Source of the DNA: Candidatus Saccharimonadota bacterium
Lineage (GTDB): Bacteria; Patescibacteriota; Saccharimonadia; Saccharimonadales; JAXHMH01
Reading direction: 5' to 3'
DNA length: 64,000 nucleotides
NCBI GenBank assembly: GCA_034521515.1
Contig: JAXHMH010000002.1
Span: forward strand, 437,761-501,760
Shown: one piece after another, positions 1-64,000 of the stretch
How the letters are laid out: each line of letters opens with the position of its first letter
Position numbering within the stretch: position 1 is the stretch's first letter
Translations under genes and position numbers: made by a program
The notes under the pieces: model-generated
The model's database searches: none
Told to the model about the DNA's origin: nothing
Seen by the model: the letters and a program-made list of their open reading frames with translations, nothing else

Positions 1-64
1 TATAAGACCAATATTGTTGTCACTGCGGCAGCAAATTTCAGACCAAAGCGAGGCTGAATAGATC

Positions 65-718
65 ATGGATCCAAATAAAGCACAGCCACCAAAACCCATG
101 GATGTAAAACCGCCAAATCAATCAGCAGGCAGTTCGCAACCAGCAGTCGATCAAAGTAAAGCTTTCTCTCCAGACATTAAGGCGCCAGCGCAACCGACGC
201 AATCGCCAGCTCAGCAACCAGCTGCTCCACAACCGCCTGAGCCGGTAAACCAACCAAATGCAACACCAGCTCAGCCTCAACCTACAAAGCAAGCGGCAAC
301 ACCGCCACAACCACAGCCTCAGTCAGATCAAGAACAGCCTGAAAACCAGCAAAGTTCGCCACAAGATCGAGATAATACCGAACCGAATAAAGCCGCCAAC
401 CAGCCAGAAAGTAAAGAGCAGCCAAAAAACAATAAACCTCATAAAAATAAAACCAAAAAGCCAGTCTTTATAGTAATTGCAGCTGTTATTGTTGCGCTGG
501 GTCTTTCAGCTGTAGCGGTGATGGTATACCTGAATGAGCAGCCGGCAGAAGAGGGTAGTTCTACTGTTATCAAGCAAGATACTACTGCGACATCTTCAAC
601 CGAGGCTGTAGACGAAATAGATTCACTGACCGAAGAAATCGATCAATCTGTTGAAGGTCTTGATGATGAATCAGACTTTCCGGAAGAAGAGCTAACCGAC
701 GAATCACTCGGCCTATAG
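65..718 (+). CDS. Pro/Gln-rich low-complexity protein with a single C-proximal TM helix (hypothetical, membrane-anchored)
   Basis: 217-aa ORF. It has GAGG about 10 nt upstream of the ATG. The N-terminal 140 residues are P/Q/A-rich, followed by a hydrophobic helix FIVIAAVIVALGLSAVAVMVY and an acidic tail. Confidence 0.5.
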   Translation: MDPNKAQPPKPMDVKPPNQSAGSSQPAVDQSKAFSPDIKAPAQPTQSPAQQPAAPQPPEPVNQPNATPAQPQPTKQAATPPQPQPQSDQEQPENQQSSPQDRDNTEPNKAANQPESKEQPKNNKPHKNKTKKPVFIVIAAVIVALGLSAVAVMVYLNEQPAEEGSSTVIKQDTTATSSTEAVDEIDSLTEEIDQSVEGLDDESDFPEEELTDESLGL

Positions 719-824
719 GAAAGCACGCATACTTTTATTATCGCGTAGGTAGATCCGATAAAAAATAATGTGTGACACGACAGTGAGAGTAACCACTGTC
801 GTCAGCTGAATGATATGTAAATAT

Positions 825-1670
825 CTAATCAGATGACTTTTTGGCGTTATGCATGACGCGTTGTGGGAACGGTATGGAAATACCGTTTTTATCAAATTCA
901 CGCTTGAGGCGCTTACGTAGCTCACCAGTCACTGCCCACTGCTGCATCGGTGCGGTTTTACCAACGATCTTGACGATAATCGCTGAGTCGGCAAAGTCCT
1001 CGACTCGTAGCATTTCAGGTGGTTCTACAATTTTGGATTTCCATGCCTCATCACCTGCAATATCTTTACCAACTGCATTGATGATTTTTTCAACCTTGTC
1101 TATGTCTGAGCTGTAATCAACACCAACATCTAGGTTCACGTTGGCGAACTCCATAGTCATATTAGTTGCAACCTCGATATTACCGTTAGGTACGTTGTGA
1201 ACCATACCATCAAGATCGCGCAGTACAGTTTGTCGAAGCGTTAAATGTTCTACAACACCGGCGACACCTTGATTAATTTGAACGACATCACCAACACGGT
1301 ATTGATTTTCGATGATAATAAAAAATCCAGCCAAAAAGTCCTTAACCATAGATTGGGCGCCAAAACCAAGAGCTACGCCGGCGATACCTGCACCGGCAAT
1401 AAGCGGTGCGATATCAACTCCAAACATTGAGAGAAGCAACATAGTAGCGACAACCCAGACCATCGCTCTTATTAACGCATCGACAATAGTAATAAGCGTA
1501 TCTTCGCGTTGTTTTTCGGCGGAGTGAGATTGATGGCTATCAGAACGTACAGCCTTACGAATCAGACGCTCAATGATAATCATGGCAAACTTACGTGCTA
1601 AGTAAGCCGAAGCAAGAATTAAGACAACTTGTAACCAGTGAGCGTGAAATAAATTCTCTAGCTTATCCAT
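825..1670 (-). CDS. mscS: Small-conductance mechanosensitive channel (MscS family)
   Basis: 281 aa. It has N-terminal TM helices followed by an MscS-type beta domain (GDVVQINQGVAGVVEHLTLRQTVLRDLDGMVHNVPN) and a C-terminal alpha/beta domain. Confidence 0.8.
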   Translation of the reverse strand: MDKLENLFHAHWLQVVLILASAYLARKFAMIIIERLIRKAVRSDSHQSHSAEKQREDTLITIVDALIRAMVWVVATMLLLSMFGVDIAPLIAGAGIAGVALGFGAQSMVKDFLAGFFIIIENQYRVGDVVQINQGVAGVVEHLTLRQTVLRDLDGMVHNVPNGNIEVATNMTMEFANVNLDVGVDYSSDIDKVEKIINAVGKDIAGDEAWKSKIVEPPEMLRVEDFADSAIIVKIVGKTAPMQQWAVTGELRKRLKREFDKNGISIPFPQRVMHNAKKSSD

Positions 1671-1727
1671 TGGCTTTTAGTATATCAATGATACCCCAGT
1701 ATGACCACAGTGATAAACTGATAGGTA

Positions 1728-2330
1728 ATGAAAACAGTTACCCGGGGAGAAGCGGCTCGTATTTTGATGAATCTAGGCAGAGTTGGAGTCATGCCTACCG
1801 ATACAGTGTATGGTCTGGTTTGCCGCGCACAAGATAAGCAGGCAGTATCTCGACTGTACTCACAAAAACAAAGAGAGAATAAGCCTGGTACCGTGATTGC
1901 CGCAAACGTTGCTCAACTAGTAGAGCTAGGGTTTAAATATCGCTACGTGAATGCCGGGGAGCAGTTTTGGCCGGGTCCAGTCAGTGTAGTGTTGCCACTT
2001 GGTCATGATTTAAAATATCTACACCTTGGTAAACATAGTCTGGCTGTTCGGATAACAGCTGACGGTGAATTAAAGGCTTTGCTTGAGCAAACAGGACCAC
2101 TGCTTACTAGTAGTGCTAATCATCCCGGTAAGCCTGAGTCTGAAACTATCGATGAAGCCAAAGCTTATTTTGGTGACAGTGTCGACTTTTATGTGGACGG
2201 CGGTGATTTGTCTGGCCGTAAGCCGTCAACAGTTATCAGGATTATCGACGATGCGGTAGAAGTTTTGCGCCAAGGAGCTGTTAAAATAGATGAAACTACT
2301 GGGAGGATTATAAAAAATGACATTCGATGA
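1728..2330 (+). CDS. tsaC: L-threonylcarbamoyladenylate synthase (TsaC/YrdC/Sua5 family)
   Basis: The YrdC-fold N-terminus is present (GVMPTDTVYGLVCRA...LYSQKQR...KPGTV). It is 200 aa and its 3' end overlaps the next gene. Confidence 0.75.
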   Translation: MKTVTRGEAARILMNLGRVGVMPTDTVYGLVCRAQDKQAVSRLYSQKQRENKPGTVIAANVAQLVELGFKYRYVNAGEQFWPGPVSVVLPLGHDLKYLHLGKHSLAVRITADGELKALLEQTGPLLTSSANHPGKPESETIDEAKAYFGDSVDFYVDGGDLSGRKPSTVIRIIDDAVEVLRQGAVKIDETTGRIIKNDIR

Positions 2331-2658
2331 ATACCAAGCGGCCGCTAAAAAAACCAATCTTACGCCGGCTGCTGATGAGGTTTTGAGTATTGGTTTTATG
2401 GATAAGGTACTTGGCCTAGTAGGCGAAAGTGCCGAGATAGCTGAAAAGGTCAAGAAAATCCTGCGCGACAAGCAGGGTGAGCTAAGCGAAGAAGACAAGC
2501 AGATGTTCGTCAAAGAACTTGGCGATGTTCTATGGTATATCGCGCTGATGGCCGATAATTTGGGCGTACCAATGGATGAAGTTGCCACACGTAATGTAGA
2601 AAAGCTAGCCTCACGCCAAAAACGCAATAAACTCACCGGTAGCGGAGATAACAGATGA
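2317..2658 (+). CDS. MazG-like nucleotide pyrophosphohydrolase (small all-alpha NTP-PPase)
   Basis: 113 aa carrying the MazG motif EELGDVLWYIALMADNLGV. It overlaps tsaC by 14 nt and nudix by 4 nt, so the three form an operon. Confidence 0.7.
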   Translation: MTFDEYQAAAKKTNLTPAADEVLSIGFMDKVLGLVGESAEIAEKVKKILRDKQGELSEEDKQMFVKELGDVLWYIALMADNLGVPMDEVATRNVEKLASRQKRNKLTGSGDNR

Positions 2659-3104
2659 GTTTAGATTCTTCACAACCGTACGCAGCAAGCTACGTTTTAC
2701 TTAACAAAAACGGGAAAAATGCCTTCGTTCTTCGGGGTGAAGGGTGTGGCTGGATGTCTGGATACTATGGCTTGCCCTCTGGAAAGATTGATAAAAATGA
2801 ATCAGCAACGGTAGCTGCAACCCGTGAAGTAGAGGAAGAAGTCGACGTAAAAATAAAGCAAGAAAAATTACGTCACGTGTTAACAATGCATCGTCATGAA
2901 AAAAATGATAAATACCCAGAGTGGGTGGACTTTTACTTTGAAGCAGACGAATGGGAGGGTGATGTTCGCAATTCCGAACCTCACATGCACGATGAACTCG
3001 CTTGGTTCTCATCTGATGAATTACCAGAAAATATTATCCCAAGTGTTCGTGCAGCACTTGAAGCCATCCAAAATGATGAGAACTTTACCGAGTACGGTTT
3101 TTAA
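2655..3104 (+). CDS. NUDIX hydrolase
   Basis: The Nudix box is present: GKIDKNESATVAATREVEEEVDV, matching GX5EX7REVXEEXGU. Confidence 0.75.
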   Translation: MSLDSSQPYAASYVLLNKNGKNAFVLRGEGCGWMSGYYGLPSGKIDKNESATVAATREVEEEVDVKIKQEKLRHVLTMHRHEKNDKYPEWVDFYFEADEWEGDVRNSEPHMHDELAWFSSDELPENIIPSVRAALEAIQNDENFTEYGF

Positions 3105-3135
3105 GCACCACTTGCCAACTACTTTTTGCCAACTA

Positions 3136-4431
3136 CTAACTACTGCGAACGAAGTTCTCTCTAAGCCATTCGTCTAAGCTATCGCCGCCGCCGCCAGCCA
3201 TGGCCACTACCATGTCGCCAGAATCTAGATGTTTTTGGATAACTTCTTTGAGCTTTTCGTCGCGCTCCAAGGGCTCTGCTATAGCTGGATTACTGAGGTG
3301 GGTAATCATTTCGGCAGGCGGAATAACGCGTTGATCAGGATCCTCGCGTGCTAAGTAGCTCGGAATCCAGTAGACTTTGTTGGCACCATCAAAACAATCT
3401 TTGTAGTCATCTATCATGTAGTGCTGGCGGCGATTGGTTAAAGGTTCGTATATCACGACAAGTTTGTTATCTCCGGACATCTCAAGCGCTACGCTCATGG
3501 CGCCACGGATTTTTTCTGGCGTGTGGGCGTAATCAGTGTAGAGATTAGGCACCAGCTCCTCCATGCGACGCTGGAGGCCAGGGAACTTGTTCATGTGTTC
3601 CACTAGGTCTGCAACCGGAGTTTTGGTTATTTTATGAGCTGATTGTATAGCCAGCCAAGCGTCTAGCCGGTTATACAAACCAGCCAGTTTAATATCATCA
3701 ATATGTTTGTGGCTGCTATCTAGGATTTCTAGTCCGTCACGTGGCGCTAGGCTTAGATAATCTGCATCTTCTTGCCATAAATAGGTGTGTTGGCTTTGAG
3801 AAATAAACTCCTGAAAGGCTTGTTGGTAATCCTCACGGGTGGGGAATATCTCATGATGATCCCATGTAACACCTGTAATTAGGCTAGTATGAGAGTTATA
3901 CGACAAAAAATTACGGTCAAACTCATCACATTCTAGAACAAAATATTTGGAACTTGCTTTATATTGACCCATATCGCCAAACGGTATTTTTGCCCCAACG
4001 GAATAACTCAGTGGGATGCCGAGCTGTTTGAATAGCCACACTGTCATAGCGGTGGTTGTTGTCTTGCCGTGGGTGCCAGCCACAGCAATTAGCTTGAGAT
4101 GTTTTTCGGAGATGATGTAATTAAGTAGCTCGTCACGCTTGCTCATCTTGATATTTTGCTCGCGGCAGTAAGTAAGCTCTGGAGCGTTTGGGTTTTCAAT
4201 TGCTACGGCTGAAGAATAAACGTACCAGTCAATTGGGTCTTCTTGGTGGACGTGTTCGATTTCGTCACGCTCTTGGCCGATGTGAATATTGACAATACCC
4301 TTACTTCGTAAGTAGTGGATATACTGAGAATCTTGCTTGTCGGAGCCAGATACTTCGTGCCCAGCTTGTTTGGCTATGAGGGCTAGGGGGCCGATGGCTG
4401 TCCCACCTATCCCACTAAAGAAAATATGCAT
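3136..4431 (-). CDS. Mur ligase family protein (UDP-N-acetylmuramate-L-alanine ligase MurC / Mpl-like)
   Basis: 431 aa. The N-terminal Rossmann motif is GIGGTAIGPLA and the Mur ligase P-loop is VAGTHGKTTTTAM. The C-terminal Mur ligase domain is also present. Confidence 0.75.
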   Translation of the reverse strand: MHIFFSGIGGTAIGPLALIAKQAGHEVSGSDKQDSQYIHYLRSKGIVNIHIGQERDEIEHVHQEDPIDWYVYSSAVAIENPNAPELTYCREQNIKMSKRDELLNYIISEKHLKLIAVAGTHGKTTTTAMTVWLFKQLGIPLSYSVGAKIPFGDMGQYKASSKYFVLECDEFDRNFLSYNSHTSLITGVTWDHHEIFPTREDYQQAFQEFISQSQHTYLWQEDADYLSLAPRDGLEILDSSHKHIDDIKLAGLYNRLDAWLAIQSAHKITKTPVADLVEHMNKFPGLQRRMEELVPNLYTDYAHTPEKIRGAMSVALEMSGDNKLVVIYEPLTNRRQHYMIDDYKDCFDGANKVYWIPSYLAREDPDQRVIPPAEMITHLSNPAIAEPLERDEKLKEVIQKHLDSGDMVVAMAGGGGDSLDEWLRENFVRSS

Positions 4432-4437
4432 GCTCTA

Positions 4438-4468
4438 AGTTTCGCATCACAGCGGTCTGCTGTCCAGC
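4438..4468. repeat. 31-bp direct repeat copy A1 (AGTTTCGCATCACAGCGGTCTGCTGTCCAGC)
   Basis: It is identical to 4703..4733. It lies 7 nt upstream of the Mur-ligase start codon, inside a GC-rich 515-bp intergenic region. Confidence 0.8.
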
Positions 4469-4702
4469 TGAAGCTGGCCACTCCACCGCTGTTCTTGGCA
4501 CATTGCGGCCGCTCATGCTCCAGTGCTCCTTCGGCGTATTGCATATACGCCTCTGTCCGCGCTTCGCTTGACCGACCACACTGCACTCAAGTGCGAAACT
4601 TAGGCTGGCTGCAGGTAAGTAGAAAGTATCAAGTGTTGCGACAACCATGTCCGTGTTTCATCGCTTCATCCGTCCTGCACTCAAGTGCGAACCTCGTGGC
4701 CG

Positions 4703-4733
4703 AGTTTCGCATCACAGCGGTCTGCTGTCCAGC
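4703..4733. repeat. 31-bp direct repeat copy A2
   Basis: It is an exact copy of 4438..4468. Partner repeats CTGCACTCAAGTGCGAAAC (4580..4598) and CTGCACTCAAGTGCGAACC (4675..4693) carry the reverse complement of the A 5' end. Confidence 0.8.
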
Positions 4734-4945
4734 GAGTTGGCAGTTGGTAGCTAGTAGATAGGAGTTGGGGGGTGCTGTGCGCTGGCAGGCTCCAGCATTA
4801 TTATCCAGTATCAAGTACTAAGTACTAGGTACTGAGCGCAGCTCCATCCTTTATCTATTACCTATCAACTATCACCTATCAATTTCCGTCTCCCGTCTCC
4901 AACACTGTGCTACACTTGACATGAGTAAAACTAAACATAAAAAGT

Positions 4946-6157
4946 ATGCTAAAAACACTAATTTCACGTATATTTCGCCGCCATCACTACTGGCGTAACA
5001 TTGGGTTTGATGAGCTCAGTGAGCTATATACGAGCATGATGTTTAGAAACCTGGCTCTAAGCTTGGTCGGTATATTTATACCGATATACCTATACGAACT
5101 TGGGTTTAGTCTGCCGATTATATTGTCGTTTTACGTGGTTATGTTTCTAACACGCATACCGGCAGATTTTATTACAGGTTATTGTGTAGCCAAATTTGGC
5201 CCTAAACACACTATGTTTTTAAGTTACATAGCCTATGTCATTGCGTTATCACTTTTTACAAGCTACGAACAATTCAATTGGCCAATTTACTTACTAGCAG
5301 TCGTGTGGGGTATTAGCGGCAGCCTGTTCTTCATTGCATTTCATGTTGATTTTTCTAAGGTGAAGCACAAAAAACACGGTGGTAAAGAGCTGGGGGTCTT
5401 AACTATAATGGAGCGACTTGGAGCTACGTTAGGGCCAATTACCGGTGGCGTTGTGGCCGCATTGTTTGGAGCACAGTACACCTTTTTAGCCGCCACATTG
5501 TTTTTTATGACCGCTTTAATCCCATTATTTTTTACTGCAGAGCCGGTCAAGACCAGGCAGCATCTAGACTACCGAGGGCTACCTATCAAGAAGCTTAAAC
5601 AGGATTTTATCTCGCACGCGTCACTTAGTGTCGAAAACAGTACCCATATTGCTATCTGGCCGTTGTTTCTAGCGCTATTTGTGTTTGTTGACAATATTTA
5701 TCTTCAGATTGGCGCCCTAACTTCATTTGCTGTTATTGTGTCGGTGATTCTTGCCCGAGTTATCGGTCAAACGGTTGATAATAAAAAAGGTAGGCGTTTA
5801 CTAAGAATTGGCTCACGGGCAAATATAATTCTACATGGACTACGGCCAATGGTCAGTTCGTTTGGGCTCGCGCTGTCAGTAAACTTTATTCACGAGATTT
5901 TGACTACATCTTTCCGCTTACCGTATATAAAAGGTATGTATGATCGAGCCGATGAGCTAGAGGGGCACAGAATTGTCTATATTGTTTCGCTAGAAGCTCT
6001 TAGCTGTATTGTTAGAGCAGCATTCTACGGGTTGCTGGCAATTTTGGCGCTTAGTTTCAGTTCATTTAGTGTGTTTGTTGCTGCTTTCGGGTTAGCGGCA
6101 ATTGCTTCATACGGTATCACGCTAGAAAAATTCCCAGCTTTGAATGTAAAAAAATAG
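4946..6157 (+). CDS. Polytopic membrane transporter, probably MFS-type
   Basis: 403 aa with about 12 predicted TM helices in a 6+6 layout and a central cytoplasmic loop. The family call rests on topology only. Confidence 0.5.
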   Translation: MLKTLISRIFRRHHYWRNIGFDELSELYTSMMFRNLALSLVGIFIPIYLYELGFSLPIILSFYVVMFLTRIPADFITGYCVAKFGPKHTMFLSYIAYVIALSLFTSYEQFNWPIYLLAVVWGISGSLFFIAFHVDFSKVKHKKHGGKELGVLTIMERLGATLGPITGGVVAALFGAQYTFLAATLFFMTALIPLFFTAEPVKTRQHLDYRGLPIKKLKQDFISHASLSVENSTHIAIWPLFLALFVFVDNIYLQIGALTSFAVIVSVILARVIGQTVDNKKGRRLLRIGSRANIILHGLRPMVSSFGLALSVNFIHEILTTSFRLPYIKGMYDRADELEGHRIVYIVSLEALSCIVRAAFYGLLAILALSFSSFSVFVAAFGLAAIASYGITLEKFPALNVKK

Positions 6158-6169
6158 TAAGCTACCTAT

Positions 6170-6796
6170 ATGGCAAATAAACGATTACTTCATCATTTGT
6201 GGATTAAACTCAAGCCAATTAATGCATGGTACTTTTTGATAGCCTGTTTACTGTTTACGGGTATTGCAGTTTGGGCTCTGCGTGAAAATAACCTAAAGAT
6301 GATTGAACTGCGTGATGAAGTTATTGCTGCTGATGAAGCAGGCGAAGGCGTAGATGAAGCACTCGCAGAACTGCGGCAACACGTCCACTCTCACATGAAC
6401 GCTGATTTGAGCGGCGATGACACGTCAATTTATCCACCACTCCAATTACGTCATACCTACGAACGTCTTAAAGATAAGAATGATAATGAGGAGGTTGCTC
6501 AGCACAATCGCCAAGTTGCCAAACGAGCAGCAACTGTTTGTGAAAATCGACATGGACCCGGCTCTTTGGATCAGCGGGTGCAGTGCGTAGAAACGTACAT
6601 TACCCAAAACAGCTTAGAAGAGAAGGAAGAGGTCAAAGTTCCAAAAGAGTTGTATCAATTTGCTTTTGTTTCACCGGTCTGGTCGCCAGATTTGGCAGGG
6701 TGGAGTATTGTTCTAGCAGTACTGTTTTTTACTCTGTTTACGGTTCGTTTCACACTTGAGCGATGGTTGCGGTACCAGCTGCACAATCACCTATAA
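6170..6796 (+). CDS. Hypothetical membrane protein (TM helices at N- and C-termini)
   Basis: 208-aa ORF. It lies in the same orientation directly downstream of the transporter gene. Confidence 0.45.
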   Translation: MANKRLLHHLWIKLKPINAWYFLIACLLFTGIAVWALRENNLKMIELRDEVIAADEAGEGVDEALAELRQHVHSHMNADLSGDDTSIYPPLQLRHTYERLKDKNDNEEVAQHNRQVAKRAATVCENRHGPGSLDQRVQCVETYITQNSLEEKEEVKVPKELYQFAFVSPVWSPDLAGWSIVLAVLFFTLFTVRFTLERWLRYQLHNHL

Positions 6797-6851
6797 GATT
6801 GTAGGGTCTCGTCTAAAACACAAGGTTAATCAAAGAGAGACGTCATAAACT

Positions 6852-6883
6852 AAAAACACCCGGGCATATTTCCGGGTGTTTTT
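6852..6883. terminator. Bidirectional intrinsic terminator
   Basis: The sequence is AAAAACACCCGGGCATATTTCCGGGTGTTTTT. It has a 7-bp GC stem flanked by an A-run and a T-run, between convergent genes. Confidence 0.7.
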
Positions 6884-6918
6884 AATCCTTAGTACCGATA
6901 ATCGGTGTTGGTTGTCAA

Positions 6919-7665
6919 CTACGGAGTGGTTTCGCCTTCTGTCTCAGGCAAGACCGGTGTTGTGTCTCCTTGAGTTGGATCTTGTACTGTCTCAGAACCA
7001 GCTGGTTCAGTCTCTTGGCTGTTGTTAGTGTTGCCATTTACTGATTGTTGAGAAGTTTCCTCTTCACAATCTTGTCCTTCTGGGAACTGTCTTACGTATT
7101 CTTTAACAGCACCGGGAACTGAGCTTGGGCTATCATCATCTTTTAGGTTCTCCCAAAATAGAATCTGATCGCGGTTAATGACCATCTCGTTGGTTGGTCT
7201 ATGTAACTCACAACCAAGCTTTACTAGGGATATATCATCACCTGCTGGCTGTTGCGTTTGGCCAGTTTGTTCTGGTTGCACCTGTTGGTTCACTCGTAGG
7301 TAGAAGATACTGCTAAGGCGCATATACTGCTTATTGATGTCGTCAATGGTACCAAAGTATACCTGGCCGCCATTGAGGAAGACGGCTTGCATCTGTTTGT
7401 CATTTACAAAGCGTGCTTCACCGCGTGATCCGCCGAAAACCATAAATCCAAGTACGGCAACAATCAGTACTGTCGAAGAAAACAGCAAAATAATAGATGC
7501 CAGCTGGAGACCTTTTGATGTAAAGATATTGCCTCTTCGTTTGCCGCCATCTTGGCTGTTTTGGTTATTGTCACTATGCATACTCCCGTTTCCGCTTTGT
7601 TGTTGAGCCGGATTTGGCGAGTGAGCTGATGGGTTTGGCCTATTGCCACGGTTCATAAAATCCAT
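6919..7665 (-). CDS. Hypothetical protein with Q/N-rich N-terminus, one TM helix and an acidic/Thr-rich C-terminus
   Basis: 248-aa ORF. The TM helix is LASIILLFSSTVLIVAVLGFMVF. Confidence 0.45.
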   Translation of the reverse strand: MDFMNRGNRPNPSAHSPNPAQQQSGNGSMHSDNNQNSQDGGKRRGNIFTSKGLQLASIILLFSSTVLIVAVLGFMVFGGSRGEARFVNDKQMQAVFLNGGQVYFGTIDDINKQYMRLSSIFYLRVNQQVQPEQTGQTQQPAGDDISLVKLGCELHRPTNEMVINRDQILFWENLKDDDSPSSVPGAVKEYVRQFPEGQDCEEETSQQSVNGNTNNSQETEPAGSETVQDPTQGDTTPVLPETEGETTP

Positions 7666-7905
7666 TTATAGAATCCACCTTCTTTATTTATTGCTTACTT
7701 ACAGAGCTTAGTGTAATACATAAGCGTATTACCGTGCAACTGTCTTATTGCCGTGGTCATACAGTTGTGTTAATAACTGCGATACTACCCCTGTTAGTCG
7801 TTCTTATGCACGTGGTTGCAAGGTGTAAAAGCTGTTGACAAGAGGAAACACCCAAGAGTATGGTAAAGATACCATTACTAAATAAGAGAGGGAGATGTTA
7901 TAGCA

Positions 7906-8100
7906 ATGGCATACAAGCACACAAACTCCAAGGGTGTAACGTACTACTTAAATTCTAAGGACGTAACACTACGCGGTGGAAAGCAGCAGAGAATTTACTA
8001 TTTCAGTAAAGATCAACGTCCAGAGGCAACAGATTTGCCTGATGGTTACACAGTAAACGAAAACCCACGCAACGGCTTCTTGACTGTTAAAAAGAGCTAG
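7906..8100 (+). CDS. Small hypothetical protein (64 aa)
   Basis: A TTGACA-N17-TATGGT-like promoter lies at about 7835. The gene is followed by its own terminator at 8131..8160. Confidence 0.4.
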   Translation: MAYKHTNSKGVTYYLNSKDVTLRGGKQQRIYYFSKDQRPEATDLPDGYTVNENPRNGFLTVKKS

Positions 8101-8130
8101 TTTGTTTTAAAACCAGATATAAAAATATTT

Positions 8131-8160
8131 AAACACCCAGGTATAGCTTGGGTGTTTTTA
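8131..8160 (+). terminator. Intrinsic terminator (AAACACCCAGG..CTTGGGTGTTTTT)
   Basis: Stem-loop followed by a U-tract. It belongs to the same sequence family as the terminators at 6852 and 35674. Confidence 0.65.
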
Positions 8161-8182
8161 TTTTGCTACACTAACCTTTGAG

Positions 8183-8941
8183 ATGAAAAACACTCTTGTA
8201 GAAGCTAAAAAACTTGTCAAACACTATAGTGGCTCAACCGTTGTTGATAAGGTAAGTTTTAGCGTAAAAAAGGGTGAAATATTTGGAATTCTTGGGCCAA
8301 ATGGTGCTGGTAAGACGACTACGCTTGAAATGCTAGAAGCGATGCGTCCGATTGACGAAGGCCAGGCAACCATCAACGGTATTGATGTTGCCAAAAATCC
8401 ATGGGAGATTAAAGAAATTATCGGCGTGCAACCTCAAACGCCGGCCTTTGAAGAAAAGACCAAATTAACAGAGTTGCTTGAGTTATTTGCTGCGACATAC
8501 GGCCGCAAGGTTGACGCTCGTAAGTTGTTAGACGATGTTCAGCTTTCAGATAAATACCACAGTTACGCCGAAAAACTTTCTGGTGGCCAGAAGCAACGTT
8601 TTTCTATTGCTACGGCTCTGGTTAATAATCCGAAAGTATTGTTTTTGGATGAACCGACTACCGGACTTGATCCACAAGCTCGACGAAATTTATGGGATTT
8701 AGTAGAAAGCATTCGTAAACAAGCTGTTACGGTTATTTTGACTACGCACTACATGGAAGAAGCAGAAGTGTTATGTGACCGAGTTGCAATTATGGACAAT
8801 GGCAAAATTATCGCACTTGATTCACCCAAACAGCTCGTAAAGAACTTGCTTAATAAAGGTTTCAAGAAAAAACAGCATGTCGAACAGGCAGATTTAGAAG
8901 ATGTGTTTATCGATTTGACTGGCCGGGAGCTAAGGGAATAA
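8183..8941 (+). CDS. ABC transporter ATP-binding protein
   Basis: Walker A is GPNGAGKTT, the signature motif is LSGGQKQR and Walker B is LFLDEPTTGLD. Confidence 0.9.
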   Translation: MKNTLVEAKKLVKHYSGSTVVDKVSFSVKKGEIFGILGPNGAGKTTTLEMLEAMRPIDEGQATINGIDVAKNPWEIKEIIGVQPQTPAFEEKTKLTELLELFAATYGRKVDARKLLDDVQLSDKYHSYAEKLSGGQKQRFSIATALVNNPKVLFLDEPTTGLDPQARRNLWDLVESIRKQAVTVILTTHYMEEAEVLCDRVAIMDNGKIIALDSPKQLVKNLLNKGFKKKQHVEQADLEDVFIDLTGRELRE

Positions 8942-8945
8942 CGCA

Positions 8946-10046
8946 GTGAAAAAACAACTACAGCCAATACTAACTTACGCCAAGATCGATATCCGTCGAT
9001 TGTTCCGCGATAAGGTAGCAATCTTTTTTATCTTTGTCTTCCCGCTGATATTCTTACTTGTTTTTGGTAGCTTGTTTGGGCGTGATGACGTTTCATTTAA
9101 TTTGGCGTTTATCAATAAATCAGATAGCCAGTTTGCGACGGAATTTGAACAACAAATTAGAGATAATGACATTTTTAGTATTGATGAAGATGTTGCTAAC
9201 ATTGGTGACGCCGAAGAGAGAATGAGCCGCGGTGAAGTAGACGCTACAATTATATTGCCGGATGATTTTGGTGATATATCAGAAGGCATACCGCGCGGTC
9301 AAGCACAGGTAGTTTATGACCGAGGTAACGAGCAAGGCGGTATTACGTTAGGCTCAATATTAGAGAGTATATTCGCTGATATTAACGCTGGTCTCGTTCC
9401 GGTAGATGAGCCGTTTACCTTACAAGTACAACCAACTGAAGCCGAGGGGTTATCCGGCTTAGATTTTCTATTTTCGGGCTTGCTGGGCTTTTCTATTCTT
9501 TCGCTCGGCGTATTTGGTCCGACCACAGTTTTTCCGCGCCTAAAAGAGCGCGGTATTCTACGGCGGTATCACACTACGCCAATACGGGTATGGCAGTACT
9601 TTGCTGGAAACGTAATATCAAACTCATTTGTCGGTATTTTGGCAGTGGCCTTTATGTTTATCGCAGCTATGCTGATCTTTGATGTTAGCATGCGCGGTGA
9701 TTACCTAAGTCTGGTATTGTTGACTGTTCTTGGAACCGTCGTGATGTTTGGAGTTGGTTTGGCGGCTGGGGGTTGGGCGAAAAACGAAAATCAAGCGGCT
9801 CCGTTGGCAAACCTTATTGCATTCCCGATGATGTTCTTGTCAGGGGTGTTCTTCCCGCGATTTTTGATGCCAGATTGGCTGGCTTCTATTACGCAATTTT
9901 TGCCACTGACGCCGTTTATTGACGGTTTACGACAAATTATTACCGAAGGTCAGACAATCTTGCAGATAGGTACAGAAGTTGGTTTGTTGGCGGCCTGGGT
10001 AGTAGTAATTTATGCTATAGCTTTTTGGGTGTTTCGGTGGGAGTAG
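8946..10046 (+). CDS. ABC-2 family transporter permease
   Basis: 366 aa. It has an N-terminal TM helix, a large extracytoplasmic loop and five C-terminal TM helices. It is adjacent to and co-directional with the ATPase gene. Confidence 0.8.
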   Translation: MKKQLQPILTYAKIDIRRLFRDKVAIFFIFVFPLIFLLVFGSLFGRDDVSFNLAFINKSDSQFATEFEQQIRDNDIFSIDEDVANIGDAEERMSRGEVDATIILPDDFGDISEGIPRGQAQVVYDRGNEQGGITLGSILESIFADINAGLVPVDEPFTLQVQPTEAEGLSGLDFLFSGLLGFSILSLGVFGPTTVFPRLKERGILRRYHTTPIRVWQYFAGNVISNSFVGILAVAFMFIAAMLIFDVSMRGDYLSLVLLTVLGTVVMFGVGLAAGGWAKNENQAAPLANLIAFPMMFLSGVFFPRFLMPDWLASITQFLPLTPFIDGLRQIITEGQTILQIGTEVGLLAAWVVVIYAIAFWVFRWE

Positions 10047-10427
10047 CCGCTTTGAGAGGAGGTGATTCCTCCTCTCAACGCGCGGGGCGCCGGAATGAAT
10101 CCGGGCGCTCCGGCTGCTCTCCTCCCGTTACTAACGCTACAAATCCGAAACAAGTTCGGACTTGTAGCGGATTTAATTAATGCAAGAAGTGGCTTCACAT
10201 AGCTGGACTCACTTTTATCCTAGGTTCTCGCTCGGCCGATGGGTTTTGTGTGCTCTTTGGCTCGGAAATCACTAAAGCCGATTTATCGGATAATGCTGCA
10301 ACCCACATTTTCAGCATAATTGCTCCAGTCATTTGTGCGCGTTACACGTCGGAAAAATGGAATTTTTAGGCCGGCGCCACGCCTTAACCGTTTTTACCTT
10401 AAGTTACCTTAAGTACCCACTTGTTTA

Positions 10428-10459
10428 TGTGTAAATATGATTTAAATCATATTTACACA
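10428..10459. promoter_or_regulatory. Perfect 32-bp palindrome TGTGTAAATATGATTT|AAATCATATTTACACA (candidate operator)
   Basis: Read directly from the sequence. It ends 4 nt before the ATG of the 10464 ORF. Its core AATATGATTTAAATCATAT is shared with 28285..28304. Confidence 0.6.
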
Positions 10460-10463
10460 AACC

Positions 10464-11144
10464 ATGTATTTTATATGCCCCATAATCTGGTTATTTGCGA
10501 TTAAGATGTATATGATACAGGGCATGAGTGAGAAGCAACTGCAGTTTTTTGCGTGGGGTATTAGTGTCGGGTCGGTTTTGCTGGCTATTTTGGCATGGGG
10601 GCAGGATTTTCGGTGGCAAATTAATGATATGACTCCGTATCAATGGTTCCCGCTTTTGGGTCTGATTGCTTTTAGCCTTATGTGGGCGCACTACGTAGCT
10701 AGTGTTGTCCGGCAACACAATAAAATCGAGCCTACTGTGCTCAAGCGTTACTTTGATAGTACCAGCGTAGTGGTGCTGATTGCTATTTTGTTACACCCGG
10801 GTCTCCTGGCGTACCAGTTAGTAGAAGATGGCCTAGGCAGACCGCCGGATAGTTTTTATGATTATGTTGGTCAGGCTATGGGGTTATCTATCACACTTGG
10901 CTACGTGGCGCTCGGTGCCTTTTTACTGTATGAATTTCGTCATTGGTTTGGTCAGAGGTCATGGTGGCGGTTTATAAGCTATGCGAGCGATGTGGCAATC
11001 CTTCTCATTTACTTGCATGCGTTACGGCTCGGTAGCCAGCTTGTCAGTGGCTGGTATCTCGGCGTTTGGTATTTTTACGGCGCGACTTTACTGGCGTCAC
11101 TTGTATATATTCACTCCAGACGTCTGCGCAAACCAAAAGTTTAG
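10464..11144 (+). CDS. Hypothetical polytopic membrane protein
   Basis: 226-aa ORF with at least 6 TM helices. The true start may be an internal Met at 10506, 10512 or 10524, because the palindrome abuts the first ATG. Confidence 0.5.
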   Translation: MYFICPIIWLFAIKMYMIQGMSEKQLQFFAWGISVGSVLLAILAWGQDFRWQINDMTPYQWFPLLGLIAFSLMWAHYVASVVRQHNKIEPTVLKRYFDSTSVVVLIAILLHPGLLAYQLVEDGLGRPPDSFYDYVGQAMGLSITLGYVALGAFLLYEFRHWFGQRSWWRFISYASDVAILLIYLHALRLGSQLVSGWYLGVWYFYGATLLASLVYIHSRRLRKPKV

Positions 11145-11824
11145 GTGTGGCTCTCGCGGCGTAACTGACGTTTTTCCAGAATGAGTACAATAAGCAATAC
11201 CAGGCTAGCCAATGCACCAACGCCGACAGGAATCCATTGATCGATACCGATGTTGACTCCCGTCCAAAATAGCAATACTGCCAAAACACTGTAAGCAATA
11301 GAGGCTTTTACTGCGTGATGCTTACCCCATAACAGGTGGAGTAACCAGCCGCCAATGAAACCTTTTATAAACCAACCGATATAATTGATAATCGGCACCC
11401 CGTAAAATGGGCCAGCGGTCTCCCATTGCCACAGCTGCAGTTTTACGTGCGCAGGGTCAAGTACTAGACTAATAACCGTAGCAAATATTGCAGCCAAGAT
11501 TACTCGGCCAAACCCTTTAGTAAACTTGCTGGCAAACCAAAACGCGCCGAGCAAGATCGGTGGGTATACAAATATAACCGTCCAGGGTGTAGTCTCAAGC
11601 AGTTTAGGGCCGAGGCCGTCTGCATAACTAAAAGTTCCTTGTGGTAAACCGGTTTTGAGCGCAAGCGTTTCATAAGCCAGCGTAAAACCAGCCAGTACAA
11701 GCAAGATTACTGTTCCGAGCAAAAAACCGCGCTGCTTTAAGACCCCAATAAAAGCCGGTAGAGCAAACAGGCTCATCACCACAATAGGAGCAATAGCGCT
11801 AATGGACTGGTAGGCTTCGTTCAT
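11141..11824 (-). CDS. Hypothetical polytopic membrane protein
   Basis: 227 aa with about 7 TM helices. It is convergent with the preceding gene and overlaps it by 4 nt. Confidence 0.5.
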   Translation of the reverse strand: MNEAYQSISAIAPIVVMSLFALPAFIGVLKQRGFLLGTVILLVLAGFTLAYETLALKTGLPQGTFSYADGLGPKLLETTPWTVIFVYPPILLGAFWFASKFTKGFGRVILAAIFATVISLVLDPAHVKLQLWQWETAGPFYGVPIINYIGWFIKGFIGGWLLHLLWGKHHAVKASIAYSVLAVLLFWTGVNIGIDQWIPVGVGALASLVLLIVLILEKRQLRRESHT

Positions 11825-11932
11825 TCGTATAATTATTACATGAGCCAGTCTGTTTAAAAAATCCTATTTGTTAAAACTCAAAAAATCTTTCGTAACATTG
11901 CAAATCTTGCATAAGCATGATATAATAATAGA

Positions 11933-12289
11933 ATGACAGAACAACTTAATCTACCGATGGATTCAGAACCGACACCGCCGGAATTTGATGCCGATGCGGT
12001 AGCTGAGCATATTGCTGAAAATGCAACTGAGTATGACCCGAATACTCGTGCTCAGCAGCGTCTAGATCGAAGTGGGGTTGGGGGCGGGATAAGGGCCGGC
12101 GTGGATGGAGACCTTTCTCGGGGAGAAGAGCCTGCAGTAGATGTGACTCAAGAGACTACAGTGCAGCCTCAGCGTGGAACGCATGAAGCACCTTCAGAGT
12201 GGCGTATGACTGATGAAGAGCGAGCTGCAGCACCCGCTGGTATTATTGCCGCCCGTGAAGCCTTAAGTAAAGGCGATGATAAATCATAG
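11933..12289 (+). CDS. Hypothetical acidic protein
   Basis: 118-aa ORF with no recognisable motifs. Confidence 0.4.
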   Translation: MTEQLNLPMDSEPTPPEFDADAVAEHIAENATEYDPNTRAQQRLDRSGVGGGIRAGVDGDLSRGEEPAVDVTQETTVQPQRGTHEAPSEWRMTDEERAAAPAGIIAAREALSKGDDKS

Positions 12290-12326
12290 CCGTTAATCTT
12301 TGACAGCTTAAGTGGAGGTTCGTTAG

Positions 12327-13043
12327 ATGCCCGACAGTATACCGTTGTCCGAACATGAGCAGTTACGGTTGCCAGAAATGGGCAACCAGCAAATTGACCG
12401 GTTTCAGCGCATAGAAGTGTTGAGTAATATTGAAGGCTTTCTGCCAACAACTAAAAGGGAACAAGTAGAAGCACTGAGTTTGCAAAGTTTTAGTTCAAAG
12501 CGTGGCGGTGCAGCCAAACACTTAGCCGAAATTGCAATACATCAAAATAAAACAAATATGGAAGATCCTTCTAGAACTACCAGAAGTGTAACGCGTGAAT
12601 ACGCTACATGGGCATTTGACGCCAAGGCAAGCTTTGATACTCTGCAAACCCTGGACGAAGCCATCAATGAAGAAATAAACCCAGAGTTACGACTCAACAG
12701 GGTATTTAAGCCTACGCAGGAGGGGCTGCTGTCATTTATGCGTTGGTATGATTTGTCGCAAATGCGACTTGATAAGGGATTTAATAATATTGGCTATGAC
12801 CCACAAAAAGTAGAGTATACAAATAGCAATGGCGGTATTATGTTCTATCTCGCCGAAGCTATGGAAAGCTGGCGTGTACAGCAAGTCCGTCGTAAAATCT
12901 CTCTAGCCCAGGAACATGAAACACAAAGATTTGAGTTTTGGATAGAACGATTGATAGAAATCGAGGAACACTACCCCTCTCTTAGGAATATAGCTCAGGA
13001 AGGTTTAAGCAAATTGTATGACAGTAGCTCGGATAAAAAATAG
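12327..13043 (+). CDS. Hypothetical protein
   Basis: 238-aa ORF with GGAGG 8 nt upstream. Its stop abuts the dus start. Confidence 0.45.
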   Translation: MPDSIPLSEHEQLRLPEMGNQQIDRFQRIEVLSNIEGFLPTTKREQVEALSLQSFSSKRGGAAKHLAEIAIHQNKTNMEDPSRTTRSVTREYATWAFDAKASFDTLQTLDEAINEEINPELRLNRVFKPTQEGLLSFMRWYDLSQMRLDKGFNNIGYDPQKVEYTNSNGGIMFYLAEAMESWRVQQVRRKISLAQEHETQRFEFWIERLIEIEEHYPSLRNIAQEGLSKLYDSSSDKK

Positions 13044-14078
13044 ATGTCTTTAACTGATTTACCCAAGCCATTTTTTGTGTTGGCGCCGATGGATGATGTG
13101 ACAGATACGGTATTTAGGCGAGTTGTTGATGAGTGTGCCGTCCCAGATATTTACTTTACAGAGTTCGTAAATGTCGATGGATTGCAAAGCTCGGGACGCA
13201 AAAACTTGCTTAAAAAACTGCAATTTACCGCTCAAGAACGGCCAATTATTGCACAAATTTGGGGTAAAAATCCTGAAAATTATTACAAAACTGCGCAGCA
13301 AATTGCTGATGGATCCCTCGCTCAAGAGGCAAACGCGCTTAATAATCATGACAAAAATACTAAACAAAAACCATTAAATTTTGCTGGAATTGACTTGAAT
13401 ATGGGCTGTCCGGACAAAAAAATTGTTAAAAACGGTTGCTGCGCTGCCTTTATTAATGATAGAAAACTGGCCGGTGAAGTAATTGAAGCTACACAAAAAG
13501 GAGCCAGCATAAATAAATCTAACGGCCGTCAGATTTTTTTACCGGTTAGCGTGAAAACGCGGCTTGGATTTAACGAAATTGATTACACATGGCACGAGTT
13601 TTTGCTTGGTTATAACCTAGATATGCTAACGGTTCATGGCAGGACTAAAAAGCAGATGAGCAAGGTACCGGCGAATTGGGATGCTCTCGGCCGTATCCGA
13701 AAACTACGCGACAACTTTGCTTCAGAAACACTAATTGTGGGTAATGGTGATGTTATGAGCCGTAGTCAAGGTGTTGAATTAACCCAACAGTATGGACTGG
13801 ACGGCATAATGATTGGGCGTGGTGTGTTTAGTGATCCGTACGTATTTTCAAAAAAATCACCGTGGCTCAATATGAGCAAACAGGATCGTATAGATTTATA
13901 CAAAAAACATGTTGAGCTATTCGCTAGCACTTGGAATAACAGAGAAAGACCTATCCAAACACTCAACAAATTCTGCAAAATTTATATTAATCATTTTGAT
14001 GGCGCCAAGGAACTCCGCGAAAAACTTATGAACGCCAAAACAACCCAAGAGTTACTAGGTTTATTAATAAAAGCCTAA
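13044..14078 (+). CDS. dus: tRNA-dihydrouridine synthase
   Basis: The Dus TIM-barrel motifs are present: LAPMDDVTDTVFR, GIDLNMGCP (catalytic Cys), KTRLG, HGRT and IGNGDV. Confidence 0.8.
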   Translation: MSLTDLPKPFFVLAPMDDVTDTVFRRVVDECAVPDIYFTEFVNVDGLQSSGRKNLLKKLQFTAQERPIIAQIWGKNPENYYKTAQQIADGSLAQEANALNNHDKNTKQKPLNFAGIDLNMGCPDKKIVKNGCCAAFINDRKLAGEVIEATQKGASINKSNGRQIFLPVSVKTRLGFNEIDYTWHEFLLGYNLDMLTVHGRTKKQMSKVPANWDALGRIRKLRDNFASETLIVGNGDVMSRSQGVELTQQYGLDGIMIGRGVFSDPYVFSKKSPWLNMSKQDRIDLYKKHVELFASTWNNRERPIQTLNKFCKIYINHFDGAKELREKLMNAKTTQELLGLLIKA

Positions 14079-14092
14079 CTCGACCTGTATGT

Positions 14093-14121
14093 TTGAAGTA
14101 GCAAGTATTGTGTCATAATAT
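14093..14121 (+). promoter_or_regulatory. Putative sigma-70-type promoter TTGAAG-N17-TAATAT
   Basis: The -10 element ends about 6 nt before the ATG at 14127. This implies a leaderless or near-leaderless transcript for the WhiB-like gene. Confidence 0.35.
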
Positions 14122-14126
14122 AGATT

Positions 14127-14396
14127 ATGAGTGAGTTCGTCACCGATGATCAAGCAACCTGGGTCTATTGGTATCAAGAAAGCCAGTGTGCTAAGGAGTT
14201 ACCTCAAGACTCCGATATTATGATAGAGCAAGATGCAGATTCAGTTACAATAGCTAAAGGTATCTGTAGTAGATGCGTTGTCATAGAACATTGCCGAGAT
14301 GATTTAGCCTCAACAAATATGTCTATGGCAATAGGCACAATAGCCGGTCTTTCAGAGTATGATCGTCGTTACGCAAGAAACCCGAATATTAGATAA
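14127..14396 (+). CDS. WhiB-like (Wbl) Fe-S transcriptional regulator candidate
   Basis: 89 aa with four Cys in the WhiB arrangement: C-x26-C-x2-C-x5-C, seen as CAKE...GICSRCVVIEHC. The C-terminal motif IGTIAGLSEYDRR resembles the Wbl G[VI]WGG..E.R turn. Confidence 0.55.
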   Translation: MSEFVTDDQATWVYWYQESQCAKELPQDSDIMIEQDADSVTIAKGICSRCVVIEHCRDDLASTNMSMAIGTIAGLSEYDRRYARNPNIR

Positions 14397-14423
14397 ACCA
14401 AAAATACTAGTTATAATAAAGTC

Positions 14424-14951
14424 ATGAAACGTAACCATGGCGATGTAGACCATATCCACATAGATGATGGAATTGAGGAGTCTCCACGGGAATACGCTAA
14501 GTTGTCCAGTGTTTTTGGCGGCGTGCTTATTCTTGTGCTGTTTTTAGCTTGGGCGCGCGGCTTTGAGTTGCAGCGGTTTATAGGTGATTTTATGGCGGTG
14601 TTTTTTATTACCTTTGCCGCCTTTAAGTTTGTGAACCTTGATGAGTTTGTATCTACTTATAGAGATTATGATGTGCTTGCCAAGAAGTTTCGTGTATGGG
14701 CGTTTGCATTGCCGTTTATTGAAGGTGTATTAGGTGTTGCTTATCTGTTGTATCACGATTACACACCGCTCAACCTGATAGTTATGACTTTAACCGGCTT
14801 GGCTGCGTACGGTGCCTGGCAAGAGTTACGCAACCAGTCAAACATAATGAGTGCATTTCTTGGTACGGTTATAAAGTTACCGTTGTCAAAAGTGAGTCTG
14901 ATAGAAAACCTATCAATGTTTTTGATGGCGACCATCATGATAGTCTTGTAG
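14424..14951 (+). CDS. Hypothetical membrane protein (4 TM; DoxX/MauE-like topology)
   Basis: 175-aa ORF. The call rests on hydrophobic helices only. Confidence 0.45.
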   Translation: MKRNHGDVDHIHIDDGIEESPREYAKLSSVFGGVLILVLFLAWARGFELQRFIGDFMAVFFITFAAFKFVNLDEFVSTYRDYDVLAKKFRVWAFALPFIEGVLGVAYLLYHDYTPLNLIVMTLTGLAAYGAWQELRNQSNIMSAFLGTVIKLPLSKVSLIENLSMFLMATIMIVL

Positions 14952-15050
14952 CGCTACAAGTTGAGCTAAGTAATTTATGCTAACAGGGTCGTATATGAGT
15001 TTAACGATATTCTGCTATAATCTCATCTGTTAGCCACGTATGTCACACTT

Positions 15051-15126
<76 letters not shown>

Positions 15127-15148
15127 AATGTATTTCCCTAGTTTTGCT

Positions 15149-15181
15149 AAACGCGCCAGTCGACTGGCGCGTTTATTTTTT
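15149..15181 (+). terminator. Intrinsic terminator AAACGCGCCAGTCGACTGGCGCGTTTATTTTTT
   Basis: 7-bp GC stem followed by a T-run. A near-identical palindrome recurs at 33626..33653. Confidence 0.75.
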
Positions 15182-15225
15182 AAGGTATTTTAGAAGTAAT
15201 ACAGGGTGCTTGCTACAATAAAGCT

Positions 15226-15702
15226 ATGCTAAATAAAGCAAGGCAATCAATCAATAACGCATCGGCGAAAATTTTGCCGATTATCAAACAGCTACGTGAT
15301 GTGCGGGTGGTAGGGTTGTTGGTGTTTGCTTTGGTCGCGCTGCTTGTAACCTGGAGCTCAGTAGGTGTTATCCAGAATAACTATGAACTACAGCAACGCA
15401 TTGCTCGCTTGCAGCAAGAAAATGATTTACGTCAACTAGAGAACGAGAATTTACGTCTACGTAACCAATATTACGAAACCGATCATTATCTGGAACTGCA
15501 GGCTCGCCGCCAGTTCAATCGGGCGGCACCGGGCGAGACACTACTTCTTGTACCGGAAGAAACCGCACTCGAATATGCGCCGAACTTACCAAACCAAGAT
15601 ACTGAGGAAATGCCACTATCGACACCAGCGAAACCTGTCTACCAAGAAAATTTTGAAGCCTGGATGGAATTCTTTTTCCGTCGTGATTTGGTCGATCAGT
15701 AA
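15226..15702 (+). CDS. Septum formation initiator family protein (FtsB/DivIC-like)
   Basis: N-terminal TM helix followed by a leucine-zipper-like coiled coil (LQQRIARLQQENDLRQLENENLRLRNQ). Confidence 0.6.
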   Translation: MLNKARQSINNASAKILPIIKQLRDVRVVGLLVFALVALLVTWSSVGVIQNNYELQQRIARLQQENDLRQLENENLRLRNQYYETDHYLELQARRQFNRAAPGETLLLVPEETALEYAPNLPNQDTEEMPLSTPAKPVYQENFEAWMEFFFRRDLVDQ

Positions 15703-15717
15703 GGGTTAAATCGGGGT

Positions 15718-16458
15718 CTAGCTTTTTTTAGATATGCGGGGTTTTGAACGCGAGATAATTCGGAGAGCATCATCTACATCGTCCGTGATATGAAATAAAT
15801 GTAAGTCCTTTGGGCTAATAGTGTGTGATTGATTGAGGAGCACTTTCTGGACGTACTCCATTAAAGGTTTCCAGAACTCACTACCAAATAAAATGATAGG
15901 AATCGGGTCTATGCGCTCGGTTTGTTTTAGGGTTAATATCTCAAAGAATTCGTCCATGGTACCAAAACCGCCAGGAAAGTAAACATAGGCACGAGCGGTG
16001 AATGATAAGGCGACCTTACGGCTGAAAAAGTAATAAAAATCTACCGAGTAACTGACATATTGATTGGTTATTTGCTCGTGTGGCAATTGAATTGTCATGC
16101 CTATAGATTTACCCTGGGCTTCGGCGGCGCCTCTATTAGCGGCCTCCATTATACCGCCTCCACCTCCGGTAACAACGGTAGAACCAATTTCTCGCACGAT
16201 GCGTCCGGCCAACTCTCGGGCTTGTTCGTAGTATTCGTTATCTTCTGTAAATCTTGCGGAGCCAAAAAAAGTAACTGTGTCAGGGTGGTTCATTAGCAGC
16301 TTGAAGCCTTTTTTGAACTCTTTGTTGACGCGCTTCATACGGGCGTTGACACTAGCTTCGGTAATCGTGCCCGCGGCATGGCGCCGCTCTTGGTGGGAGA
16401 TATAGCGTAGGCTGGAATGATTAAATCTTCTTATATACTTTTTGATTTTTTTAAACAT
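15718..16458 (-). CDS. LOG family protein (cytokinin riboside 5'-monophosphate phosphoribohydrolase-like; TIGR00730)
   Basis: Carries the GGGGGIMEAANRGA and PGGFGTMDEFFE motifs. Confidence 0.8.
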   Translation of the reverse strand: MFKKIKKYIRRFNHSSLRYISHQERRHAAGTITEASVNARMKRVNKEFKKGFKLLMNHPDTVTFFGSARFTEDNEYYEQARELAGRIVREIGSTVVTGGGGGIMEAANRGAAEAQGKSIGMTIQLPHEQITNQYVSYSVDFYYFFSRKVALSFTARAYVYFPGGFGTMDEFFEILTLKQTERIDPIPIILFGSEFWKPLMEYVQKVLLNQSHTISPKDLHLFHITDDVDDALRIISRSKPRISKKS

Positions 16459-16543
16459 AACTGGTTATAGAGTACCGTATTTTTACCAACAACCCAAGGA
16501 GGGGTGCTACAATAAGCAATAACAATATGAAGGAAGAGATAAT

Positions 16544-16597
16544 ATGTCAAAAGATAGACCCAAGCGCGAAGTAAAAAAGCCTAAAAAACAAAAGTAG
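16544..16597 (+). CDS. 17-codon Lys-rich micro-ORF MSKDRPKREVKKPKKQK (speculative)
   Basis: AAGGAAGAG sits 6-7 nt upstream of the ATG. It lies on the opposite strand between two minus-strand genes. There is no homology evidence. Confidence 0.2.
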   Translation: MSKDRPKREVKKPKKQK

Positions 16598-16636
16598 TTA
16601 GTTTACCTAGTATACAGTTGCTGATATACAGCAGGG

Positions 16637-17275
16637 TTACTGGAATAGAGTTCTGGCAAAAACCTCACCCGGTCTTCTAAGTAAGGTTGTATGGTTGCCT
16701 GGGATAATTTGCAGATCTACTATTCTTGGTAATATTTTTCGGGCTGCCGAAATGTAGCTAAGTGGCGCAAAAAACTCGTCGTCTTCTGCGGCCACCAGTT
16801 TAACGTTAAGCCCTGATTCAGCCATACGTGCGACTCTTCTGGTGCTTGAGAAATTTGCGACACCAGGGATATAGGACAAGTGCTCTAAGGGATGGCTGGC
16901 TAGTTGACCTAGTGTGTCGCGTGCTGTAGTGATGTTACGTGTGAAATTGGAGCCAATAATGGCATGTTGAGCGTGTTTAAGTGCAATCTGTCCAGCCGAT
17001 AAAAACAATGATCCGATTCGGTGGGGCTCCGGGCCATTAAACACCATAAGTAGCTCTGGATTAGCGGTCAGCGGAACCTTGCTTACCCCCAAGGAATGCG
17101 TGTTAACCGCTGCATCCTCAACCGCTTTTATTAATGCGTTTGGATTTTTATCGGCATTAACCAAAGTAAAAATAGCAGCATCATTGACGTTGAAAGCTTC
17201 ACAGGCAGCTTCGGCAATCGGTTCTAACTGGCACTCAGATTCACCGTATCCGCCGATAACGACTGCACGCTTCAT
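16637..17275 (-). CDS. Hypothetical protein, possible alpha/beta-fold hydrolase
   Basis: 212-aa ORF. VVIGGYG and IIPGNHTT near the C-terminus are weak motif evidence only. Confidence 0.4.
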   Translation of the reverse strand: MKRAVVIGGYGESECQLEPIAEAACEAFNVNDAAIFTLVNADKNPNALIKAVEDAAVNTHSLGVSKVPLTANPELLMVFNGPEPHRIGSLFLSAGQIALKHAQHAIIGSNFTRNITTARDTLGQLASHPLEHLSYIPGVANFSSTRRVARMAESGLNVKLVAAEDDEFFAPLSYISAARKILPRIVDLQIIPGNHTTLLRRPGEVFARTLFQ

Positions 17276-17406
17276 GTTTATGGTTATAGATAATTATTTT
17301 GAAACTGTCAATTACAGAACTGTTTTAGTAGCTGCTAAAAACGGTTATTACTCTGAATTTATCAAATATGCTTAGTTTCTTTGTGATACTTCAGTGATGA
17401 TCTGGT

Positions 17407-17748
17407 TTACTGTTCTTTATTTTGATCGCGGGAGTGAAGATCAGACAAATGCTTTTTGTGGCTTTCGACAATTCTTTTGCCGTGATGCCGTGCAAATACC
17501 TGGATGAATGAAGCAAGGATACCAACCCCTATAAACACAAAAACAGTAGTCATTATTTTACCGATGGTCGTTATAGGATAGATGTCACCATACCCAACAG
17601 TAGCTAGTGAAATAACGCTAAAATAGTAAGAATCTATCCAGCTCCAGCCTTCGACCGCCCGAAAAAATACCATGCCAAAACCGATGACTAAAACAGTTGC
17701 TAGCAATAGTAGTCGGTAAGTTGATTTTTCTGTTAGTCCTTGACGCAT
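17407..17748 (-). CDS. Two-TM potassium channel (KcsA-like pore only)
   Basis: The selectivity filter TVGYGD lies between two TM helices. The protein is 113 aa. Confidence 0.7.
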   Translation of the reverse strand: MRQGLTEKSTYRLLLLATVLVIGFGMVFFRAVEGWSWIDSYYFSVISLATVGYGDIYPITTIGKIMTTVFVFIGVGILASFIQVFARHHGKRIVESHKKHLSDLHSRDQNKEQ

Positions 17749-17800
17749 GTGGCTAAGTATAACAGTTATAGCATAGAAAGTGATACGGGGTTATAGATGT

Positions 17801-18361
17801 CTATGTTGCTTTATTGTGTACGGCGCGTCGATATCGAAAGTCGTCAATTGCTGAGTGCTCAAGACAACGTGATTCAATATAACTTACAAATTTACGGGCG
17901 CTGGTATCGTTCATAGTGCCAATGGTATAGTCTCCGATTCGAGTGTAGAGTGTAACATTGGCAAAAACTCCGGCTTTGCCGTAACTCACGCCACCAACAA
18001 TGTCGTAAGAGATCTCATCAGTCTTAATAAACAGTGGTTTTTTATCTAAGAAAAAGGCGCGCCTATCGGTGGCTATTAACATTGCAAATCCCTCCGCATG
18101 GCGACCGTAAACGACACCGGTTATATGTTCATAGTCATGAATAATATTTGGTAGAGCCTGAGCTTCGGCATGCGCCAGACCATACCATCCCATCCCAACG
18201 GATTTTAGTTCATCAAACACACGCTTCTTTTTGTCTTGCGGATTATTTTCATCGTGGGCGTGAGGTGGAGTCGTCGGCGTTTTGGAGTATTGCGGCAGCG
18301 GCACCCGGCGTATGGCAGATTGTTGACGGATGATGTTTTGTGCGACGAGTGATTGGTACAT
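17801..18361 (-). CDS. Hypothetical protein, bacterial PH-domain-like
   Basis: 186-aa ORF. It is divergent from the 18510 gene, and its promoter region carries two CRP-type boxes. Confidence 0.45.
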   Translation of the reverse strand: MYQSLVAQNIIRQQSAIRRVPLPQYSKTPTTPPHAHDENNPQDKKKRVFDELKSVGMGWYGLAHAEAQALPNIIHDYEHITGVVYGRHAEGFAMLIATDRRAFFLDKKPLFIKTDEISYDIVGGVSYGKAGVFANVTLYTRIGDYTIGTMNDTSARKFVSYIESRCLEHSAIDDFRYRRAVHNKAT

Positions 18362-18413
18362 GACCTTATTCCTCCCTCGAGTTATAGTTAACCAAACCTT
18401 GATGCAGTCAGTC

Positions 18414-18452
18414 TGTGAGTTGAATCACAAAATGGTCGTGATATGTGTCACC
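18414..18452. promoter_or_regulatory. Two tandem CRP-type boxes: TGTGAgttgaaTCACA (18414..18429) and cGTGAtatgtgTCACc (18437..18452)
   Basis: Both match the TGTGA-N6-TCACA consensus. They are centred 23 bp apart, in the divergent intergenic region between the 17801(-) and 18510(+) genes. Confidence 0.65.
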
Positions 18453-18509
18453 GACTATTTTGCGAACCTGGTAGAGACTAATTAGCGGAAACCAAGAAAG
18501 GAAATATCT

Positions 18510-18995
18510 ATGACTGCAACAACTTCAAAAACAAGGCCAGTAAACCAAAAGATTATAAACTTTTTAAGAGAGCACGAAACCGCTGTATTAGCAACTGTCG
18601 ACCCCAATAATCGTCCGCATGCCGTGGTTATTTATATCGCAGTCGCTGACGATTTATCGATTACTTTCCTTACCAAATACGACACCAAAAAAAGCGATAA
18701 CTTACGGCATAATAAACACGCGATGATGACTGTATTTGACCCGGCTACGCAAGCAGTCGTTCAGATTACCGGTCAAGCAGAAGAGTTATCTGATATGAAC
18801 GAAGCTCATCAAGCTTTTCGACACGCCCTTAGATCATCGCTTCACACTAGCAACATGGCTGTTCCTCCAATAGCTAAACTCAACGCGGGTGATTACACAG
18901 CTTTTCGCGTTACACCGTCTGATGTGCGTATGGCTACATTCACCGAAAAGCACAATGGTAAATATGAGCAAACATTTGAAGTAGCTGAGCTTTAA
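18510..18995 (+). CDS. Pyridoxamine 5'-phosphate oxidase family protein (FMN-binding split barrel)
   Basis: 161 aa. ETAVLATVDPNNRPHAVVIYIA gives a PNPOx-like N-terminal fold signature. Confidence 0.65.
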   Translation: MTATTSKTRPVNQKIINFLREHETAVLATVDPNNRPHAVVIYIAVADDLSITFLTKYDTKKSDNLRHNKHAMMTVFDPATQAVVQITGQAEELSDMNEAHQAFRHALRSSLHTSNMAVPPIAKLNAGDYTAFRVTPSDVRMATFTEKHNGKYEQTFEVAEL

Positions 18996-19010
18996 TAACG
19001 ATCGTGACGG

Positions 19011-19679
19011 CTAAATTGCTTGTAGGAGGTCTGCTTCAAGTTTTGCAAGATCGGTGACAACAATTTGGCTGCGCTGTTTACGGAGTAAGCCGGATTTTTG
19101 AGCTTTTTGCAGTTCGCGGCTAATCGTCTCACGTGTGAGACCTACGCGAGCTGCTAGTTCGTCCTCGTTGATTGTGATTGAACATGATTTATCTGCTTGT
19201 GGGCTGCCGAAGCGCCGACATTCTGTAGCAAGTTCGTATAACAGCCGATTCCTCGCACTTCCAGACATCAGTTGCACCATTCTCCCTAGTAAACCGTCTA
19301 CTCCAATGTATACACGCGATAGCAGGTTAAACATAACGTCGGTGTTATTTTTTAAAAACGAAACTACGTCACTACGTGGTGCTATGTAAACTTGAATATC
19401 TTCTACTGCATCAAAAAAGAACTTATTAGGTACATCGGTTATTGCCCATATCATCGGAAAAAATGAGCCGGGTTTAAATACGTTAACAACTACTTCGTCG
19501 CCGCGATAAGAGATATCATACTGCCGGACAGTTCCTTTTTCCAGGTAGAATACATGTTGAGGTTGGTCGCCGTTATGTATGAGAACTTGTTTTTTGCTAT
19601 ACGAACGCATAGGGTATTGCTTGAAAAACGCTGCAACTTTTGTGTCAATTTTATTTACCGGCATGTCGACTCCTGTCAC
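19011..19679 (-). CDS. Crp/Fnr family transcriptional regulator
   Basis: It has a cNMP-binding beta-roll followed by a C-terminal HTH (GLTRETISRELQKAQKSGLL). The R-E-x-x-S-R recognition helix is present. Confidence 0.8.
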   Translation of the reverse strand: MTGVDMPVNKIDTKVAAFFKQYPMRSYSKKQVLIHNGDQPQHVFYLEKGTVRQYDISYRGDEVVVNVFKPGSFFPMIWAITDVPNKFFFDAVEDIQVYIAPRSDVVSFLKNNTDVMFNLLSRVYIGVDGLLGRMVQLMSGSARNRLLYELATECRRFGSPQADKSCSITINEDELAARVGLTRETISRELQKAQKSGLLRKQRSQIVVTDLAKLEADLLQAI

Positions 19680-19749
19680 ACTACTTCCATAGTATAACTT
19701 GATTAGCTAAGGTACGACAGTCTGGCAGCCAAAAACTAATATCTACTAA

Positions 19750-20952
19750 CTAAAAAATATTTAGCAGACGCCACCAAAACGAAGGGGGTTCAATAGGGTC
19801 GGTTGTGGTTATTGGTACGCTCGTGGTATCCGAACCGTGATCGACACTCAGCGTTCCGACTTCAGTCTGTGCCTGTACGCCCGGTTCAACTCGCTCGGCT
19901 TCTACTTGTGGTTGATATGCTTCGCCAACCCATGCGCCGACCATAATACCACCGTTTGTGACGAGTTCTACTTCTTCTGCCCAGGGGACTTCATAGCGGC
20001 CAACAACGGTTTCAGGTTCGACTACTTCTATAAAGCCAAGTCCTTTTTGCCCGGATTGTAATATTGATCGTGATTGATTAATAACAGTCTGGCGGTCTGG
20101 CTGGCCGAGTACCATGCCGATGATTGTCGTCGAGGCGGTTTCGGTCAGCGGGAAGTCAGCTGCAAATATCAAGTTTGAGCCAGCTTCATCGGTTGTGCCG
20201 GTTTTTACACCGACTACGTACTGGTCTAGCAACAACGGATTGGTGTTATAAATTGTTCCGACGGCTGGGTCGATTACAGTTGATGGTTTGCTAACTATTT
20301 CTGATAACACAGGGTCTTGCAGAACTCGTTCGGCGACAACCATCAGCTCGCGGGGCGTGCTAACAGACTCGGGTGAAAACCCGCTGGTATCAGCTATGGT
20401 GGTGTTTTCTAGACCCATATCAGCCGCCATGTCATTTACGTAACGTAAGAAGTTTTCTTCCGAGCCAAACGCCCAACGTGACAGGCTATCGGCCAAATTA
20501 TTTGCGGACGGGATAAGTAGGGCATGCATTGCTTCGGCTTGGGTTAAGCTATCCCCAGCATTGATCGGATATGCAGAACCTTCTCGTGCAATATAGTCAG
20601 TGTATAGTTGTTGATCGGCCTGCCCAAAGGTAATAGTTTCGCCGTCTTGGCCTTGCTCAAACGGCTTTTGCTCCATTATGGCGAGAGCGGTAAACAGCTT
20701 TGTAATGCTGGCGATCGGAACAACTTCATCAGCATTGCCGGAATCATCGAGTAGACCATAGCCAACCGCGCCAATAGTTGCGACACCTTCATCTGGCCAT
20801 GGTACAGAAACCACGGCTGGCTCACTGGCTGGCAAGTTATTGTAGGTTGCCTCCAGGGTGGGCATTGATTGAAAAAACAATACATACACAACGGCCGTTG
20901 TTGGCAACAGTACAATAATGCTCAGTGCTACGCGTAGGGCAATTTTCTTCAT
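19750..20952 (-). CDS. dacA: D-alanyl-D-alanine carboxypeptidase (peptidase S11, PBP5/6-like) with C-terminal extension
   Basis: N-terminal signal/TM sequence. The catalytic motifs are SITK (SxxK), SAN (SxN) and KTG. Confidence 0.8.
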   Translation of the reverse strand: MKKIALRVALSIIVLLPTTAVVYVLFFQSMPTLEATYNNLPASEPAVVSVPWPDEGVATIGAVGYGLLDDSGNADEVVPIASITKLFTALAIMEQKPFEQGQDGETITFGQADQQLYTDYIAREGSAYPINAGDSLTQAEAMHALLIPSANNLADSLSRWAFGSEENFLRYVNDMAADMGLENTTIADTSGFSPESVSTPRELMVVAERVLQDPVLSEIVSKPSTVIDPAVGTIYNTNPLLLDQYVVGVKTGTTDEAGSNLIFAADFPLTETASTTIIGMVLGQPDRQTVINQSRSILQSGQKGLGFIEVVEPETVVGRYEVPWAEEVELVTNGGIMVGAWVGEAYQPQVEAERVEPGVQAQTEVGTLSVDHGSDTTSVPITTTDPIEPPSFWWRLLNIF

Positions 20953-21041
20953 TGCGCCACGGTTAAAAGTATCAAATCTATCATATGCTAGATAGCATGA
21001 TAGCGTAGTTGCTACCCGCTGTCTAACCTACTTTTAGTAAC

Positions 21042-21608
21042 CTATTTATCTTCGCGGCCTTTGATAGCTGACTCAATCACATCTTTTGGTAGAGCGGCTG
21101 TTGAGAGCAGTGCATCACGTACCGTATCTACGGCTCCACCGCCGACTTCAGTTGCTGCATCAAGTGCACCGCCTACTGCTGATTTTGCAGCTTCAGAAGT
21201 GTCTGCACCTACATCTCCAGCTGATTTTATGGCTCCCTGTACGGCTGATACGGCTGCAGAGCCGACATCACCACCGGTTTCGGCAGTTGCCTGAACAATT
21301 CCTTGCGCACCGCCACGAACAGCCTCGATAACATCGCCTCCAACTTGGCTAGCGCCATTTATGACACCACTCATGGTGTTAAATGCGGTATCGGTTAGCG
21401 AAGTTCCGACTTGTCCGGCACCCCGGACTGCACCGCTGGCTACCGAAGCGATTGCCTCGACGCCGCTACCGGCAACTTCTCCGGTTCCTTTTAATACGTT
21501 AACGACTTGATCTTTGACGGTTCCGGTAATTGCGTCAAGGATATTGTCTACACCCTTAACAGCAGCGGATACCGCGTCGGTTGTTTCGGTAATAATTTTT
21601 GATAACAT
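21042..21608 (-). CDS. Ala/Gly/Val-rich protein built from about fifteen 11-residue repeats (amphipathic-helix repeat protein)
   Basis: Tiling the 188-aa translation shows 11-mer periodicity (..VxxAxxGAxx.. with D/E/K). There is no TM helix. Confidence 0.45.
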   Translation of the reverse strand: MLSKIITETTDAVSAAVKGVDNILDAITGTVKDQVVNVLKGTGEVAGSGVEAIASVASGAVRGAGQVGTSLTDTAFNTMSGVINGASQVGGDVIEAVRGGAQGIVQATAETGGDVGSAAVSAVQGAIKSAGDVGADTSEAAKSAVGGALDAATEVGGGAVDTVRDALLSTAALPKDVIESAIKGREDK

Positions 21609-21705
21609 GAGCTCCTCCTTAATTAGTTTGCTCTGTATATAAGCTTAACATGTATTTTGATACTTGTTAAGCCGTAACCCCTGTCAGTTAGGAGCCCGGG
21701 GCGGA

Positions 21706-22299
21706 TTATTTAAGCGATTGCCATAAGTGTAAACTGGCAATCGTACGGTAGGGTGCCCAGTTTTCAGCGATTGCAGTAAGCTCTTTTTTGGGAGGTACTT
21801 TATCCCAACCGTAGAGCTTTTTCATGGCGTTTTGTAGCCCTAAGTCATCCGGTGCAAACACGTCCGCTCGACCAAGTGTAAATATTAAGAACATCTGTGC
21901 TGTCCAGACACCGATACCTTTAATTTCTGTCAGTTCAGTAATAACTTGTTCATCAGTTCGCTGACCTAGATGATTATATACATCTGGATTGTTGGCGAAG
22001 TGCGCGGCAAGGTCGCGTATGTAGCCAACTTTTTGTTTAGATAAACCTATGGCGCGAATCTCTTCATCGCTAAGCTGCAAGACTTTTGCGGGTTTTATGC
22101 CGGTGGCGGCCAACAGACGACCGAATATGGCTGTAGCTGCCGCTACAGAAACTTGCTGCCCAACAATGCTACGACAAAGTGAGGTAAAGTAGTCTTTTCT
22201 TGGTGCGCGCAAGTTTAAGGTCTGTGACTTGATGAGCTCGCCAAGCACAGGGTCTTGTTTAATCAAGATAGGTTCAGCCGTTTTTAGTAATTGTTCCAT
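21706..22299 (-). CDS. HhH-GPD DNA glycosylase (3-methyladenine DNA glycosylase II / AlkA-like)
   Basis: The helix-hairpin-helix motif is IKGIGVWTAQMFLIF and the conserved Asp sits in GRADVFAPDDLGL. Confidence 0.75.
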   Translation of the reverse strand: MEQLLKTAEPILIKQDPVLGELIKSQTLNLRAPRKDYFTSLCRSIVGQQVSVAAATAIFGRLLAATGIKPAKVLQLSDEEIRAIGLSKQKVGYIRDLAAHFANNPDVYNHLGQRTDEQVITELTEIKGIGVWTAQMFLIFTLGRADVFAPDDLGLQNAMKKLYGWDKVPPKKELTAIAENWAPYRTIASLHLWQSLK

Positions 22300-22326
22300 A
22301 CCAAATCATCATAACAGAAGTAGGTA

Positions 22327-24378
22327 CTACAGCTGGAGACGGCGGAGGAACTGCGCATTCACAGCGACAATAATTGTCGATAGTGACATTAGTACAGCTC
22401 CGATAGCCGGCGAAAGCACAAAACCGAGCGAGGCGGTTACGCCGGCTGCAAGCGGGATTGCTACGGCGTTGTAGCCTGTAGCCCAAACCAGGTTTTGTAC
22501 CATCTTGCGATAGGTGGCCTTAGATAAGGTAACGACTTTTGTTACACCGCGCGGATCGCTGCTGGCCAGCACGATTCCGGCTGATTCAATGGCAACATCC
22601 GTGCCTGCTCCAATCGCTATACCCACGTCTGCCTGTGTTAGAGCGGGCGCGTCATTGACACCATCACCAACCATAGCTACTTTATCGCCATTAGCCTGCA
22701 GCTTCTTGACGACGTCCGCTTTATGCTGAGGCAATACTTCGGCAAAGTACTCGTCGACACCCAGCTCATTAGACACCCAGGCCGCAACGCCGTCAGAATC
22801 TCCGGTTATAATTGCAACCCGTTTACCAGCGCGCTGTAAGTCAGCTACTGACTGTTTGGATTCCGGTCGGATGACATCGGCGAGTGTAATAGCTCCGATT
22901 ACTTTATTGTCGCGCAGTACGTACACGACGGTTTTCCCGTTTTTGGCGGCGGTAGCAGCAGCCTCTTTTAGGTAGTCGGGGATTGTAACACTTTGTTTGG
23001 TTAGCAGTTGTGAGCCGCCTACATGAACTGTCTTTCCGGCAATGCTGGCCTGGGCACCACGTCCCGCAAGAGCCTTGAAATTTTTGGCTGCTTTAATCTG
23101 TATGTTTTTGTCCTTGGCGTAGGTCACGATTGCCCGAGCAATCGGGTGTTCTGATTCATTTTCAACTGCCGCCGCGGTGGTAAGCAACGCAGTCTCGTCC
23201 TCTTTCGTTATAACGTCGATAACGCCCTGTTTACCGGTGGTAAGTGTGCCGGTTTTATCAAACAGCACGACGTCGAGGTTCCGAGCAGACTCTAGCGCCA
23301 GGCGCTCGCGGATAAGCAAGCCGCTGTTAGCAGCCTTGGTGGTTGAAATAGCTGTCACCAGTGGAATAGCCAAGCCAAGCGCGTGCGGACAGGCAATTAT
23401 AAGTACCGTTACGACCCGCTGGATGACAAATGCGCCTGATTGATCGCTAAACACCCCCCAGCCCATTGCAGTAAGCAGCGCTGCACCTAGTGCGACAAAA
23501 GTAAGATAAAAAGCGGCTTTATCTGCTAGAACCTGTGTTTTTGATTTACTGCTTTGTGCCTCGCTAACGAGCTTCATTATGCCCGCCAGTGCGGTGTCGT
23601 CGCCTAGTTTAGTTACTTTAATCGTGAGCGAGCCGCTGTCGTTGACAGTTCCGGCTATTACTCCAGACCCGATGTCCTTTTTGACTGGCTTTGACTCCCC
23701 AGTGAGCATTGCTTCATTCACGTCAGATTGTCCTTTTGTGACCGTACCATCGACTGGAACGTTTGATCCGGGGCGTACCAGTACTTTATCACCGACTCTC
23801 AGCTCGCTAATCGGTATAGTTTTCGTGCCTGCATTGGTGAGAACTTCGGCTTCATCTGGTAATAATTTTGCAAGTTCTTGCAGTGCGCCCTGAGCGTTCA
23901 TAACAGAGGCCATCTCTAACCAGTGACCTAGCAACATAATTGTTATAAGTGTTGCTAGTTCCCACCAGAAATCCACGCCCGCAAGTAGGTTCAAAGAAAC
24001 GGCCAAACTGTACGCAAAGGCTACAGTTATCGCAAGTGAAATAAGAGTCATCATGCCGGGCTGGCGGTTTTTTATTTCTGAGCGGGCACTTTTTAAAAAC
24101 ACTAAGCCACCGTAGAAAAATATAAAGGTGCCTATAACAGGCGATATCAAGGTACTGCCCGTAAACATCGGCAAGTTATAGCCAAGCCACTCCATAATAA
24201 ATGGGGAGTAGGCGACGACTATCAAGCTTAGCAGTAAACTCAACCAGAACTTTTTCTTGAACATATCGGGATTATGACCGGCATGCTTGTCGTGATCGTG
24301 TGAGTCGTTACCTTCTTGATGTGACGGTTTTTGTGGTTTTGGAGTGCTATTTGTATCGCAACAGCTGTGGTCTTGCAT
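22327..24378 (-). CDS. copB: Copper-translocating P1B-type ATPase, CopB-like (His-rich N-terminus, CPH motif)
   Basis: The motifs TGES, CPH in TM6, DKTGTLT and [10 protein letters not shown] are all present. The N-terminus is His-rich ([10 protein letters not shown]) and there is no HMA domain. Confidence 0.9.
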
Positions 24379-24379
24379 G

Positions 24380-24880
24380 TTAGGCTCCTCTGGACGTTTT
24401 ATGTTTTATGTATTGCTTGGGGTTCTTCTCGAAGGTGTGCTTACAGCCACTGGCGCAGAAAAAGTAAGTATCTTTACCGTGAGTTACTTGTTCTGAAGCC
24501 TCGGTCACACCCATGCGCATACCGCAGACCGGATCTTGCACCAGAGGATATAGCGATTCAAGATCAGTATCCTGGAAGCTAAGATTAGATAACTTGTTTT
24601 GGTTAGCCAAGAATTTACGGATGAGGCTGCAAGCTTCGGCTATGCGCTCATCTTTAAGGGAGTAGTATACGGAAGTTCCGGTTTTCCGTGTGGATACAAT
24701 GCCTACTTGTCTGAGCAAGCTCAGGTGCTGTGAAACGTTGGATTGGGATATACCAAGCATACTAACCATCTCAGATACTGACATTTCTTTGTGGGTAAGG
24801 AGTTGAATTATCTCTAGGCGCTTTTGATTGGCAATAACCTTAAAGACGTCCTCTTGGAGTTCAAACAATTTTTCGTACAT
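24380..24880 (-). CDS. ArsR/SmtB-family metalloregulator fused to a C-terminal YHS/TRASH metal-binding domain
   Basis: The winged HTH is MSVSEMVSMLGISQSNVSQHLSLLRQVGIV. The C-terminal domain CGMRMGV...YFFCASGCKHTFEKNP is YHS/TRASH-like. The stop lies 2 nt from the copB start. Confidence 0.75.
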   Translation of the reverse strand: MYEKLFELQEDVFKVIANQKRLEIIQLLTHKEMSVSEMVSMLGISQSNVSQHLSLLRQVGIVSTRKTGTSVYYSLKDERIAEACSLIRKFLANQNKLSNLSFQDTDLESLYPLVQDPVCGMRMGVTEASEQVTHGKDTYFFCASGCKHTFEKNPKQYIKHKTSRGA

Positions 24881-24895
24881 GGAAAAAGCTTAACA

Positions 24896-24929
24896 TATAT
24901 ATTCAAGTATTAGAATACTTGAATATATA
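24896..24929. promoter_or_regulatory. 34-bp perfect palindrome TATATATTCAAGTATT-AG-AATACTTGAATATATA (candidate ArsR-type operator)
   Basis: Read from the sequence. It lies 16 nt upstream of the metalloregulator start codon and has 16-bp arms with a 2-bp spacer. Confidence 0.65.
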
Positions 24930-24985
24930 GTATTCTATACTAACCTCTCTAAAGATAAGTTGCGAAACGAGTATGTTTGGTAGTT

Positions 24986-25372
24986 TTAGCCTAAGTAAGC
25001 GTCGGTTACGATGCCATCCACGATAGTAAAGTTTACTCGGCTGGGGTTGTAATCCATAGTAACCGGGAACCTTTCACCGTCCCGTGCAACAATACGATAA
25101 GTGTACCCATCTTGTTCGGCTCGCGATATAGCCTCTTCTTCACTAAGCCCAATGTAGGCATTGACTCTGTCTTGGTCTTCGCCGTTAGGCTCAGATGGAT
25201 TCGGTACTTCCTGGTTGGTGTCTGGCGATGACGTGTTATCATTTTCCGGTGCCTGCGCAGGTTTGGTAAGCAGAAACACGATTATTAAAGATAATATTAA
25301 TACCGTTACGCCAAGCAAAACAGACAGTAGCTTGTAGTTTTTGAGTTGTTTATGATGTTCCACGCGCTTCAT
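24986..25372 (-). CDS. Hypothetical protein with N-terminal TM anchor
   Basis: 128-aa ORF. Confidence 0.4.
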   Translation of the reverse strand: MKRVEHHKQLKNYKLLSVLLGVTVLILSLIIVFLLTKPAQAPENDNTSSPDTNQEVPNPSEPNGEDQDRVNAYIGLSEEEAISRAEQDGYTYRIVARDGERFPVTMDYNPSRVNFTIVDGIVTDAYLG

Positions 25373-25411
25373 TATTACACAAAAGCGTATATTTTCTGTA
25401 GTGAAATTAGG

Positions 25412-25786
25412 CTAGTCTCTTAGGCTTGCCGTCGGCCAAACAATTTCTTCAACCTCGCTTGATGTATAGGTTTTTTGCGTTGGATATTGTTTGTAGGCTG
25501 CTTGAACATCTATTGGGACTGTTTCGTCAGGCGTGTTGGGGTCACTGCCGCATTGTTCACTGTAGTGATTTTTAAACCTTACAATTCGGTCTCCTTCATT
25601 AGTAAGGTCTACAGCTGGATCAGGCTCTACCATTAAGAGGGCAAGCTTAGGTCCTTGGCACTTTTCCCGTGCCGTGTCTGGCCAGGCAACAATCTTAAGA
25701 GCAAGTCCGACAATGTTTCCAATGGCTTTTGATATTCCTCTACGGTTTGGGCAGTCCCAGCAAAGTCTTTCAGGGCTTCCGGGCAT
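25412..25786 (-). CDS. Hypothetical protein
   Basis: 124-aa ORF, Cys-containing. Confidence 0.4.
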   Translation of the reverse strand: MPGSPERLCWDCPNRRGISKAIGNIVGLALKIVAWPDTAREKCQGPKLALLMVEPDPAVDLTNEGDRIVRFKNHYSEQCGSDPNTPDETVPIDVQAAYKQYPTQKTYTSSEVEEIVWPTASLRD

Positions 25787-25873
25787 CTTGTTCTCCAGTT
25801 AACTTATTATATAAAAGCTTGTTTGGGCACAAAACTCAAGCTTGAGCGGCTTGTAAAGTTACGTAACAAACCA

Positions 25874-26878
25874 TCACGTAAATAATAAATTACTGGCAGC
25901 TGTTAGGGCAGCAAATTGCTCGGGGTCAGAGCGACGATGGCCGGCGTTTACCATCTGTAGGGTCATATTTTTACCGTATGCTTTTGCTAGTTTATGGGCG
26001 GTTACTGGTGGAGTGCAATTATCAAATCTACCTTGCACTACATATAGTGGCAGGTGTTTGATTTTATCTACGTTATCTAGGATGTAATTTTCTGGCATAA
26101 AACAGTCGTTCAAAAAATAGTGCGCCTCAATTTTAGCCAACGGCAGGTTGTTTTCGTCACCGAGTACATCTTGTTCTAACTTTTTAAGATTGTAGCCAAC
26201 ACTCATGTTGGAAAGTTCCCACAGTGTCCACTCGTCGGCGTATTTTTGAGCAGTTTTCTTATCCTTAGACTCGAATTGTTGAGCATAGTACTTGGTGATT
26301 GCTTCGCCATTTTTTCGCCATTTTTCTGGCACATGAGAAATAAAACGCTCCCAGGCCTCAGGATAGGTGTAGCGAGCGTGACCTTCGGAAATAAGACTCG
26401 TCTCAAATTTGCTGCCAAGATAAATCCCCCAAGCAAGCATGGCCTTAACTCGGCTTGGGTAGGCAATGGCGTAGGCTAGCACCATGGTTGAGCCCCAAGA
26501 GCCGCCGACGAGATGCATTTGCTCTATCCCAAGATGTTTTCGTAATTTTTCGGTATCTTCTACTAACTTTTGAGTGGTGTTTTGCTTTAGGCTTGCAAAC
26601 GGCGTACTTTTGCCCGACCCACGCTGGTCAAAAAATATCACCCGGTGCTTTTTTGGATCAAACATCAGTTTATTGCTATCGCTAAAGCCTCCGCCCGGCC
26701 CGCCATGGAAATGCATGACAGGGAAGCCGCTTGGGTTGCCCCAATCCTCCCAATACAACTTGTGCCCGTCGCCAACATCCAAGTGCCCAGACTTTCTTAC
26801 GTGCAGATCAATAGCTTTACTCACAGTTCCACACGCTTTCTGGATTGCTGCTTTTTCTTCCAGACTTCTTCTGGCCAC
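25874..26878 (-). CDS. pip: Proline iminopeptidase (prolyl aminopeptidase, S33 alpha/beta hydrolase)
   Basis: Carries HGGPGGG, the nucleophile elbow GGSWGSTMVLAYA and a C-terminal GHRRSD/His. The annotated start overlaps the upstream gene by 58 nt, so the real start is probably downstream or uses GTG. Confidence 0.8.
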   Translation of the reverse strand: MARRSLEEKAAIQKACGTVSKAIDLHVRKSGHLDVGDGHKLYWEDWGNPSGFPVMHFHGGPGGGFSDSNKLMFDPKKHRVIFFDQRGSGKSTPFASLKQNTTQKLVEDTEKLRKHLGIEQMHLVGGSWGSTMVLAYAIAYPSRVKAMLAWGIYLGSKFETSLISEGHARYTYPEAWERFISHVPEKWRKNGEAITKYYAQQFESKDKKTAQKYADEWTLWELSNMSVGYNLKKLEQDVLGDENNLPLAKIEAHYFLNDCFMPENYILDNVDKIKHLPLYVVQGRFDNCTPPVTAHKLAKAYGKNMTLQMVNAGHRRSDPEQFAALTAASNLLFT

Positions 26879-28218
26879 AGGGTAGAACCCGTATGATTTA
26901 CGGATTTAATCTTGTTATTATCGAAATTAAAGACAACAAGCTCGTCTTCCGAGCTGAAGCTACTAGCATTAGTAACTCTGAGTGTTTTACCGTCTACGTA
27001 CTCTAGCTCTTCTAGGCTTGAAAACGGTTGCCATGCACCCGGGTGTATAGAAACAAGCTTATCGCCAACAGCGACCATTTCGCTAACACCCCACAGTCCG
27101 GCAAATCGACCTTCAAACTTGGCAAGATCATGCTTTGGTTTAGAGCTAGTCATGTTGTCGTTGAAGTAATCAAAAATCCCGTATATACCTTTGGCGGTGT
27201 TCTCGGCAGGCCCACCAATGCAATTAGTTAGCACCACAACAACAAGCTCGTCTTTTGGATCGGCAACAGTCATAGTTATTTGACCCGGAAAACCGCCACC
27301 ATGACCGACGGTAGTGCGTTTTTTTAAATTCTCGATCACGAGTCCCAGACCATAATCTTCGTCATTTTCTTGGCCAGGCGTTTTGGCGTGGAAATGAACC
27401 CGCTGCATCTCTTTCTTGGATTCGTCATCTAAAAGTTGACCAGAACCGACGAAGTGGGCAGTAAAGTACGCACACAAATCATCAGCCGTGGCGTAAAAAC
27501 CGGTTGCTGGAGCCATGGCTTGAGTTTCAGTATGAGCGATGGGCAGCCGTTTCTTATCCGCTTCGCGGCGGCTGTATCCGGTAACGAGTCTGTCATCAAG
27601 CTCCGGAGTGTACTCCGGCCCAGTGTTTTTCAGACCGAGTGGCTTGACGATGTGTTTGGTAACGTATTTGTTATACGAAATACCGGCAACCGCCTCGATT
27701 AACAGGCCGAGTAGCGAGTAGCCGTAGTTGGAATACTTCATCTTAATGTTGTTGTCGATAACGAGACTAGCATCCATAATTTCCTTCTTAAGTTGTGCTT
27801 TATCTGGGAACGGACGTTCTAGCTGCCAATAATCAGCCTTATTGCCATCGCGGACTATTCCAGCACCATGCGACATAATTTGACGTATAGTTATCTTTTG
27901 CCATCGTTTGTCTTTGTGGCTCTTAAGCCACGGCAAGAAGTCAGTCACATAATCATCAATGCGTAGTTTCCCTTGCTCCTGGAGCTGCATAAGCGCTGTT
28001 GAGGTAAAAGACTTGGAGTGTGAAGCTATACGGAAAATGTGATTGCTGGTCATCTTGGTATTATTCTCTAGGTCGGCAAAACCATAGGCCTCGTTCATGA
28101 CAATTTTGCCTTTGTGCGATATGGCAACTACAAAGCCAGGAGTTTCCTCGTGCTCGTAGCGGTAGGCCAACCAGGACTTAATGAATGTAACCGATTTATC
28201 TAAGGCTTCTTGTTTCAT
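26821..28218 (-). CDS. Serine hydrolase of the beta-lactamase/PBP4* family (class-C-like fold) with C-terminal extension
   Basis: The catalytic motifs are SHSK (SxxK), YSN (YxN) and HGG. The protein is 465 aa. Confidence 0.75.
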   Translation of the reverse strand: MKQEALDKSVTFIKSWLAYRYEHEETPGFVVAISHKGKIVMNEAYGFADLENNTKMTSNHIFRIASHSKSFTSTALMQLQEQGKLRIDDYVTDFLPWLKSHKDKRWQKITIRQIMSHGAGIVRDGNKADYWQLERPFPDKAQLKKEIMDASLVIDNNIKMKYSNYGYSLLGLLIEAVAGISYNKYVTKHIVKPLGLKNTGPEYTPELDDRLVTGYSRREADKKRLPIAHTETQAMAPATGFYATADDLCAYFTAHFVGSGQLLDDESKKEMQRVHFHAKTPGQENDEDYGLGLVIENLKKRTTVGHGGGFPGQITMTVADPKDELVVVVLTNCIGGPAENTAKGIYGIFDYFNDNMTSSKPKHDLAKFEGRFAGLWGVSEMVAVGDKLVSIHPGAWQPFSSLEELEYVDGKTLRVTNASSFSSEDELVVFNFDNNKIKSVNHTGSTLWPEEVWKKKQQSRKRVEL

Positions 28219-28284
28219 TATATTTATAATAACAGATACGGAATATACATAGTATCTAACATAAGTATTGTTGAAATTATTAGA

Positions 28285-28304
28285 AATATGATTTAAATCA
28301 TATT
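28285..28304. promoter_or_regulatory. 20-bp perfect palindrome AATATGATTT|AAATCATATT (second copy of the 10428 motif)
   Basis: It lies in the divergent promoter region between the beta-lactamase-family gene (-) and the AbrB-like ORF (+). The sequence continues CATATCATATTTACA, as at locus 1. Confidence 0.6.
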
Positions 28305-28367
28305 CATATCATATTTACATTTGTTAATATGAAGATAGGGTAAATTAAATATAAAAAGGAAGTTTAT

Positions 28368-28544
28368 ATGGGTGTACGTACAAGTGAAGAGCAACATATC
28401 CGGAGCATCATGCAAAATAACAGCGGGTCGTATACGGTTTCCTTGCCAATCGCCATGGTTCGGAAATTGCGGTGGCAGCGGCGGCAAAAAGTCACCGTCA
28501 CCCTAAAAGGCGACAAACTGGTTATTGAAGACTGGAAAGATTGA
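28368..28544 (+). CDS. AbrB/MazE/SpoVT-family small DNA-binding protein (58 aa; absent from the ORF track because it is under 60 aa)
   Basis: AAAAGGAAG lies 8 nt upstream of the ATG. The translation MGVRTSEEQHIRSIMQNNSGSYTVSLPIAMVRKLRWQRRQKVTVTLKGDKLVIEDWKD has a looped-hinge swapped-hairpin signature (VSLPIAMVRKL...VTLKGDKLVIE). Confidence 0.5.
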   Translation: MGVRTSEEQHIRSIMQNNSGSYTVSLPIAMVRKLRWQRRQKVTVTLKGDKLVIEDWKD

Positions 28545-28545
28545 A

Positions 28546-29127
28546 TTAGGTTGGTATATTCGTTCGTGCAGCGAACGTAACCATTCCGTCATAGATATCT
28601 TTAGCCGAAAATTCAATTTCAGACGCATCAGATATGTGAGAGTATTGCGCACAATCCACGTTTCCGTTAGGAGTACCCACCATGTATGAATCATGGGAAA
28701 AGCCCCAGAAGTACATTAATGAGCCATGAGGGGTAAGAAGTACAGCGTGGTTTTTGTAGTACGCACTGTTATTCATGTTGTTTACAGCTGGTTCTTGATA
28801 CTGACTCTTATTCTTAGCGGCTACAAGCCAGCCACTAGCGACGACAACTTCCTTATTTTTAGCCCACATGCCAGGAATCTTTGGTCTTATCGTTTCTAGT
28901 CGGGTTAAGTGGTCGTATTCATTAAGGTGACGTGACGCAATCGGGCCTAAAGCTCTAGCTACTTTAAGTACATGGGTATTACGAGAAGCGCGCTCAATTT
29001 GCCTGTGTGTGTTTATTACTGCTTCTTGCCGGGCACGTTCATGCAACGCCTCGACTTCTTTAGAAAATTCTGATCCCAAGCCGCTCATAATAACTTTATA
29101 TTCCAACTCACGAAGTTTTGCAAGCAT
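28546..29127 (-). CDS. Hypothetical protein
   Basis: 193-aa ORF directly downstream of the HD-domain gene, so likely an operon. Confidence 0.45.
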   Translation of the reverse strand: MLAKLRELEYKVIMSGLGSEFSKEVEALHERARQEAVINTHRQIERASRNTHVLKVARALGPIASRHLNEYDHLTRLETIRPKIPGMWAKNKEVVVASGWLVAAKNKSQYQEPAVNNMNNSAYYKNHAVLLTPHGSLMYFWGFSHDSYMVGTPNGNVDCAQYSHISDASEIEFSAKDIYDGMVTFAARTNIPT

Positions 29128-29139
29128 GAGGGAAAAGGG

Positions 29140-29862
29140 TTAGGTGGCGAGGGCGAGGTTTTTGTAGACCGTAGTAGCAAGATAATCACGAGAGTTGTAG
29201 TCGTTGAAAACAAAGCAAATATGGTTCCAGACTGCCTCGAGCCGCTCCCCATATGATAAATGTTCGTTCCTGGTGTTCGTCCTAGTAAGCATGGCATCTG
29301 TGAAGTCAGCAGTTGTCAGGCAATCACGGGTAATTCTCTCGCTATCTGAAAGTTCTTCGTCTACACCATAAGCCAAGACACTGTCTTGTTTATGGTGATG
29401 TTCTTCTATGGCTCGGGCAATAGTATCAGATAAACCATACTGTCGAGCGATTTGGCCGCCTAGCCAGGCGTGCGGGATAATTTGGGTATGATCCTTAAGT
29501 CCCCAATCTGTTCCTTCGTTACTTTTGGCAATTAAGTCTTGGCTCACTTCTATTTTGCCAATATCGTGGAGTAGAGAAGATGACCAAATAGCGGCTAAAT
29601 CAACCTCAGCGTCTGGGAATACATCATGTATCGCCTGAGCTGTCTTGAGGGCTAATGGCAACGTTTGGAGACTTTCGCGTGCTGTTTGTTCATCAAATTG
29701 TCGTAGTTTTTCCAGAAGTTCAAACGTAGTAACGTAGGTATGTTGATCAACACCAATTTCAATAGCCAGTGATCTAGAATCATCCAGCAGCTCCGCATAG
29801 TTTTTTTCAGCTATTGTTTCATGGGTTTCTTGTGGGAACTCGCGAGTTTCTAGGACGGACAT
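29140..29862 (-). CDS. HD-domain phosphohydrolase
   Basis: The H..HDIGK motif is present (LLHDIGKI) and there are downstream His/Asp residues (EEHHHKQD). Confidence 0.7.
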   Translation of the reverse strand: MSVLETREFPQETHETIAEKNYAELLDDSRSLAIEIGVDQHTYVTTFELLEKLRQFDEQTARESLQTLPLALKTAQAIHDVFPDAEVDLAAIWSSSLLHDIGKIEVSQDLIAKSNEGTDWGLKDHTQIIPHAWLGGQIARQYGLSDTIARAIEEHHHKQDSVLAYGVDEELSDSERITRDCLTTADFTDAMLTRTNTRNEHLSYGERLEAVWNHICFVFNDYNSRDYLATTVYKNLALAT

Positions 29863-30053
29863 GTTGGTTTTTCTTTATATTTAAGTATCTCTGTTGTTAA
29901 TTATACTCCTGGGTGTCAATAGCACTAGGAAACAAAAAGTCATATGTATAAATAATTCACCAAGCAGTATTACATCGGCTAATAACCAAGGTGCGACAAA
30001 AAGCTTGGAGCTTCTTGCTACAATGATAGTAATAAATATAAAGGATATGACAG

Positions 30054-30302
30054 ATGGCAGAAAACAATCAAACAACTCCAAACCAAGCTCAACCTAAACA
30101 ACAACGTCAATGGCTGGCTGCGCTACTTTTATCAGTGCTCATAGGAGAGCTTGGCATCGATCGCTTTTATATGGGCTATATTGGGACGGGAATCTTAAAA
30201 CTCATTACACTTGGCGGTTGCGGCATATGGTGGTTGATTGATGTCATACTTATCGCAACAGATAATCTAAAAGATGCAGACGGCCAACCGCTTCAAAAGT
30301 AA
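30054..30302 (+). CDS. TM2 domain-containing membrane protein
   Basis: The TM2 signature is GELGIDRFYMGYIGTGILKLITLGGCGIWWLID. Confidence 0.7.
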   Translation: MAENNQTTPNQAQPKQQRQWLAALLLSVLIGELGIDRFYMGYIGTGILKLITLGGCGIWWLIDVILIATDNLKDADGQPLQK

Positions 30303-30603
30303 GCTACTTAATGTGGTGGGGTTACAAACGCCTGCTGGGCGTCTCGTGGCATTTGCGGCTGTAACTGCGTTTGTGTATGTCACCAGTGTTTTTAGGATCA
30401 CCTGGATCCCGAACTTGTCATTGTATAAGTACCTTGGGATTAATGCGCCATCTATAGGATTGACCCGAGCCTTTCGGTTGCTAATAAACGGTGATGTAAG
30501 TGGAGCCTGGCAGATGAACTGGCTTATTTTTCCGGTTGTCGCCATAGTGCTTGGGATAGTAATTATTGACATCACCAAGCTTATGCGCAAGAAGCAGATT
30601 TAG
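30274..30603 (+). CDS. Small membrane protein, DUF2752-like (Cys-less variant)
   Basis: SIGLTRAFRLL...AWQMNWLIFP resembles the DUF2752 CPxCGxTRA core. The annotated ATG overlaps the TM2 gene by 29 nt, so the real start may be the GTG at about 30307. Confidence 0.4.
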   Translation: MQTANRFKSKLLNVVGLQTPAGRLVAFAAVTAFVYVTSVFRITWIPNLSLYKYLGINAPSIGLTRAFRLLINGDVSGAWQMNWLIFPVVAIVLGIVIIDITKLMRKKQI

Positions 30604-30753
30604 TCGGTATAACAGATAAGTCAGGGGTGCTATGTATCAATGCACTTATCAAGAACTTCACCAATATTTAATGGTTTTGACTACAAGAAGAAATGATACA
30701 CCAGACTTGGAGCGGTATTTAAGCAGGGTACAGGGGCTATATGGGTAATAAAC

Positions 30754-31260
30754 TTACTGGCCGGTGGAATTGCCAGACCCCTGCGGATGCACGAATGTCT
30801 TGAACGTGAAAATATATATCCAAACTAGTCCGTATAGTAATCCAAGTACAACGCCCACATCTATAATTCCTTGCAATGGTTGAGGTAGTTGTTTTGTAGA
30901 AAAAACTAATACTAGTATCCCTGCAGTAAGTAACCAGCTGGTGATAATGCGCTTTCTGGCCGCATTGAAGTAGCTCATGCAATAAAGTGGTGCGAATATA
31001 ATATCTTTGGTCTGTCCGTAGTGTAGCAGATGCCGTAATCGATCAGCGACCCTGGGTGAAAACTTTTTTTGGAACCCATAGTACCCTTCACCAATAAGCA
31101 TAAAACTGCACCAAGCGATTAATATAAGCCACTCAACACCGTTAAAACTAAAACTAAGGGAGTTTATTACATGCACTGAAAGGCGTACTATTGCGGCGCC
31201 AATAATTAACGTAATTCCAGCCAGCCCCCAACTTGCGCCGATAATGTTAAGCGTCTTCAT
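30754..31260 (-). CDS. Hypothetical polytopic membrane protein
   Basis: 168-aa ORF with 4-5 TM helices. Confidence 0.45.
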   Translation of the reverse strand: MKTLNIIGASWGLAGITLIIGAAIVRLSVHVINSLSFSFNGVEWLILIAWCSFMLIGEGYYGFQKKFSPRVADRLRHLLHYGQTKDIIFAPLYCMSYFNAARKRIITSWLLTAGILVLVFSTKQLPQPLQGIIDVGVVLGLLYGLVWIYIFTFKTFVHPQGSGNSTGQ

Positions 31261-31573
31261 GTCTGTATGAGTACCAAGGACGTTCTCTTCAAATAAATGA
31301 ACGTGAGTACGCCCAAAAAGTTTTGATTAATTAACCTATTTTTTAAAAAAATGGTACACCCGGGCAGGTCAGGTAAAGGATATTTAGACCAGTTGCGGGG
31401 ATCGACTTTTCGAGCAAGTCCAACAGCAGTACCGTCAAAATCACTCCATAGTTTTGGCATGCGTTCGCTCATCCAAACGAGCATACTACAGCACGGCAGT
31501 TTTATGAAAAGAAAACACATTAGCTTAATGGCGTTGTTGTGGACTGAGGCCGGTGTAGAGTAACATAAGCAGT

Positions 31574-33322
31574 ATGACTAACAGAATCATCAGCCAGGAG
31601 AATGATGCGCCAATAGGTATTCAACTTAAAGTTGGCGAATATGAATCCGAGGCTGCATCCATTAATCAAGACATCGCCGACAATCCATTTTCCGCAGAAG
31701 CGGAAGATACGCCTGAATCTGTTCAATATTTTGATGAAGCCGCTGCAACTATACAAAAAGAAGGCGGGATTGAGGCTCACAAAAATCGTTACGGTGGCGA
31801 TCCATCTAAGTGTCCCTTTATCGGACCTATGGGAGCAGCGGGGTTGAAACTTGCCGAGAGCATACAAAATGAAGAACGAAACCCCGATAGGGGCAAAACT
31901 ATAGGCGAGATATTAGCCGAAAAACGGCAGGAACAGAAGCAAGCGAAGCCCGAAGAACCGTCTGCTTCTCAGGAGGCTAGCGAGGTAGATATAAGTGATG
32001 AAGTTGACAAAACACCTGCTAAAAAATCACAGCCAGAGCATGATAAAAAAGAAGTTTTGATGAACACTGAGGAAATAAATAAAACCAAAACACCTGTCAA
32101 ATCAACCGAATTACGAAACAACGCACTGGAAGCTGCGATACAGCAAGAACAGTTAGTCGAGAAGTTTTTGAGTCAACCTTATGAATCAAAAACTACTGAA
32201 GGCAGCCCAGCTAGAAAAGAGCCGGACGGCAAAGAACGGCAAAAAACAGCAGAGGGCGACCGCACAAGTCATCAGCAGAATAGGAAAAATCGTGGAGCCT
32301 TTAACAAGGAAACAGTCAAAGTAGACCCACCCTCTATGACAAACGACACAATTAGTGCCAATCACGAAAAACCCTCTCGCAATAAAGAGGCGCCGATAAC
32401 TACATTAACAGCCGTAGAGAGCTTAGAAGAATCAAACGAAACAGAGGAAGATGATCTCGATACCACCAGTAATACAGCCTCTGTATACAGCGAGCCGCGT
32501 ACCGAGCCGGCTCAAGAGTCTTCACTGAACCAGACTACCCAACCAGATATAGAGACACATGATGTTGCAACAGAAATAACTAACCTGGAAGAGGGGGGTG
32601 ACATATATGACGCATTTGGTCTGGGCGCAGAAAGATTTAATTTGGAGCAACAAGATCTAGAACAAATAGCTACCTTTGAAACTATGATTGAAGACTGGTT
32701 GAGCGCAGACAGTCACGGCTCTGAAGAGGCGTTTACAGACCTAGCTCTTTTTAATGCCTTAGATGGTGAAAACTCGGATAAAAGCGAGCATATAGATAAG
32801 GTTGATGAAGCCGGTGATAATTTGGCTGCGACTGCTGAAACTATGCCTTACGATGTTGAAAAAATTGAGTCAAAAATTAAAGTCACAAAAAAACTTGAAG
32901 AATTGTCGGAGTTTATTAAGTTGGTTAAGTCAAAGACTGAAACTCATATAGGTGAGGGTGCTGATAAGCAATTAGAGCTGTTATGTATAGAGCTTTTCGG
33001 GCTTATGGGCGTTGAATTAAGTGAGCCTCTTGCCAATGAAATAGCCCGTGATTTATTAGATGTTTCTATAAAAACGGGCGATCCTGAAACTGAGCATATT
33101 TCAATCGAAGAGCTAAATAATCGAGGAACAAATGAGTATAGGGTTGCAACAGCGTCTACCTTGTTGGCTCATTATTCACAAGCTTTACAGCAAAAAATTA
33201 AACGACTCAAGCAAATCAGTAGATATATTCTTGTTCGAATGAGTAGGCCACTAGTCTACGGAGCAAATGTCTCACCTAAGACCCAGGTTCAATTTGACCT
33301 TGCTGTTCCAGCTTGGACATAA
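31574..33322 (+). CDS. Large acidic (Glu/Asp-rich) hypothetical protein, predicted disordered with an ordered C-terminal segment
   Basis: 582-aa ORF. There is no TM helix and the composition is low-complexity acidic. Confidence 0.5.
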   Translation: MTNRIISQENDAPIGIQLKVGEYESEAASINQDIADNPFSAEAEDTPESVQYFDEAAATIQKEGGIEAHKNRYGGDPSKCPFIGPMGAAGLKLAESIQNEERNPDRGKTIGEILAEKRQEQKQAKPEEPSASQEASEVDISDEVDKTPAKKSQPEHDKKEVLMNTEEINKTKTPVKSTELRNNALEAAIQQEQLVEKFLSQPYESKTTEGSPARKEPDGKERQKTAEGDRTSHQQNRKNRGAFNKETVKVDPPSMTNDTISANHEKPSRNKEAPITTLTAVESLEESNETEEDDLDTTSNTASVYSEPRTEPAQESSLNQTTQPDIETHDVATEITNLEEGGDIYDAFGLGAERFNLEQQDLEQIATFETMIEDWLSADSHGSEEAFTDLALFNALDGENSDKSEHIDKVDEAGDNLAATAETMPYDVEKIESKIKVTKKLEELSEFIKLVKSKTETHIGEGADKQLELLCIELFGLMGVELSEPLANEIARDLLDVSIKTGDPETEHISIEELNNRGTNEYRVATASTLLAHYSQALQQKIKRLKQISRYILVRMSRPLVYGANVSPKTQVQFDLAVPAWT

Positions 33323-33524
33323 CCATTTCTTTTACTTCACTAGGCGTCATGTCAGCGAGATGGTGAGCGCATCGGCCAAGACCCCAAAAAACAGAACCTT
33401 TCTGACCGTCCCATTCCAGGCTTACGTCAGCAACTTCATCCAGCCCGCACACTTCAATCAGAACTGTGGCAGCTTCATTCTGATTGTCCGTTAGGGGTGG
33501 TCGTTCGTCTCTTTCAGGGTTCAT
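33276..33524 (-). CDS. Small hypothetical protein
   Basis: 82-aa ORF. It is convergent with the acidic protein gene and overlaps it by 47 nt. Coding status is uncertain. Confidence 0.3.
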   Translation of the reverse strand: MNPERDERPPLTDNQNEAATVLIEVCGLDEVADVSLEWDGQKGSVFWGLGRCAHHLADMTPSEVKEMVMSKLEQQGQIEPGS

Positions 33525-33625
33525 TAGGTACTTATTATATAGAATAAGTATAAATTAGAAAGGTACCCGTATAGTTTAGATAGTATATATAGACTTGTGC
33601 TGTCCACCGCAAGTCATAATTTATA

Positions 33626-33653
33626 AATGCGCCACTCGACTGGCGCGTTTAAA
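33626..33653. repeat. Palindromic repeat AAATGCGCCACTCGACTGGCGCGTTTAAA
   Basis: It differs at only 2 of 26 positions from the 15149 terminator, in the same orientation. Confidence 0.6.
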
Positions 33654-33850
33654 TTGTAGTAAAAGCTGGCTATTTATAGATGAAAAATGTGAATTAAGGG
33701 GGAGGGCGAACGCACGATTATTAACACGGTTTCACATTAACGAAATCGGGGATGACAAGCAGGGATATGAACAGGAAGGTAGCAAGGGTACGAGGCCCGA
33801 ACGTCCTATTTAACCCATCCATATCCTGCTCGCCATGTACCCGAAATGGT

Positions 33851-34417
33851 TCAATCTGAAGTGATGGCGAATAGGCCGATGAGTCCAATCATTGCTGCAA
33901 ATGCAATGAAAAAGATGTAAACAATGATCAACGCAATGGCGATGAGAAATACCGATGCAGCGACCGCTATCCAGCCAAGGCCTGCTATCGCAAGACTCCC
34001 GGGTCCGGCATGCCCAGATTGTTGAGCAATCCGCTCATCCACGTATACTTTTGTGATGCCGCCGACGGCGTACCCAGCTACGACTATTGCTAGAAGTAGA
34101 CCAAGCCCAATCACCGCCTCTATCCATTCTGGCCAAGCCTCGGTTTGAGCGTTAAAGCTCTTACCACTCTCATTAGAGGATAAAAACCAGACTGCAAGAT
34201 GCCCTCCAAGCATCAAAGTCGCAAAGCCAGTAGCGATCCCAGCCCCGGTTCCTGTCCCTGTAGAAATCGCCCTAGACATAGGTAACCCTTTCTCCTCACA
34301 GTGGCGAAGATGCCTCTCGCAAAGCGAGTATGTGTATCCTGTAACACACAAGATGAGGAGCAAAAGCACTAGTAAATGCGCTTGCTTCCCATCTTGTGGT
34401 GTACGCCTGCTTGTCAA
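33851..34417 (-). CDS. Hypothetical membrane protein
   Basis: 188-aa ORF with at least 4 TM helices. Confidence 0.45.
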   Translation of the reverse strand: MTSRRTPQDGKQAHLLVLLLLILCVTGYTYSLCERHLRHCEEKGLPMSRAISTGTGTGAGIATGFATLMLGGHLAVWFLSSNESGKSFNAQTEAWPEWIEAVIGLGLLLAIVVAGYAVGGITKVYVDERIAQQSGHAGPGSLAIAGLGWIAVAASVFLIAIALIIVYIFFIAFAAMIGLIGLFAITSD

Positions 34418-34537
34418 ATAACACCTCTGGAGTTAGCTCAACAGAGGATAGTTTCTTTATACCATGCATTTATAAATATATCAAATATGTCGTATTCCTC
34501 CACCGTCCTTGCATTATGAAGAACCCGACCCAGAATC

Positions 34538-34574
34538 AAGAAAAGAGTCCCACTTGAAGTGGGACTCTTTTCTT
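34538..34574 (-). terminator. 16-bp perfect hairpin abutting the tRNA-Met 3' end (AAGAAAAGAGTCCCAC-ttgaa-GTGGGACTCTTTTCTT)
   Basis: Read from the sequence. The stem begins at the tRNA CCA. Confidence 0.6.
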
Positions 34575-34650
34575 GGTAGCGGCGACAAGACTTGAACTTG
34601 TGACCTCCGGCTTATGAGTCCGGCGCTCTAACCAGCTGAGCTACGCCGCC
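34574..34650 (-). tRNA. tRNA-Met (CAU), elongator-like
   Basis: Manual cloverleaf: acceptor GGCGGCG/CGCCGCU with a G1.U72 wobble, D-loop AGCUGGUUA, anticodon loop CU-CAU-AA, variable loop AGGUC, T-loop UUCAAGU, discriminator A, and CCA encoded. Confidence 0.75.
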
Positions 34651-34819
34651 CCGTCAGAACCGACGGTCAGCTTCCACAAAAGTCGCTTATGACTTTTGTT
34701 TCACCTTCTAGTCGCTTCTTCCTGTCAAAATCCCAAACAGCAGACAAACTGCTTGGTTTGGTCTTTTGGGTTCTAGCATTGGAACAGAGGTCAATATATC
34801 ATATCCACTACATTAAGAA

Positions 34820-34846
34820 AAGCCGGGCGTGCACACCCGGCTTTTT
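34820..34846 (+). terminator. Intrinsic terminator AAGCCGGGCGTGCACACCCGGCTTTTT within the long leader upstream of the RRM gene
   Basis: 8-bp GC stem followed by T5. It has no upstream CDS on this strand. Confidence 0.5.
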
Positions 34847-35351
34847 GACTGACCGCTTAATTAATCAAAGTCGGTTTAGCAATTTGTCTACCTTGAGGAT
34901 GCCCGAATTTTTGGTTGGAGCAAACTCATACGCAAATTTAAGCGCCATACACCAGTCCTTTCAATGTTTATTTTGTGTTGTTTGTTTTAGTCGACTAACA
35001 CTACACATTATACATGCTTTTGCTTTTTTGTCAACTTCAGTACTACACACCTCTTGGCGGCTAGCTTTGTTGACAGCTGTAGTGCTCGTTCAACGTATTA
35101 GAATACGTCTCTCTGCGCGCTGCTCTGTCGCCGTGCTATCCATCCGAGTGAGTAGCCCTGAATACCTCATCTGTAAATATGCCTATTGTAGGATCCATAG
35201 ATTTGTGCTTTACTTGGCGTGCAGGTTCTTATCTGTTGTTCGCATGAGAAGGTCGTTTGTTTTTTGATTAAAGAACACCGTTTGACAGTTCAATGCCAGA
35301 GACAGAAAGGGGTCGTACCTCGCAACAAGTTCTTTAATTAGGAAACAACAC

Positions 35352-35654
35352 ATGTACAAATTATTCGTAGGTGGATTACCTTTTTCCACCACAGACGATG
35401 AGCTCGCACAATCATTTGGCGAGCACGGCACAGTAGCTTCTGCTGTTGTCATCAAAGACCGCGACACCGGCCGTAGCAAAGGCTTCGGTTTTGTCGAGTT
35501 CGAAAATGACGAAGAAGGTAAAGCTGCAGAGAAGGCTCTTAATGGGTCTGATATGGGTGGCCGCTCCATCACTGTTAACGAGGCTCGTCCTCGTGAAGAA
35601 CGTCCACGCCGCGATTTCAACAATCGCGACAACGGCGGCAACCGCGGCTGGTAG
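35352..35654 (+). CDS. RRM-type RNA-binding protein (glycine/arginine-rich tail)
   Basis: RNP-2 is LFVGGL and RNP-1 is KGFGFVEF. The tail RDNGGNRGW is RGG-like. Confidence 0.85.
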   Translation: MYKLFVGGLPFSTTDDELAQSFGEHGTVASAVVIKDRDTGRSKGFGFVEFENDEEGKAAEKALNGSDMGGRSITVNEARPREERPRRDFNNRDNGGNRGW

Positions 35655-35673
35655 TTAATACCACTGCGCAAGC

Positions 35674-35703
35674 AAACACCCCGGTAAAACGGGGTGTTTT
35701 TTA
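35674..35703. terminator. Bidirectional intrinsic terminator CAAACACCCCGGTAAAACGGGGTGTTTTTT
   Basis: 8-bp stem flanked by an A-run and a T-run, between the convergent RRM and sigma genes. Confidence 0.7.
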
Positions 35704-36378
35704 TACTTCTTCTATTGTTGACTCCTTGTCTGGGAATACAAGTTCACGTAACCGTCTTCTTGCCCTGTGCAATCGCACCTTAGATGCAGTCTCTGATATA
35801 CCAAGCTTTTGGGCAATAACATCATGCGGCAAATCATAGACATCTCGCAAAACTACCACAGACCTCATTATTGGCGATAATTGCTCTATCGCAGACCTCA
35901 GTTCATCTCGTAATTCGGCATTTTCTACACGATGCTCAACGTCATAGTCTGAATGTTTTGCCACGTATTCTTTAGTTTCATCCTCGTCCCTATTGATAGC
36001 TAATTTATCCTGAAGTTTCTTACGTTTTTCAATGTACGTATTGGCAGCATTAACAGTTATCCGGTGAAACCATGTCGTAAAGCTGGACTCGCCGCGAAAA
36101 CCAGGTAAACCACGCCACGCGCGAAGATAACTTTCCTGAACAACCTCGCTGGCACCTTCCGCGTCATGCGTAAAACGGCGGGCAGTACTGTAGGCGTGTC
36201 CGGACGTAAGCCTTACGATATCTTCAAATTTCCGTTGCGCGGCTATGTGATAAACAGATGATTCATCGTCTGCTAACTTTAGATCAGCTTGAACAGCATC
36301 CACTAACTTACTAACTCGAGCCTGATACTCTTCTTCTGGAGTTAACTCCACGTCTCCGTAGTTATAAGCTTCCGACAT
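35701..36378 (-). CDS. ECF-type RNA polymerase sigma factor (sigma-70 regions 2 and 4)
   Basis: Region 2 is YLRAWRGLPGFRGESSFTTWFHRITVN. Region 4 HTH is LPHDVIAQKLGISETASKVRLHRARRRL. Confidence 0.8.
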   Translation of the reverse strand: MSEAYNYGDVELTPEEEYQARVSKLVDAVQADLKLADDESSVYHIAAQRKFEDIVRLTSGHAYSTARRFTHDAEGASEVVQESYLRAWRGLPGFRGESSFTTWFHRITVNAANTYIEKRKKLQDKLAINRDEDETKEYVAKHSDYDVEHRVENAELRDELRSAIEQLSPIMRSVVVLRDVYDLPHDVIAQKLGISETASKVRLHRARRRLRELVFPDKESTIEEV

Positions 36379-36541
36379 AGTTACATATTATATAATTACC
36401 CGCATGCTATCGCAATTACTAGTTCTTGCATAACAGATACCAACCTGCTATAGTAACAACTTGCCAAACAGCCTACACTTTTCCCATCCTGGGTTAAGTG
36501 AGGACTAGCCAGAAAGTGGATGCTTCCCTTTCTGGCAATAA

Positions 36542-36616
36542 CGCGGGGTAGAGCAGCGGCAGCTCGTGTGGCTCATAACCACAAGGTCGGAGGTTCGAGT
36601 CCTCCCCCCGCTACCA
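36542..36616 (+). tRNA. Initiator tRNA-fMet (CAU)
   Basis: 5' CGCGGGG with an unpaired C1xU72, an A11:U24 pair in the D-stem, anticodon loop CU-CAU-AA, and CCA encoded. The 5' acceptor and D-arm closely match E. coli tRNA-fMet. Confidence 0.8.
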
Positions 36617-38183
36617 AGAAAGACTTTTCAGGTTCTGGAAGGTCTTTTTTATTTTCTATCACTCTGTAAAGCGAGCTAATTTCTTTGGTTCCAAACCTGC
36701 GGCTGTTGCTGTCATAGACCACACCCCTTGGGAACAATATGCTTTGGAACCTTTGCTTTGATTGAGGCGAAGCAACCGTCCATTGCTGGTCAATATTACG
36801 CATTACATCTAAAGCCAAGGTTATGTCAGACTCTCTAATGTTCTGTTGCTTTTCGAGCTTCTGGAGCTCTTCTGTGAGGGTGAGCTTTTCTTCATCTAGG
36901 GCTGCTATGAGATCAGTCTTTTCCTCTGCAGTAAGCTGATCCGCGTTGAACTTCCTGATAGCAGAAAGGCGGTCATCCGCTATTGAACTCAGTCTGTTGC
37001 GTTCTCTTTTTATCTTTCCGTTGAGCTTACCGAGTTGTGTAGCAGCCTCTGTAATTAATATCTCTTTGTAGAGCTCTATTAATCTATCTTCAGGCTTAAG
37101 TCTTTCGAGCATAGTAGTAAAGTCTTCGTGTATAACAGAAGCCTTCACAGACTTGCTCAAGCCCTTACAGGATGAACGAGAGCAGTGATAGCGGGGCGAC
37201 TTACCACCCGATCCAGTCCTAGGAGCAGAAGCGTACAGTGGCTTTGTACAGTGCGAACAAAGCACCAGGCCTTTCAAAGGATAATCTGGGTTAAGCGATT
37301 GGTGTACTTCTCCAAGACGAGTGTTCTTGCCATGTAATAGCGTTTGGTTGAGCTGGTATGTGTCCTTTGAGATTAATGCCTCATGCTGACCCTCTACGAG
37401 CTGCCAGTCAGTATGATTGTCGGCAACATAGCCCGCATACACGGGATGCTTAAGCATGCGATTGATACTATCTTCGCCTACTTTCTTTCCGTATCGACTA
37501 CGAAGCCCTATGGTGGCAGCATATCTTGCAAGCTCAGCTTTGCTTATATCGCCTTGAGAGAAGCGTTCTAGCATCTGTTTTACATACGGTGCCATTGTAT
37601 TCGGCTTTAGCGTTGGGCGGGGCTTACCCATGTCATTAGGTTTCTTGAAGGCATCATACCCAAGTATAGGTGGGTGCTGCCACCATCCTTGTAAAGCGAG
37701 GTTACGCATATTGTCTTTCGTGACATCAGACTTACCCTCATTGTCTAGTTGACCTAGTGCTACAAGCAGGGTCTCCATAAACCGCCCCTCTCTCGTATCA
37801 TCAACCGCTGGCTCGGTTGCGGAACGAACCGTAATGCCTAGTGCCTTTAATATTGTTCCTACGTGATTTGAATAGCTGTCTATGTCACGAGATGCACGCT
37901 TCATGTTATAGACAATCCAGTGCTGTATTTTCCCTTTATTCTTCGAACAGTACTTCAGTAAGTCTTGTAGGCCAGTTCTATTAGCGTTCTTGCCAGACCT
38001 TGCAATGTCCTCAAACCATTCGACTATCTCTATTCCTTGGGCATCGGCGTACGCTTGTATAGCCTGCCTCTGTGTCGCAGGGCTCTCATTATTAATCTGC
38101 CGCATGCTTGAGATACGAACGTATGCGACTGCTTTCTTCTGTGCTGGTGGTTGACCTAGACTATTCATCAGCTTTGGAACCAT
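36573..38183 (-). CDS. Large serine recombinase (resolvase catalytic domain + recombinase domain + zinc ribbon + coiled coil)
   Basis: The N-terminus carries AVAYVRISSMRQ with the catalytic Ser. The zinc ribbon is CSHCTKPLY...YHCSRSSC. The last 14 codons are the antisense of the tRNA-fMet 3' half. Confidence 0.85.
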   Translation of the reverse strand: MVPKLMNSLGQPPAQKKAVAYVRISSMRQINNESPATQRQAIQAYADAQGIEIVEWFEDIARSGKNANRTGLQDLLKYCSKNKGKIQHWIVYNMKRASRDIDSYSNHVGTILKALGITVRSATEPAVDDTREGRFMETLLVALGQLDNEGKSDVTKDNMRNLALQGWWQHPPILGYDAFKKPNDMGKPRPTLKPNTMAPYVKQMLERFSQGDISKAELARYAATIGLRSRYGKKVGEDSINRMLKHPVYAGYVADNHTDWQLVEGQHEALISKDTYQLNQTLLHGKNTRLGEVHQSLNPDYPLKGLVLCSHCTKPLYASAPRTGSGGKSPRYHCSRSSCKGLSKSVKASVIHEDFTTMLERLKPEDRLIELYKEILITEAATQLGKLNGKIKRERNRLSSIADDRLSAIRKFNADQLTAEEKTDLIAALDEEKLTLTEELQKLEKQQNIRESDITLALDVMRNIDQQWTVASPQSKQRFQSILFPRGVVYDSNSRRFGTKEISSLYRVIENKKDLPEPEKSFLVAGGGLEPPTLWL

Positions 38184-38651
38184 TATAGCACAGTTGTTCT
38201 TTTGCTAACAGATGTAATGTATGGATAAGTTTTTTTACTTGGTCATCAGAAAGTGAGCTTGCGGTTGACCCCAAGATACGTCTAGCTTTTGCAACGGATA
38301 CAATCTCGACCAAGACAAAGACCTCGTCCTATTAGTTGATAGATTTGGTCTATCAAGCCAAGGAAAAGCCTCAAATAAAAAAGGTGCAAAAAGGCTTTGC
38401 TTGGCTCAATAGAGCCCCTTTCTGCACCGTTGTGCTGACGTACATTATACCATACTTAACCCTAAAATGATACAATCACAGGGTCTAGGTTTACAGTTCA
38501 CGCAGCAAGTATTGCTTGCAATTACGGTTATGCCCAATAAGGGCAGCCGTAAGCAGTAGGCGTAACCGCGTTTGCTGTAGACCTAGACAGTCCAATTGCG
38601 GCTGTCCTTTTTGTTAACGGGGCATATGCATTAAGACAGAAAGGTGATCCT

Positions 38652-38978
38652 GTGAGCAGTAAAAAGCATAGTAAATCAGTCGATGAGAAGTTTGACGAGC
38701 TTAAGACAACTCTGAGTACTGAAGACATATTTAGTAGCGTTAAAGAAAACTATGAACCAGCTCAGCACAAGCGTCCCAGTAAAGCCATGAAGATTGCTAG
38801 GGAGGGTATTGATATTATCAAAGGTCTTTTACTGATAGCCGCTATTTGTGCAGGCGTAATTCTTGCAGGTTATTTACTAGCACGAAGCCAGCCAGAAATT
38901 ATATGTAAGCAGATACCTGTAGACGGTGAAACAGTATGTAAAGAAGGAGAAAACGGTGAGTGGTACTTCCCAAGATAA
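38652..38978 (+). CDS. Small hypothetical protein with C-terminal TM helix (island cargo)
   Basis: 108-aa ORF with GTG/ATG start ambiguity. Confidence 0.35.
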   Translation: MSSKKHSKSVDEKFDELKTTLSTEDIFSSVKENYEPAQHKRPSKAMKIAREGIDIIKGLLLIAAICAGVILAGYLLARSQPEIICKQIPVDGETVCKEGENGEWYFPR

Positions 38979-39297
38979 TCAAGCATCAAAGAAGCCCAAG
39001 CGTAGGATTGGTCTTTGGGTGGTGATAGGGCTACTGCTAGTCATAGGCATAAATGGCGGAATAAAAGGTGTGCAGCGTGGTAACCAGCGTGCGGCACAGT
39101 CAGCAGCTACACGTGCAGGCTTTATGCAGGATTGTGTGACTGACCCAGAATCAGCCGCTTTCTGTGTTTGTCTATACGACACCATGGGAGAGCAGGCGAT
39201 GCTAGAGGCATACGACCGCTACAAGGCTACCAATGAATACAACAACAAGTTTAAGGCTGTTGCTGCTGATTGCACAAGACTAGAGCAGGCTGACTAG
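38956..39297 (+). CDS. Small hypothetical membrane-anchored Cys-containing protein (island cargo)
   Basis: An AAGGAG SD lies 7 nt upstream of the GTG at 38956, in frame with the 38926 ORF. It has a TM helix and 4 Cys. Confidence 0.35.
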   Translation: MSGTSQDNQASKKPKRRIGLWVVIGLLLVIGINGGIKGVQRGNQRAAQSAATRAGFMQDCVTDPESAAFCVCLYDTMGEQAMLEAYDRYKATNEYNNKFKAVAADCTRLEQAD

Positions 39298-39678
39298 TTC
39301 TTTAAGCTGCTCCGGATTCTTGTGCAGATCAACCTCAATCCTGCTGGAAAGTTTGCTGTGCTGCCCTAAGGCTGTGCGTTCATCATCGTATAGGTCGTCA
39401 TCAAACCATAGGAATGGCTGGCTAAAGTCAATTGCATCCGTCTTTGCTTGCCCCCACTCAGTAGGCTTTATACAGCCAAGCAGGGCTTGGGTTTCAGGTT
39501 TTAGGTAAGGTGCTAGGGTTTGATCTATCATATTCTCGCCATTCCAAACATGAGTGGTTAGCCAATAAGTATTGTCTGGGTACTTGGTAAGCACTGTTTG
39601 TAGAAACTCATCTGCATGTTTTGCAGGTGTTGCCATATCTGCAAGAAGTACACCGTCAATGTCTAGGTAGATATTCAT
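39280..39678 (-). CDS. HAD-like small hydrolase (DxDGVL N-terminal motif)
   Basis: MNIYLDIDGVL matches HAD motif I. The protein is 132 aa. Confidence 0.45.
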   Translation of the reverse strand: MNIYLDIDGVLLADMATPAKHADEFLQTVLTKYPDNTYWLTTHVWNGENMIDQTLAPYLKPETQALLGCIKPTEWGQAKTDAIDFSQPFLWFDDDLYDDERTALGQHSKLSSRIEVDLHKNPEQLKELVSLL

Positions 39679-39690
39679 GGTAATTCTTAA

Positions 39691-40443
39691 TTAAAGTCGT
39701 GAATTGCCTTCAGTCTTCACATCAGCCTCTATGAACTTTATAAATTCTTTAGCAAAGTCTGTTAACGCCCACCCAGTAATCTGTCCAGCACTTGAAAATC
39801 CCCAACCACCATTAATAGCAGACACTCGCCTGACCAGGCCGAGAAACTCGAGTTCATTAAGTTGATCATTCATTTTACCGAGGTTACCAGTACTATCATA
39901 TTTAGAAAAGGGCTTGGAGTTAAGCTCTTTCTGATACCACCATTCAAACGGTTGCTCAGTGCCTAAGTTTTTTTGCTCAAGCTCTGATTTAATCCTAATC
40001 TCCATTTCTGGTAGTACGCTATTCTTCACAAATGCCAATGCCCTCAGGCTAACTGGTGATATTTTTCTAAGCGTGTCGTTGTACCTTTCTAGCGGGAACT
40101 CTACCTTATCATCGCAAGCCGCAAACTCCTCAAATGCTTTGAGTGCTACACGCCTCTTCAGGAAGTCTCTGAGCTTTATATAGTCTTCTAGTGCTACGAC
40201 AAAACCATCTTGGAATTCGTCAGAGTTAACAAGCCTCTCATTAAATATAGTGGGGTTGTTTGATATTGCTTCGACCCACTCCAACGCTCGCTGCTGTCTA
40301 AGTTGAAGTGCATTGCCAAACAGGGCTTTACTTAATGCCCATGCCTGAGCAAGTCCAGGTAAGACTGACGCAGTGCTGTCAATGAGTGCGAATCCCGAAC
40401 GCTTGAGCAGATTTTTATCAGACTTGCTGTTTGATTTTGCCAT
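39691..40443 (-). CDS. Hypothetical protein (island cargo, unknown function)
   Basis: 250-aa ORF directly upstream of the HAD-like gene, so the two may form an operon. No motifs were recognised. Confidence 0.4.
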   Translation of the reverse strand: MAKSNSKSDKNLLKRSGFALIDSTASVLPGLAQAWALSKALFGNALQLRQQRALEWVEAISNNPTIFNERLVNSDEFQDGFVVALEDYIKLRDFLKRRVALKAFEEFAACDDKVEFPLERYNDTLRKISPVSLRALAFVKNSVLPEMEIRIKSELEQKNLGTEQPFEWWYQKELNSKPFSKYDSTGNLGKMNDQLNELEFLGLVRRVSAINGGWGFSSAGQITGWALTDFAKEFIKFIEADVKTEGNSRL

Positions 40444-40726
40444 ATTTACATTATAAGGGATTGTTGGAATAGGAAGACACGCTAGGGTCTATACCCATCC
40501 ACAAAGATATATATACCGCATAGTATCTTTTAGAATTGGGGGGGTGGGGCTACTTTTGTACTGCTGACTGGATAGTATTTTCTTTTCATGCAGCCCCTAT
40601 ATAACGTCAACATGCGAAAGGCGGGATACTACCGCCGAACATAAGCCCTAGTCACCGAGAGAGATCCATGTAAAAAAACTATTCAGAAAACATAAGCCAA
40701 AGAACTTGTTTACTGGGTGAGATTGG

Positions 40727-41569
40727 CTACATATTTCTCATTGCTTTCAGCTGTAATATAATTGCCTCTAAAGCGGACGAGTAAGCCTGGTGACCATCGA
40801 TGTAATTTTTTACATATTCATATGCATCATCAGGACTGCCAGCACTAGGAAAATCTAAGAAATCTAGGTCTTTGTAGTTAACCTTTATTCTCATCCAATA
40901 AAAGAAATCGGTCAGGTTAAGCGTACTGGTCGCATAATAATTGTCCCTACTAGATCTGCTTGCGGCCGTGCTATAGGTCTTGATTTTTCTTCCTGCTTTC
41001 CAGTCTTGTTCCTGGTATTCCGATATTTTCTTACGAACCGAATGTACACAATCATCAGTGAGGTAATAAGTTGGCGAGAGGTTTGCTCCAGATGCAATCT
41101 TATGTGTACGAATCATTGCAATAGTCGACTGTGTAGAGATATTAACGTTTGAGAATGCTAGTTGATTATTATTTATGAGTATACTCAAAGCCCTGCGAAC
41201 CCCTTTATGGCCTCCTCTACCAAAGCCAATCGAATTACCATTCAATAGGTAGACCATAATGCTCTCAAGGTAGTAGATTCTGTAATAGCATTTAACTGGT
41301 ATCCAGCCGACTATTATTTGAGCATATTCGTGATCAATCGAACCAGCCTTTAACTCGATTTCAATGCTTTTTGAAGTAAGGTCAGCAAGCTTTTTGAATC
41401 TATTTATGTTTGTTGTAGATAGTGCAGAAGTGGGAGTAAGAGGCGTAGTAAGCGAGAGCCCCGCGTACTGCCCAGCAATACAACGTACATAATTTAGATG
41501 TGTCTTGAATATACTTTCACTAGAACTTGGCATATATAAAATAATTATAGTGTTATCACTGCATTTCAC
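40727..41569 (-). CDS. Hypothetical protein (island cargo, unknown function)
   Basis: 280-aa ORF. No motifs were recognised. Confidence 0.4.
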   Translation of the reverse strand: MKCSDNTIIILYMPSSSESIFKTHLNYVRCIAGQYAGLSLTTPLTPTSALSTTNINRFKKLADLTSKSIEIELKAGSIDHEYAQIIVGWIPVKCYYRIYYLESIMVYLLNGNSIGFGRGGHKGVRRALSILINNNQLAFSNVNISTQSTIAMIRTHKIASGANLSPTYYLTDDCVHSVRKKISEYQEQDWKAGRKIKTYSTAASRSSRDNYYATSTLNLTDFFYWMRIKVNYKDLDFLDFPSAGSPDDAYEYVKNYIDGHQAYSSALEAIILQLKAMRNM

Positions 41570-41592
41570 CGAATTCCTATATAATCTTTACT

Positions 41593-41997
41593 ATGGGATG
41601 GCCACGAAATAGCTACACTGGTTACGGTGAAGGATCCTGTCCGGCACGAAGCGGTATGTATAAGGCCAGGCAGAGGTGCATCCTGCCAGGCCCAGGCGGA
41701 GGTGCATCTGCGGGCAGGTTGGAAGCAGTATGTATACCAGGCCAGGGTGGTGGACTATCTACCGGCCCAGGTGGTGGACTATCTACCGGCCCAGGTGGTG
41801 GACTATCTACCGGCCCAGGTGGTGGACTATCTACCGGCCCAGGTGGTGGACTGTATACTGGTCCAGGTGGCGGATTATACGCAGGCCCTAGTCCTTACTA
41901 CAGCAATATCCCGCCTCGCCATTTATATCTCGAAGAACTAAAGAGACGTGGCTTGATGCAATACTATGACTTATTAAAGCGTGCTTGGAGACTTTAG
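41593..41997 (+). CDS. Gly/Pro-rich repeat protein (GPGGGLST)n
   Basis: The ORF spans the 24-bp tandem DNA repeat. Coding status is uncertain. Confidence 0.35.
   Translation: MGWPRNSYTGYGEGSCPARSGMYKARQRCILPGPGGGASAGRLEAVCIPGQGGGLSTGPGGGLSTGPGGGLSTGPGGGLSTGPGGGLYTGPGGGLYAGPSPYYSNIPPRHLYLEELKRRGLMQYYDLLKRAWRL
41740..41883. repeat. Tandem repeat of 6 copies x 24 bp (GGCCCAGGTGGTGGACTATCTACC)
   Basis: The three central copies are identical and the terminal copies are degenerate. Confidence 0.85.
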
Positions 41998-42221
41998 TGA
42001 TTAGCCCTAGTTAAGCTTAGGCTCTTTTGAGTATGGCGATGACTCCTACTGTTAAGGGAAGGGGGTTGCTGGGATAGAACACCTCGTTACACTCGGTTAG
42101 TTCTAGTCCCAGCTCATCTTTAGCTTGAAGGAGTTCTACCCCTAATACCTGCCCCCAGCGTAATATTTCTGAACAGATGTCGTTCCAATGTGAATGTACT
42201 TGGGCTACCAAGAAAAATGCT

Positions 42222-42881
42222 TCACTTTTTGGTGGAGCTTTTTTCTTGCTCAGGATTATGAAAATAGTTGGGGCTGTCTGTCCAGTCGAGTAGCATTTGA
42301 TAGTACGGCTTAAGGTGCTTAGAGACTAAAATGGTGCGTTTTTTATCATTATGCATCTGTTTGGTGATTTTGTGTTTGCGCCAGTAATCAGACTTCTCAC
42401 CAAGATTTATAAGGATCGGTGGCAAAATTTTATCAACCGCATATACGAACTTCGCTTCCTCGTCGCGCTTGTCTTTGTAACCCCTCGCGTAGTCTATGAG
42501 CTCTGGAAAATCTGGCCATTCTTTGGCAAGCTGTTTGAGTGCTTTATCTTCCCGGTCGTTTTTAGTGGATAGCTGATCCTCGGGTGCGAAAACAAATGTA
42601 TCGCCCGCATGGAGCTCGACAATATCGTGAGCCAGCGCATACTTTAACACCTTTTCTTGACTGAGTTCGGGCGCCAGCTTTGGTGCAAGAAACCAGACGG
42701 TTAGCGCAAGCCCGTAACTATGGTCAACATCATTCTCGGGACGATTTTTATCAGCGAGGTTGAGTACTCGCTCAATGCACGCAAAATCAGCGATAAGCTG
42801 TTGGAGTTCAGCAATACGGTCGATAGATGGACGTTGCTTGGGCATACCGTAATAGTAATTGATTTGCACTTTATATAGCAA
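42222..42881 (-). CDS. HD-domain 5'-deoxynucleotidase (YfbR-like, HD_3)
   Basis: Carries ENDVDHSYGLA and ALAHDIVELHAGD motifs typical of YfbR-type HD hydrolases. Confidence 0.65.
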   Translation of the reverse strand: MLYKVQINYYYGMPKQRPSIDRIAELQQLIADFACIERVLNLADKNRPENDVDHSYGLALTVWFLAPKLAPELSQEKVLKYALAHDIVELHAGDTFVFAPEDQLSTKNDREDKALKQLAKEWPDFPELIDYARGYKDKRDEEAKFVYAVDKILPPILINLGEKSDYWRKHKITKQMHNDKKRTILVSKHLKPYYQMLLDWTDSPNYFHNPEQEKSSTKK

Positions 42882-43200
42882 AAGAGCTACAATAAAACTC
42901 TAGTATGGCAATACTAGATAACTCACCAGAAACAGAACCAGGGGCGGCCGATAGGCCGTTTTTTAATGCAAAAAGGAGCACTTATGTTTATGGAGAATAA
43001 ACCAGACAGCGATCCGGAAGAAATGGCATACGTTTTAGGAGCTGACACGGTAGAAGCAGAGGCGGCATTATATAGGCGCGGTTGTGAAGATTATTCCAGT
43101 GGTAGGTTTGATACACCTGAAGCAGTATATTATGCGGCGTTTTGGGCGCAGCATGTTGCTCGAGAGGCTGTTAAGGCAGAAGTTACGAGCCCTAAAGATA

Positions 43201-43755
43201 TTATTGTTTGAGCCAGATGGCGACGTCGTTCCAGACGGTGTCGTGTTCTTTCACCAGTTGGTCTGGCGTAGTGTTACGAACTTCTGCCATGCTCCGCTTG
43301 TCTTTTGTGAGGGTGCAGATATTAGCCCAAGAAGGGCCTGGGTAATCAGTGGGTTTTAGCAAAATAGTGCCTGGAATTTGTTTGGTGAATATTTTTTGAA
43401 CTTCTTTGTCTTGGTATACGGTTACTTGAGTTAAGATTACGCCCCGGTCTTTTACACCTTGCATTAGGCGAATAAAATCTTCTGGTTTGAACCAATGAAT
43501 CACCGACTTCATATAAGCACCTGGGAATCCATTTAATGCTGTGATTGCCCAGCTATCGTCGTTTACTAGGACGGGGTGCTGCAGCTTACGATAAATTTTT
43601 TCAGCTTTATCACGCGTGATTATCAGCTCGTCCTCACCCTGTATTTCGTCTACCTCTACCGGTTTTTGTATCAGCTTAAAACCATGCGAATTAAGTACCG
43701 TTTTAGCAGCGTTAAACTTGTCTGTATTACCTGTCGCGAAAACCAATTCTTTCAT
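43201..43755 (-). CDS. rdgB: Non-canonical purine NTP pyrophosphatase (RdgB/HAM1 family)
   Basis: FATGNTDKFNAAK and FPGAYMK motifs are present. The start is moved to the internal Met (MKELV) to avoid a long N-terminal extension overlapping tilS. Confidence 0.7.
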   Translation of the reverse strand: MKELVFATGNTDKFNAAKTVLNSHGFKLIQKPVEVDEIQGEDELIITRDKAEKIYRKLQHPVLVNDDSWAITALNGFPGAYMKSVIHWFKPEDFIRLMQGVKDRGVILTQVTVYQDKEVQKIFTKQIPGTILLKPTDYPGPSWANICTLTKDKRSMAEVRNTTPDQLVKEHDTVWNDVAIWLKQ

Positions 43756-43772
43756 TAAGGTAGAATTATAGA

Positions 43773-44765
43773 GTGGATATTGAGTTAAAGCCAGGAACAT
43801 ATGTAGTGGCCGCCAGCGGCGGAGTCGACTCAATGGTGCTTTTGCATTTGCTGATGCAAAAGTATGTAAACAGGAAACAGGAAACAGGAACTAGTGAGCT
43901 TCAAGGTAGAAAGTTGAAAGTAGAAAGTACTTTAGAACTTGATAACTTTGAAACTTTCGACTCAATGAATCGTTATCGATTCATTGTTGCTCATTTTGAT
44001 CACGGTATTCGAGAGGACTCCCACTTAGATAGGCGGCTTGTGCAAGAGGCAGCATTACGCTACGGAATTCCTTTTGTTTATGATCGGGCGCAACTTGGCT
44101 CCGATGCTAGTGAGCAAACCGCAAGGCAGGCTCGTTATGACTTTTTGCGTCGTGTGCAAAAAGTTAGCCAAGCGCGAGCGGTTATCACAGCTCATCATCA
44201 GGATGATTGGCTAGAGACGGCGATTTATAACTTGATGCGAGGTACTAATCGCAAAGGTCTAACATCGCTGGCGAGCTCTGAGTTTCTAGAGCGGCCATTG
44301 CTTGATACACCTAAAAAACAGCTGATTGATTATGCTAAACAACACAATATTGCTTGGCGTGAAGACAGCACCAATGAAGATACTAGGTTTGCTCGTAATA
44401 ATATACGTCATAACGTTCTACCTAAGCTTGGACCAGCTGGAAAGGCCAGACTACTGACAATCTTAAAAGATATGCGCAGTATTAATCAGCAGATTGACGA
44501 ACAAGTCGAGGATCTATTAAGACAAATATTACTGCCCTCTGGCTTAAAACGGGGTGATTTTATAATGTTGCCGCATGTAATTGCTCGTGAAGTTGCTGCA
44601 GCTTGGCTTAGGCAAAACAACATTCGAGATTTTGGCCAACCTTTTTTAGAACGGATGGTTAGGGCAGTAAAGGTGTTGCCAGCTGGCAAGGTTTTTGACG
44701 TTAACGCCAGATGGCAGATTAAACTCACGCACAATAAAGCGACTTTTATACCGCGCTCACACTAG
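43773..44765 (+). CDS. tilS: tRNA(Ile)-lysidine synthetase
   Basis: The PP-loop AASGGVDSMVLL is present, with a roughly 30-aa insertion after it, followed by HFDHGIR. Confidence 0.8.
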   Translation: MDIELKPGTYVVAASGGVDSMVLLHLLMQKYVNRKQETGTSELQGRKLKVESTLELDNFETFDSMNRYRFIVAHFDHGIREDSHLDRRLVQEAALRYGIPFVYDRAQLGSDASEQTARQARYDFLRRVQKVSQARAVITAHHQDDWLETAIYNLMRGTNRKGLTSLASSEFLERPLLDTPKKQLIDYAKQHNIAWREDSTNEDTRFARNNIRHNVLPKLGPAGKARLLTILKDMRSINQQIDEQVEDLLRQILLPSGLKRGDFIMLPHVIAREVAAAWLRQNNIRDFGQPFLERMVRAVKVLPAGKVFDVNARWQIKLTHNKATFIPRSH

Positions 44766-44789
44766 TAATCAGGAAACTTCATCGCTATA

Positions 44790-46673
44790 ATGGCGGTTTG
44801 TATGGATAAAAAATCGTTTAGTAAAACACCCGGAGGTGGTTCGCCGAACAATCGGCGAAACATGAAAAACATTGGCTTTATTGCCCTAATAATCCTTTTT
44901 GGCTTGATTATTTTTTCTAGTTTTGGCCAGTCTGAGGAGTTAGATGAAGTTCCGCTATCGCAGGTTATTTCTGAAGCTAACGCTGGCGAATATGACAAGA
45001 TTGTTGTACGTGGCGATGAATTGGAAATTTTTGAGGAGGGTGAAGAAGAAGCAACCCTAAGTTCACGTAAAGATCCTCAGGCAAGTCTACGTGAAGAGGG
45101 TGTAGATTATGGACAAGTTGAAGTAGTTAACGAAGAAGCATCGACTGCCGGACAGACTTGGGGCATGATAGGACTCAACTTACTACCGGTATTGTTAATC
45201 GGTGGCTTTTTATTCTTTATGTTGCGAAGTGCTCAAGGTCAGGGTAATCAGGCGATGAGCTTTGGCAAGTCAAAAGCCAGGCTTTATGGAAACGAGAAAG
45301 AAAAGGTGATGTTTAAGGATATCGCTGGCTCCGATGAATCTAAACAAGATTTACAAGAAGTTGTTGAGTTTTTGAAGTATCCAAAGAAGTTTGAAAATAT
45401 AGGTGCTCGTATACCAAAAGGCGTATTGCTAGCCGGCCCTCCGGGAACCGGTAAAACTATGCTTGCTCGAGCGGTTGCCGGCGAGGCAGATGCGCCCTTC
45501 TTCAGTATTAGCGGTTCGGAGTTTGTGGAGATGTTTGTAGGTGTTGGTGCCTCACGAGTTCGAGATCTTTTTGCTAAAGCTAAGAAAAACGCTCCGTGCA
45601 TTATATTTATTGATGAAATTGATGCAGTTGGTCGGCGCCGTGGAAGCGGCATGGGCGGCGGGCATGATGAACGTGAACAAACTTTAAACCAGATATTAGT
45701 GGAGATGGACGGGTTTGAACAGGGTACGAACGTCATTGTTCTGGCGGCAACAAACCGCGGTGACGTACTTGATCCGGCGCTACTGCGACCTGGGCGGTTT
45801 GATCGCCGCGTTAATATTTCATTACCGGATAGAAAAGATCGCGAAGCCATTTTGAAAGTACATTTTGATAAAAAGCCCCTTGCTAAAAACGTTGACCTAG
45901 ATGCACTAGCGGCTAAGACAGCTGGTAGTAGCGGTGCAGATCTGCAGAATATTGCAAATGAGTCGGCAATTGTTGCAGCGCGAAAGAGCCGCAAAGAAAT
46001 CAACCAAGACGATGTAACTGAAGCTTTTGAAAAGGTCGCTATTGGGCCGGAGCGCAAGAACAAGATTATGAGCGAAAAAGAAAAGGAGCTGACCGCCTAC
46101 CACGAGGCTGGCCATGCTATTGTTGGACACGTACTGCCTGATAGCGATATGGTACACAAAGTAACGATTATTCCACGTGGCGGTACGGGTGGAGTCACCT
46201 GGTTTATACCGCCAGAGGACAAAAGTTATCATAGCATTATTGAGTATAAAGATGTGCTGGCTCGTATGCTTGGTGGCCGTATAGCCGAGGAAGTTATTTA
46301 TGGGTTAGATAGAGTAACGACTGGCGCTGGGTCTGATTTACAGAAAGCAGCCGAACTGGCTAGAGACATGATTGTCAATCAAGGTATGGGCAAAAAGCTG
46401 CGCGATCAAGTATTTCATGTCGAAGAAGGCATGATGATTGAACGCATGGTACACGAAAAGCAATACTCAGATGAAACCGCAAAAATTATTGATGATGAAG
46501 TCGAGGATCTGATAAGCGAAGCAGCCAAACGTGCTCGGGCGGTTATTAAGGCAAATCGCGATAAACTTGAAACACTGAAGCAGTCTTTGATCGAGCAGGA
46601 GACTGTCGAGGCGGAGGTCGTCAAAGACTTGCTTAAAGACGCCAAGATGCCAAAAGAGGCCGCATTATATTAA
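44790..46673 (+). CDS. ftsH: ATP-dependent zinc metalloprotease FtsH
   Basis: Two N-terminal TM helices, AAA Walker A GPPGTGKT, the SRH motif, and the zinc site HEAGHA. Confidence 0.9.
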
Positions 46674-46839
46674 GCGCGTAGACTATTAAAAGTACAATTT
46701 TCATAAAACTATAAAAAACGTTCTAAGTTCTCACGTTCATCCTCTATAATCTAAAGCAAATGAATTGCTACAGATTATCAATAAACTGTATTTCTAAGTA
46801 CGTGCGCATAAAGGGTACGTTGTCTGCTGGGAGTCTGGT

Positions 46840-48426
46840 GTGGTAAATAGGCTATTTAGCTCCACCCCAAAACGAGCCTCCCTTGGCGGTGCTGCAGCAC
46901 TATTAATTGGTGTGGCGCTGATGGGGCAGGCACTGGGGTTCTTGCGTAACAGGCTTATTAGCACGAACTTTACCGTAGTTGATCCAGGGAGTTCTGATGC
47001 CTTTTTTGCCGCGTTTCAGATACCGGACTTTTTCTTTTATACCATTTCTGCGGGTGCGCTTGGCGTCGCATTTATACCTTTTTTATCTGACCGTTTAGCA
47101 AATGGCGACAAAAAAGGCGTCTGGCAACTGGCAAGTAGTCTACTCAACGTGCTGCTGCTGGTTATGGGTGCCGTTAGTATTATTATTTTGTTATTTGCTG
47201 AGCCGCTAATGGGTGCGCTTGCGCCGGATCTACCACAAGAGAATTTTAACCAAGCGGTGACGATTATGAGAATTATCGCTTTTAACCCATTATTGTTCGC
47301 CTTGTCCGGCATATTAACCAGTGTCCAGCAAACATTTGGACGATTTTTCTTCTACGCTATGGCACCGCTGTTTTACAACGTGTCGATTATTATCAGTGTG
47401 TATGTGTTTAGAGATAATATTGGGATAATCGGGCTTGGAATCGGAGCTTTATTTGGCGGTATATTACAGTTATCTGTTGCCTGTTTAGGTTTAATTGGGC
47501 TTGGGTTTAGGTATAAACCAACAATTGCCTGGAAGAACGCCAATTTTCGGCACATGGTTCGCCAGCTACCGCCTAGATCACTTGATCAAGGGATTGACCA
47601 AGTCAATAGTATTGTAGAGGTGAATCGTGCTCAGGCACTTGGAGTAGGTCCGGTAAGTTTTTATAATTTTGCGCTGACGCTGCAGAATGTACCGATTATG
47701 CTGGTTGGTAATGCGATTGCTATTGCTGCGTTTCCTCGCCTGACGGAGCGTTTAAGCCAGGGCAGGCCTGATTTATTCAGAAAAGACTTCCTGCAGATAT
47801 TACGAGCAATGATTTGGATGACCATGCCGGTTGTTGTGGTTGGATATTTCTCAAGAGGTTATCTTGCACGTCTTATTTTCGGTGACGTAGCACCTGAAGT
47901 TGCTTTAATATTTGGTTACCTGACTGCCTCGATATTTTTCCGAATTATTTACAGCATGCTATCGCGCTACTTTTATGCGCATAAAGACACCAAGACACCA
48001 CTGTTTGTATCGGTGTTTGCAATCGGACTTAATATATATTTGGCATTTACCTTGGCACGAGCTGATGCATACGGGATTGCTGGTTTGGCAATGGCGCAAT
48101 CAATTACTGCGGCCACAGAAGTAGGTATTTTATTCTTGATAATACTTTCTCGCGACTTTAAGTTGTTTGATGCTAAATTCTGGGGCGGTATCGTTAAAAT
48201 ATTGTCTGTTACCGGGTTTAGTATAGTGACAGCTTACGTTATGGTATCGTTCTTTCCGCTTACCACTGCAGACAGAGGTATCGTCACACTCGGCTCCAAG
48301 CTAGGGCTTATAGGTCTCTCAACCCTACTTGTGCATACCTCAATTTCAGCGTTGTTTGGACTTGAAGAGGCAAAAAATGTGTTAACCAAAGCCAAACAGT
48401 TTATATGGCGCCCGGTTAAAGTCTAG
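46840..48426 (+). CDS. murJ: Lipid II flippase MurJ (MviN family)
   Basis: 528 aa with about 14 TM helices and a MurJ-type N-terminus (LGFLRNRLIS). Confidence 0.8.
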   Translation: MVNRLFSSTPKRASLGGAAALLIGVALMGQALGFLRNRLISTNFTVVDPGSSDAFFAAFQIPDFFFYTISAGALGVAFIPFLSDRLANGDKKGVWQLASSLLNVLLLVMGAVSIIILLFAEPLMGALAPDLPQENFNQAVTIMRIIAFNPLLFALSGILTSVQQTFGRFFFYAMAPLFYNVSIIISVYVFRDNIGIIGLGIGALFGGILQLSVACLGLIGLGFRYKPTIAWKNANFRHMVRQLPPRSLDQGIDQVNSIVEVNRAQALGVGPVSFYNFALTLQNVPIMLVGNAIAIAAFPRLTERLSQGRPDLFRKDFLQILRAMIWMTMPVVVVGYFSRGYLARLIFGDVAPEVALIFGYLTASIFFRIIYSMLSRYFYAHKDTKTPLFVSVFAIGLNIYLAFTLARADAYGIAGLAMAQSITAATEVGILFLIILSRDFKLFDAKFWGGIVKILSVTGFSIVTAYVMVSFFPLTTADRGIVTLGSKLGLIGLSTLLVHTSISALFGLEEAKNVLTKAKQFIWRPVKV

Positions 48427-48465
48427 TTCGAAAACCTGCGTCACCTCTGTTATACTCTGTAGACG

Positions 48466-50286
48466 ATGGAATTACATAGCAAACAAGCAGCTGATGGCTC
48501 CGGTAAGGAGCAGGCCTCTATTAGAAATTTTTGCATCATTGCTCACATTGATCACGGTAAGTCGACTCTGGCCGACCGTTTTTTGGAAATCACCAGCACG
48601 GTAGAAAAGCGCCAGATGAAAGAACAGCTTTTGGACAAAATGGAGCTGGAGCGAGAAAAAGGTATTACCATCAAGCTAGCACCGGTGCGTATGACCTATA
48701 AGGGTGTTGAGTTAAATCTTATCGATACACCTGGTCACGTTGATTTTAGCTACGAGGTGAGCCGTAGCCTAGAAGCTTGCGAGGGAGCGGTGCTGGTCGT
48801 TGATGCCTCGCAAGGCATTCAAGCACAAACTCTCGCTAACGTTTATCTGGCTATGGAGGCGGAGTTAGAAATTATCCCAGTGCTTAATAAGATTGACTTA
48901 CCGGCAGCTGACACCGAACGAGTAAGCGCCGAAATTATTAGTTTATTGGGTTGTAAAAAAGAAGATATTTTGCATATTTCTGCTAAGACTGGTCAAGGTG
49001 TCGAAGCAGTTCTTGATAAGGTGGTTAACCAAATACCGCCGCCATCAGGAACTCCAAACCATGCTCCACGAGCGCTTATTTTTGACAGTTACTACGATGA
49101 TTATCGCGGGGTTATATTGTATGTGCGAGTTGTTGACGGTCTAATTAAGAAGAATTCTCGCATACGCACTGTTGCTGCAGACGGAGAAGGAATCGCCTTA
49201 GAGGTTGGTTCGTTGCGCCCTGATATGTCACCAGCTAGTGAATTAACTTCAGGAGAAATTGGTTACATCGTGACGAATTTACGAAGTACGCGTGAGGCGA
49301 AAGTTGGCGATACTATTACTGATAAAGATAGGACAGCGACTAAAGCACTACCTGGTTATCGCGATGTTCGGCCATTTGTCTATGCCGGATTTTTCCCGGA
49401 CAGCAACGAAAACTACCAGCCGCTAAAAGATGCTATAGAAAAATTATCGCTCAGTGATTCCGCAATACAGTTTACTCCAGAAAATTCGCCAGTCTTAGGG
49501 TTTGGTATGCGGATTGGGTTTCTGGGGTTGCTCCACATGGATATTGTGCGGGAACGATTAGAAAGGGAGTATAACCTAGATTTAGTAGTTACTAACCCTT
49601 CAACTGATTACAAAGTAGCATTGATAAGTGGTGAAGAAATTGCGATAAAATCAGCCGCCGAGCTGCCGGATCCGGCGAAAATTGCCGAAATCAGGGAACC
49701 TTGGATTAAAGGAGAGGTGGTTGTACCAAAAGAATATGTAGGTGCTGTAGTGCAACTTATAGCCGGTAAACGGGGCTTGCATAAGAATATATCCTTTGTC
49801 GATGCTCGTATTGCGGTGATTACGTTTGATGCGCCATTGGCAAACCTACTTACAGATTTTTATGATCAGTTAAAGAGCCTGACCAGCGGCTACGGATCGT
49901 TTAATTATGAGCTGGCTGATTATCGGGTAGAAGATCTGGTGCGGCTTGATTTTTATGTTGCTGGGGAGTGTATTGAAGCGTTGAGTCTTATGGTGCACCG
50001 TAGTGAAGCGCAATCACTTGGGCGTGAGACTGTTAATAAACTCAAAGACGTTATACCGCGTCAGAATTTTCAGGTTTCATTGCAGGCCGCCATCGGTGGT
50101 AAGTTTATAGCTCGCGAAGATATATCAGCGTACCGAAAGGACGTTACGACTGGACTATATGGCGGCGATGTAAGCCGTAAAAAGAAAGTTCTAGCCAAAC
50201 AAGCCAAAGGTAAAAAACGACTGAAACGTTTTGGAAAGGTCGATATTCCCAACGAGGCCTTTACTGTGCTTATAAAACGCGATTAA
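48466..50286 (+). CDS. lepA: Translation elongation factor 4 (LepA)
   Basis: The G-domain motifs are AHIDHGKST, DTPGH and NKID. The LepA-specific C-terminal domain is present. Confidence 0.9.
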   Translation: MELHSKQAADGSGKEQASIRNFCIIAHIDHGKSTLADRFLEITSTVEKRQMKEQLLDKMELEREKGITIKLAPVRMTYKGVELNLIDTPGHVDFSYEVSRSLEACEGAVLVVDASQGIQAQTLANVYLAMEAELEIIPVLNKIDLPAADTERVSAEIISLLGCKKEDILHISAKTGQGVEAVLDKVVNQIPPPSGTPNHAPRALIFDSYYDDYRGVILYVRVVDGLIKKNSRIRTVAADGEGIALEVGSLRPDMSPASELTSGEIGYIVTNLRSTREAKVGDTITDKDRTATKALPGYRDVRPFVYAGFFPDSNENYQPLKDAIEKLSLSDSAIQFTPENSPVLGFGMRIGFLGLLHMDIVRERLEREYNLDLVVTNPSTDYKVALISGEEIAIKSAAELPDPAKIAEIREPWIKGEVVVPKEYVGAVVQLIAGKRGLHKNISFVDARIAVITFDAPLANLLTDFYDQLKSLTSGYGSFNYELADYRVEDLVRLDFYVAGECIEALSLMVHRSEAQSLGRETVNKLKDVIPRQNFQVSLQAAIGGKFIAREDISAYRKDVTTGLYGGDVSRKKKVLAKQAKGKKRLKRFGKVDIPNEAFTVLIKRD

Positions 50287-50324
50287 AACTGGTAATTACC
50301 CCTGTTTTCTGCTATAAATATGCT

Positions 50325-51059
50325 ATGAATAAACTGCGTCACTTAGACGAATTTAAAAAAATACTGGCTGACTACTCTATGTCACCAGAAAGCAAACAAA
50401 TATTACGAGAGACCAACTTAGTGCTGTTGGTTGCACCAACTTCAGCTGGACGCAACACTATTATCAGAGAGCTGATTAAGACCGGTGATTATCATTTTAT
50501 TGTTTCCGATACGACACGTCGCCCTCGTACCAATGATGGCGTTGCGGAAAAAAACGGCGTTGAGTACTGGTTTAAAAGCGAAGAAGATGTCTTATTGGAC
50601 TTAAAAGCAGGTAAATATCTAGAGGCGGCAGTTATTCATAGTCAACAAGTTTCGGGTATAAGTATGCGTGAACTTTCTCGAGCATCCCGGGAGAATAAAA
50701 TTGCAATTACCGATATCGAGGTAGAAGGGGTTAAGCATATCATGTCTATACCGAGTAACACCTACCCGATTTTTGTGTTGCCGCCAAGTTTTGAGGAATG
50801 GCAACACAGGCTCAGGCATCGTGGCGAAATGAGCTCCGAAGAAGTGCGGCGGCGTTTGCAGAGCGCGTGTGATGAGTTGAGTGAGGCAATAAAACAGCCG
50901 TATTATACATTCGTGATTAACGATACTGTCGAAGAAGCAATATCTCAGATTCATCAGTTAGCCAAAATGGGTGTGACTGACCCGGCAACACAAAAAAGCG
51001 GCCGCAACTTAGCTGAACAGCTATACATCCAAACCAAAGCTTACCTAGATTTCCAGTAA
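50325..51059 (+). CDS. gmk: Guanylate kinase homologue with atypical P-loop (APTSAGRNT)
   Basis: VSDTTRRPR, IFVLPPS and RLRHRG align with Gmk. The P-loop Lys is replaced by Arg. Confidence 0.6.
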   Translation: MNKLRHLDEFKKILADYSMSPESKQILRETNLVLLVAPTSAGRNTIIRELIKTGDYHFIVSDTTRRPRTNDGVAEKNGVEYWFKSEEDVLLDLKAGKYLEAAVIHSQQVSGISMRELSRASRENKIAITDIEVEGVKHIMSIPSNTYPIFVLPPSFEEWQHRLRHRGEMSSEEVRRRLQSACDELSEAIKQPYYTFVINDTVEEAISQIHQLAKMGVTDPATQKSGRNLAEQLYIQTKAYLDFQ

Positions 51060-51109
51060 AGTTTCAATTACCTCTGATCGCTTGCATTATTACACCACAT
51101 TCTCTTCTA

Positions 51110-51130
51110 TTCCAAGACCAGGTCTTGGAA
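51110..51130. repeat. REP-like palindrome TTCCAAGAC-CAG-GTCTTGGAA (solo copy, with outer inverted arms about 51088..51150)
   Basis: The same 21-bp core flanks the RAYT gene at 62361 and 63063. Confidence 0.7.
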
Positions 51131-51197
51131 ATCGGAGAAATGTGGTATAGATGTTATTTTTGGCGTGCTATTAGCGGCGTAGTTAAGGCTACGCTTT

Positions 51198-51280
51198 GCT
51201 TTAGTCCTCGAAGAGAACTTACACTCTGCACATGCTCAGTCAACTCTGGACAACAAAGTCAGTTGGCACTCTTGACCATG
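51198..51280. repeat. Imperfect direct repeat copy 1 (about 80 bp) upstream of hrcA
   Basis: It shares ...AAAGTCAGTTGGCACTCTTGAC... with 51388..51465. Confidence 0.55.
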
Positions 51281-51448
51281 CCAAGACTACCAACATAACG
51301 TTCACTACCAGCACCGCCTGTTGCACGCCTATCTTGCCAGTTTCTTTTCCAGTCCAGCTACGCTGTAGCAACAACTACACCTTGCTCTGGTCTTCAAAGA
51401 GAACTACCAAGCTAGGCATGCCCAGTCGGTGCCGGACAATAAAGTCAG

Positions 51449-51475
51449 TTGGCACTCTTGACATGAGACTGCTAA
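51449..51475. promoter_or_regulatory. CIRCE-like HrcA operator TTGGCACTC-N9-GACTGCTAA with overlapping TTGACA -35 hexamer
   Basis: It has 2 mismatches to TTAGCACTC-N9-GAGTGCTAA and lies 26 nt upstream of the hrcA start. Confidence 0.6.
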
Positions 51476-51500
51476 ATTTATAAACTGGCAGTGTTACGCT

Positions 51501-52214
51501 ATGAGTGCTATGACATCACGACAAGAAGGAATATTACGAGCGATCGTTGAGCAATATGCAGAGGTCGCTAGCCCGGTTGGGTCTAGTTTGCTCGCGAAAC
51601 TTTTTGACGTGTCATCAGCTACCATTCGTGCCGATATGGCCGAGCTTGAACAGCTAGGCTACATAAGCCAGCCCCATACCAGTGCGGGGCGCGTACCAAC
51701 TGATATAGGGTATCGTTTTTACGTTAACAATTTAAGTATCGGTGAAGAATCCGCCGCCGAAAAACGTGCCGAAAAGGCATTGAGCGTAAGGGTTGGTCAC
51801 GGTGGTGTGCCGGATCGCATGATTCGCAATGCCGTCGATACGTTAGTAGAACTGACTCACAATCTCGGTATGGCGACACTTGGCGACCAACTATATATGA
51901 GCGGTTTATCTAACCTTTTTGGTCAACCAGAGTTCATGCACAAAGGGCAAGTCCAGCAAGTTGCGAGGTTGCTGGACAATCTTGAACCATGGCTCAAAGA
52001 GGTGGCACCTAATGAGCCGCTGAATGTTTATATTGGCGCCGAGAATCCCATTGGGCGGACTGCAGGATGCAGCTTAATTATCAGCAAATTCCGCAGCCCG
52101 TATAGTGATCAAAGCTATATCGGTGTACTTGGCCCAACCCGTCAAAGTTACCGTGACGTTATAGGGTTGGTACGCCACGCCGGACAATCACTAGAGGAAT
52201 CGCTATACGCGTAA
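51501..52214 (+). CDS. hrcA: Heat-inducible transcription repressor HrcA (short form)
   Basis: The N-terminal winged helix is ILRAIVEQYAEVASPVGSSLLA. It is the first gene of the grpE-dnaK operon. Confidence 0.8.
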   Translation: MSAMTSRQEGILRAIVEQYAEVASPVGSSLLAKLFDVSSATIRADMAELEQLGYISQPHTSAGRVPTDIGYRFYVNNLSIGEESAAEKRAEKALSVRVGHGGVPDRMIRNAVDTLVELTHNLGMATLGDQLYMSGLSNLFGQPEFMHKGQVQQVARLLDNLEPWLKEVAPNEPLNVYIGAENPIGRTAGCSLIISKFRSPYSDQSYIGVLGPTRQSYRDVIGLVRHAGQSLEESLYA

Positions 52215-52233
52215 GAGTAAGGAGTATTGAGTT

Positions 52234-52806
52234 ATGAGTCATGATAAAAAAGACAAGAATGCAAAGAAGCAAACTACCAAAGATTTAGAGCAGCAAGTCT
52301 CGCAGCTCGCCGCTCAAGTCTATGAGCTTACTGAAGCATTACAACGCGAACGGGCAGATGCTGATAACATTAGGCGTCATCATGCTGACGAACTTTCTAA
52401 TCTAAAGAATGTGGTGAAAGCTGGTGTGGTACGGGATTTATTGCCGATTATCGATAATTTTGACCGTTCACTGAGGCATGTTCCAAAAGAGCTCCAAAAC
52501 AACGATTATGTAAAAGGAGTTCAGGGTATAGTTAAGCAGTTTGAAAAGACGCTGGGCGATATCGGTGTAACGCGCATCAAAACCGTGGGTGAAGTTTTTG
52601 ACCCCCGGTTACATGAGGCGATAAGCGTGGAAGACGGCGACCCTTCGACAAGCTCAGGGCAAGTGGTTGAAGTTATTTGCGAGGAACTTCAGTCAGGTTA
52701 CGCACTTGGTAACGAAGTTATCCGCCACGCCATGGTGAAAGTGCGGATGGAATCCGCACCGGAAGATGCAAAAAGCAATAAGCAAAAGGAGGGCGAAGCG
52801 ACATGA
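52234..52806 (+). CDS. grpE: Nucleotide exchange factor GrpE
   Basis: Coiled-coil N-terminus and a GrpE C-terminal beta-domain (GDPSTSSGQVVEVICEELQSGYALGNEVIRHAMVKV). Confidence 0.85.
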   Translation: MSHDKKDKNAKKQTTKDLEQQVSQLAAQVYELTEALQRERADADNIRRHHADELSNLKNVVKAGVVRDLLPIIDNFDRSLRHVPKELQNNDYVKGVQGIVKQFEKTLGDIGVTRIKTVGEVFDPRLHEAISVEDGDPSTSSGQVVEVICEELQSGYALGNEVIRHAMVKVRMESAPEDAKSNKQKEGEAT

Positions 52807-52868
52807 TTTTGGTAAACAACAATTGTAAATTGAGCATTGAAAATTAGGCAACTGAAAGGAGTAAAGCA

Positions 52869-54806
52869 ATGGGAAAGATAATAGGAATAGATTTAGGAAC
52901 AACTAACAGCGCGATGGCGGTAATGCAGGCTGGTAAGCCAGAAATTATTGCCAACAGCGAAGGTAACCGCACCACACCAAGTGTAGTGGCGGTGAATAAG
53001 AATAAAGAGCGTTTGGTTGGCCAGGTGGCTCGTCGTCAACAGGTCACTAACTCTAAAAACACAATTTATGAAGTCAAGCGTCTGATTGGTCGCCGCTGGG
53101 AAGACAAAGAAGTCCAGCGAGACATCAAGCTTATGGGTTACGAAATTGTTAAGAGTGGTAACGGCGTTAAAGTCAAAATGGGCGATAAAGAGTACAGTCC
53201 AGAAGAGGTCAGTGCTATGGTGCTCGGAAAACTTAAGGCCGACGCCGAGAGTTTTTTGGGTGACAAAGTAACCGAAGCAGTCATTACCGTGCCGGCTTAT
53301 TTTGATGATTCTCAGAGGCAAGCTACTAAAGATGCTGGTAAGATTGCCGGCCTTGAGGTTAAGCGCATTATCAATGAACCAACAGCTGCAGCACTTGCTT
53401 ACGGTCTTGATAAAGAAGCTAAAAAAGATGAGAAGATTGCCGTATATGACCTTGGCGGCGGTACGTTTGACGTATCTATTCTAGAACTGGGTGATGGCGT
53501 GTTTGAGGTTAAAGCAACCAACGGTGACACACACCTAGGTGGCGCTGATTTTGACCGCATCGTCGTCAACTACTTTGCTGATGAGTTCAAGAAGGAACAC
53601 GGCATTGATATTGGCGATGACAGAGCTGCTATGCAGCGTCTGCGCGATGAGGCAGAAAAGGCTAAGATTGAGCTATCTACTACTAATGAAGTGGATATTA
53701 ACCTGCCGTTTTTGACCGCTGATGCCGATGGTCCAAAACACTTTGAGCACAAGCTGACACGCGCCAAACTTGAAAGTTTGGTTAGTGAGCTAATTGAAAA
53801 GACAGCTGCACCGTGTGATAAAGCACTCAAAGACGCCGGTGTCAAAGCCAGCGACATTGATGCTGTTGTATTGGTTGGCGGTATGACCCGAATGCCAGCA
53901 GTACAGGAGAAAGTCAAAAAGATCTTTAACAAGGATCCGATGAAAGGTGTAAACCCAGACGAGGTTGTAGCCATCGGTGCTGCTATTCAAGGAGGCGTGC
54001 TGCAGGGCGACGTTAAAGATGTGCTACTGCTGGATGTTACGCCATTAAGCCTTGGCATCGAGACGCTTGGCGGCGTGGCTACCAAGTTGATTGAACGCAA
54101 TACTACTATTCCGACCAGTAAGAGCGAAACATTCTCTACCGCCGCCGACAACCAGCCACAAGTAGAAATCCATGTGGTACAGGGTGAGCGCGAAATGGTG
54201 GCTGATAATAAATCACTTGGCCGTTTTATCTTAGATGGCATTCCGCCGGCACCGCGTGGCGTACCTCAAGTTGAGGTAACATTTAATCTGGATGCCAACG
54301 GTATCTTAAACGTCAGCGCTAAGGACAAAGGTTCCGGTAAAGAGCAAAGCATTACTATCCAAAACAGTTCCGGTTTGTCTAAAGAAGAAGTCGATAAGAT
54401 GGCTAAAGATGCTGAGGCTCACGCTGATGAAGATAAGAAAAAGCGCGAAGCAATAGATGCGCGCAACGTGCTAGATAGCACGATCTACCAGGCAGAGAAG
54501 CTAAAAGGCGATAACGAAGAGAAACTGTCAGATGATGACAAGAAAACCCTCGATGAAGCGGTTGAAACAGCTAAGAAAGTTGTGGCAGATGAAAAGGCCG
54601 ATAAAGACGCACTTGAAGCAGCTGCCAAGGAGTTGAACGATAAAATCATGCCGATTGGAGCGAAACTTTATGAGGAGGCCGGAAAGGCCGACGAATCCTC
54701 CGAAGCTTCAGCGAAGGACGGAGAGAAAGCGAAAGAAGAACCCGAAGAAGCTGAAGTTGTTGACGAAGACTCCGAAGAAGACGGGAAAAAAGACAAGAAG
54801 AATTAA
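52869..54806 (+). CDS. dnaK: Chaperone DnaK (Hsp70)
   Basis: Carries [18 protein letters not shown] and the other Hsp70 signatures over its full length. Confidence 0.95.
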
Positions 54807-54918
54807 TATAGGGTAATATGACGGGCGAATGTTCGTAAACTTTTAGGTAATTATTGAACAGCTCGTCCGTCACCCGTACCAATAGAATGTAAGCAGTAGC
54901 AAATCGAGGAGGCACAAA

Positions 54919-55044
54919 ATGCAGGAACTTATTGAAGATTTACGGGCGGCTTTGGATCAAATGAACCGCAGCTTGAACACAATTGCTGAAAATACCGAAA
55001 AAACCAACCAACTCCTCGAAACTCTAGCCAAGGACAAAGAGTAA
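54919..55044 (+). CDS. 41-aa coiled-coil micro-protein (MQELIEDLRAALDQMNRSLNTIAENTEKTNQLLETLAKDKE)
   Basis: A strong GAGGAGG SD lies 8 nt upstream of the ATG. It is below the ORF-track cutoff. It sits between dnaK and dnaJ. Confidence 0.4.
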   Translation: MQELIEDLRAALDQMNRSLNTIAENTEKTNQLLETLAKDKE

Positions 55045-55047
55045 GTC

Positions 55048-55305
55048 GTGACAGACCGTGGTACCGAAGCTGCTTTCCAGGAGATTGCCATACACGAAGC
55101 CGCACAAGATAGACGTCTTCGAGGATCCCTAGAATGGCTACTATTGGGTGATACGTACGAAGTATCCCAACACTTCTTAGAAGATGTTGATCACGACGAT
55201 ATACTAGAAGATGTCGCTGAACGGTATCAGATTGGGCGTGAAGGTGCGCTCCGAGCTCATGAATTGTGTGAGCAGGAAATAGAGGAGAGAATGAATAATG
55301 GCTAA
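55048..55305 (+). CDS. Small acidic hypothetical protein (GTG start)
   Basis: 85-aa ORF that starts 3 nt after the micro-protein stop. Confidence 0.35.
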   Translation: MTDRGTEAAFQEIAIHEAAQDRRLRGSLEWLLLGDTYEVSQHFLEDVDHDDILEDVAERYQIGREGALRAHELCEQEIEERMNNG

Positions 55306-55410
55306 GCGAGATTACTACCTCAGTATCAAAATCTTGAAGCGTCATAATCTGATTGCAGGCTGCTTTGCTCAGGATTTGATGTGGGGTAAGCAAAATACTA
55401 GGATGGGTAT

Positions 55411-56520
55411 ATGAGTAAGAGAGATTACTACGAGGTTTTGGGTGTTTCAAAAAACGCTTCTGCTGATGAGATTAAAAAGGCTTATCGAAAGAAGGCCGTT
55501 GAGTTTCATCCAGATAAAGAAGGTGGTGATGAAGCCAAATTCAAAGAAGTCAATGAAGCTTATGAAGTTCTAAAAGATTCATCCAAAAAACAGCGCTATG
55601 ATCAGTTTGGCCATGCTGGTGTTGGAGGTAATGGCGGCGGTGGCGGCGATCCATTTGCTGGTTTTGGTGGGTTCGGCGGTCAAGGTCAGAATGTTAACTT
55701 TGATTTTGGTGAGGGCGATTTAGGCGATATTTTTGGCAGCTTCTTTGGTGGCGGACAACAACGACGCCGGCGTAAAAATCGCGGTCGTGACGTGGAGACA
55801 TCTCTTGAAATTAGCTTTGAAGACGCTGTTTTTGGCACTGAAGTAGATTTGAGCGTAACCCTTGATGACACCTGTGATCATTGCAAGGGCGACACAGTTG
55901 AACCGGGGCACGAACTAAAAACATGCGATGAATGTAAGGGTTCCGGTCAAACAGTCCGGGTAATGCGCACCGTGTTTGGTAACATCCAACAAGCAACGGT
56001 ATGCCCGAAATGTGAGGGACGGGGCAAAGTTCCCGAAAAAGTTTGCTCGGTATGTCGCGGTAAAGGTACACAGGAAAAGAAGCAATCTATCGGGCTTAAA
56101 ATACCGGCCGGCGTAGATGATGGTGCTACGATTCGTTTGCGTGAACATGGCGAGGCGGTAGCTAATGGTCCAAAAGGTGATTTATACGTAAATGTAAGGG
56201 TTAAGCCACACAAGAAGTTCATTAGGGAAGGTGATCTAATTTTGAGTGATGAGACGGTTAGTATGGCTGATGCGGCGCTCGGTACAACTATTGAGGTCGA
56301 TACTATTGATGGCCCGGTGAAAATGAAGATACCAGCCGGCACACAAAGCGGCACGGACTTCAAGTTATCAAATCACGGCGTACCGCATCTAAAGCGTGAT
56401 ACTCGCGGCGCACATATCGTCACCATCCACGTAGAAACCCCAACCAAGCTCACCAAAAAACAAAAAGAGCTACTAGAACAACTTAAAGAGGAATCTGGTA
56501 AACGTCCTTTCTTTGCATAG
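55411..56520 (+). CDS. dnaJ: Chaperone DnaJ
   Basis: J-domain with HPD, a G/F-rich linker, four CxxCxGxG zinc-finger repeats, and the C-terminal domain. Confidence 0.9.
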
Positions 56521-56939
56521 CAAGCATGAGCATTTCTAAATTTGCAAAATCATGGCAATCAATATGATTAACTAGGATTGTTATTGCTTTACGGCGGGGA
56601 ACAGAGTGGCTTTTGAGGATTTTAAACGTAGTTTAGGTATAGAAACTTTCGAACAAAGAAAAAGTCTGCGAGAAATAGACCTTGAGGTAAGGCAGACTCT
56701 TGCAGCAACTGCTGACGAGGACATGTACGAAGAAAAGACCCAATCTAAAAACAGATAAATACTCTGTACAAAACACTAGAGTTAATGCCATAATTGCGCA
56801 TAGATGAAGCTCAAACAAAACCAGAACGGGTTTATTACGATGGTCGTCGTCATGCTAGTGATTCTAGTCGCGGCGTTTATTCTCGCTTTCATGCGTGTTT
56901 ATAACGCCCAGCTTTAGGTGCAAAATAGGGAACGAAAGA

Positions 56940-56968
56940 TTGACAGAGTAAATCGTAAGTGCTATAAT
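56940..56968 (+). promoter_or_regulatory. Consensus sigma-70 promoter TTGACA-N17-TATAAT
   Basis: Both hexamers are perfect with 17-bp spacing. It lies about 95 nt upstream of the RimK-cluster first gene. A 30-codon uORF (56975..57070) overlaps the start of the 57063 gene. Confidence 0.55.
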
Positions 56969-57062
56969 ATACAAATGTCATTAGAAGCCTTATCTCCTAT
57001 TGAAAAAATCCAATATATCGAAGCTATTGTAGACTCTGAGCCAGAGATCGCAAGGTACCAAA

Positions 57063-57479
57063 ATGCCTAAAGATAAGCGCAAGGTAGTTGGTTCATTTGA
57101 GACCATCTTATTTACTGAATTTAATAATTATACTGCATGCGCAAAAATCGACACTGGCGCTTACACCGGCGCGCTGCATTGCACTAAAGTCTTTGAGGAG
57201 AAAGACAGTAAAGGGAGAGCTGTACTTAAATTCTCACCATTTGACCATCCGGAAATAGTTATGGAGACACGAAAGTTTAGTGCAAAGGACGTCAAAAGTA
57301 GCAATGGCAGTAAACAGGAACGCTATTTTATTAAAACTAAGATTAAGTTACAGGGTGTGATATACCCGATTACCATCAGTTTAGCCGATAGAGCCGAGAT
57401 GAGATATGAGGTCTTGATTGGTCGTAGGTTTTTACAGAAGTATAATTTCTTAGTTGACGTTAATAGAGGAAAAAAGTAA
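57063..57479 (+). CDS. RimK-associated retropepsin-like protein (putative ATP-dependent zinc protease family, PF05618-like)
   Basis: AKIDTGAYTGALH is an aspartic-protease-like D-T-G-A motif. The gene sits immediately upstream of rimK and overlaps it, as is typical for this pairing. Confidence 0.55.
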   Translation: MPKDKRKVVGSFETILFTEFNNYTACAKIDTGAYTGALHCTKVFEEKDSKGRAVLKFSPFDHPEIVMETRKFSAKDVKSSNGSKQERYFIKTKIKLQGVIYPITISLADRAEMRYEVLIGRRFLQKYNFLVDVNRGKK

Positions 57480-58404
57480 GGTCAATCCTATGAAGATAGC
57501 AATATTATCACGAGGCCCGGGTAACTACTCAGTCAAACGGTTTATGCAAGAGTCTGTTGATCGAGGTCATGAAGTTTTAGTAGTTGATTATACCAAGTGT
57601 TTCGCGACGATCGAAAAGAGCAATCCAATCGTTAGCTATGAGGGGTTAGATCTCAATGACTTGGACGTAATCATCCCACGAATTGGGTCGTCTTATACGC
57701 GTTATGGTAGTGCAATTGTACGTCAGTTTGAGATGCGCAACGTGTTTACTACTACTAGTTCTATTGCGCTTACTCGTTCACGTGATAAATTGCGAAGTAT
57801 GCAGGTGTTAGCGCGTGCTGGTGTGGGAATACCTAAAACAGTCTTCTCGCGCGGTGTAACTACAGACATTGATGAGTTAATCGATGATATTGGTGGAACA
57901 CCTGTGATTATTAAGTTAGCTCGTGGTACTCACGGCAATGGTGTTGTTCTCGCGGAAACCAAAAAGGCTGCTAAGTCTGTACTGCAGGCCTTTTACGTTA
58001 TGGATGATGATGGCACTAATATTTTACTGCAAGAATTTATCGCTGAATCTGCTGGTACTGACATCCGAGCGTTTATTGTTGGTGGCAAAGTTGTTGCTAG
58101 TATGCAGAGACAAAGTTTGGACGATGATTTTAGATCGAACCTACACCAAGGGGGTGAAGGTAAACCCGTTAAGTTGACTGACGAAGAAAAGAAAACCGCT
58201 CAGAAAGCGGCTAAATCTCTCGGGTTATCTATATGTGGCGTTGATATGATGCGTTCCGATAAAGGGCCGTTAATATTGGAGGTTAATCCAAGCCCCGGTC
58301 TTGGCATAGAACACGTAACTGGTCGCAATGTTGCCGGTAAAATTATTGACTATGTTGAACAAAATGCTCGCGGTAAACGCAAACGAGACCGCGTAGGTGC
58401 TTAG
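57454..58404 (+). CDS. rimK: RimK-family alpha-L-glutamate ligase (ATP-grasp)
   Basis: MKIAILSRGPGNYSVKRF...ARGTHGNGVVL, with the ATP-grasp motifs. Confidence 0.85.
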   Translation: MTLIEEKSKVNPMKIAILSRGPGNYSVKRFMQESVDRGHEVLVVDYTKCFATIEKSNPIVSYEGLDLNDLDVIIPRIGSSYTRYGSAIVRQFEMRNVFTTTSSIALTRSRDKLRSMQVLARAGVGIPKTVFSRGVTTDIDELIDDIGGTPVIIKLARGTHGNGVVLAETKKAAKSVLQAFYVMDDDGTNILLQEFIAESAGTDIRAFIVGGKVVASMQRQSLDDDFRSNLHQGGEGKPVKLTDEEKKTAQKAAKSLGLSICGVDMMRSDKGPLILEVNPSPGLGIEHVTGRNVAGKIIDYVEQNARGKRKRDRVGA

Positions 58405-58449
58405 CCTTTAAATCTAGCTGTACTCGGCTACTGTTACAATAAGCGTTAT

Positions 58450-58917
58450 ATGAAACGCTATTATAAATGGTTTATTATTGTTGGAGCTATACTTTTAGCG
58501 TGTCTGTTGGCTTTTGCTCTAGACGATGTTGTGCGCACTCTAAATGATGAAATGCGAATCGTTCGCGGACAATTAGAAGGTGCGTCGTTTGATTTGCTGG
58601 TGGCAGATACAAACGAGTTAAGACTCCAAGGTTTGGGTGGCAGGCCGCAACTTGAACCGGGTGAAGGTATGTTATTTGTGTTTGATAAGCCTGATTTTGA
58701 GTGCTTTTGGATGAAGGATGTAGATTACGCAATTGATATATTGTGGTTCGATGCCGATAAGCGTTTAGTGCACGTAGAGGACTCGGTTGCTCCAGATACG
58801 TATCCGGCCTCATTTTGCCCTTCAGAGCCCGCACAATACGCTGTAGAGCTGCTTGAAGGCCAAGCTGAGGCACTGGGCGTCTCTGGCGAAACGGTGCTTG
58901 ATGTACCCAATCTTTAG
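58450..58917 (+). CDS. DUF192-family protein (COG1430) with N-terminal signal/TM
   Basis: GMLFVFDKP...FWMKDVDYAIDILWFD matches the DUF192 core. Confidence 0.6.
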   Translation: MKRYYKWFIIVGAILLACLLAFALDDVVRTLNDEMRIVRGQLEGASFDLLVADTNELRLQGLGGRPQLEPGEGMLFVFDKPDFECFWMKDVDYAIDILWFDADKRLVHVEDSVAPDTYPASFCPSEPAQYAVELLEGQAEALGVSGETVLDVPNL

Positions 58918-58940
58918 CAGTTTGATATGATAGGCAGGTA

Positions 58941-59423
58941 ATGTCAGCTTATATATTGCTTATAGCCATGCTTGTTGCGCCGCTTCTGCTGGGGGTATTT
59001 TCCCGCGTAGCGACGCCTCACCTGTTTTTATCGCTGCTAGCGGGCGAGTTATTAGAACGCTATTTTAAAGAAGACGCCGAGCTCGCACTTAGTACGGTAG
59101 TTCGCAACGAAAGCGTTTTGCAATGGCTCGGCTTCGCTATCTTGGTCATACCTATGGTGCTGACTGCAATCTTTTTGCGCCGGACGATCGGTAAAAACAA
59201 GACGCTACTACACATGCTGCCGCTAGTTATTACGGGCGTGGTGTTCGCGGCCTTTGCTTTACCGCTATTACCCGAGTCGGTTCAAGCTCAAGTTACTTCA
59301 ACTCATTATGGCAACATGTTAAACGATAGTATTAACTTCATTGTCGGTGTAATGATATTTCTGCAGTTGGTTGCACTATGGTTGTTTAACCGTGGCTCAG
59401 ATAAACACGGCAAGAAGAAGTAG
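58941..59423 (+). CDS. Hypothetical membrane protein (4 TM)
   Basis: 160-aa ORF co-directional with the rimK cluster. Confidence 0.45.
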   Translation: MSAYILLIAMLVAPLLLGVFSRVATPHLFLSLLAGELLERYFKEDAELALSTVVRNESVLQWLGFAILVIPMVLTAIFLRRTIGKNKTLLHMLPLVITGVVFAAFALPLLPESVQAQVTSTHYGNMLNDSINFIVGVMIFLQLVALWLFNRGSDKHGKKK

Positions 59424-59462
59424 CTCAGTAGACTGGTCTAAGCTAACAGTTTATTCCTGGCC

Positions 59463-60065
59463 TTAAAGTACGTCTTTTTCCTTTAAATAAAGTACCAGCT
59501 GCTGATACGAGTCAAATAAAATAGGAGTGTAGCCGCAGACATTGGCTGTACTCAAGCTTTTTTCTGAATCATCAATAAATATCAGCTCTTTTAACTCGAC
59601 CCCCAGATCTTTAGCAAAAATATTAAACGCTTCTGGTTCGGGTTTCACAAAACCTGTTTCGGCGGATATGTGAAAAACATCAAAGTGCTTATCAAGACCT
59701 TTTTGCCGCATCATGTCGGCTTTTTCTTGAGAATTATTACTAAGTAGACCTACTTTGTAGCCTTTAGTGCGGAGTTGGTCTGCTAGCTTTAGGACATGAT
59801 AATTTGGATTATAATCCCCAAAGTCCAAACTTAGCTTCATAACGGCATCAACCTTATCAAGTTTGTTTAAATCGGCGAGAATCAACGGCCACAACTCTTC
59901 ACGCGTAATATCTCCGCGATTGAATTTTTTATTATGGGTGTAGTATGCCTCCAGATAGCTGTCGGCGCTAATACCCAACAGCCTAGAAATTTCTTGACCT
60001 AAATGTTTACCCGGCTTTCCGTTTAATACTCCACCCCAATCAAATCCGATAGCTTTGTAGATCAT
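59463..60065 (-). CDS. HAD-superfamily hydrolase (subfamily IA-like)
   Basis: Motif I is IGFDWGGVL, and the motif IV acidic pair is FIDDSEKS. Confidence 0.7.
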   Translation of the reverse strand: MIYKAIGFDWGGVLNGKPGKHLGQEISRLLGISADSYLEAYYTHNKKFNRGDITREELWPLILADLNKLDKVDAVMKLSLDFGDYNPNYHVLKLADQLRTKGYKVGLLSNNSQEKADMMRQKGLDKHFDVFHISAETGFVKPEPEAFNIFAKDLGVELKELIFIDDSEKSLSTANVCGYTPILFDSYQQLVLYLKEKDVL

Positions 60066-60179
60066 GCAATGACTATAACAAACTGCTGGGCTTGAAATCT
60101 CAGAATGAGATTCTCAAAGTAATGATTCACTGGGACAGCGCTTCCCCTCAGTTCGTTCGGTCGCTTCTCCGCACAATAA

Positions 60180-60416
60180 CTAAATCAAACGCTTATTGCG
60201 AAAAGCTTGCCCTGATTCGGTTTTCAGATATTTTTCAAATTCCAAAGCCTTTGACTTTGCCACAAAAGAACAATAATAAATTAGCTCGACCGGTCTTTTA
60301 CCTTTCGTGGCAAGAACGTCACCCTTAGAGTGTTTGCTTACACGTTTTTGTAAGTCATTTGTTGAGCCCGTATATATAGAGCCATCACCGAGCTTTAATA
60401 GATATACATAATACAT
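60180..60416 (-). CDS. GIY-YIG nuclease-domain protein (stand-alone, 78 aa)
   Basis: YYVYLLKLGDGSIYTGSTNDLQKRVSKH matches the GIY-YIG motif. Confidence 0.7.
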   Translation of the reverse strand: MYYVYLLKLGDGSIYTGSTNDLQKRVSKHSKGDVLATKGKRPVELIYYCSFVAKSKALEFEKYLKTESGQAFRNKRLI

Positions 60417-60701
60417 AGATTAATTTTAGCCCCACTACGTTAAAGCTACGAGGGGCACACATCGCAAATAAAAAGTGTGACAGACCAACTTGGCCTGCCA
60501 CACGAAGCTTTATGCGAAGTGTGGAGGGCCATCCTGCCTGTCTGTTAGACAGAACGGGCAGGCTGGGACAGCGGACTTCGTCCTCTTCCGCTCGCTCGCC
60601 AGAGAAAATGCCTACGACGCTTTCTCTGGGCTTCACTCGCTGCACCGAACCCACTTTTGCTTTTGGGCAAAAGACCTGGGTTCTCGTGCCCGGAGGGCAT
60701 C
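60417..60701. other. GC-rich highly structured intergenic block (candidate ncRNA, family unassigned)
   Basis: Multiple perfect local hairpins: CCTGCCTGTCTGTTAGACAGAACGGGCAGG, CCAGAGAAA-n13-TTTCTCTGG and CTTTTGC-n6-GCAAAAG. GC content is clearly above that of the flanking genes. The overlapping ORFs look spurious. Confidence 0.35.
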
Positions 60702-60742
60702 AAAGAAAAAACCCCACCACTAAAGGGTAGGGTCTTTTCTTT
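60702..60742 (-). terminator. Imperfect long hairpin directly abutting the tRNA-Lys 3' end
   Basis: The sequence is AAAGAAAAGACCCTACCC...GGTGGGGTTTTTTCTTTG on the minus strand, with a U-tract after the stem. Confidence 0.55.
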
Positions 60743-60818
60743 GGAGGGCCCACTGGGACTCGAACCCAGGACACCCTGCTTAAAAGGCAGGTGCTCTAAC
60801 CGGCTGAGCTATGGGCCC
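60742..60818 (-). tRNA. tRNA-Lys (UUU)
   Basis: Manual cloverleaf: acceptor GGGCCCA/UGGGCCC, anticodon loop CU-UUU-AA, T-loop UUCGAGU, and CCA encoded. Confidence 0.85.
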
Positions 60819-61130
60819 CCAGATCTTTGCACCGTGTTGTCACTGCTTCTGGCAAAGCCAGAACTCCGCCGACACTCTTGGCGAACTGCTGTGTTGCCTG
60901 GCTTGTGGTGCGTCCTCAACGTAGCTAAACTACGTCTCCGGTCGCTCCTCACCGGCGCCGTGCACTTCATACAAGTGCAAAAATCTGGAGGTCCGTGATT
61001 TAACCCTAACAGGGAAATAACTTCTAACATTATGCTGATTTTACATAAAAAGTCAATCTGATGTGCATCTGTTAGCGGTACAATCCCGTGTTACAATAAC
61101 AGATGAAAATGAGTTAGCAGAGGAGTAATT

Positions 61131-61862
61131 GTGTCTGGACATAGTAAATGGTCAACCATCAAACGGCAAAAAGGTGCAAATGATGCTAAGCGTGGCGCCA
61201 TTTTTACCAAGCTAGGAAACGCCATTGCCGTAGCCGCAAAAAGTGGTACTGATCCGGATATGAACTTTGCTTTGCGCCTGGCGATAGACCGCGCCAAGGC
61301 GGCCAATATGCCTTCAGTAAACATACAGCGCTCTATTGACCGTGGCTCTGGAAAACTCGGTGGCGAACAAATCCAAGAAGTTTTATACGAAGGGTACGGT
61401 CCAGGTGGCGTGGCGGTGCTTGTAGAAGCGGCGACGGATAACTTAAACCGGACTTATCCGGAGGTTCGATTAGCGTTTTCTAAACACGGCGGTAATATTG
61501 CAGAAAAAGGCGCCGTAGCCTTTCAGTTCGAACAAAAAGGGATGATTCGTGTCAAAGGAACGGGCGATGACCTCATGATGAAGTTGTTAGAGGCAGGAGC
61601 TGAAGACGTGCAGGAAGAGGATAACGAATCGATTGTTTATACTGCCCCAAAAGAGTTTGCAAAAGTTCGTGACACACTCAAAGATGTCGGGCTAGAGGTC
61701 ACTGAGGCGGAGTTAACTTTTGTCCCAAACAATACGGTAGAGGTTACAGATGAGTCTACGGCTGGTAAAATCATGCGCATGATGAACGCGCTAGAGGAGC
61801 TTGATGACGTTACGACGACGCATACAAACTTTGATATAGCGGAGGAACTTCTTGCGAACTGA
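61131..61862 (+). CDS. yebC: YebC/PmpR-family transcriptional regulatory protein
   Basis: MSGHSKWSTIKRQKGANDAKRG is the canonical N-terminus. The protein is 243 aa. Confidence 0.9.
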   Translation: MSGHSKWSTIKRQKGANDAKRGAIFTKLGNAIAVAAKSGTDPDMNFALRLAIDRAKAANMPSVNIQRSIDRGSGKLGGEQIQEVLYEGYGPGGVAVLVEAATDNLNRTYPEVRLAFSKHGGNIAEKGAVAFQFEQKGMIRVKGTGDDLMMKLLEAGAEDVQEEDNESIVYTAPKEFAKVRDTLKDVGLEVTEAELTFVPNNTVEVTDESTAGKIMRMMNALEELDDVTTTHTNFDIAEELLAN

Positions 61863-62343
61863 TCGTATCTTGGGTATTGATCCCGGCACCGGCATACTCG
61901 GTTTCGGGCTTATTGATATAGACAGTCGAGGTAAGGCAAGTTTGGTTGACGCCGGCGTCATAAGAACTAAACCCAATCAGCCTGATAGTGAGCGATTGCT
62001 AATTATTTATGATGAATTATCAGAAATCATAGCTCAGACTAATCCTACATGCATGGCGGTAGAGAAGCTCTTTTTTGCACAAAATGTGACTACGGCAATG
62101 ACGGTGGCTCAGGCTAGGGGAGTTGTACTTTTAGCGGGTGAAAAAAGTGAACTTCCTCTGAGTGAGTACACTCCCCTGCAAATCAAACAGGCGCTAACAG
62201 GATACGGCCGCGCTGATAAGAAACAAATCCAAGAAATGGTGCGCGTACTTCTCAGCCTAAAAGATGTACCAAAGCCTGATGACTGTGCTGATGCATTGGC
62301 TACCGCCCTTTGCCACACCATGCACCGCAAACTAAACCTATAA
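61852..62343 (+). CDS. ruvC: Holliday junction resolvase RuvC
   Basis: ILGIDPGTGILGFGLI, with the catalytic acidic residues. It overlaps yebC by 11 nt. Confidence 0.85.
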   Translation: MRTDRILGIDPGTGILGFGLIDIDSRGKASLVDAGVIRTKPNQPDSERLLIIYDELSEIIAQTNPTCMAVEKLFFAQNVTTAMTVAQARGVVLLAGEKSELPLSEYTPLQIKQALTGYGRADKKQIQEMVRVLLSLKDVPKPDDCADALATALCHTMHRKLNL

Positions 62344-62360
62344 GACCACATTTCCTCGGT

Positions 62361-62381
62361 TTCCAAGACCAGGTCTTGGAA
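62361..62381. repeat. REP-like palindrome TTCCAAGACCAGGTCTTGGAA (left flank of RAYT)
   Basis: Identical core to the copies at 51110 and 63063. Confidence 0.75.
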
Positions 62382-62422
62382 TAGCAGGAATTATGGTATA
62401 CATACAAAAATAAATCATAGGT

Positions 62423-63040
62423 TTAGCTTGCTAGCGAGTGCTCGATCTCCGTTAACATATCCTTGTGTTCCTTATAGTCTTCAACAAATTTCAGATAATC
62501 GTGAGCATCCGTAAACAGTTCCAAAATTCGGGTTGGCTGTATCCACTCGACAGACTTATACCCAAGATAGTGGGGAAGACTTGAATACGGCCACTCTTTG
62601 TAAGCAACCGGATTGAGGTGTATATAACGAGAAATATGGTGTAAATACTCATCAGAAGTGATCATACTGGCCTTAAACCTATCTTGAAAAAGAGGACCGA
62701 CACGTTTATGTTTTTTATTAAAATACGAGGTGTAGCTACCACAAACATTTTTTATCAGATTTTTCAGGGCATTCTCCTCTAGCTGGTAAACAAGCAGGTG
62801 GAAATGGTTTGGCATAAGGCAAAAAGCCAATAGTTCAATATCGTTATAAAGCCACGGATATTGTCGACCCTTTGTATCTTTTGCTGGTTCCCTCGAAAGA
62901 TAACGTTTGAGTAGATTTAAAAAAACTGAGTAGTCTTCGTCGTCTAAAAATATCTTCCGCTTATCAACCCCTCTGTTATAAACATGGTAATGCGTATTTT
63001 CTATGTAGATTTTTCGAGAATTCCGGCTAGCCATTAACAC
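62423..63040 (-). CDS. REP-associated tyrosine transposase (RAYT; IS200/IS605-like HUH Y1 transposase)
   Basis: The HUH motif is MPNHFHLLV, the N-terminal motif is THYHVYNRG, and a Tyr-containing C-terminal helix is present (SDEYLHHISRYIHLNP). The gene is flanked by identical palindromes. Confidence 0.75.
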   Translation of the reverse strand: MLMASRNSRKIYIENTHYHVYNRGVDKRKIFLDDEDYSVFLNLLKRYLSREPAKDTKGRQYPWLYNDIELLAFCLMPNHFHLLVYQLEENALKNLIKNVCGSYTSYFNKKHKRVGPLFQDRFKASMITSDEYLHHISRYIHLNPVAYKEWPYSSLPHYLGYKSVEWIQPTRILELFTDAHDYLKFVEDYKEHKDMLTEIEHSLAS

Positions 63041-63056
63041 AATTATACAATAAAAA

Positions 63057-63089
63057 CCCCAATTCCAAGACCAGGTCTTGGAATTGGGG
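63057..63089. repeat. REP-like palindrome CCCCAATTCCAAGAC-CAG-GTCTTGGAATTGGGG (right flank of RAYT)
   Basis: Perfect 15-bp stem with a 3-nt loop. Confidence 0.75.
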
Positions 63090-63110
63090 AAAAGATGAGA
63101 TAATGAAATT

Positions 63111-63692
63111 ATGATTGCGACACTTAGAGGAAAGATTACAGAAAAATTTTCGGATAAAATAGTAATAGACGTTTCTGGTGTAGGCTATGGGGTTCTGGTT
63201 GCGCTAGAAGATTACGCTAAGCTTAACAAGGGTGACGAGATAAAGGTTTATATTTATGAGCATATTCGTGAAGCCGCTCATGATTTGTTCGGTTTTACAA
63301 GTATGGACACCATGCGGCTGTTTGAGCAGCTTTTGGGTGTGAACGGTGTAGGCCCCAAAATGGCTCTAGGAATTATGGGCATTGGCTCGGCTGATGACGT
63401 TAGGCAAGCAATTGCTGCTGGAGATACTAAGTTTATTACAACGGCACAAGGGGTAGGTAAGCGAGTTGCAGAACGGATTGTAATTGAGTTAAAAAACAAG
63501 GTTGGTCTACTTAGTACGGCTAATGAAGACAGTTTGTTTATCGGCACGGCAACAGCGGAACAGGACGAGGCGGTGCAAGCCTTAATGGCACTTGGCTACG
63601 ACGTGCAGGACGCAGTCGCTGCGCTTAAAGGAGTTGACAGTTCCCTGCCGACCGAAGACAAGGTTAAACAGGCATTGAAAGGTCAAAAATGA
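63111..63692 (+). CDS. ruvA: Holliday junction branch-migration protein RuvA
   Basis: MIATLRGKI...[10 protein letters not shown], with the HhH domain ([10 protein letters not shown]). Confidence 0.85.
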
Positions 63693-64000
63693 TCGAGAGA
63701 ATTACCAATACTACGGCGGATACAAGTGATGCAGAGCAGCAGGAGCTAGAGAATAATCTGAGGCCGCGAGACTTTGCTAGTTACGTAGGTCAAGAAAGAC
63801 TTAAGCAAAATCTACAGCTGGCAATTGATGCTGCTAAAAAGCGCAGCGAACCGCTCGATCACGTGTTGCTTTATGGCCCGCCAGGCCTTGGTAAAACGAC
63901 TATGGCAACAGTGATCGCTAACGAGATGGGGGCTAATTTACGGGTGACTAGCGGTCCGGCAATTGAGCGGGCAGGCGATCTGGCGAGCTTGCTGACCAAT
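63689..64000 (+). CDS. ruvB: Holliday junction helicase RuvB (5' fragment, runs off the window)
   Basis: The ATG overlaps the ruvA stop (ATGA). The translation ...[17 protein letters not shown] is Walker A. Confidence 0.85.

Follow-up and report, generated by a model that had tools for sequence, protein, structure and literature searches.

In the mycobacteriophages BPs and Brujita, which show integration-dependent immunity, attP lies within the repressor gene, the integrase is of the tyrosine class and the functional consequence has been demonstrated. The locus described here is similar in that attP is in a protein-coding gene and integration alters the C-terminus of the product, but here the altered protein is the recombinase itself, and any change in behaviour, as seen with those repressors, is putative. 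The SSV-family ("suicidal") tyrosine integrases of archaeal viruses and plasmids carry their site within the integrase ORF and target tRNA genes, and the gene is split between the provirus ends (PMC7253208, PMC8371274). They share the site inside the integrase ORF and the tRNA target with our locus. However, they belong to an unrelated, archaeal class of tyrosine recombinases, and their gene is left as two inactive pseudogenes, whereas here only a C-terminal tail is swapped and a single ORF retains every recognised domain. Islands mapped by Islander are inserted at tRNA 3' ends, restore the gene and leave the displaced tRNA fragment at the far boundary (PMC4383910). Insertion at a tRNA 3' end and variable, often defensive cargo are common to both, but those islands use a tyrosine integrase and ours a serine recombinase; in addition, the displaced fragment here is just 7 tRNA bases plus 5 flanking bases, and the replacement terminator is encoded within the integrase gene.

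The large serine recombinase (LSR) found in the window (the whole stretch of 64,000 nucleotides analysed, from contig JAXHMH010000002.1 of a Candidatus Saccharimonadota bacterium) has the same domain set as the LSRs of phages and integrative elements (phiC31, Bxb1, A118/LI, TP901-1, SPbeta SprA, TnpX, CcrAB and XisF), namely a resolvase catalytic domain, a recombinase domain and a four-cysteine zinc ribbon, with distant NCBIfam matches to XisF and CcrB. As in the known LSR elements, the recombinase gene is at one end, beside attP. According to published descriptions, serine-recombinase elements insert into protein-coding genes and thereby disrupt them (PMC5704250). In contrast, the element described here targets a tRNA 3' end and leaves the gene functional, the identical core measures 8-14 bp in the family and not 2 bp, and attP is inside the recombinase ORF, giving proteins that differ between the circular and integrated states. 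A literature search returned no published description of an attP inside a serine recombinase ORF with a state-dependent protein.

The recombinase gene and its tRNA target

The integrated isoform of the LSR (536 aa) is encoded at 36573..38183 on the minus strand, with the start probably at 38168. Pfam matches to Resolvase (1.4e-23), Recombinase (1.7e-11) and Zn_ribbon_recom (3.9e-6), together with the invariant catalytic residues Y21/R23/S25/Q29 and four zinc cysteines, bear out the original prediction of a 536-aa LSR with a catalytic serine and a zinc ribbon. Its end is antisense to the tRNA, as had also been noted: the overlap of 44 nt comprises the stop codon and the last ~14 codons, and the terminal 11 residues and stop codon come from the tRNA antisense strand. 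Directly upstream, on the same strand, is a small conserved ORF of 50 aa (38161..38313) with no family match; at least 16 of 26 related elements have a homolog of 50-79 aa at this place, and it may be a candidate regulator or directionality factor.

The target gene, tRNA-fMet with anticodon CAU (36542..36616, plus strand; ARAGORN and Rfam, 61.4 bits), is of the initiator type proposed earlier, with a 5' CGCGGGG and C1 opposite U72. The targets in the clade are initiator tRNAs with these same features in 30 of 30 cases. The earlier remark that LSRs rarely target tRNA genes fits a review (PMC5704250) but does not hold in this lineage, where such targeting is the rule: among 258 LSR homologs at E <= 1e-10, the best 120 are 55-93% identical, and 105 of these 120 have a tRNA-antisense tail. 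A conserved alternative tail, LVAQVHSNWN.I..EL.RW, is found in 12 of the 120.

The tRNA stays intact after insertion. The bases beyond the crossover, and a replacement terminator hairpin, are supplied by the element. A terminator scan placed such a hairpin plus T-run at 36616..36650 on the plus strand, antisense to the LSR codons KKDLPEPEKSF. The hairpin is present in ~32 of 35 LSR genes and covaries: 99% and 90% of cells are paired in its two classes, each with 5 pairs changed on both sides, and none of 500 shuffles reached the covariation score. The antisense strand of the LSR C-terminal linker is, in other words, a covarying terminator which substitutes for that of the tRNA. The original host terminator, moved 5.6 kb by the insertion, was located by the same scan at 42219..42246 (plus strand), where it also serves a convergent HD-domain gene. 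A hairpin occurs on the host side of every related attR, and at the empty sites of relatives AGAAAA plus a hairpin directly follow the tRNA.

Attachment sites and the exchanged C-terminus

The search for a boundary direct repeat suggested earlier was successful. Both island edges are marked on the plus strand by a 12-bp direct repeat, GCTACCAAGAAA, which copies the 3' end of tRNA-fMet and lies at attL (36610..36621, tRNA positions 70-76 plus 5 nt) and at attR (42204..42215), which is the true right boundary in place of the predicted 42000. The 12-mer occurs three times in the window against 0.02 expected, and a core GC[T/A]ACCAA of 8-14 nt is found at both island ends in ~20 related loci. When the two ends are joined, an attP can be reconstructed (TATTTCTGAACAGATGTCGTTCCAATGTGAATGTACTTGGGCTACCAAGAAAGACTTTTCAGG...) with the palindrome CTTGG-GCTA-CCAAG. 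We consider it very probable that the 5,594-bp stretch 36610-42215 represents a small circular integrative element, integrated here as an intact copy.

CT at 36611-36612 is the predicted crossover dinucleotide, and strand exchange would take place at the C71-U/A72 dinucleotide of the tRNA. In the A118 integrase, the distal motif of attP lies 5 bp outward relative to attB (PMC3783163). By comparison with this Listeria phage model, the tRNA T-loop may provide the attB half-site with its zinc-ribbon-domain motif, and the HWN codons (ATTGGAAC) may do so for attP, 5 bp further out. The B and P arms match best when offset by exactly +5 bp (62% identity; other shifts <= 44%), in agreement with the A118 model and its outward shift. 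The P' and B' arms showed no evident symmetric motif for the zinc-ribbon domain.

The most unusual feature of the island is that the recombinase gene spans attP and that its C-terminus changes on integration. The opposite end of the island holds a detached C-terminal tail exon (LVAQVHSHWNDICSEILRW...; 42017..42211, minus strand) whose reading frame continues that of the LSR through the att core, and the joined ends make a single in-frame ORF of 586 aa. In 12 homologs and in circular contigs this tail directly follows the rest of the LSR, while in ~22 integrated loci it is found 3.7-10 kb upstream, in the same orientation, beside the GC[T/A]ACCAA core. With the tail so placed, attP falls within the 3'-terminal part of the LSR gene, and therefore the tail of the enzyme differs between the inserted and circular states: integration exchanges the last ~20-60 residues for 11 residues from the tRNA antisense strand.

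The conservation of the tail bears on what this exchange means. Codons 1-10 are equally conserved at all three positions, so conservation there reflects the DNA site and not the peptide, and ATTGGAAC is invariant in 22 of 22 loci, as is also expected of a DNA binding site. Past ~residue 22 the length and sequence vary freely (61 aa in the window, ~33 aa elsewhere), and the catalytic, recombinase, zinc-ribbon and coiled-coil parts are all upstream of the swap. It could well be, at a little under an even chance in our judgement, that the swap has no regulatory meaning: the overlap between attP and the end of the LSR gene would follow only from the compactness of the element, the apparent conservation of the tail would mostly be that of the recombinase-binding arm of attP, and the isoforms would be equivalent or the tail dispensable. 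Codons 11-20 fit this less well, since they fall past the half-site (25 bp) in the A118 model, and yet I12, E15, R18 and W19 are retained in them via synonymous and two-position codon changes. Their position 3 is more variable than position 2 (1.32 vs 0.81 bits) and R18 is written by CGN as well as AGR codons, a pattern of protein-level selection; moreover, the tail exon remains open in most integrated copies. That the swap tunes the activity or direction of the LSR is a tentative suggestion, which we regard as rather doubtful.

Cargo and composition of the window copy

The original prediction of ORFs without a recognisable family was upheld, as the seven non-LSR ORFs gave no significant match in Pfam, NCBIfam, PHROGs or PADLOC, and no cargo gene of the window copy matched a known defence model (PADLOC). 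Two small membrane proteins of 108 aa (38652..38978) and 123 aa (38926..39297), both encoded on the plus strand and with one hydrophobic segment each, have homologs in L015, the closest related island. A minimal HAD-like protein of 132 aa (39280..39678, minus strand) does carry the DxDG motif reported for it: four HAD motifs (DIDGVLL, LTTH, K79 and FDDD) are conserved in a small family from 5 elements, although its sole profile match, to HAD_SAK_2, is weak (E = 0.035). A glycine-rich repeat ORF (GGGLSTGP, ~6 copies; 41593..41997, plus strand), putatively coding, contains the 24-bp tandem repeat seen before (Tandem Repeats Finder; 41746-41878, 5.5 copies, 93% matches) and has no homolog among 26 related elements.

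The remaining two proteins are encoded on the minus strand. For these, fold searches had been proposed. MDZ7744606.1 (268 aa, 40727..41533, the ORF being extendable to 41569 or 280 aa) has a HEPN fold with invariant residues W77, K81, H109, R215, K217, N219 and Y220, whereas MDZ7744605.1 (250 aa, 39691..40443) gave weak winged-helix-type matches in its C-terminal region and is a helical, possibly winged-helix protein. Unlike the HEPN toxins and defence proteins (MNT-HEPN, HepS, the AbiA C-terminal domain and RnlA/LsoA), the HEPN-fold protein has no Rx4-6H catalytic motif, is double a plain HEPN domain in size, and shows neither a fixed partner gene nor a sequence-level match to any HEPN family. 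It is likely a stand-alone toxin or defence gene, an assignment made with low to moderate confidence.

The original prediction grouped the 280-aa, 250-aa and HAD-like genes (40727..39280) as one undescribed defence or abortive-infection module. The three are adjacent on one strand, the 280-aa protein has a HEPN fold, the weak HAD_SAK_2 match would suit a theme of RNA damage and repair, and defence systems are found in sister islands. Nevertheless, such a module is improbable, as the families were never found together elsewhere. L011 has the 250-aa family but neither of its two neighbours, L155 has the 250-aa family but not the 280-aa one, L063 and L153 have the 280-aa family but not the 250-aa one, and none of four other elements with the HAD-like family has either partner. 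Among the best matches of the 280-aa and 250-aa families, only the contig of the window is common to both; each of the three families is also found outside LSR islands. In addition, the 280-aa and 250-aa genes are 283 nt apart, and neither a PADLOC match nor an Rx4-6H motif was found.

The cargo had been described as more AT-rich than its surroundings, but its GC content is 43.7% (z = -0.6), and only the trio (39280-41569) is mildly low (41.5%, z = -1.6). For the whole island, GC is not deviant (44.3% vs 44.6% in other same-size windows, z = -0.2), whereas the tetranucleotide composition is the most deviant within the window (z = +8.3).

Mobility and the element family

An integrated, LSR-delivered island beside tRNA-fMet, as originally predicted, is strongly supported by the direct repeat, the circular forms, and the empty sites or other cargo of relatives, the last being the opposite of the shared gene content that had been named as evidence against it. 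All 12 alternative-tail LSRs are on contigs of <= 9.8 kb, whereas ~32 tRNA-tail proteins are on contigs > 20 kb. The alternative-tail elements that were fetched (4 of 4, six contigs) assemble as circles with terminal overlaps of k-1 or k nt, although tandem integrated copies also hold an attP junction and could in principle yield circular assemblies. One of these elements was recovered as three identical circular permutations of 8,462 bp from three samples. Empty sites, with no LSR after the tRNA, were found in three Saccharibacteria-like contexts (L082, L133 and L135), from moderately diverged relatives of other species than that of the window; the exact attB/attR flank of the window copy had no match in JGI metagenomes.

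The LSR might instead be a domesticated, immobile chromosomal gene conserved beside tRNA-fMet, with ordinary lineage-specific genes as neighbours. The LSR-tRNA arrangement in most sampled relatives and the native-like GC content of the island would agree with this. However, the circular forms hold a restored LSR gene, cargo is unlike in nearly every one of the 26 elements compared, an identical 533-aa LSR is beside differing host genes in separate contigs, and remnants of the tail left by serial insertions stand in tandem among related loci; the tetranucleotide composition is also against it. An immobile recombinase is contradicted by the circular contigs and empty sites, and we give domestication hardly any credence compared with a mobile element.

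No replication, conjugation or packaging genes were recognised in the window copy. Phage satellites are known to have variable defence hotspots, which the variable defence cargo of the family recalls (Hachiman, restriction-modification systems, OLD/AriA/GajA-type ATPases, AIPR, reverse transcriptase and nSTAND NTPases). Terminase-small-subunit-like proteins are encoded in 5 of 26 elements (4.6-10 kb), with no other phage structural gene there, and match PHROGs (E = 1e-9 to 2e-10) and Pfam Terminase_2 (29.3 bits, cut-off 26.1). The family could accordingly consist of PICI-like satellites packaged and moved by Saccharibacteria helper phages, as opposed to plasmid-like or transformation-borne elements. 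We think this unlikely, because the window copy and most other elements do not have the terminase-like gene, IMG/VR holds no close relative, one circular element has an FtsK/HerA-like ATPase instead, and we know of no helper phage. Whatever the vehicle, the window element belongs to a large, Saccharibacteria-specific family of LSR-driven elements of 3.7-10 kb that is widespread in this group, and the cargo of the family is interchangeable and dominated by defence genes.

Recombinase, target tRNA and ends of the element

Judged by its domains and invariant residues, the 536-aa protein encoded on the reverse strand at 36573-38183 is a large serine recombinase (LSR). Pfam Resolvase (1.4e-23), Recombinase (PF07508, 1.7e-11) and Zn_ribbon_recom (PF13408, 3.9e-6) all matched above their curated cut-offs, and Y21, R23, S25 and Q29 of the catalytic domain as well as C309, C312, C334 and C339 of the zinc ribbon were invariant in 50 family members. 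Residues ~370-470, a candidate coiled-coil stretch that separates the zinc ribbon from the conserved block at the C-terminus, are charged- and leucine-rich and gave only weak matches to unrelated Pfam families. The conserved 'MVPK' N-terminus assigned to many family members in gene calls (38161-38183 in the window) is an overlapping reading of the ...YNGSK codons of the upstream ORF, and the recombinase probably starts at the next ATG, at 38168. Neither the LSR, whether as its 536-aa or its 531-aa form, nor the Ham1 neighbour had an exact sequence match, and the relatives in IMG/VR did not exceed 20-21% identity.

The last 44 nt of the LSR ORF overlap, on the opposite strand, a tRNA gene with the anticodon CAT (36542-36616, forward strand), which was identified by both ARAGORN and Rfam. 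This tRNA-fMet begins with CGCGGGG and ends with CCCCGCTACCA, placing C1 opposite U72; a mismatch at positions 1/72 is typical of bacterial initiator tRNAs. The 12-mer GCTACCAAGAAA, consisting of the last seven bases of the tRNA and five flanking bases, is located at 36610-36621 and again as a direct repeat at the distal boundary, at 42204-42215. A third copy is found at the end of another CAT tRNA, compared to a chance expectation of 0.02 occurrences, and the terminator scan placed a terminator-like hairpin 3' of each copy. Since the repeat sets both ends, the island is 5,594 bp long, and the same layout was seen in about 20 related loci. [quoted passage not shown] The right end had been put at 42000; it lies further on, at the repeat at 42204-42215, just short of the convergent HD-domain gene. 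The reconstructed attB and attP junctions read ...GAGTCCTCCCCCCGCTACCAAGAAAAATGCTTCACTTTTTGG and ...AATGTACTTGGGCTACCAAGAAAGACTTTTCAGGTTCTGG, respectively. Neither the window's own attB/attP junction nor the exact attB/attR flank had a match in the metagenome scan.

The other CAT tRNA, of the elongator or Ile2 type, is located at 34569-34650 on the reverse strand and is followed, after GCTACCAAGAAA, by a perfect 19-bp hairpin. No recombinase accompanies it, its T-loop fits A(C/T)T(C/T)GAAC, and it might be a secondary target. The sole other contig with an identical sigma-factor gene, L001 (Logan SRR26473340), corresponds to window 34544-36567 with 100% identity over 2,024 bp; it ends within both CAT tRNA genes and so is uninformative on site occupancy. 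The breaks could reflect population variation at these two sites.

Two C-termini and a terminator within one gene

An ORF of 64 codons (42017-42211, reverse strand) starts inside the right repeat, in frame with the LSR at the left repeat. When the ends of the island are joined, a single ORF of 586 aa results, ending ...EKSFLVAQVHSHWNDICSEILRW... A search with this fused protein produced 258 homologs at E <= 1e-10, the best 120 of which were 55-93% identical; the few of these 120 with an organism name were from Saccharibacteria or Patescibacteria. In 105 of the best 120 the tail was ...LVAG.G(F/L)EP.T.WL, the antisense of the tRNA T-arm, and in 12 it was ...LVAQVHSNWN.I..EL.RW..., the same as in the detached ORF of the window. 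The remaining three had odd or truncated tails. Two homologs, P0032 and P0034, diverge past LVA into tails that match neither the tRNA-fMet antisense nor the circular-form pattern, and may be inserted at other sites or rearranged. A stop-free stretch of 61 codons could arise in frame by chance (~3%), and this explanation was rejected because 12 homologs carry the same peptide contiguous with the LSR.

The 12 proteins with the intact tail are all encoded on contigs of 9.8 kb or less, and about 32 proteins with the tRNA tail on contigs of 20-700 kb. All four intact-tail elements fetched (six contigs) assembled as circles, which points to an excised form for the family: L002 (9,845 bp, 30-nt terminal overlap), L003, L004 and L005 (8,462 bp, three identical circular permutations from three samples), and L006 (6,325 bp) and L036 (4,668 bp), each with a 127-nt terminal overlap. 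The terminal overlap was absent from a chromosomal control contig, and a tRNA-Met gene was absent from all three circles scanned (L002, L003 and L006). Tandem integrated copies could also give circular assemblies, so free circles are likely rather than certain. On L003 a 92-nt 'tRNA-Trp (CCA)' was called by ARAGORN at 345-436 and may be either a spurious call or a tRNA with an intron.

The detached tail was assessed as peptide and as DNA site by comparing 37 distinct tails codon by codon. Codons 1-10 were conserved to the same degree at each codon position (0.60, 0.49 and 0.68 bits), and ATTGGAAC did not vary, which is constraint at the level of DNA. Codons 11-20 showed a coding pattern, with 0.81 bits at position 2 versus 1.32 at position 3. 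The codons used for E15 were GAA, GAG, GAT and GAC, R18 was reached via both CGN and AGR, and W19 was retained in 35 of the 37 tails. The tail thus serves as P arm of attP and, at the same time, as a peptide under selection, about 20 residues long. In attP, the invariant 8-mer ATTGGAAC lies at +16 to +23 from the center of the attP palindrome CTTGG-GCTA-CCAAG, and its counterpart in attB, A(C/T)T(C/T)GAAC, is the antisense of the tRNA T-loop at +11 to +18. Alignment of the B arm with the P arm was best at a shift of exactly +5 bp, with 62% identity compared to at most 44% at other shifts. In the A118-type integrase, the motif for the zinc-ribbon domain is displaced by the same +5 bp (PMC3783163). 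The att-site features of LSRs, short attP and attB with a putative central crossover dinucleotide and a distal motif shifted by 5 bp, are thereby present at the level of sequence, and from the offset shared with the A118-type integrase we infer strand exchange at tRNA positions 71-72. Inspection of the P' and B' arms by eye revealed no corresponding distal motif.

One candidate role for the exchange of tails, which we regard as rather unlikely, is that of a built-in state sensor setting the direction in which the LSR recombines. The 586-aa isoform encoded by the circle, with its conserved I..EL.RW helix, would favor integration (attP x attB), and the 536-aa isoform encoded by the chromosome, whose tail is read antisense to the tRNA, would allow excision (attL x attR), either by itself or together with the small ORF upstream. 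If so, the direction of an LSR would depend on which of the att sites lies within its own gene, and not solely on a separate directionality factor.

Integration at this position also affects the 3' side of the tRNA gene. The 30-35 nt past the tRNA CCA-A are antisense to the LSR linker (KKDLPEPEKSF, KKDSEEPSKSF, EKAPEGALES and similar), and in about 32 of 35 genes, circular forms included, they contain a hairpin and a T-run. The hairpins fall into two classes, both with compensatory changes, with 99% and 90% of cells paired. Five pairs were changed on both sides in each class, none of 500 shuffles reached the observed covariation, and every measure dropped when the register of the hairpin was shifted. 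The host's own terminator remains at attR. The element thus leaves the essential tRNA gene complete and terminated. The LSR linker, read as protein on one strand and as a covarying tRNA terminator on the other, is a clear case of dual coding, driven by the need to spare an essential gene.

Distribution, empty sites and cargo

A scan of one genome per species gave 48 loci, nearly all from Saccharibacteria. In the closer clade, every complete integrated member has the 3' end of its LSR gene within an oppositely oriented initiator tRNA gene, and the mismatch of position 1 with A/U72 was present in all 30 targeted tRNAs. A tail exon, the detached alternative C-terminus, was found 3.7-10 kb upstream on the LSR strand in about 22 loci of this clade; in about 20 of them 8-14 nt (GC[T/A]ACCAA) were common to both ends, the T/A always being concordant. 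In a sister clade (~43% identity) the LSR ends antisense in tRNA-Glu (TTC/CTC). Its integrated members are L044-L046, L049, L050, L056-L059 and L062, and unintegrated tails are found in L048, L051 and L052, the alternative tail LVTHV..W..I occurring on contigs where no tRNA abuts the gene. Some loci have a tandem series of two to four tail-exon remnants ahead of just one recombinase gene: L033 (2861, 3678 and 5171), L035 (269, 1041 and 1592), L039 (67, 1293, 1451 and 2789) and L031 (489 and 1304). Such series fit recurrent insertion at one tRNA and decay of the earlier copies.

The gene that follows one and the same 533-aa recombinase (P0007) encodes DivIC in L008 and L010, and in L009 genes for a response regulator and a histidine kinase follow; since the neighbors differ between contigs, the same element is found in different host backgrounds. 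Examples of unoccupied targets were restricted to loci in which the upstream RRM-protein gene is 78-83% identical to that of the window. In L082, L133 and L135 this gene is followed by tRNA-fMet with a hairpin directly 3' of it, and no recombinase was found in the 1.4-2.5 kb checked downstream. L135 additionally has the sigma-factor gene as well as FtsH, the latter at 80% identity. These three are empty sites in relatives, not in the same species, so that the presence/absence polymorphism observed among related genomes is a comparison above species level. The 32-nt 3' half of the window's tRNA-fMet was unchanged in 87 metagenome stretches (L064-L143), which come from very different contexts and do not give an occupancy rate. 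Many of these stretches have two fMet tRNA genes in tandem.

The elements have only the LSR and a small upstream ORF in common, the ORF being present in at least 16 of the 26, and their cargo differs in nearly every case. Comparison with related genomes, as suggested originally, thus favored a mobile island in both respects, empty sites and cargo differing among the 26 elements. In the window, a 50-aa ORF abuts the start of the LSR, followed to the right by two small proteins with one hydrophobic segment each, proteins of 132 aa (with DIDGVLL), 250 aa (MDZ7744605.1) and 268/280 aa (MDZ7744606.1 for the 268-aa form), and a glycine-rich ORF based on a tandem repeat of 24 bp (41746-41878). Both accessions are from a Candidatus Saccharibacteria MAG, on a 706-kb contig. 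The initial description of the tRNA, LSR domains, orphan ORFs and tandem repeat was accurate. The AT-richness claimed for the cargo was not confirmed by a GC scan, as the island has 44.3% GC versus 44.6% in windows of the same size (z = -0.2); the part at 39280-41569 alone is mildly low (41.5%, z = -1.6). In tetranucleotide usage the island deviated more than any other part of the window (z = +8.3).

The seven cargo ORFs had no significant match in Pfam, NCBIfam, PHROGs or PADLOC, and none of the seven island proteins matched a PADLOC defense model. The 268-aa protein has a four-helix up-down bundle of HEPN topology. The Rx4-6H motif is absent from it: no histidine occurs 4-6 residues past R215, the sole invariant arginine, which precedes K217, N219 and Y220, and H109 is in a GGH context. 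In the 132-aa protein HAD motifs I-IV (DIDGVLL, LTTH, K79 and FDDD) were invariant in five homologs. Its best HAD profile, HAD_SAK_2, scored 14.9 bits (E = 0.035) versus a cut-off of 27.5 bits, and it had no match in NCBIfam or in the PDB profile search. PDB sequence-profile searches with alignments of the 250-aa, 268-aa and HAD-like proteins gave nothing usable. The proposal that these three genes (39280-40727) form one module was not supported, because no other locus was found with the trio and the 250-aa and 268-aa families have more distant homologs that are not located in recombinase islands.

In sister islands, defense models were matched by Old/AriA/GajA-like ATPases, HamA with a DEAD helicase, and restriction-modification. 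Family-wide, the cargo includes Hachiman (HamA and DEAD helicase; L008, 2911-6185), two restriction-modification systems and OLD/AriA/GajA-type ATPases, together with AIPR, SocA/Panacea, reverse transcriptase, NYN, Schlafen/AlbA and nSTAND NTPases. One restriction-modification system, carried by a circle (L002, 3137-5167), combines an NgoPII endonuclease, a C5 methylase and an HTH protein; the other (L063, 1579-5134) has an AlwI endonuclease and two D12-class methylases. Paired cargo was also found, namely S8 peptidase with AAA ATPase and SRAP with ImuB-like polymerase. Proteins like the small subunit of terminase (TerS) are encoded by five of 26 elements (L018, 5142-5573; L035, 8403-8750; L025; L028; and circular L036), which are 4.6-10 kb long and without other phage structural genes; they matched PHROGs at E = 1e-9 to 2e-10 and Pfam Terminase_2 above cut-off. 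An FtsK/HerA-like ATPase is present on one circle. Because of the TerS-like proteins, part of the family may, on the basis of gene content, be phage satellites. The window copy has neither a TerS-like gene nor an FtsK/HerA-like ATPase and in this respect lacks PICI-like features.

Relation to known systems and significance

Elements with tyrosine recombinases insert at tRNA 3' ends, and those with serine recombinases within dispensable genes, which they disrupt (PMC5704250). The family of the window differs from the latter in that a serine recombinase targets the 3' end of a tRNA gene. In archaeal SSV-type tyrosine integrases the att site lies inside the integrase ORF, and the gene is split into inactive halves upon integration (PMC7253208). 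The att site of the window LSR likewise lies inside the recombinase ORF; however, the enzyme is a serine recombinase and exchanges only its C-terminal tail. Neither this LSR family nor an att site inside a serine recombinase was described in the open-access papers and preprints searched. Phage mv4 was considered as a possible bacterial example of an int gene that overlaps attP and was dropped, as the paper gave no confirmation. The Saccharibacteria LSR family is characterized by an initiator-tRNA target, an antisense terminator in its own gene and a C-terminus that is swapped on integration.

Large serine recombinases are widely used tools of genome engineering. For this LSR clade, with its unusual target, the natural attP, attB, attL and attR can be read directly from dozens of loci, which makes it a candidate tool for integration in organisms whose genetic manipulation is very difficult, and possibly in many more. 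An LSR that alters its own C-terminus on integration is, moreover, a natural experiment in directionality control. To our knowledge, the mobile elements of Saccharibacteria and other ultra-small Patescibacteria have hardly been described. Judging from the number of LSR homologs (258 at E <= 1e-10), the family seems to be common in these bacteria, where it marks a recurrent hotspot with variable, often defensive cargo.

Follow-up and report, generated by a model that had tools for sequence, protein, structure and literature searches.

A HUH/Y1 gene between cognate palindromes at the ruvC|ruvA junction of a Saccharibacteria genome: a probable REPtron/TIRtron-type cassette

Positions 62344-63089 of the window (the whole stretch of 64,000 nucleotides analysed here) very probably form a REPtron/TIRtron-type cassette, in which a gene for a HUH/Y1 enzyme lies between palindromes cognate to it. 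The cassette, of ~745 bp, is located between ruvC and ruvA of a Saccharibacteria bacterium with a tiny genome. Its left neighbour ruvC (61852..62343, plus strand; Pfam RuvC, E = 1e-50; stop codon at 62341-62343) is convergent with the Y1 gene, and its right neighbour ruvA (63111..63692, plus strand; Pfam RuvA_N, HHH_5 and RuvA_C) is divergent from it and is followed by ruvB; the identities of yebC, ruvC and ruvA around the cassette are backed by Pfam. The Y1 gene, a single copy in the window, runs antisense to ruvC and ruvA from the ATG at 63034 (62423..63034, minus strand) and encodes 203 amino acids. This start agrees with homologs and with NCBI protein MDZ7744630.1 (203 aa), to which the window protein is 100% identical; an alternative GTG start at 63040 would give an ORF of 205 aa (62423..63040, minus strand). 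Neither a second ORF nor tnpB was found within the 745-bp unit. The original prediction had placed a palindrome-bracketed HUH gene between ruvC and ruvA, and both the ORF and the exact palindrome copies were found there, with the predicted coordinates off by 1-2 nt. The Rfam matches in the window are four tRNAs only.

A TATAAT hexamer (63042..63047, minus strand), read from the sequence 7 nt upstream of the Y1 gene ATG and inside the 5' arm of the right repeat, resembles a -10 element, and the same TATAAT-7nt-ATG arrangement is found in the relative L025. The hexamer is probably the promoter of the Y1 gene and would give a near-leaderless mRNA. A consensus promoter scan made no call at this site because there is no -35 hexamer.

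The profile search suggested for the protein gave 40.4 bits with Pfam PF01797 (Y1_Tnp), above the cutoff of 23, and no unrelated family scored better; Y1_Tnp and RAYT were the only families matched. With the NCBIfam RAYT profile (REP_Tyr_transpos, NF047646), the protein scored 54.6 and failed the cutoff of 80. The codons of the metal-binding HUH motif N76-H77-F78-H79 were read at 62798..62809 and that of Y137, the candidate catalytic tyrosine in S-R-Y-I-H-L-N-P, at 62624..62626 (both minus strand). In agreement with the predicted HUH motif and catalytic tyrosine, H77, H79 and Y137 are invariant in 18 homologs with identities as low as 35% and in an alignment of 48, and are also kept against relatives outside the Candidate Phyla Radiation (CPR). 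Since sequence-only PDB searches returned marginal matches only, a fold search was needed. For the AF2 model of the protein (pLDDT 90), the best PDB match in Foldseek was 4ER8, the REP-bound E. coli TnpA-REP/RAYT (E = 1.8e-7), with the ISDra2 and IS608 TnpA structures ranking behind it, and the top 29 PDB matches were all RAYT or IS200/IS605 TnpA structures. The protein is thus a member of the HUH-Y1 superfamily (TnpA-Y1 class 2, subclass 2.1/TIRYT-like), and by analogy it would be expected to act as a single-strand DNA endonuclease/transposase.

The predicted RAYT identity holds as far as the HUH-Y1 enzyme and the fold match to 4ER8 are concerned. The protein is, however, not a canonical RAYT (taken here as Quentin subclasses 2.2, 2.4, 2.5, 2.7 and 2.8), as it scores below the RAYT equivalog cutoff and has the homolog-invariant pair F116-Q117 in place of the conserved W-Q/E, a motif linked to recognition of the GTAG guide. 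Class 2 is characterised by the 'Y---NP' motif, and the published signature of subclass 2.1 consists of NH[YF]H or NHVH, FQ or W[EQ], Y[IV]HLNP or YIELNP, and SS in the proximal tail (Table 1 of PMC6006769). The window protein has NHFH, FQ, YIHLNP and S151-S152. Its nearest non-CPR relatives, at 30-34% identity, are plasmid proteins from Sporomusa, Legionella and P. aeruginosa. All three have Y1_Tnp and GGGGWSAS terminal inverted repeats (TIRs), and those from Sporomusa and Legionella also have a Bac_DnaA_C/HTH tail, which identifies these relatives as canonical TIRtrons. The motif signature and these relatives therefore place the protein with Quentin subclass 2.1 / TIRYT, an assignment made by motif-level comparison with the published table plus the nearest relatives.

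TIRtrons and their TIRYT proteins (Di Nocera et al. 2013, PMC3733652) correspond to subclass 2.1 (Quentin et al. 2018, PMC6006769) and to the Group 1 RAYTs of Bertels. Besides motifs and relatives, the window cassette shares with them a single-copy gene flanked by inverted repeats, in so far as identical palindromes are inverted repeats by definition. It differs from them in several respects. In the Pfam search, the 203-aa protein had no distal Bac_DnaA_C, HTH_23 or HTH_28 domain, a feature for which subgroup 2.1.2 has been called heterogeneous, and the protein has an insert of ~20 aa before the HUH strand that is extra relative to the non-CPR relatives. Its gene is flanked by short perfect palindromes instead of the 26-38-nt non-palindromic TIRs of TIRtrons, and GGGGWSAS is absent from the window repeat. 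Judged by its sequence, the protein appears to be a short CPR branch of subclass 2.1 / TIRYT without the distal HTH tail. Self-complementary TIRs that make up moderately abundant families have been noted before (Di Nocera et al. 2013, PMC3733652). No REP-like sequences were reported for subclass 2.1 (Quentin et al., PMC6006769), whereas solo copies of the palindrome occur here. The TIRtron/TIRYT surveys did not cover Patescibacteria/CPR as a host phylum. The view that RAYT/REP systems are described mainly in Proteobacteria needs correction, as RAYT-class proteins are already known from well outside that group, e.g. in Cyanobacteria and Bacteroidetes (PMC6006769).

The 21-mer TTCCAAGACCAGGTCTTGGAA has exact matches at 62361-62381, 63063-63083 and 51110-51130; all three copies in the 64 kb are intergenic and have the loop CAG on the plus strand. 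In 100 dinucleotide shuffles of the window, there was no match to the 21-mer with up to 3 mismatches allowed, and no exact copy is expected by chance. The left copy (62361..62381, gene-distal, on the ruvC side) lies 17 nt past the ruvC stop and 41 nt past the Y1 gene stop. The corresponding position in L025 has a 100% identical copy, although the DNA around it is only ~65% identical. Inverted-repeat search and ssDNA folding place this copy in an imperfect extended hairpin, or 'double foot' (62345..62397, plus strand; dG -12.8, z -5.2). The 5' arm of this hairpin, ACCACATT (62345-62352), directly follows the ruvC stop codon and is common to 10 other copies. The right copy (63063..63083, on the promoter and ruvA side, 28 nt upstream of the Y1 gene ATG) is extended, as had been noticed before, and inverted-repeat search gave a perfect palindrome of 16+1+16, CCCCAATTCCAAGACC-A-GGTCTTGGAATTGGGG (63057..63089), that folds into a 15-bp stem with a 3-nt loop (dG -17 kcal/mol, z -6.6). 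Directly to the right of this palindrome, AAGATGAGATAAT...ATG matches the native leader of ruvA as found at the empty site of the relative L129, indicating that 63057-63089 marks the right border of the inserted segment. The solo copy predicted between gmk and hrcA is an exact match at 51110..51130, with both neighbours backed by Pfam. It lies in a long imperfect hairpin, ACCACATTCTC ... core ... GAGAAATGTGGT (51094..51146, plus strand; ssDNA fold, dG -15, z -6.3). The expected hairpin formation was thus found for all three window copies, with z from -5.2 to -6.6. A GTAG or GTGG foot is absent at all three copies; a different arm, ACCACATT, is present 8 nt upstream instead.

If the palindromes were ordinary host signals, such as terminators or operators of another regulator, their position beside a decaying transposase gene would be incidental. 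The left copy does lie between two convergent genes, the expected place for a bidirectional terminator, and a single terminator-like site was called at 63089-63057 on the minus strand. However, this sole site lies upstream of the Y1 gene and would have nothing to terminate, and no T-run follows the left copy or the solo copy; a role of the palindromes as intrinsic terminators was rejected. Furthermore, the Y1 gene is intact and its catalytic residues are invariant, and essential genes of relatives contain in-frame copies. In dozens of loci, the palindrome varies together with the lineage of the protein, and it is present at both gene ends far more often than for control genes. We consider the host-signal explanation extremely improbable.

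Bracketing by a cognate palindrome is a family-wide property. The two flanks share a word of at least 12 nt in 56 of 72 family genes, compared with 3 of 162 control ORFs. Across the family, the flanking repeats are lineage-specific palindromes that co-vary with the protein lineage. A second paralog in MGR_bin277 has a palindrome of its own, and at Moranbacteria homologs (32% identity) the flanking palindromes keep the stem but have another loop. Many of the family palindromes have a GGTC-N-GACC centre, which resembles GGGGWSAS fused to its complement. The 5' arm is common to 11 of 16 copies, and its orientation is fixed relative to the loop. A consistent orientation of the two flanking copies was considered and rejected, as 12 pairs have the same centre and 11 the reverse complement, with no extended flank similarity. 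Given this split, the family as a whole can be called neither IS-like (direct) nor REPtron-like (inverted), and the active strand and the cleavage site are not readable from the sequence.

End orientation also bears on whether the cassette could be an autonomous IS200/IS605-like insertion sequence, in which the unit of hairpin, gene and hairpin would move whole by way of a circular single-stranded form, leaving the solo copies as by-products or remnants. Both flanking copies of the window, and likewise those of L025, have the conserved 5' arm and the CAG loop on one strand (the plus strand in the window), an arrangement like the left and right ends of IS608-type elements. Like IS608 and ISDra2, the cassette combines the HUH-Y1 fold with hairpins near both ends, the two palindromes mark off the inserted segment, close relatives have empty sites, and same-clade proteins are found at other sites. 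On the other hand, the end orientation is inconsistent across the family, and the features of subclass 1.1 elements, namely the Y---Q motif of IS200 transposases (Y---NP here), many near-identical copies and frequent tnpB, were not seen here. One copy of the gene is present in the window, and the MGR_bin277 paralogs share only ~49% identity with the query protein. Orthologous cassettes have diverged in place to ~65% nucleotide identity. The autonomous insertion sequence is therefore an unlikely explanation, and we favour the REPtron/TIRtron-type cassette.

The interruption of ruvC|ruvA, regarded in the original prediction as unusual, is not a one-off, since a cassette occurs at this junction in at least six other Saccharibacteria contigs. 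The palindromes differ among these contigs, and the proteins are of two divergent types. Comparison of the ruvC-ruvA spacing in related genomes, as had been proposed, showed that ruvC abuts ruvA in close relatives, without cassette or palindrome, and that the junction is occupied in others by the two cassette types. Simple vertical inheritance at the ruv locus was rejected, as the host and cassette trees are incongruent (Pearson r = 0.26). The absence from close relatives and the disagreeing trees indicate that cassettes have been gained, lost or replaced. Thus, the cassette at the ruvC|ruvA junction is both recurrent and polymorphic. This turnover, together with the two divergent types at one junction, would also suit an insertion sequence, and it makes a domesticated REPtron harder to separate from an element moving as a unit.

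Recurrence at one site could alternatively reflect a domesticated Holliday-junction factor, with palindromes that extrude as cruciforms or hairpins for RuvABC and a Y1 gene kept for co-regulation. The cassettes at ruvC|ruvA have the same antisense orientation in seven contigs, with proteins down to 41% identical to the query, and the very large size of the Y1 family among organisms whose genomes are tiny suggests that it is retained. Nevertheless, of the 39 family loci that have sufficient flanking sequence, only 5 are at the ruv locus, the others being in pilus, pheT or unrelated contexts, and neither the empty junctions in close relatives nor the disagreement between host and cassette trees fits such a factor. 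A role tied to RuvABC is very unlikely, and the REPtron/TIRtron reading remains the preferred one.

The REPtron is exemplified by E. coli TnpA-REP (RAYT, PDB 4ER8) with its REP/BIME sequences (Nunvar 2010, PMC2817692; Ton-Hoang 2012, Messing 2012, PMC3479197). The window cassette resembles it in the HUH-Y1 enzyme with 4ER8 as best structural match and the class 2 Y---NP motif, in a gene bracketed by a hairpin-forming repeat that is also dispersed elsewhere in the genome, and, as seen in MGR_bin277, in having one cognate repeat family per paralog. Unlike in REPtrons, the cassette is polymorphic among relatives, with a second type replacing it at the same site, FQ takes the place of WQ/WE, and the copies are few compared with hundreds. 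Several points stand against the REPtron/TIRtron reading, namely the RAYT score below the cutoff, the repeats without a GT[AG]G foot, the low copy number, the inconsistent orientation of the flanks, and solo copies that in relatives are mostly intragenic, unlike classical extragenic REPs.

In related genomes that carry the Y1 gene, the core is multi-copy, with 6 exact copies across the MGR_bin277 MAG contigs and 11 in Moranbacteria MFSH01. The suggested count of the 21-bp core thus gave multiple copies, though in low numbers in the sequence covered here (3 in the 64 kb of the window), and most of the solo copies examined in relatives are intragenic. Genes that host in-frame solo copies include pheT, argS, cysS, prmC, a dinB-family gene, dus and uppP; the first four are essential genes, and the dinB-family gene shows a clean insertion of ~28 aa.

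Rickettsia palindromic elements (RPEs), reportedly from the work of Ogata and colleagues in 2000, are short palindromic repeats that sit in frame within housekeeping genes, in an organism with a reduced genome. To our knowledge, no transposase has been assigned to RPEs. Intragenic REPs have also been described (Di Nocera 2013, PMC3733652). The in-frame palindromic inserts in housekeeping genes of relatives of this genome resemble both. Unlike RPEs, the palindromes described here have a candidate cognate enzyme encoded beside the master copies, and the window copies are intergenic in 3 of 3 cases.

By analogy with E. coli TnpA-REP and with the TnpA of IS608 and ISDra2, the enzyme would recognise the palindrome as a hairpin on single-stranded DNA. 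H77 and H79 would hold a divalent metal, and the strand would be cut and rejoined near the foot of the hairpin via a covalent 5'-phosphotyrosine link at Y137. Such an activity would explain the solo copies, both the one in the window and those in frame in genes of relatives. In the CPR branch, the terminal repeats may have turned self-complementary and REP-like. Binding, cleavage and the mobilisation mechanism are inferred, as is any benefit to the host.

The cassette adds a new branch to an already known type of element, the REPtron/TIRtron, in a phylum from which it was unreported, and it is widespread in CPR; in the searchable literature, we found no report of such a system for CPR. With these results, the range of REPtron/TIRtron systems comes to include the Candidate Phyla Radiation, in which the family shows great diversity, with 1,126 clusters at 50% identity (E <= 1e-30). 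In published surveys, non-IS Y1 genes were enriched among large genomes. The results also link subclass 2.1 / TIRYT, reported as REP-less, to palindromes that are also present as solo copies, a link that could help explain the origin of REPs from terminal repeats. The in-frame inserts in essential genes of relatives, combined with a candidate cognate enzyme, provide a testable model of insert formation. Because Saccharibacteria are now genetically tractable via natural competence (PMC10633639), in vivo tests of the enzyme and its repeats would be possible.

A broader proposal, which we put forward tentatively and regard as possible but on balance doubtful, is that CPR bacteria (Saccharibacteria, Moranbacteria and others) harbour a very large, undescribed and active branch of subclass 2.1, whose palindrome-bracketed cassettes are gained, lost and swapped at preferred sites, the ruvC|ruvA junction among them, and whose palindromes are seeded in frame into essential genes. 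If true, this would be an RPE-like generator of protein-coding insertions with an identifiable enzyme among the smallest bacterial genomes, and the seeded essential genes would include those for aminoacyl-tRNA synthetases, PrmC and UppP.

Some minor observations concern the palindrome sequence itself. The window palindrome contains no stop codon in any of the six frames; as a general design, such six-frame stop depletion was rejected, since 13 of 56 family palindromes are stop-free compared with 10.6 +/- 2.5 expected (P = 0.22). Carriage by phages was not indicated, as the palindrome is absent from viral contigs. A possible fourth, degenerate window copy at 58286-58306 was also rejected, because it falls within the conserved RimK ATP-grasp motif EVNPSPGLG and is thus native sequence. 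A decayed copy was looked for in the dus gene of the window, at the site where the dus gene of a relative (L004) has an exact copy, but the match to the palindrome there covers only ~13 of 21 bases.

Between ruvC (61852..62343, on the left) and ruvA (63111..63692, on the right), both assigned by Pfam matches, lies a minus-strand ORF encoding a putative HUH/Y1 protein (62423..63040; 205 aa counted from GTG). Its homologs and the NCBI protein MDZ7744630.1 (203 aa), which comes from a 706-kb contig of a Candidatus Saccharibacteria MAG and is identical to the window Y1 protein, place the start at the ATG at 63034. A TATAAT hexamer is located 7 nt before this ATG, within the arm of the right repeat, and its position suggests a near-leaderless transcript. 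The 21-mer TTCCAAGACCAGGTCTTGGAA is found exactly at 62361-62381 and 63063-63083, and again between gmk and hrcA at 51110-51130 as a solo copy (without an adjoining Y1 gene). All three copies are intergenic and have the loop CAG on the plus strand; the right copy forms a perfect 16+1+16 palindrome (63057-63089), and the outer arms are imperfect in the left and solo copies. The three copies folded as ssDNA with z-scores of -5.2 to -6.6, and TTCCAAGACCAGGTCTTGGAA had no match in 100 shuffles with up to three mismatches allowed. The original prediction of a Y1 gene with palindromes between ruvC and ruvA was borne out, its coordinates being 1-2 nt off. The left palindrome is also enclosed by a 15-nt inverted repeat (62327-62341 / 62417-62431, 14/15 complementary) that pairs the final codons of ruvC with those of the Y1 gene. 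This 123-nt region (fold dG -20.3, z -4.8) may serve both convergent genes as a bidirectional terminator; the inverted repeat is absent from the related locus L025.

The Y1 protein matched Pfam Y1_Tnp above the cutoff (40.4 versus 23), and its sole other family match, to the NCBIfam REP-associated tyrosine transposase (RAYT) equivalog, fell below the cutoff (54.6 versus 80). His-77 and His-79 (N-H-F-H) and Tyr-137 (S-R-Y-I-H-L-N-P) were invariant in alignments of 18 and 48 homologs, which took in Moranbacteria proteins at ~35% identity. While PDB sequence searches returned marginal matches only, the AlphaFold model was confident (pLDDT 90), and its best structural match was the E. coli TnpA-REP with a REP hairpin (4ER8, E = 1.8e-7), followed by the ISDra2, IS608, and IS200 transposases. 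The protein has the motifs NHFH, FQ and YIHLNP and the tail SS, a combination that is the subclass 2.1 signature in Table 1 of Quentin et al. 2018 (PMC6006769); subclass 2.1 corresponds to Bertels' Group 1 and to most TIRYTs (enzymes of units with terminal inverted repeats, TIRs) of Di Nocera et al. 2013. [quoted passage not shown] All three are flanked by 26-38-nt TIRs with the published GGGGWSAS motif, and two of the three have the Bac_DnaA_C/HTH tails typical of subclass 2.1. Judged from its motif set and these nearest relatives, the window Y1 protein is a short branch of the subclass 2.1/TIRYT group; it has no distal HTH and carries an extra insert of ~20 residues ahead of the HUH strand. 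The family is large, with 1,126 clusters (50% identity, E <= 1e-30).

A canonical RAYT was rejected, as the protein scores below the equivalog cutoff, has FQ where canonical RAYTs have W-Q/E, and is not accompanied by a GT[AG]G foot. An IS200/IS605 element was also rejected, having neither the Y---Q motif nor near-identical copies nor tnpB. The motifs and nearest relatives fit TIRYT/subclass 2.1; unlike those units, the window unit has no HTH tail, and its repeats, which are found as solo copies too, are short, perfect palindromes. According to Quentin et al. (PMC6006769), subclass 2.1 has no REP-like sequences, and Di Nocera et al. 2013 described some TIRs as self-complementary and moderately abundant. 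A paper tying RAYT/REP systems to CPR was not found in our literature search.

The palindromes belong to the gene across the family. When one genome per species was scanned, Saccharibacteria MAGs (loop CAG/CTG) and two Moranbacteria MAGs (loop TAA/TTA) carried multiple copies of the same core, and Y1 homologs adjoin the repeats in core-carrying genomes (75% identity in L025, ~32% in L008 and L034). The homologs first examined elsewhere all had their own palindrome, once ~30-50 bp ahead of the start codon and once just past the stop, for example GTTTCCAAGGAG[C/G]CTCCTTGGAAAC and TTTACAAGGAC[C/G]GTCCTTGTAAA, and such bracketing was seen in 80 more metagenomic loci (41-60% identity). The two flanks shared a word of >=12 nt in 56 of 72 family genes versus 3 of 162 ORFs used as controls in the same loci, and a second paralog in the Saccharibacteria MAG MGR_bin277 is bracketed by a different palindrome of its own. 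Of 16 stacked Saccharibacteria copies, 11 conserve a 5' arm (~ATATTAnAACACAWT) whose end is 8 nt upstream of the core. Because this arm is invariably on the side set by the loop CAG, the repeat unit extends beyond 21 bp and is asymmetric. In the window and L025, both flanking copies have the arm on the strand that codes for ruv; in the family overall, no consistent relative orientation of the two flanking copies was seen. Among the TIRYT relatives from outside CPR, the TIRs (L131 314-347 / 1266-1299; L132 239-264 / 1209-1234; L133 224-261 / 1069-1106) contain GGGGTCAG, AGGGTCAG or GGGGACAG. Many CPR palindromes (cf. L094 and L097) have an AGGGTC-N-GACCCT centre, like the TIR motif joined to its own complement, and REP-like palindromes may have arisen from TIRs in this way; in the window palindrome, the order is reversed (GACC-A-GGTC).

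Since the protein has the HUH-Y1 fold and invariant catalytic residues, and is structurally closest to a RAYT on a REP hairpin, the Y1 enzyme most likely recognizes and cleaves a hairpin, each step being assigned by homology. The enzyme would recognize the palindrome as an ssDNA hairpin, coordinate a metal ion via His-77 and His-79, and use Tyr-137 to cut and rejoin the strand near the hairpin foot, which would mobilize or maintain the repeats. We infer that the cassette functions in the manner of a REPtron or TIRtron.

The gene order yebC-ruvC-[palindrome]-Y1 gene (antisense)-[palindrome]-ruvA-ruvB is shared by L025, with ~65% identity in the surrounding DNA and 100% conservation of the core. 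The ruvC|ruvA cassette is likewise present in L040-L042, L060, L097 (protein identity only 41%), and L130, and the ruv junction accounts for only 5 of the 39 family loci with enough flank. Sampling from RuvA homologs instead, which is less biased, gave five loci: ruvC abuts ruvA in two close relatives (spacers of 47 and 59 nt, no palindrome), in a third locus the cassette is accompanied by IS1595 fragments, in a fourth the gap contains an antisense ORF that lacks annotation, and in the fifth no ruvC is adjacent. The window DNA that directly follows 63089 on the right matches the leader native to ruvA at an empty site, thus the inserted segment is bounded by the two palindromes. The RuvC+RuvA trees and the Y1 trees are incongruent, which rejects simple vertical inheritance; two Y1 protein types (window/L025/L040 versus L060/L130/L097) are interspersed across the host tree, and the window-type clade includes members at non-ruv sites. 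Therefore, the cassette at ruvC|ruvA is gained, lost or replaced, and these data fit both site-specific cassette insertion and an exchange of alleles in which the conserved ruv flanks recombine, without distinguishing the two.

Several junctions carry further features. In L130, two IS1595-type DDE transposase fragments (1070-1795) are located between ruvC and the Y1 gene, inside a segment flanked by the direct repeat CAAGGACGGACCCTGAGC (~1009-1030, ~2477-2494), a position indicating that they entered the cassette later; at the equivalent place, L060 has ~900 nt of extra DNA. The empty spacer of L127 (2455-2500) contains ACTACAACACCATATT, resembling the 5' arm of the repeat unit (ACTACAACATAAT in L014, ACCACATT in the window), a likeness that could stem from a preferred target site, from a remnant of the arm, or from chance, the DNA being AT-rich. 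The contig of P0293 (JGI sample 3300071358), a relative close to the window (RuvA 69% identical), has a 128-aa antisense ORF in its 363-nt ruvC-ruvA gap; this ORF had no Pfam match and may be a decayed Y1 gene.

Together with cassette turnover at the ruv junction, intragenic inserts are the best leads. Most solo copies examined in related genomes are in frame within genuine housekeeping genes: pheT (L017 6929-6949), prmC (L027 7208-7228) and a dinB-family gene (L014 7776-7796) in MGR_bin277; argS (L006 6805-6825) and dus (L004 2451-2471) in other Saccharibacteria; and cysS (L023 5529-5549), a radical-SAM enzyme (L016 6663-6683), a GT4 glycosyltransferase (L039 6200-6220) and uppP (two in tandem, L010 3912-3932) in Moranbacteria. 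A further copy of this in-frame kind is at L031 5106-5126. The intragenic palindromes are read as FQDQVLE, SKTRSW or PRLSLG. The dinB-family gene has a clean insertion of ~28 aa relative to an ortholog; in pheT, argS, and dus, the copies occupy segments that are variable or can be aligned, and insertion is less clear. These in-frame palindromes in housekeeping genes resemble the Rickettsia palindromic elements. Each of the two Moranbacteria Y1 genes also has its own palindrome read in frame (..NSFPRLSLGK..), and the internal position, ahead of the HUH motif, is the same in both (L008 6505-6525; L034 1952-1972); a further L008 copy (6038-6058) overlaps the Y1 C-terminal codons. Such in-frame insertion of REPs is described by Quentin et al. 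(PMC6006769) for subclass 2.4 alone.

Elsewhere in the window, the gmk-hrcA intergenic region is ~440 nt, unusually long for so compact a genome, with a GC-richer stretch (~51160-51400) and a palindrome TTGGCA-N10-TGCCAA (51263-51284). Rfam gave no match in 51131-51500, where a variant of the hrcA operator or a small RNA could be located. Another GC-rich stretch (60400-61000) has many overlapping mechanical ORFs around a minus-strand tRNA-Lys (60742-60818); the rest of this stretch had neither Rfam family nor tmRNA matches, and the tRNA-Lys segment is ~90% identical in L015, L025, and L032.
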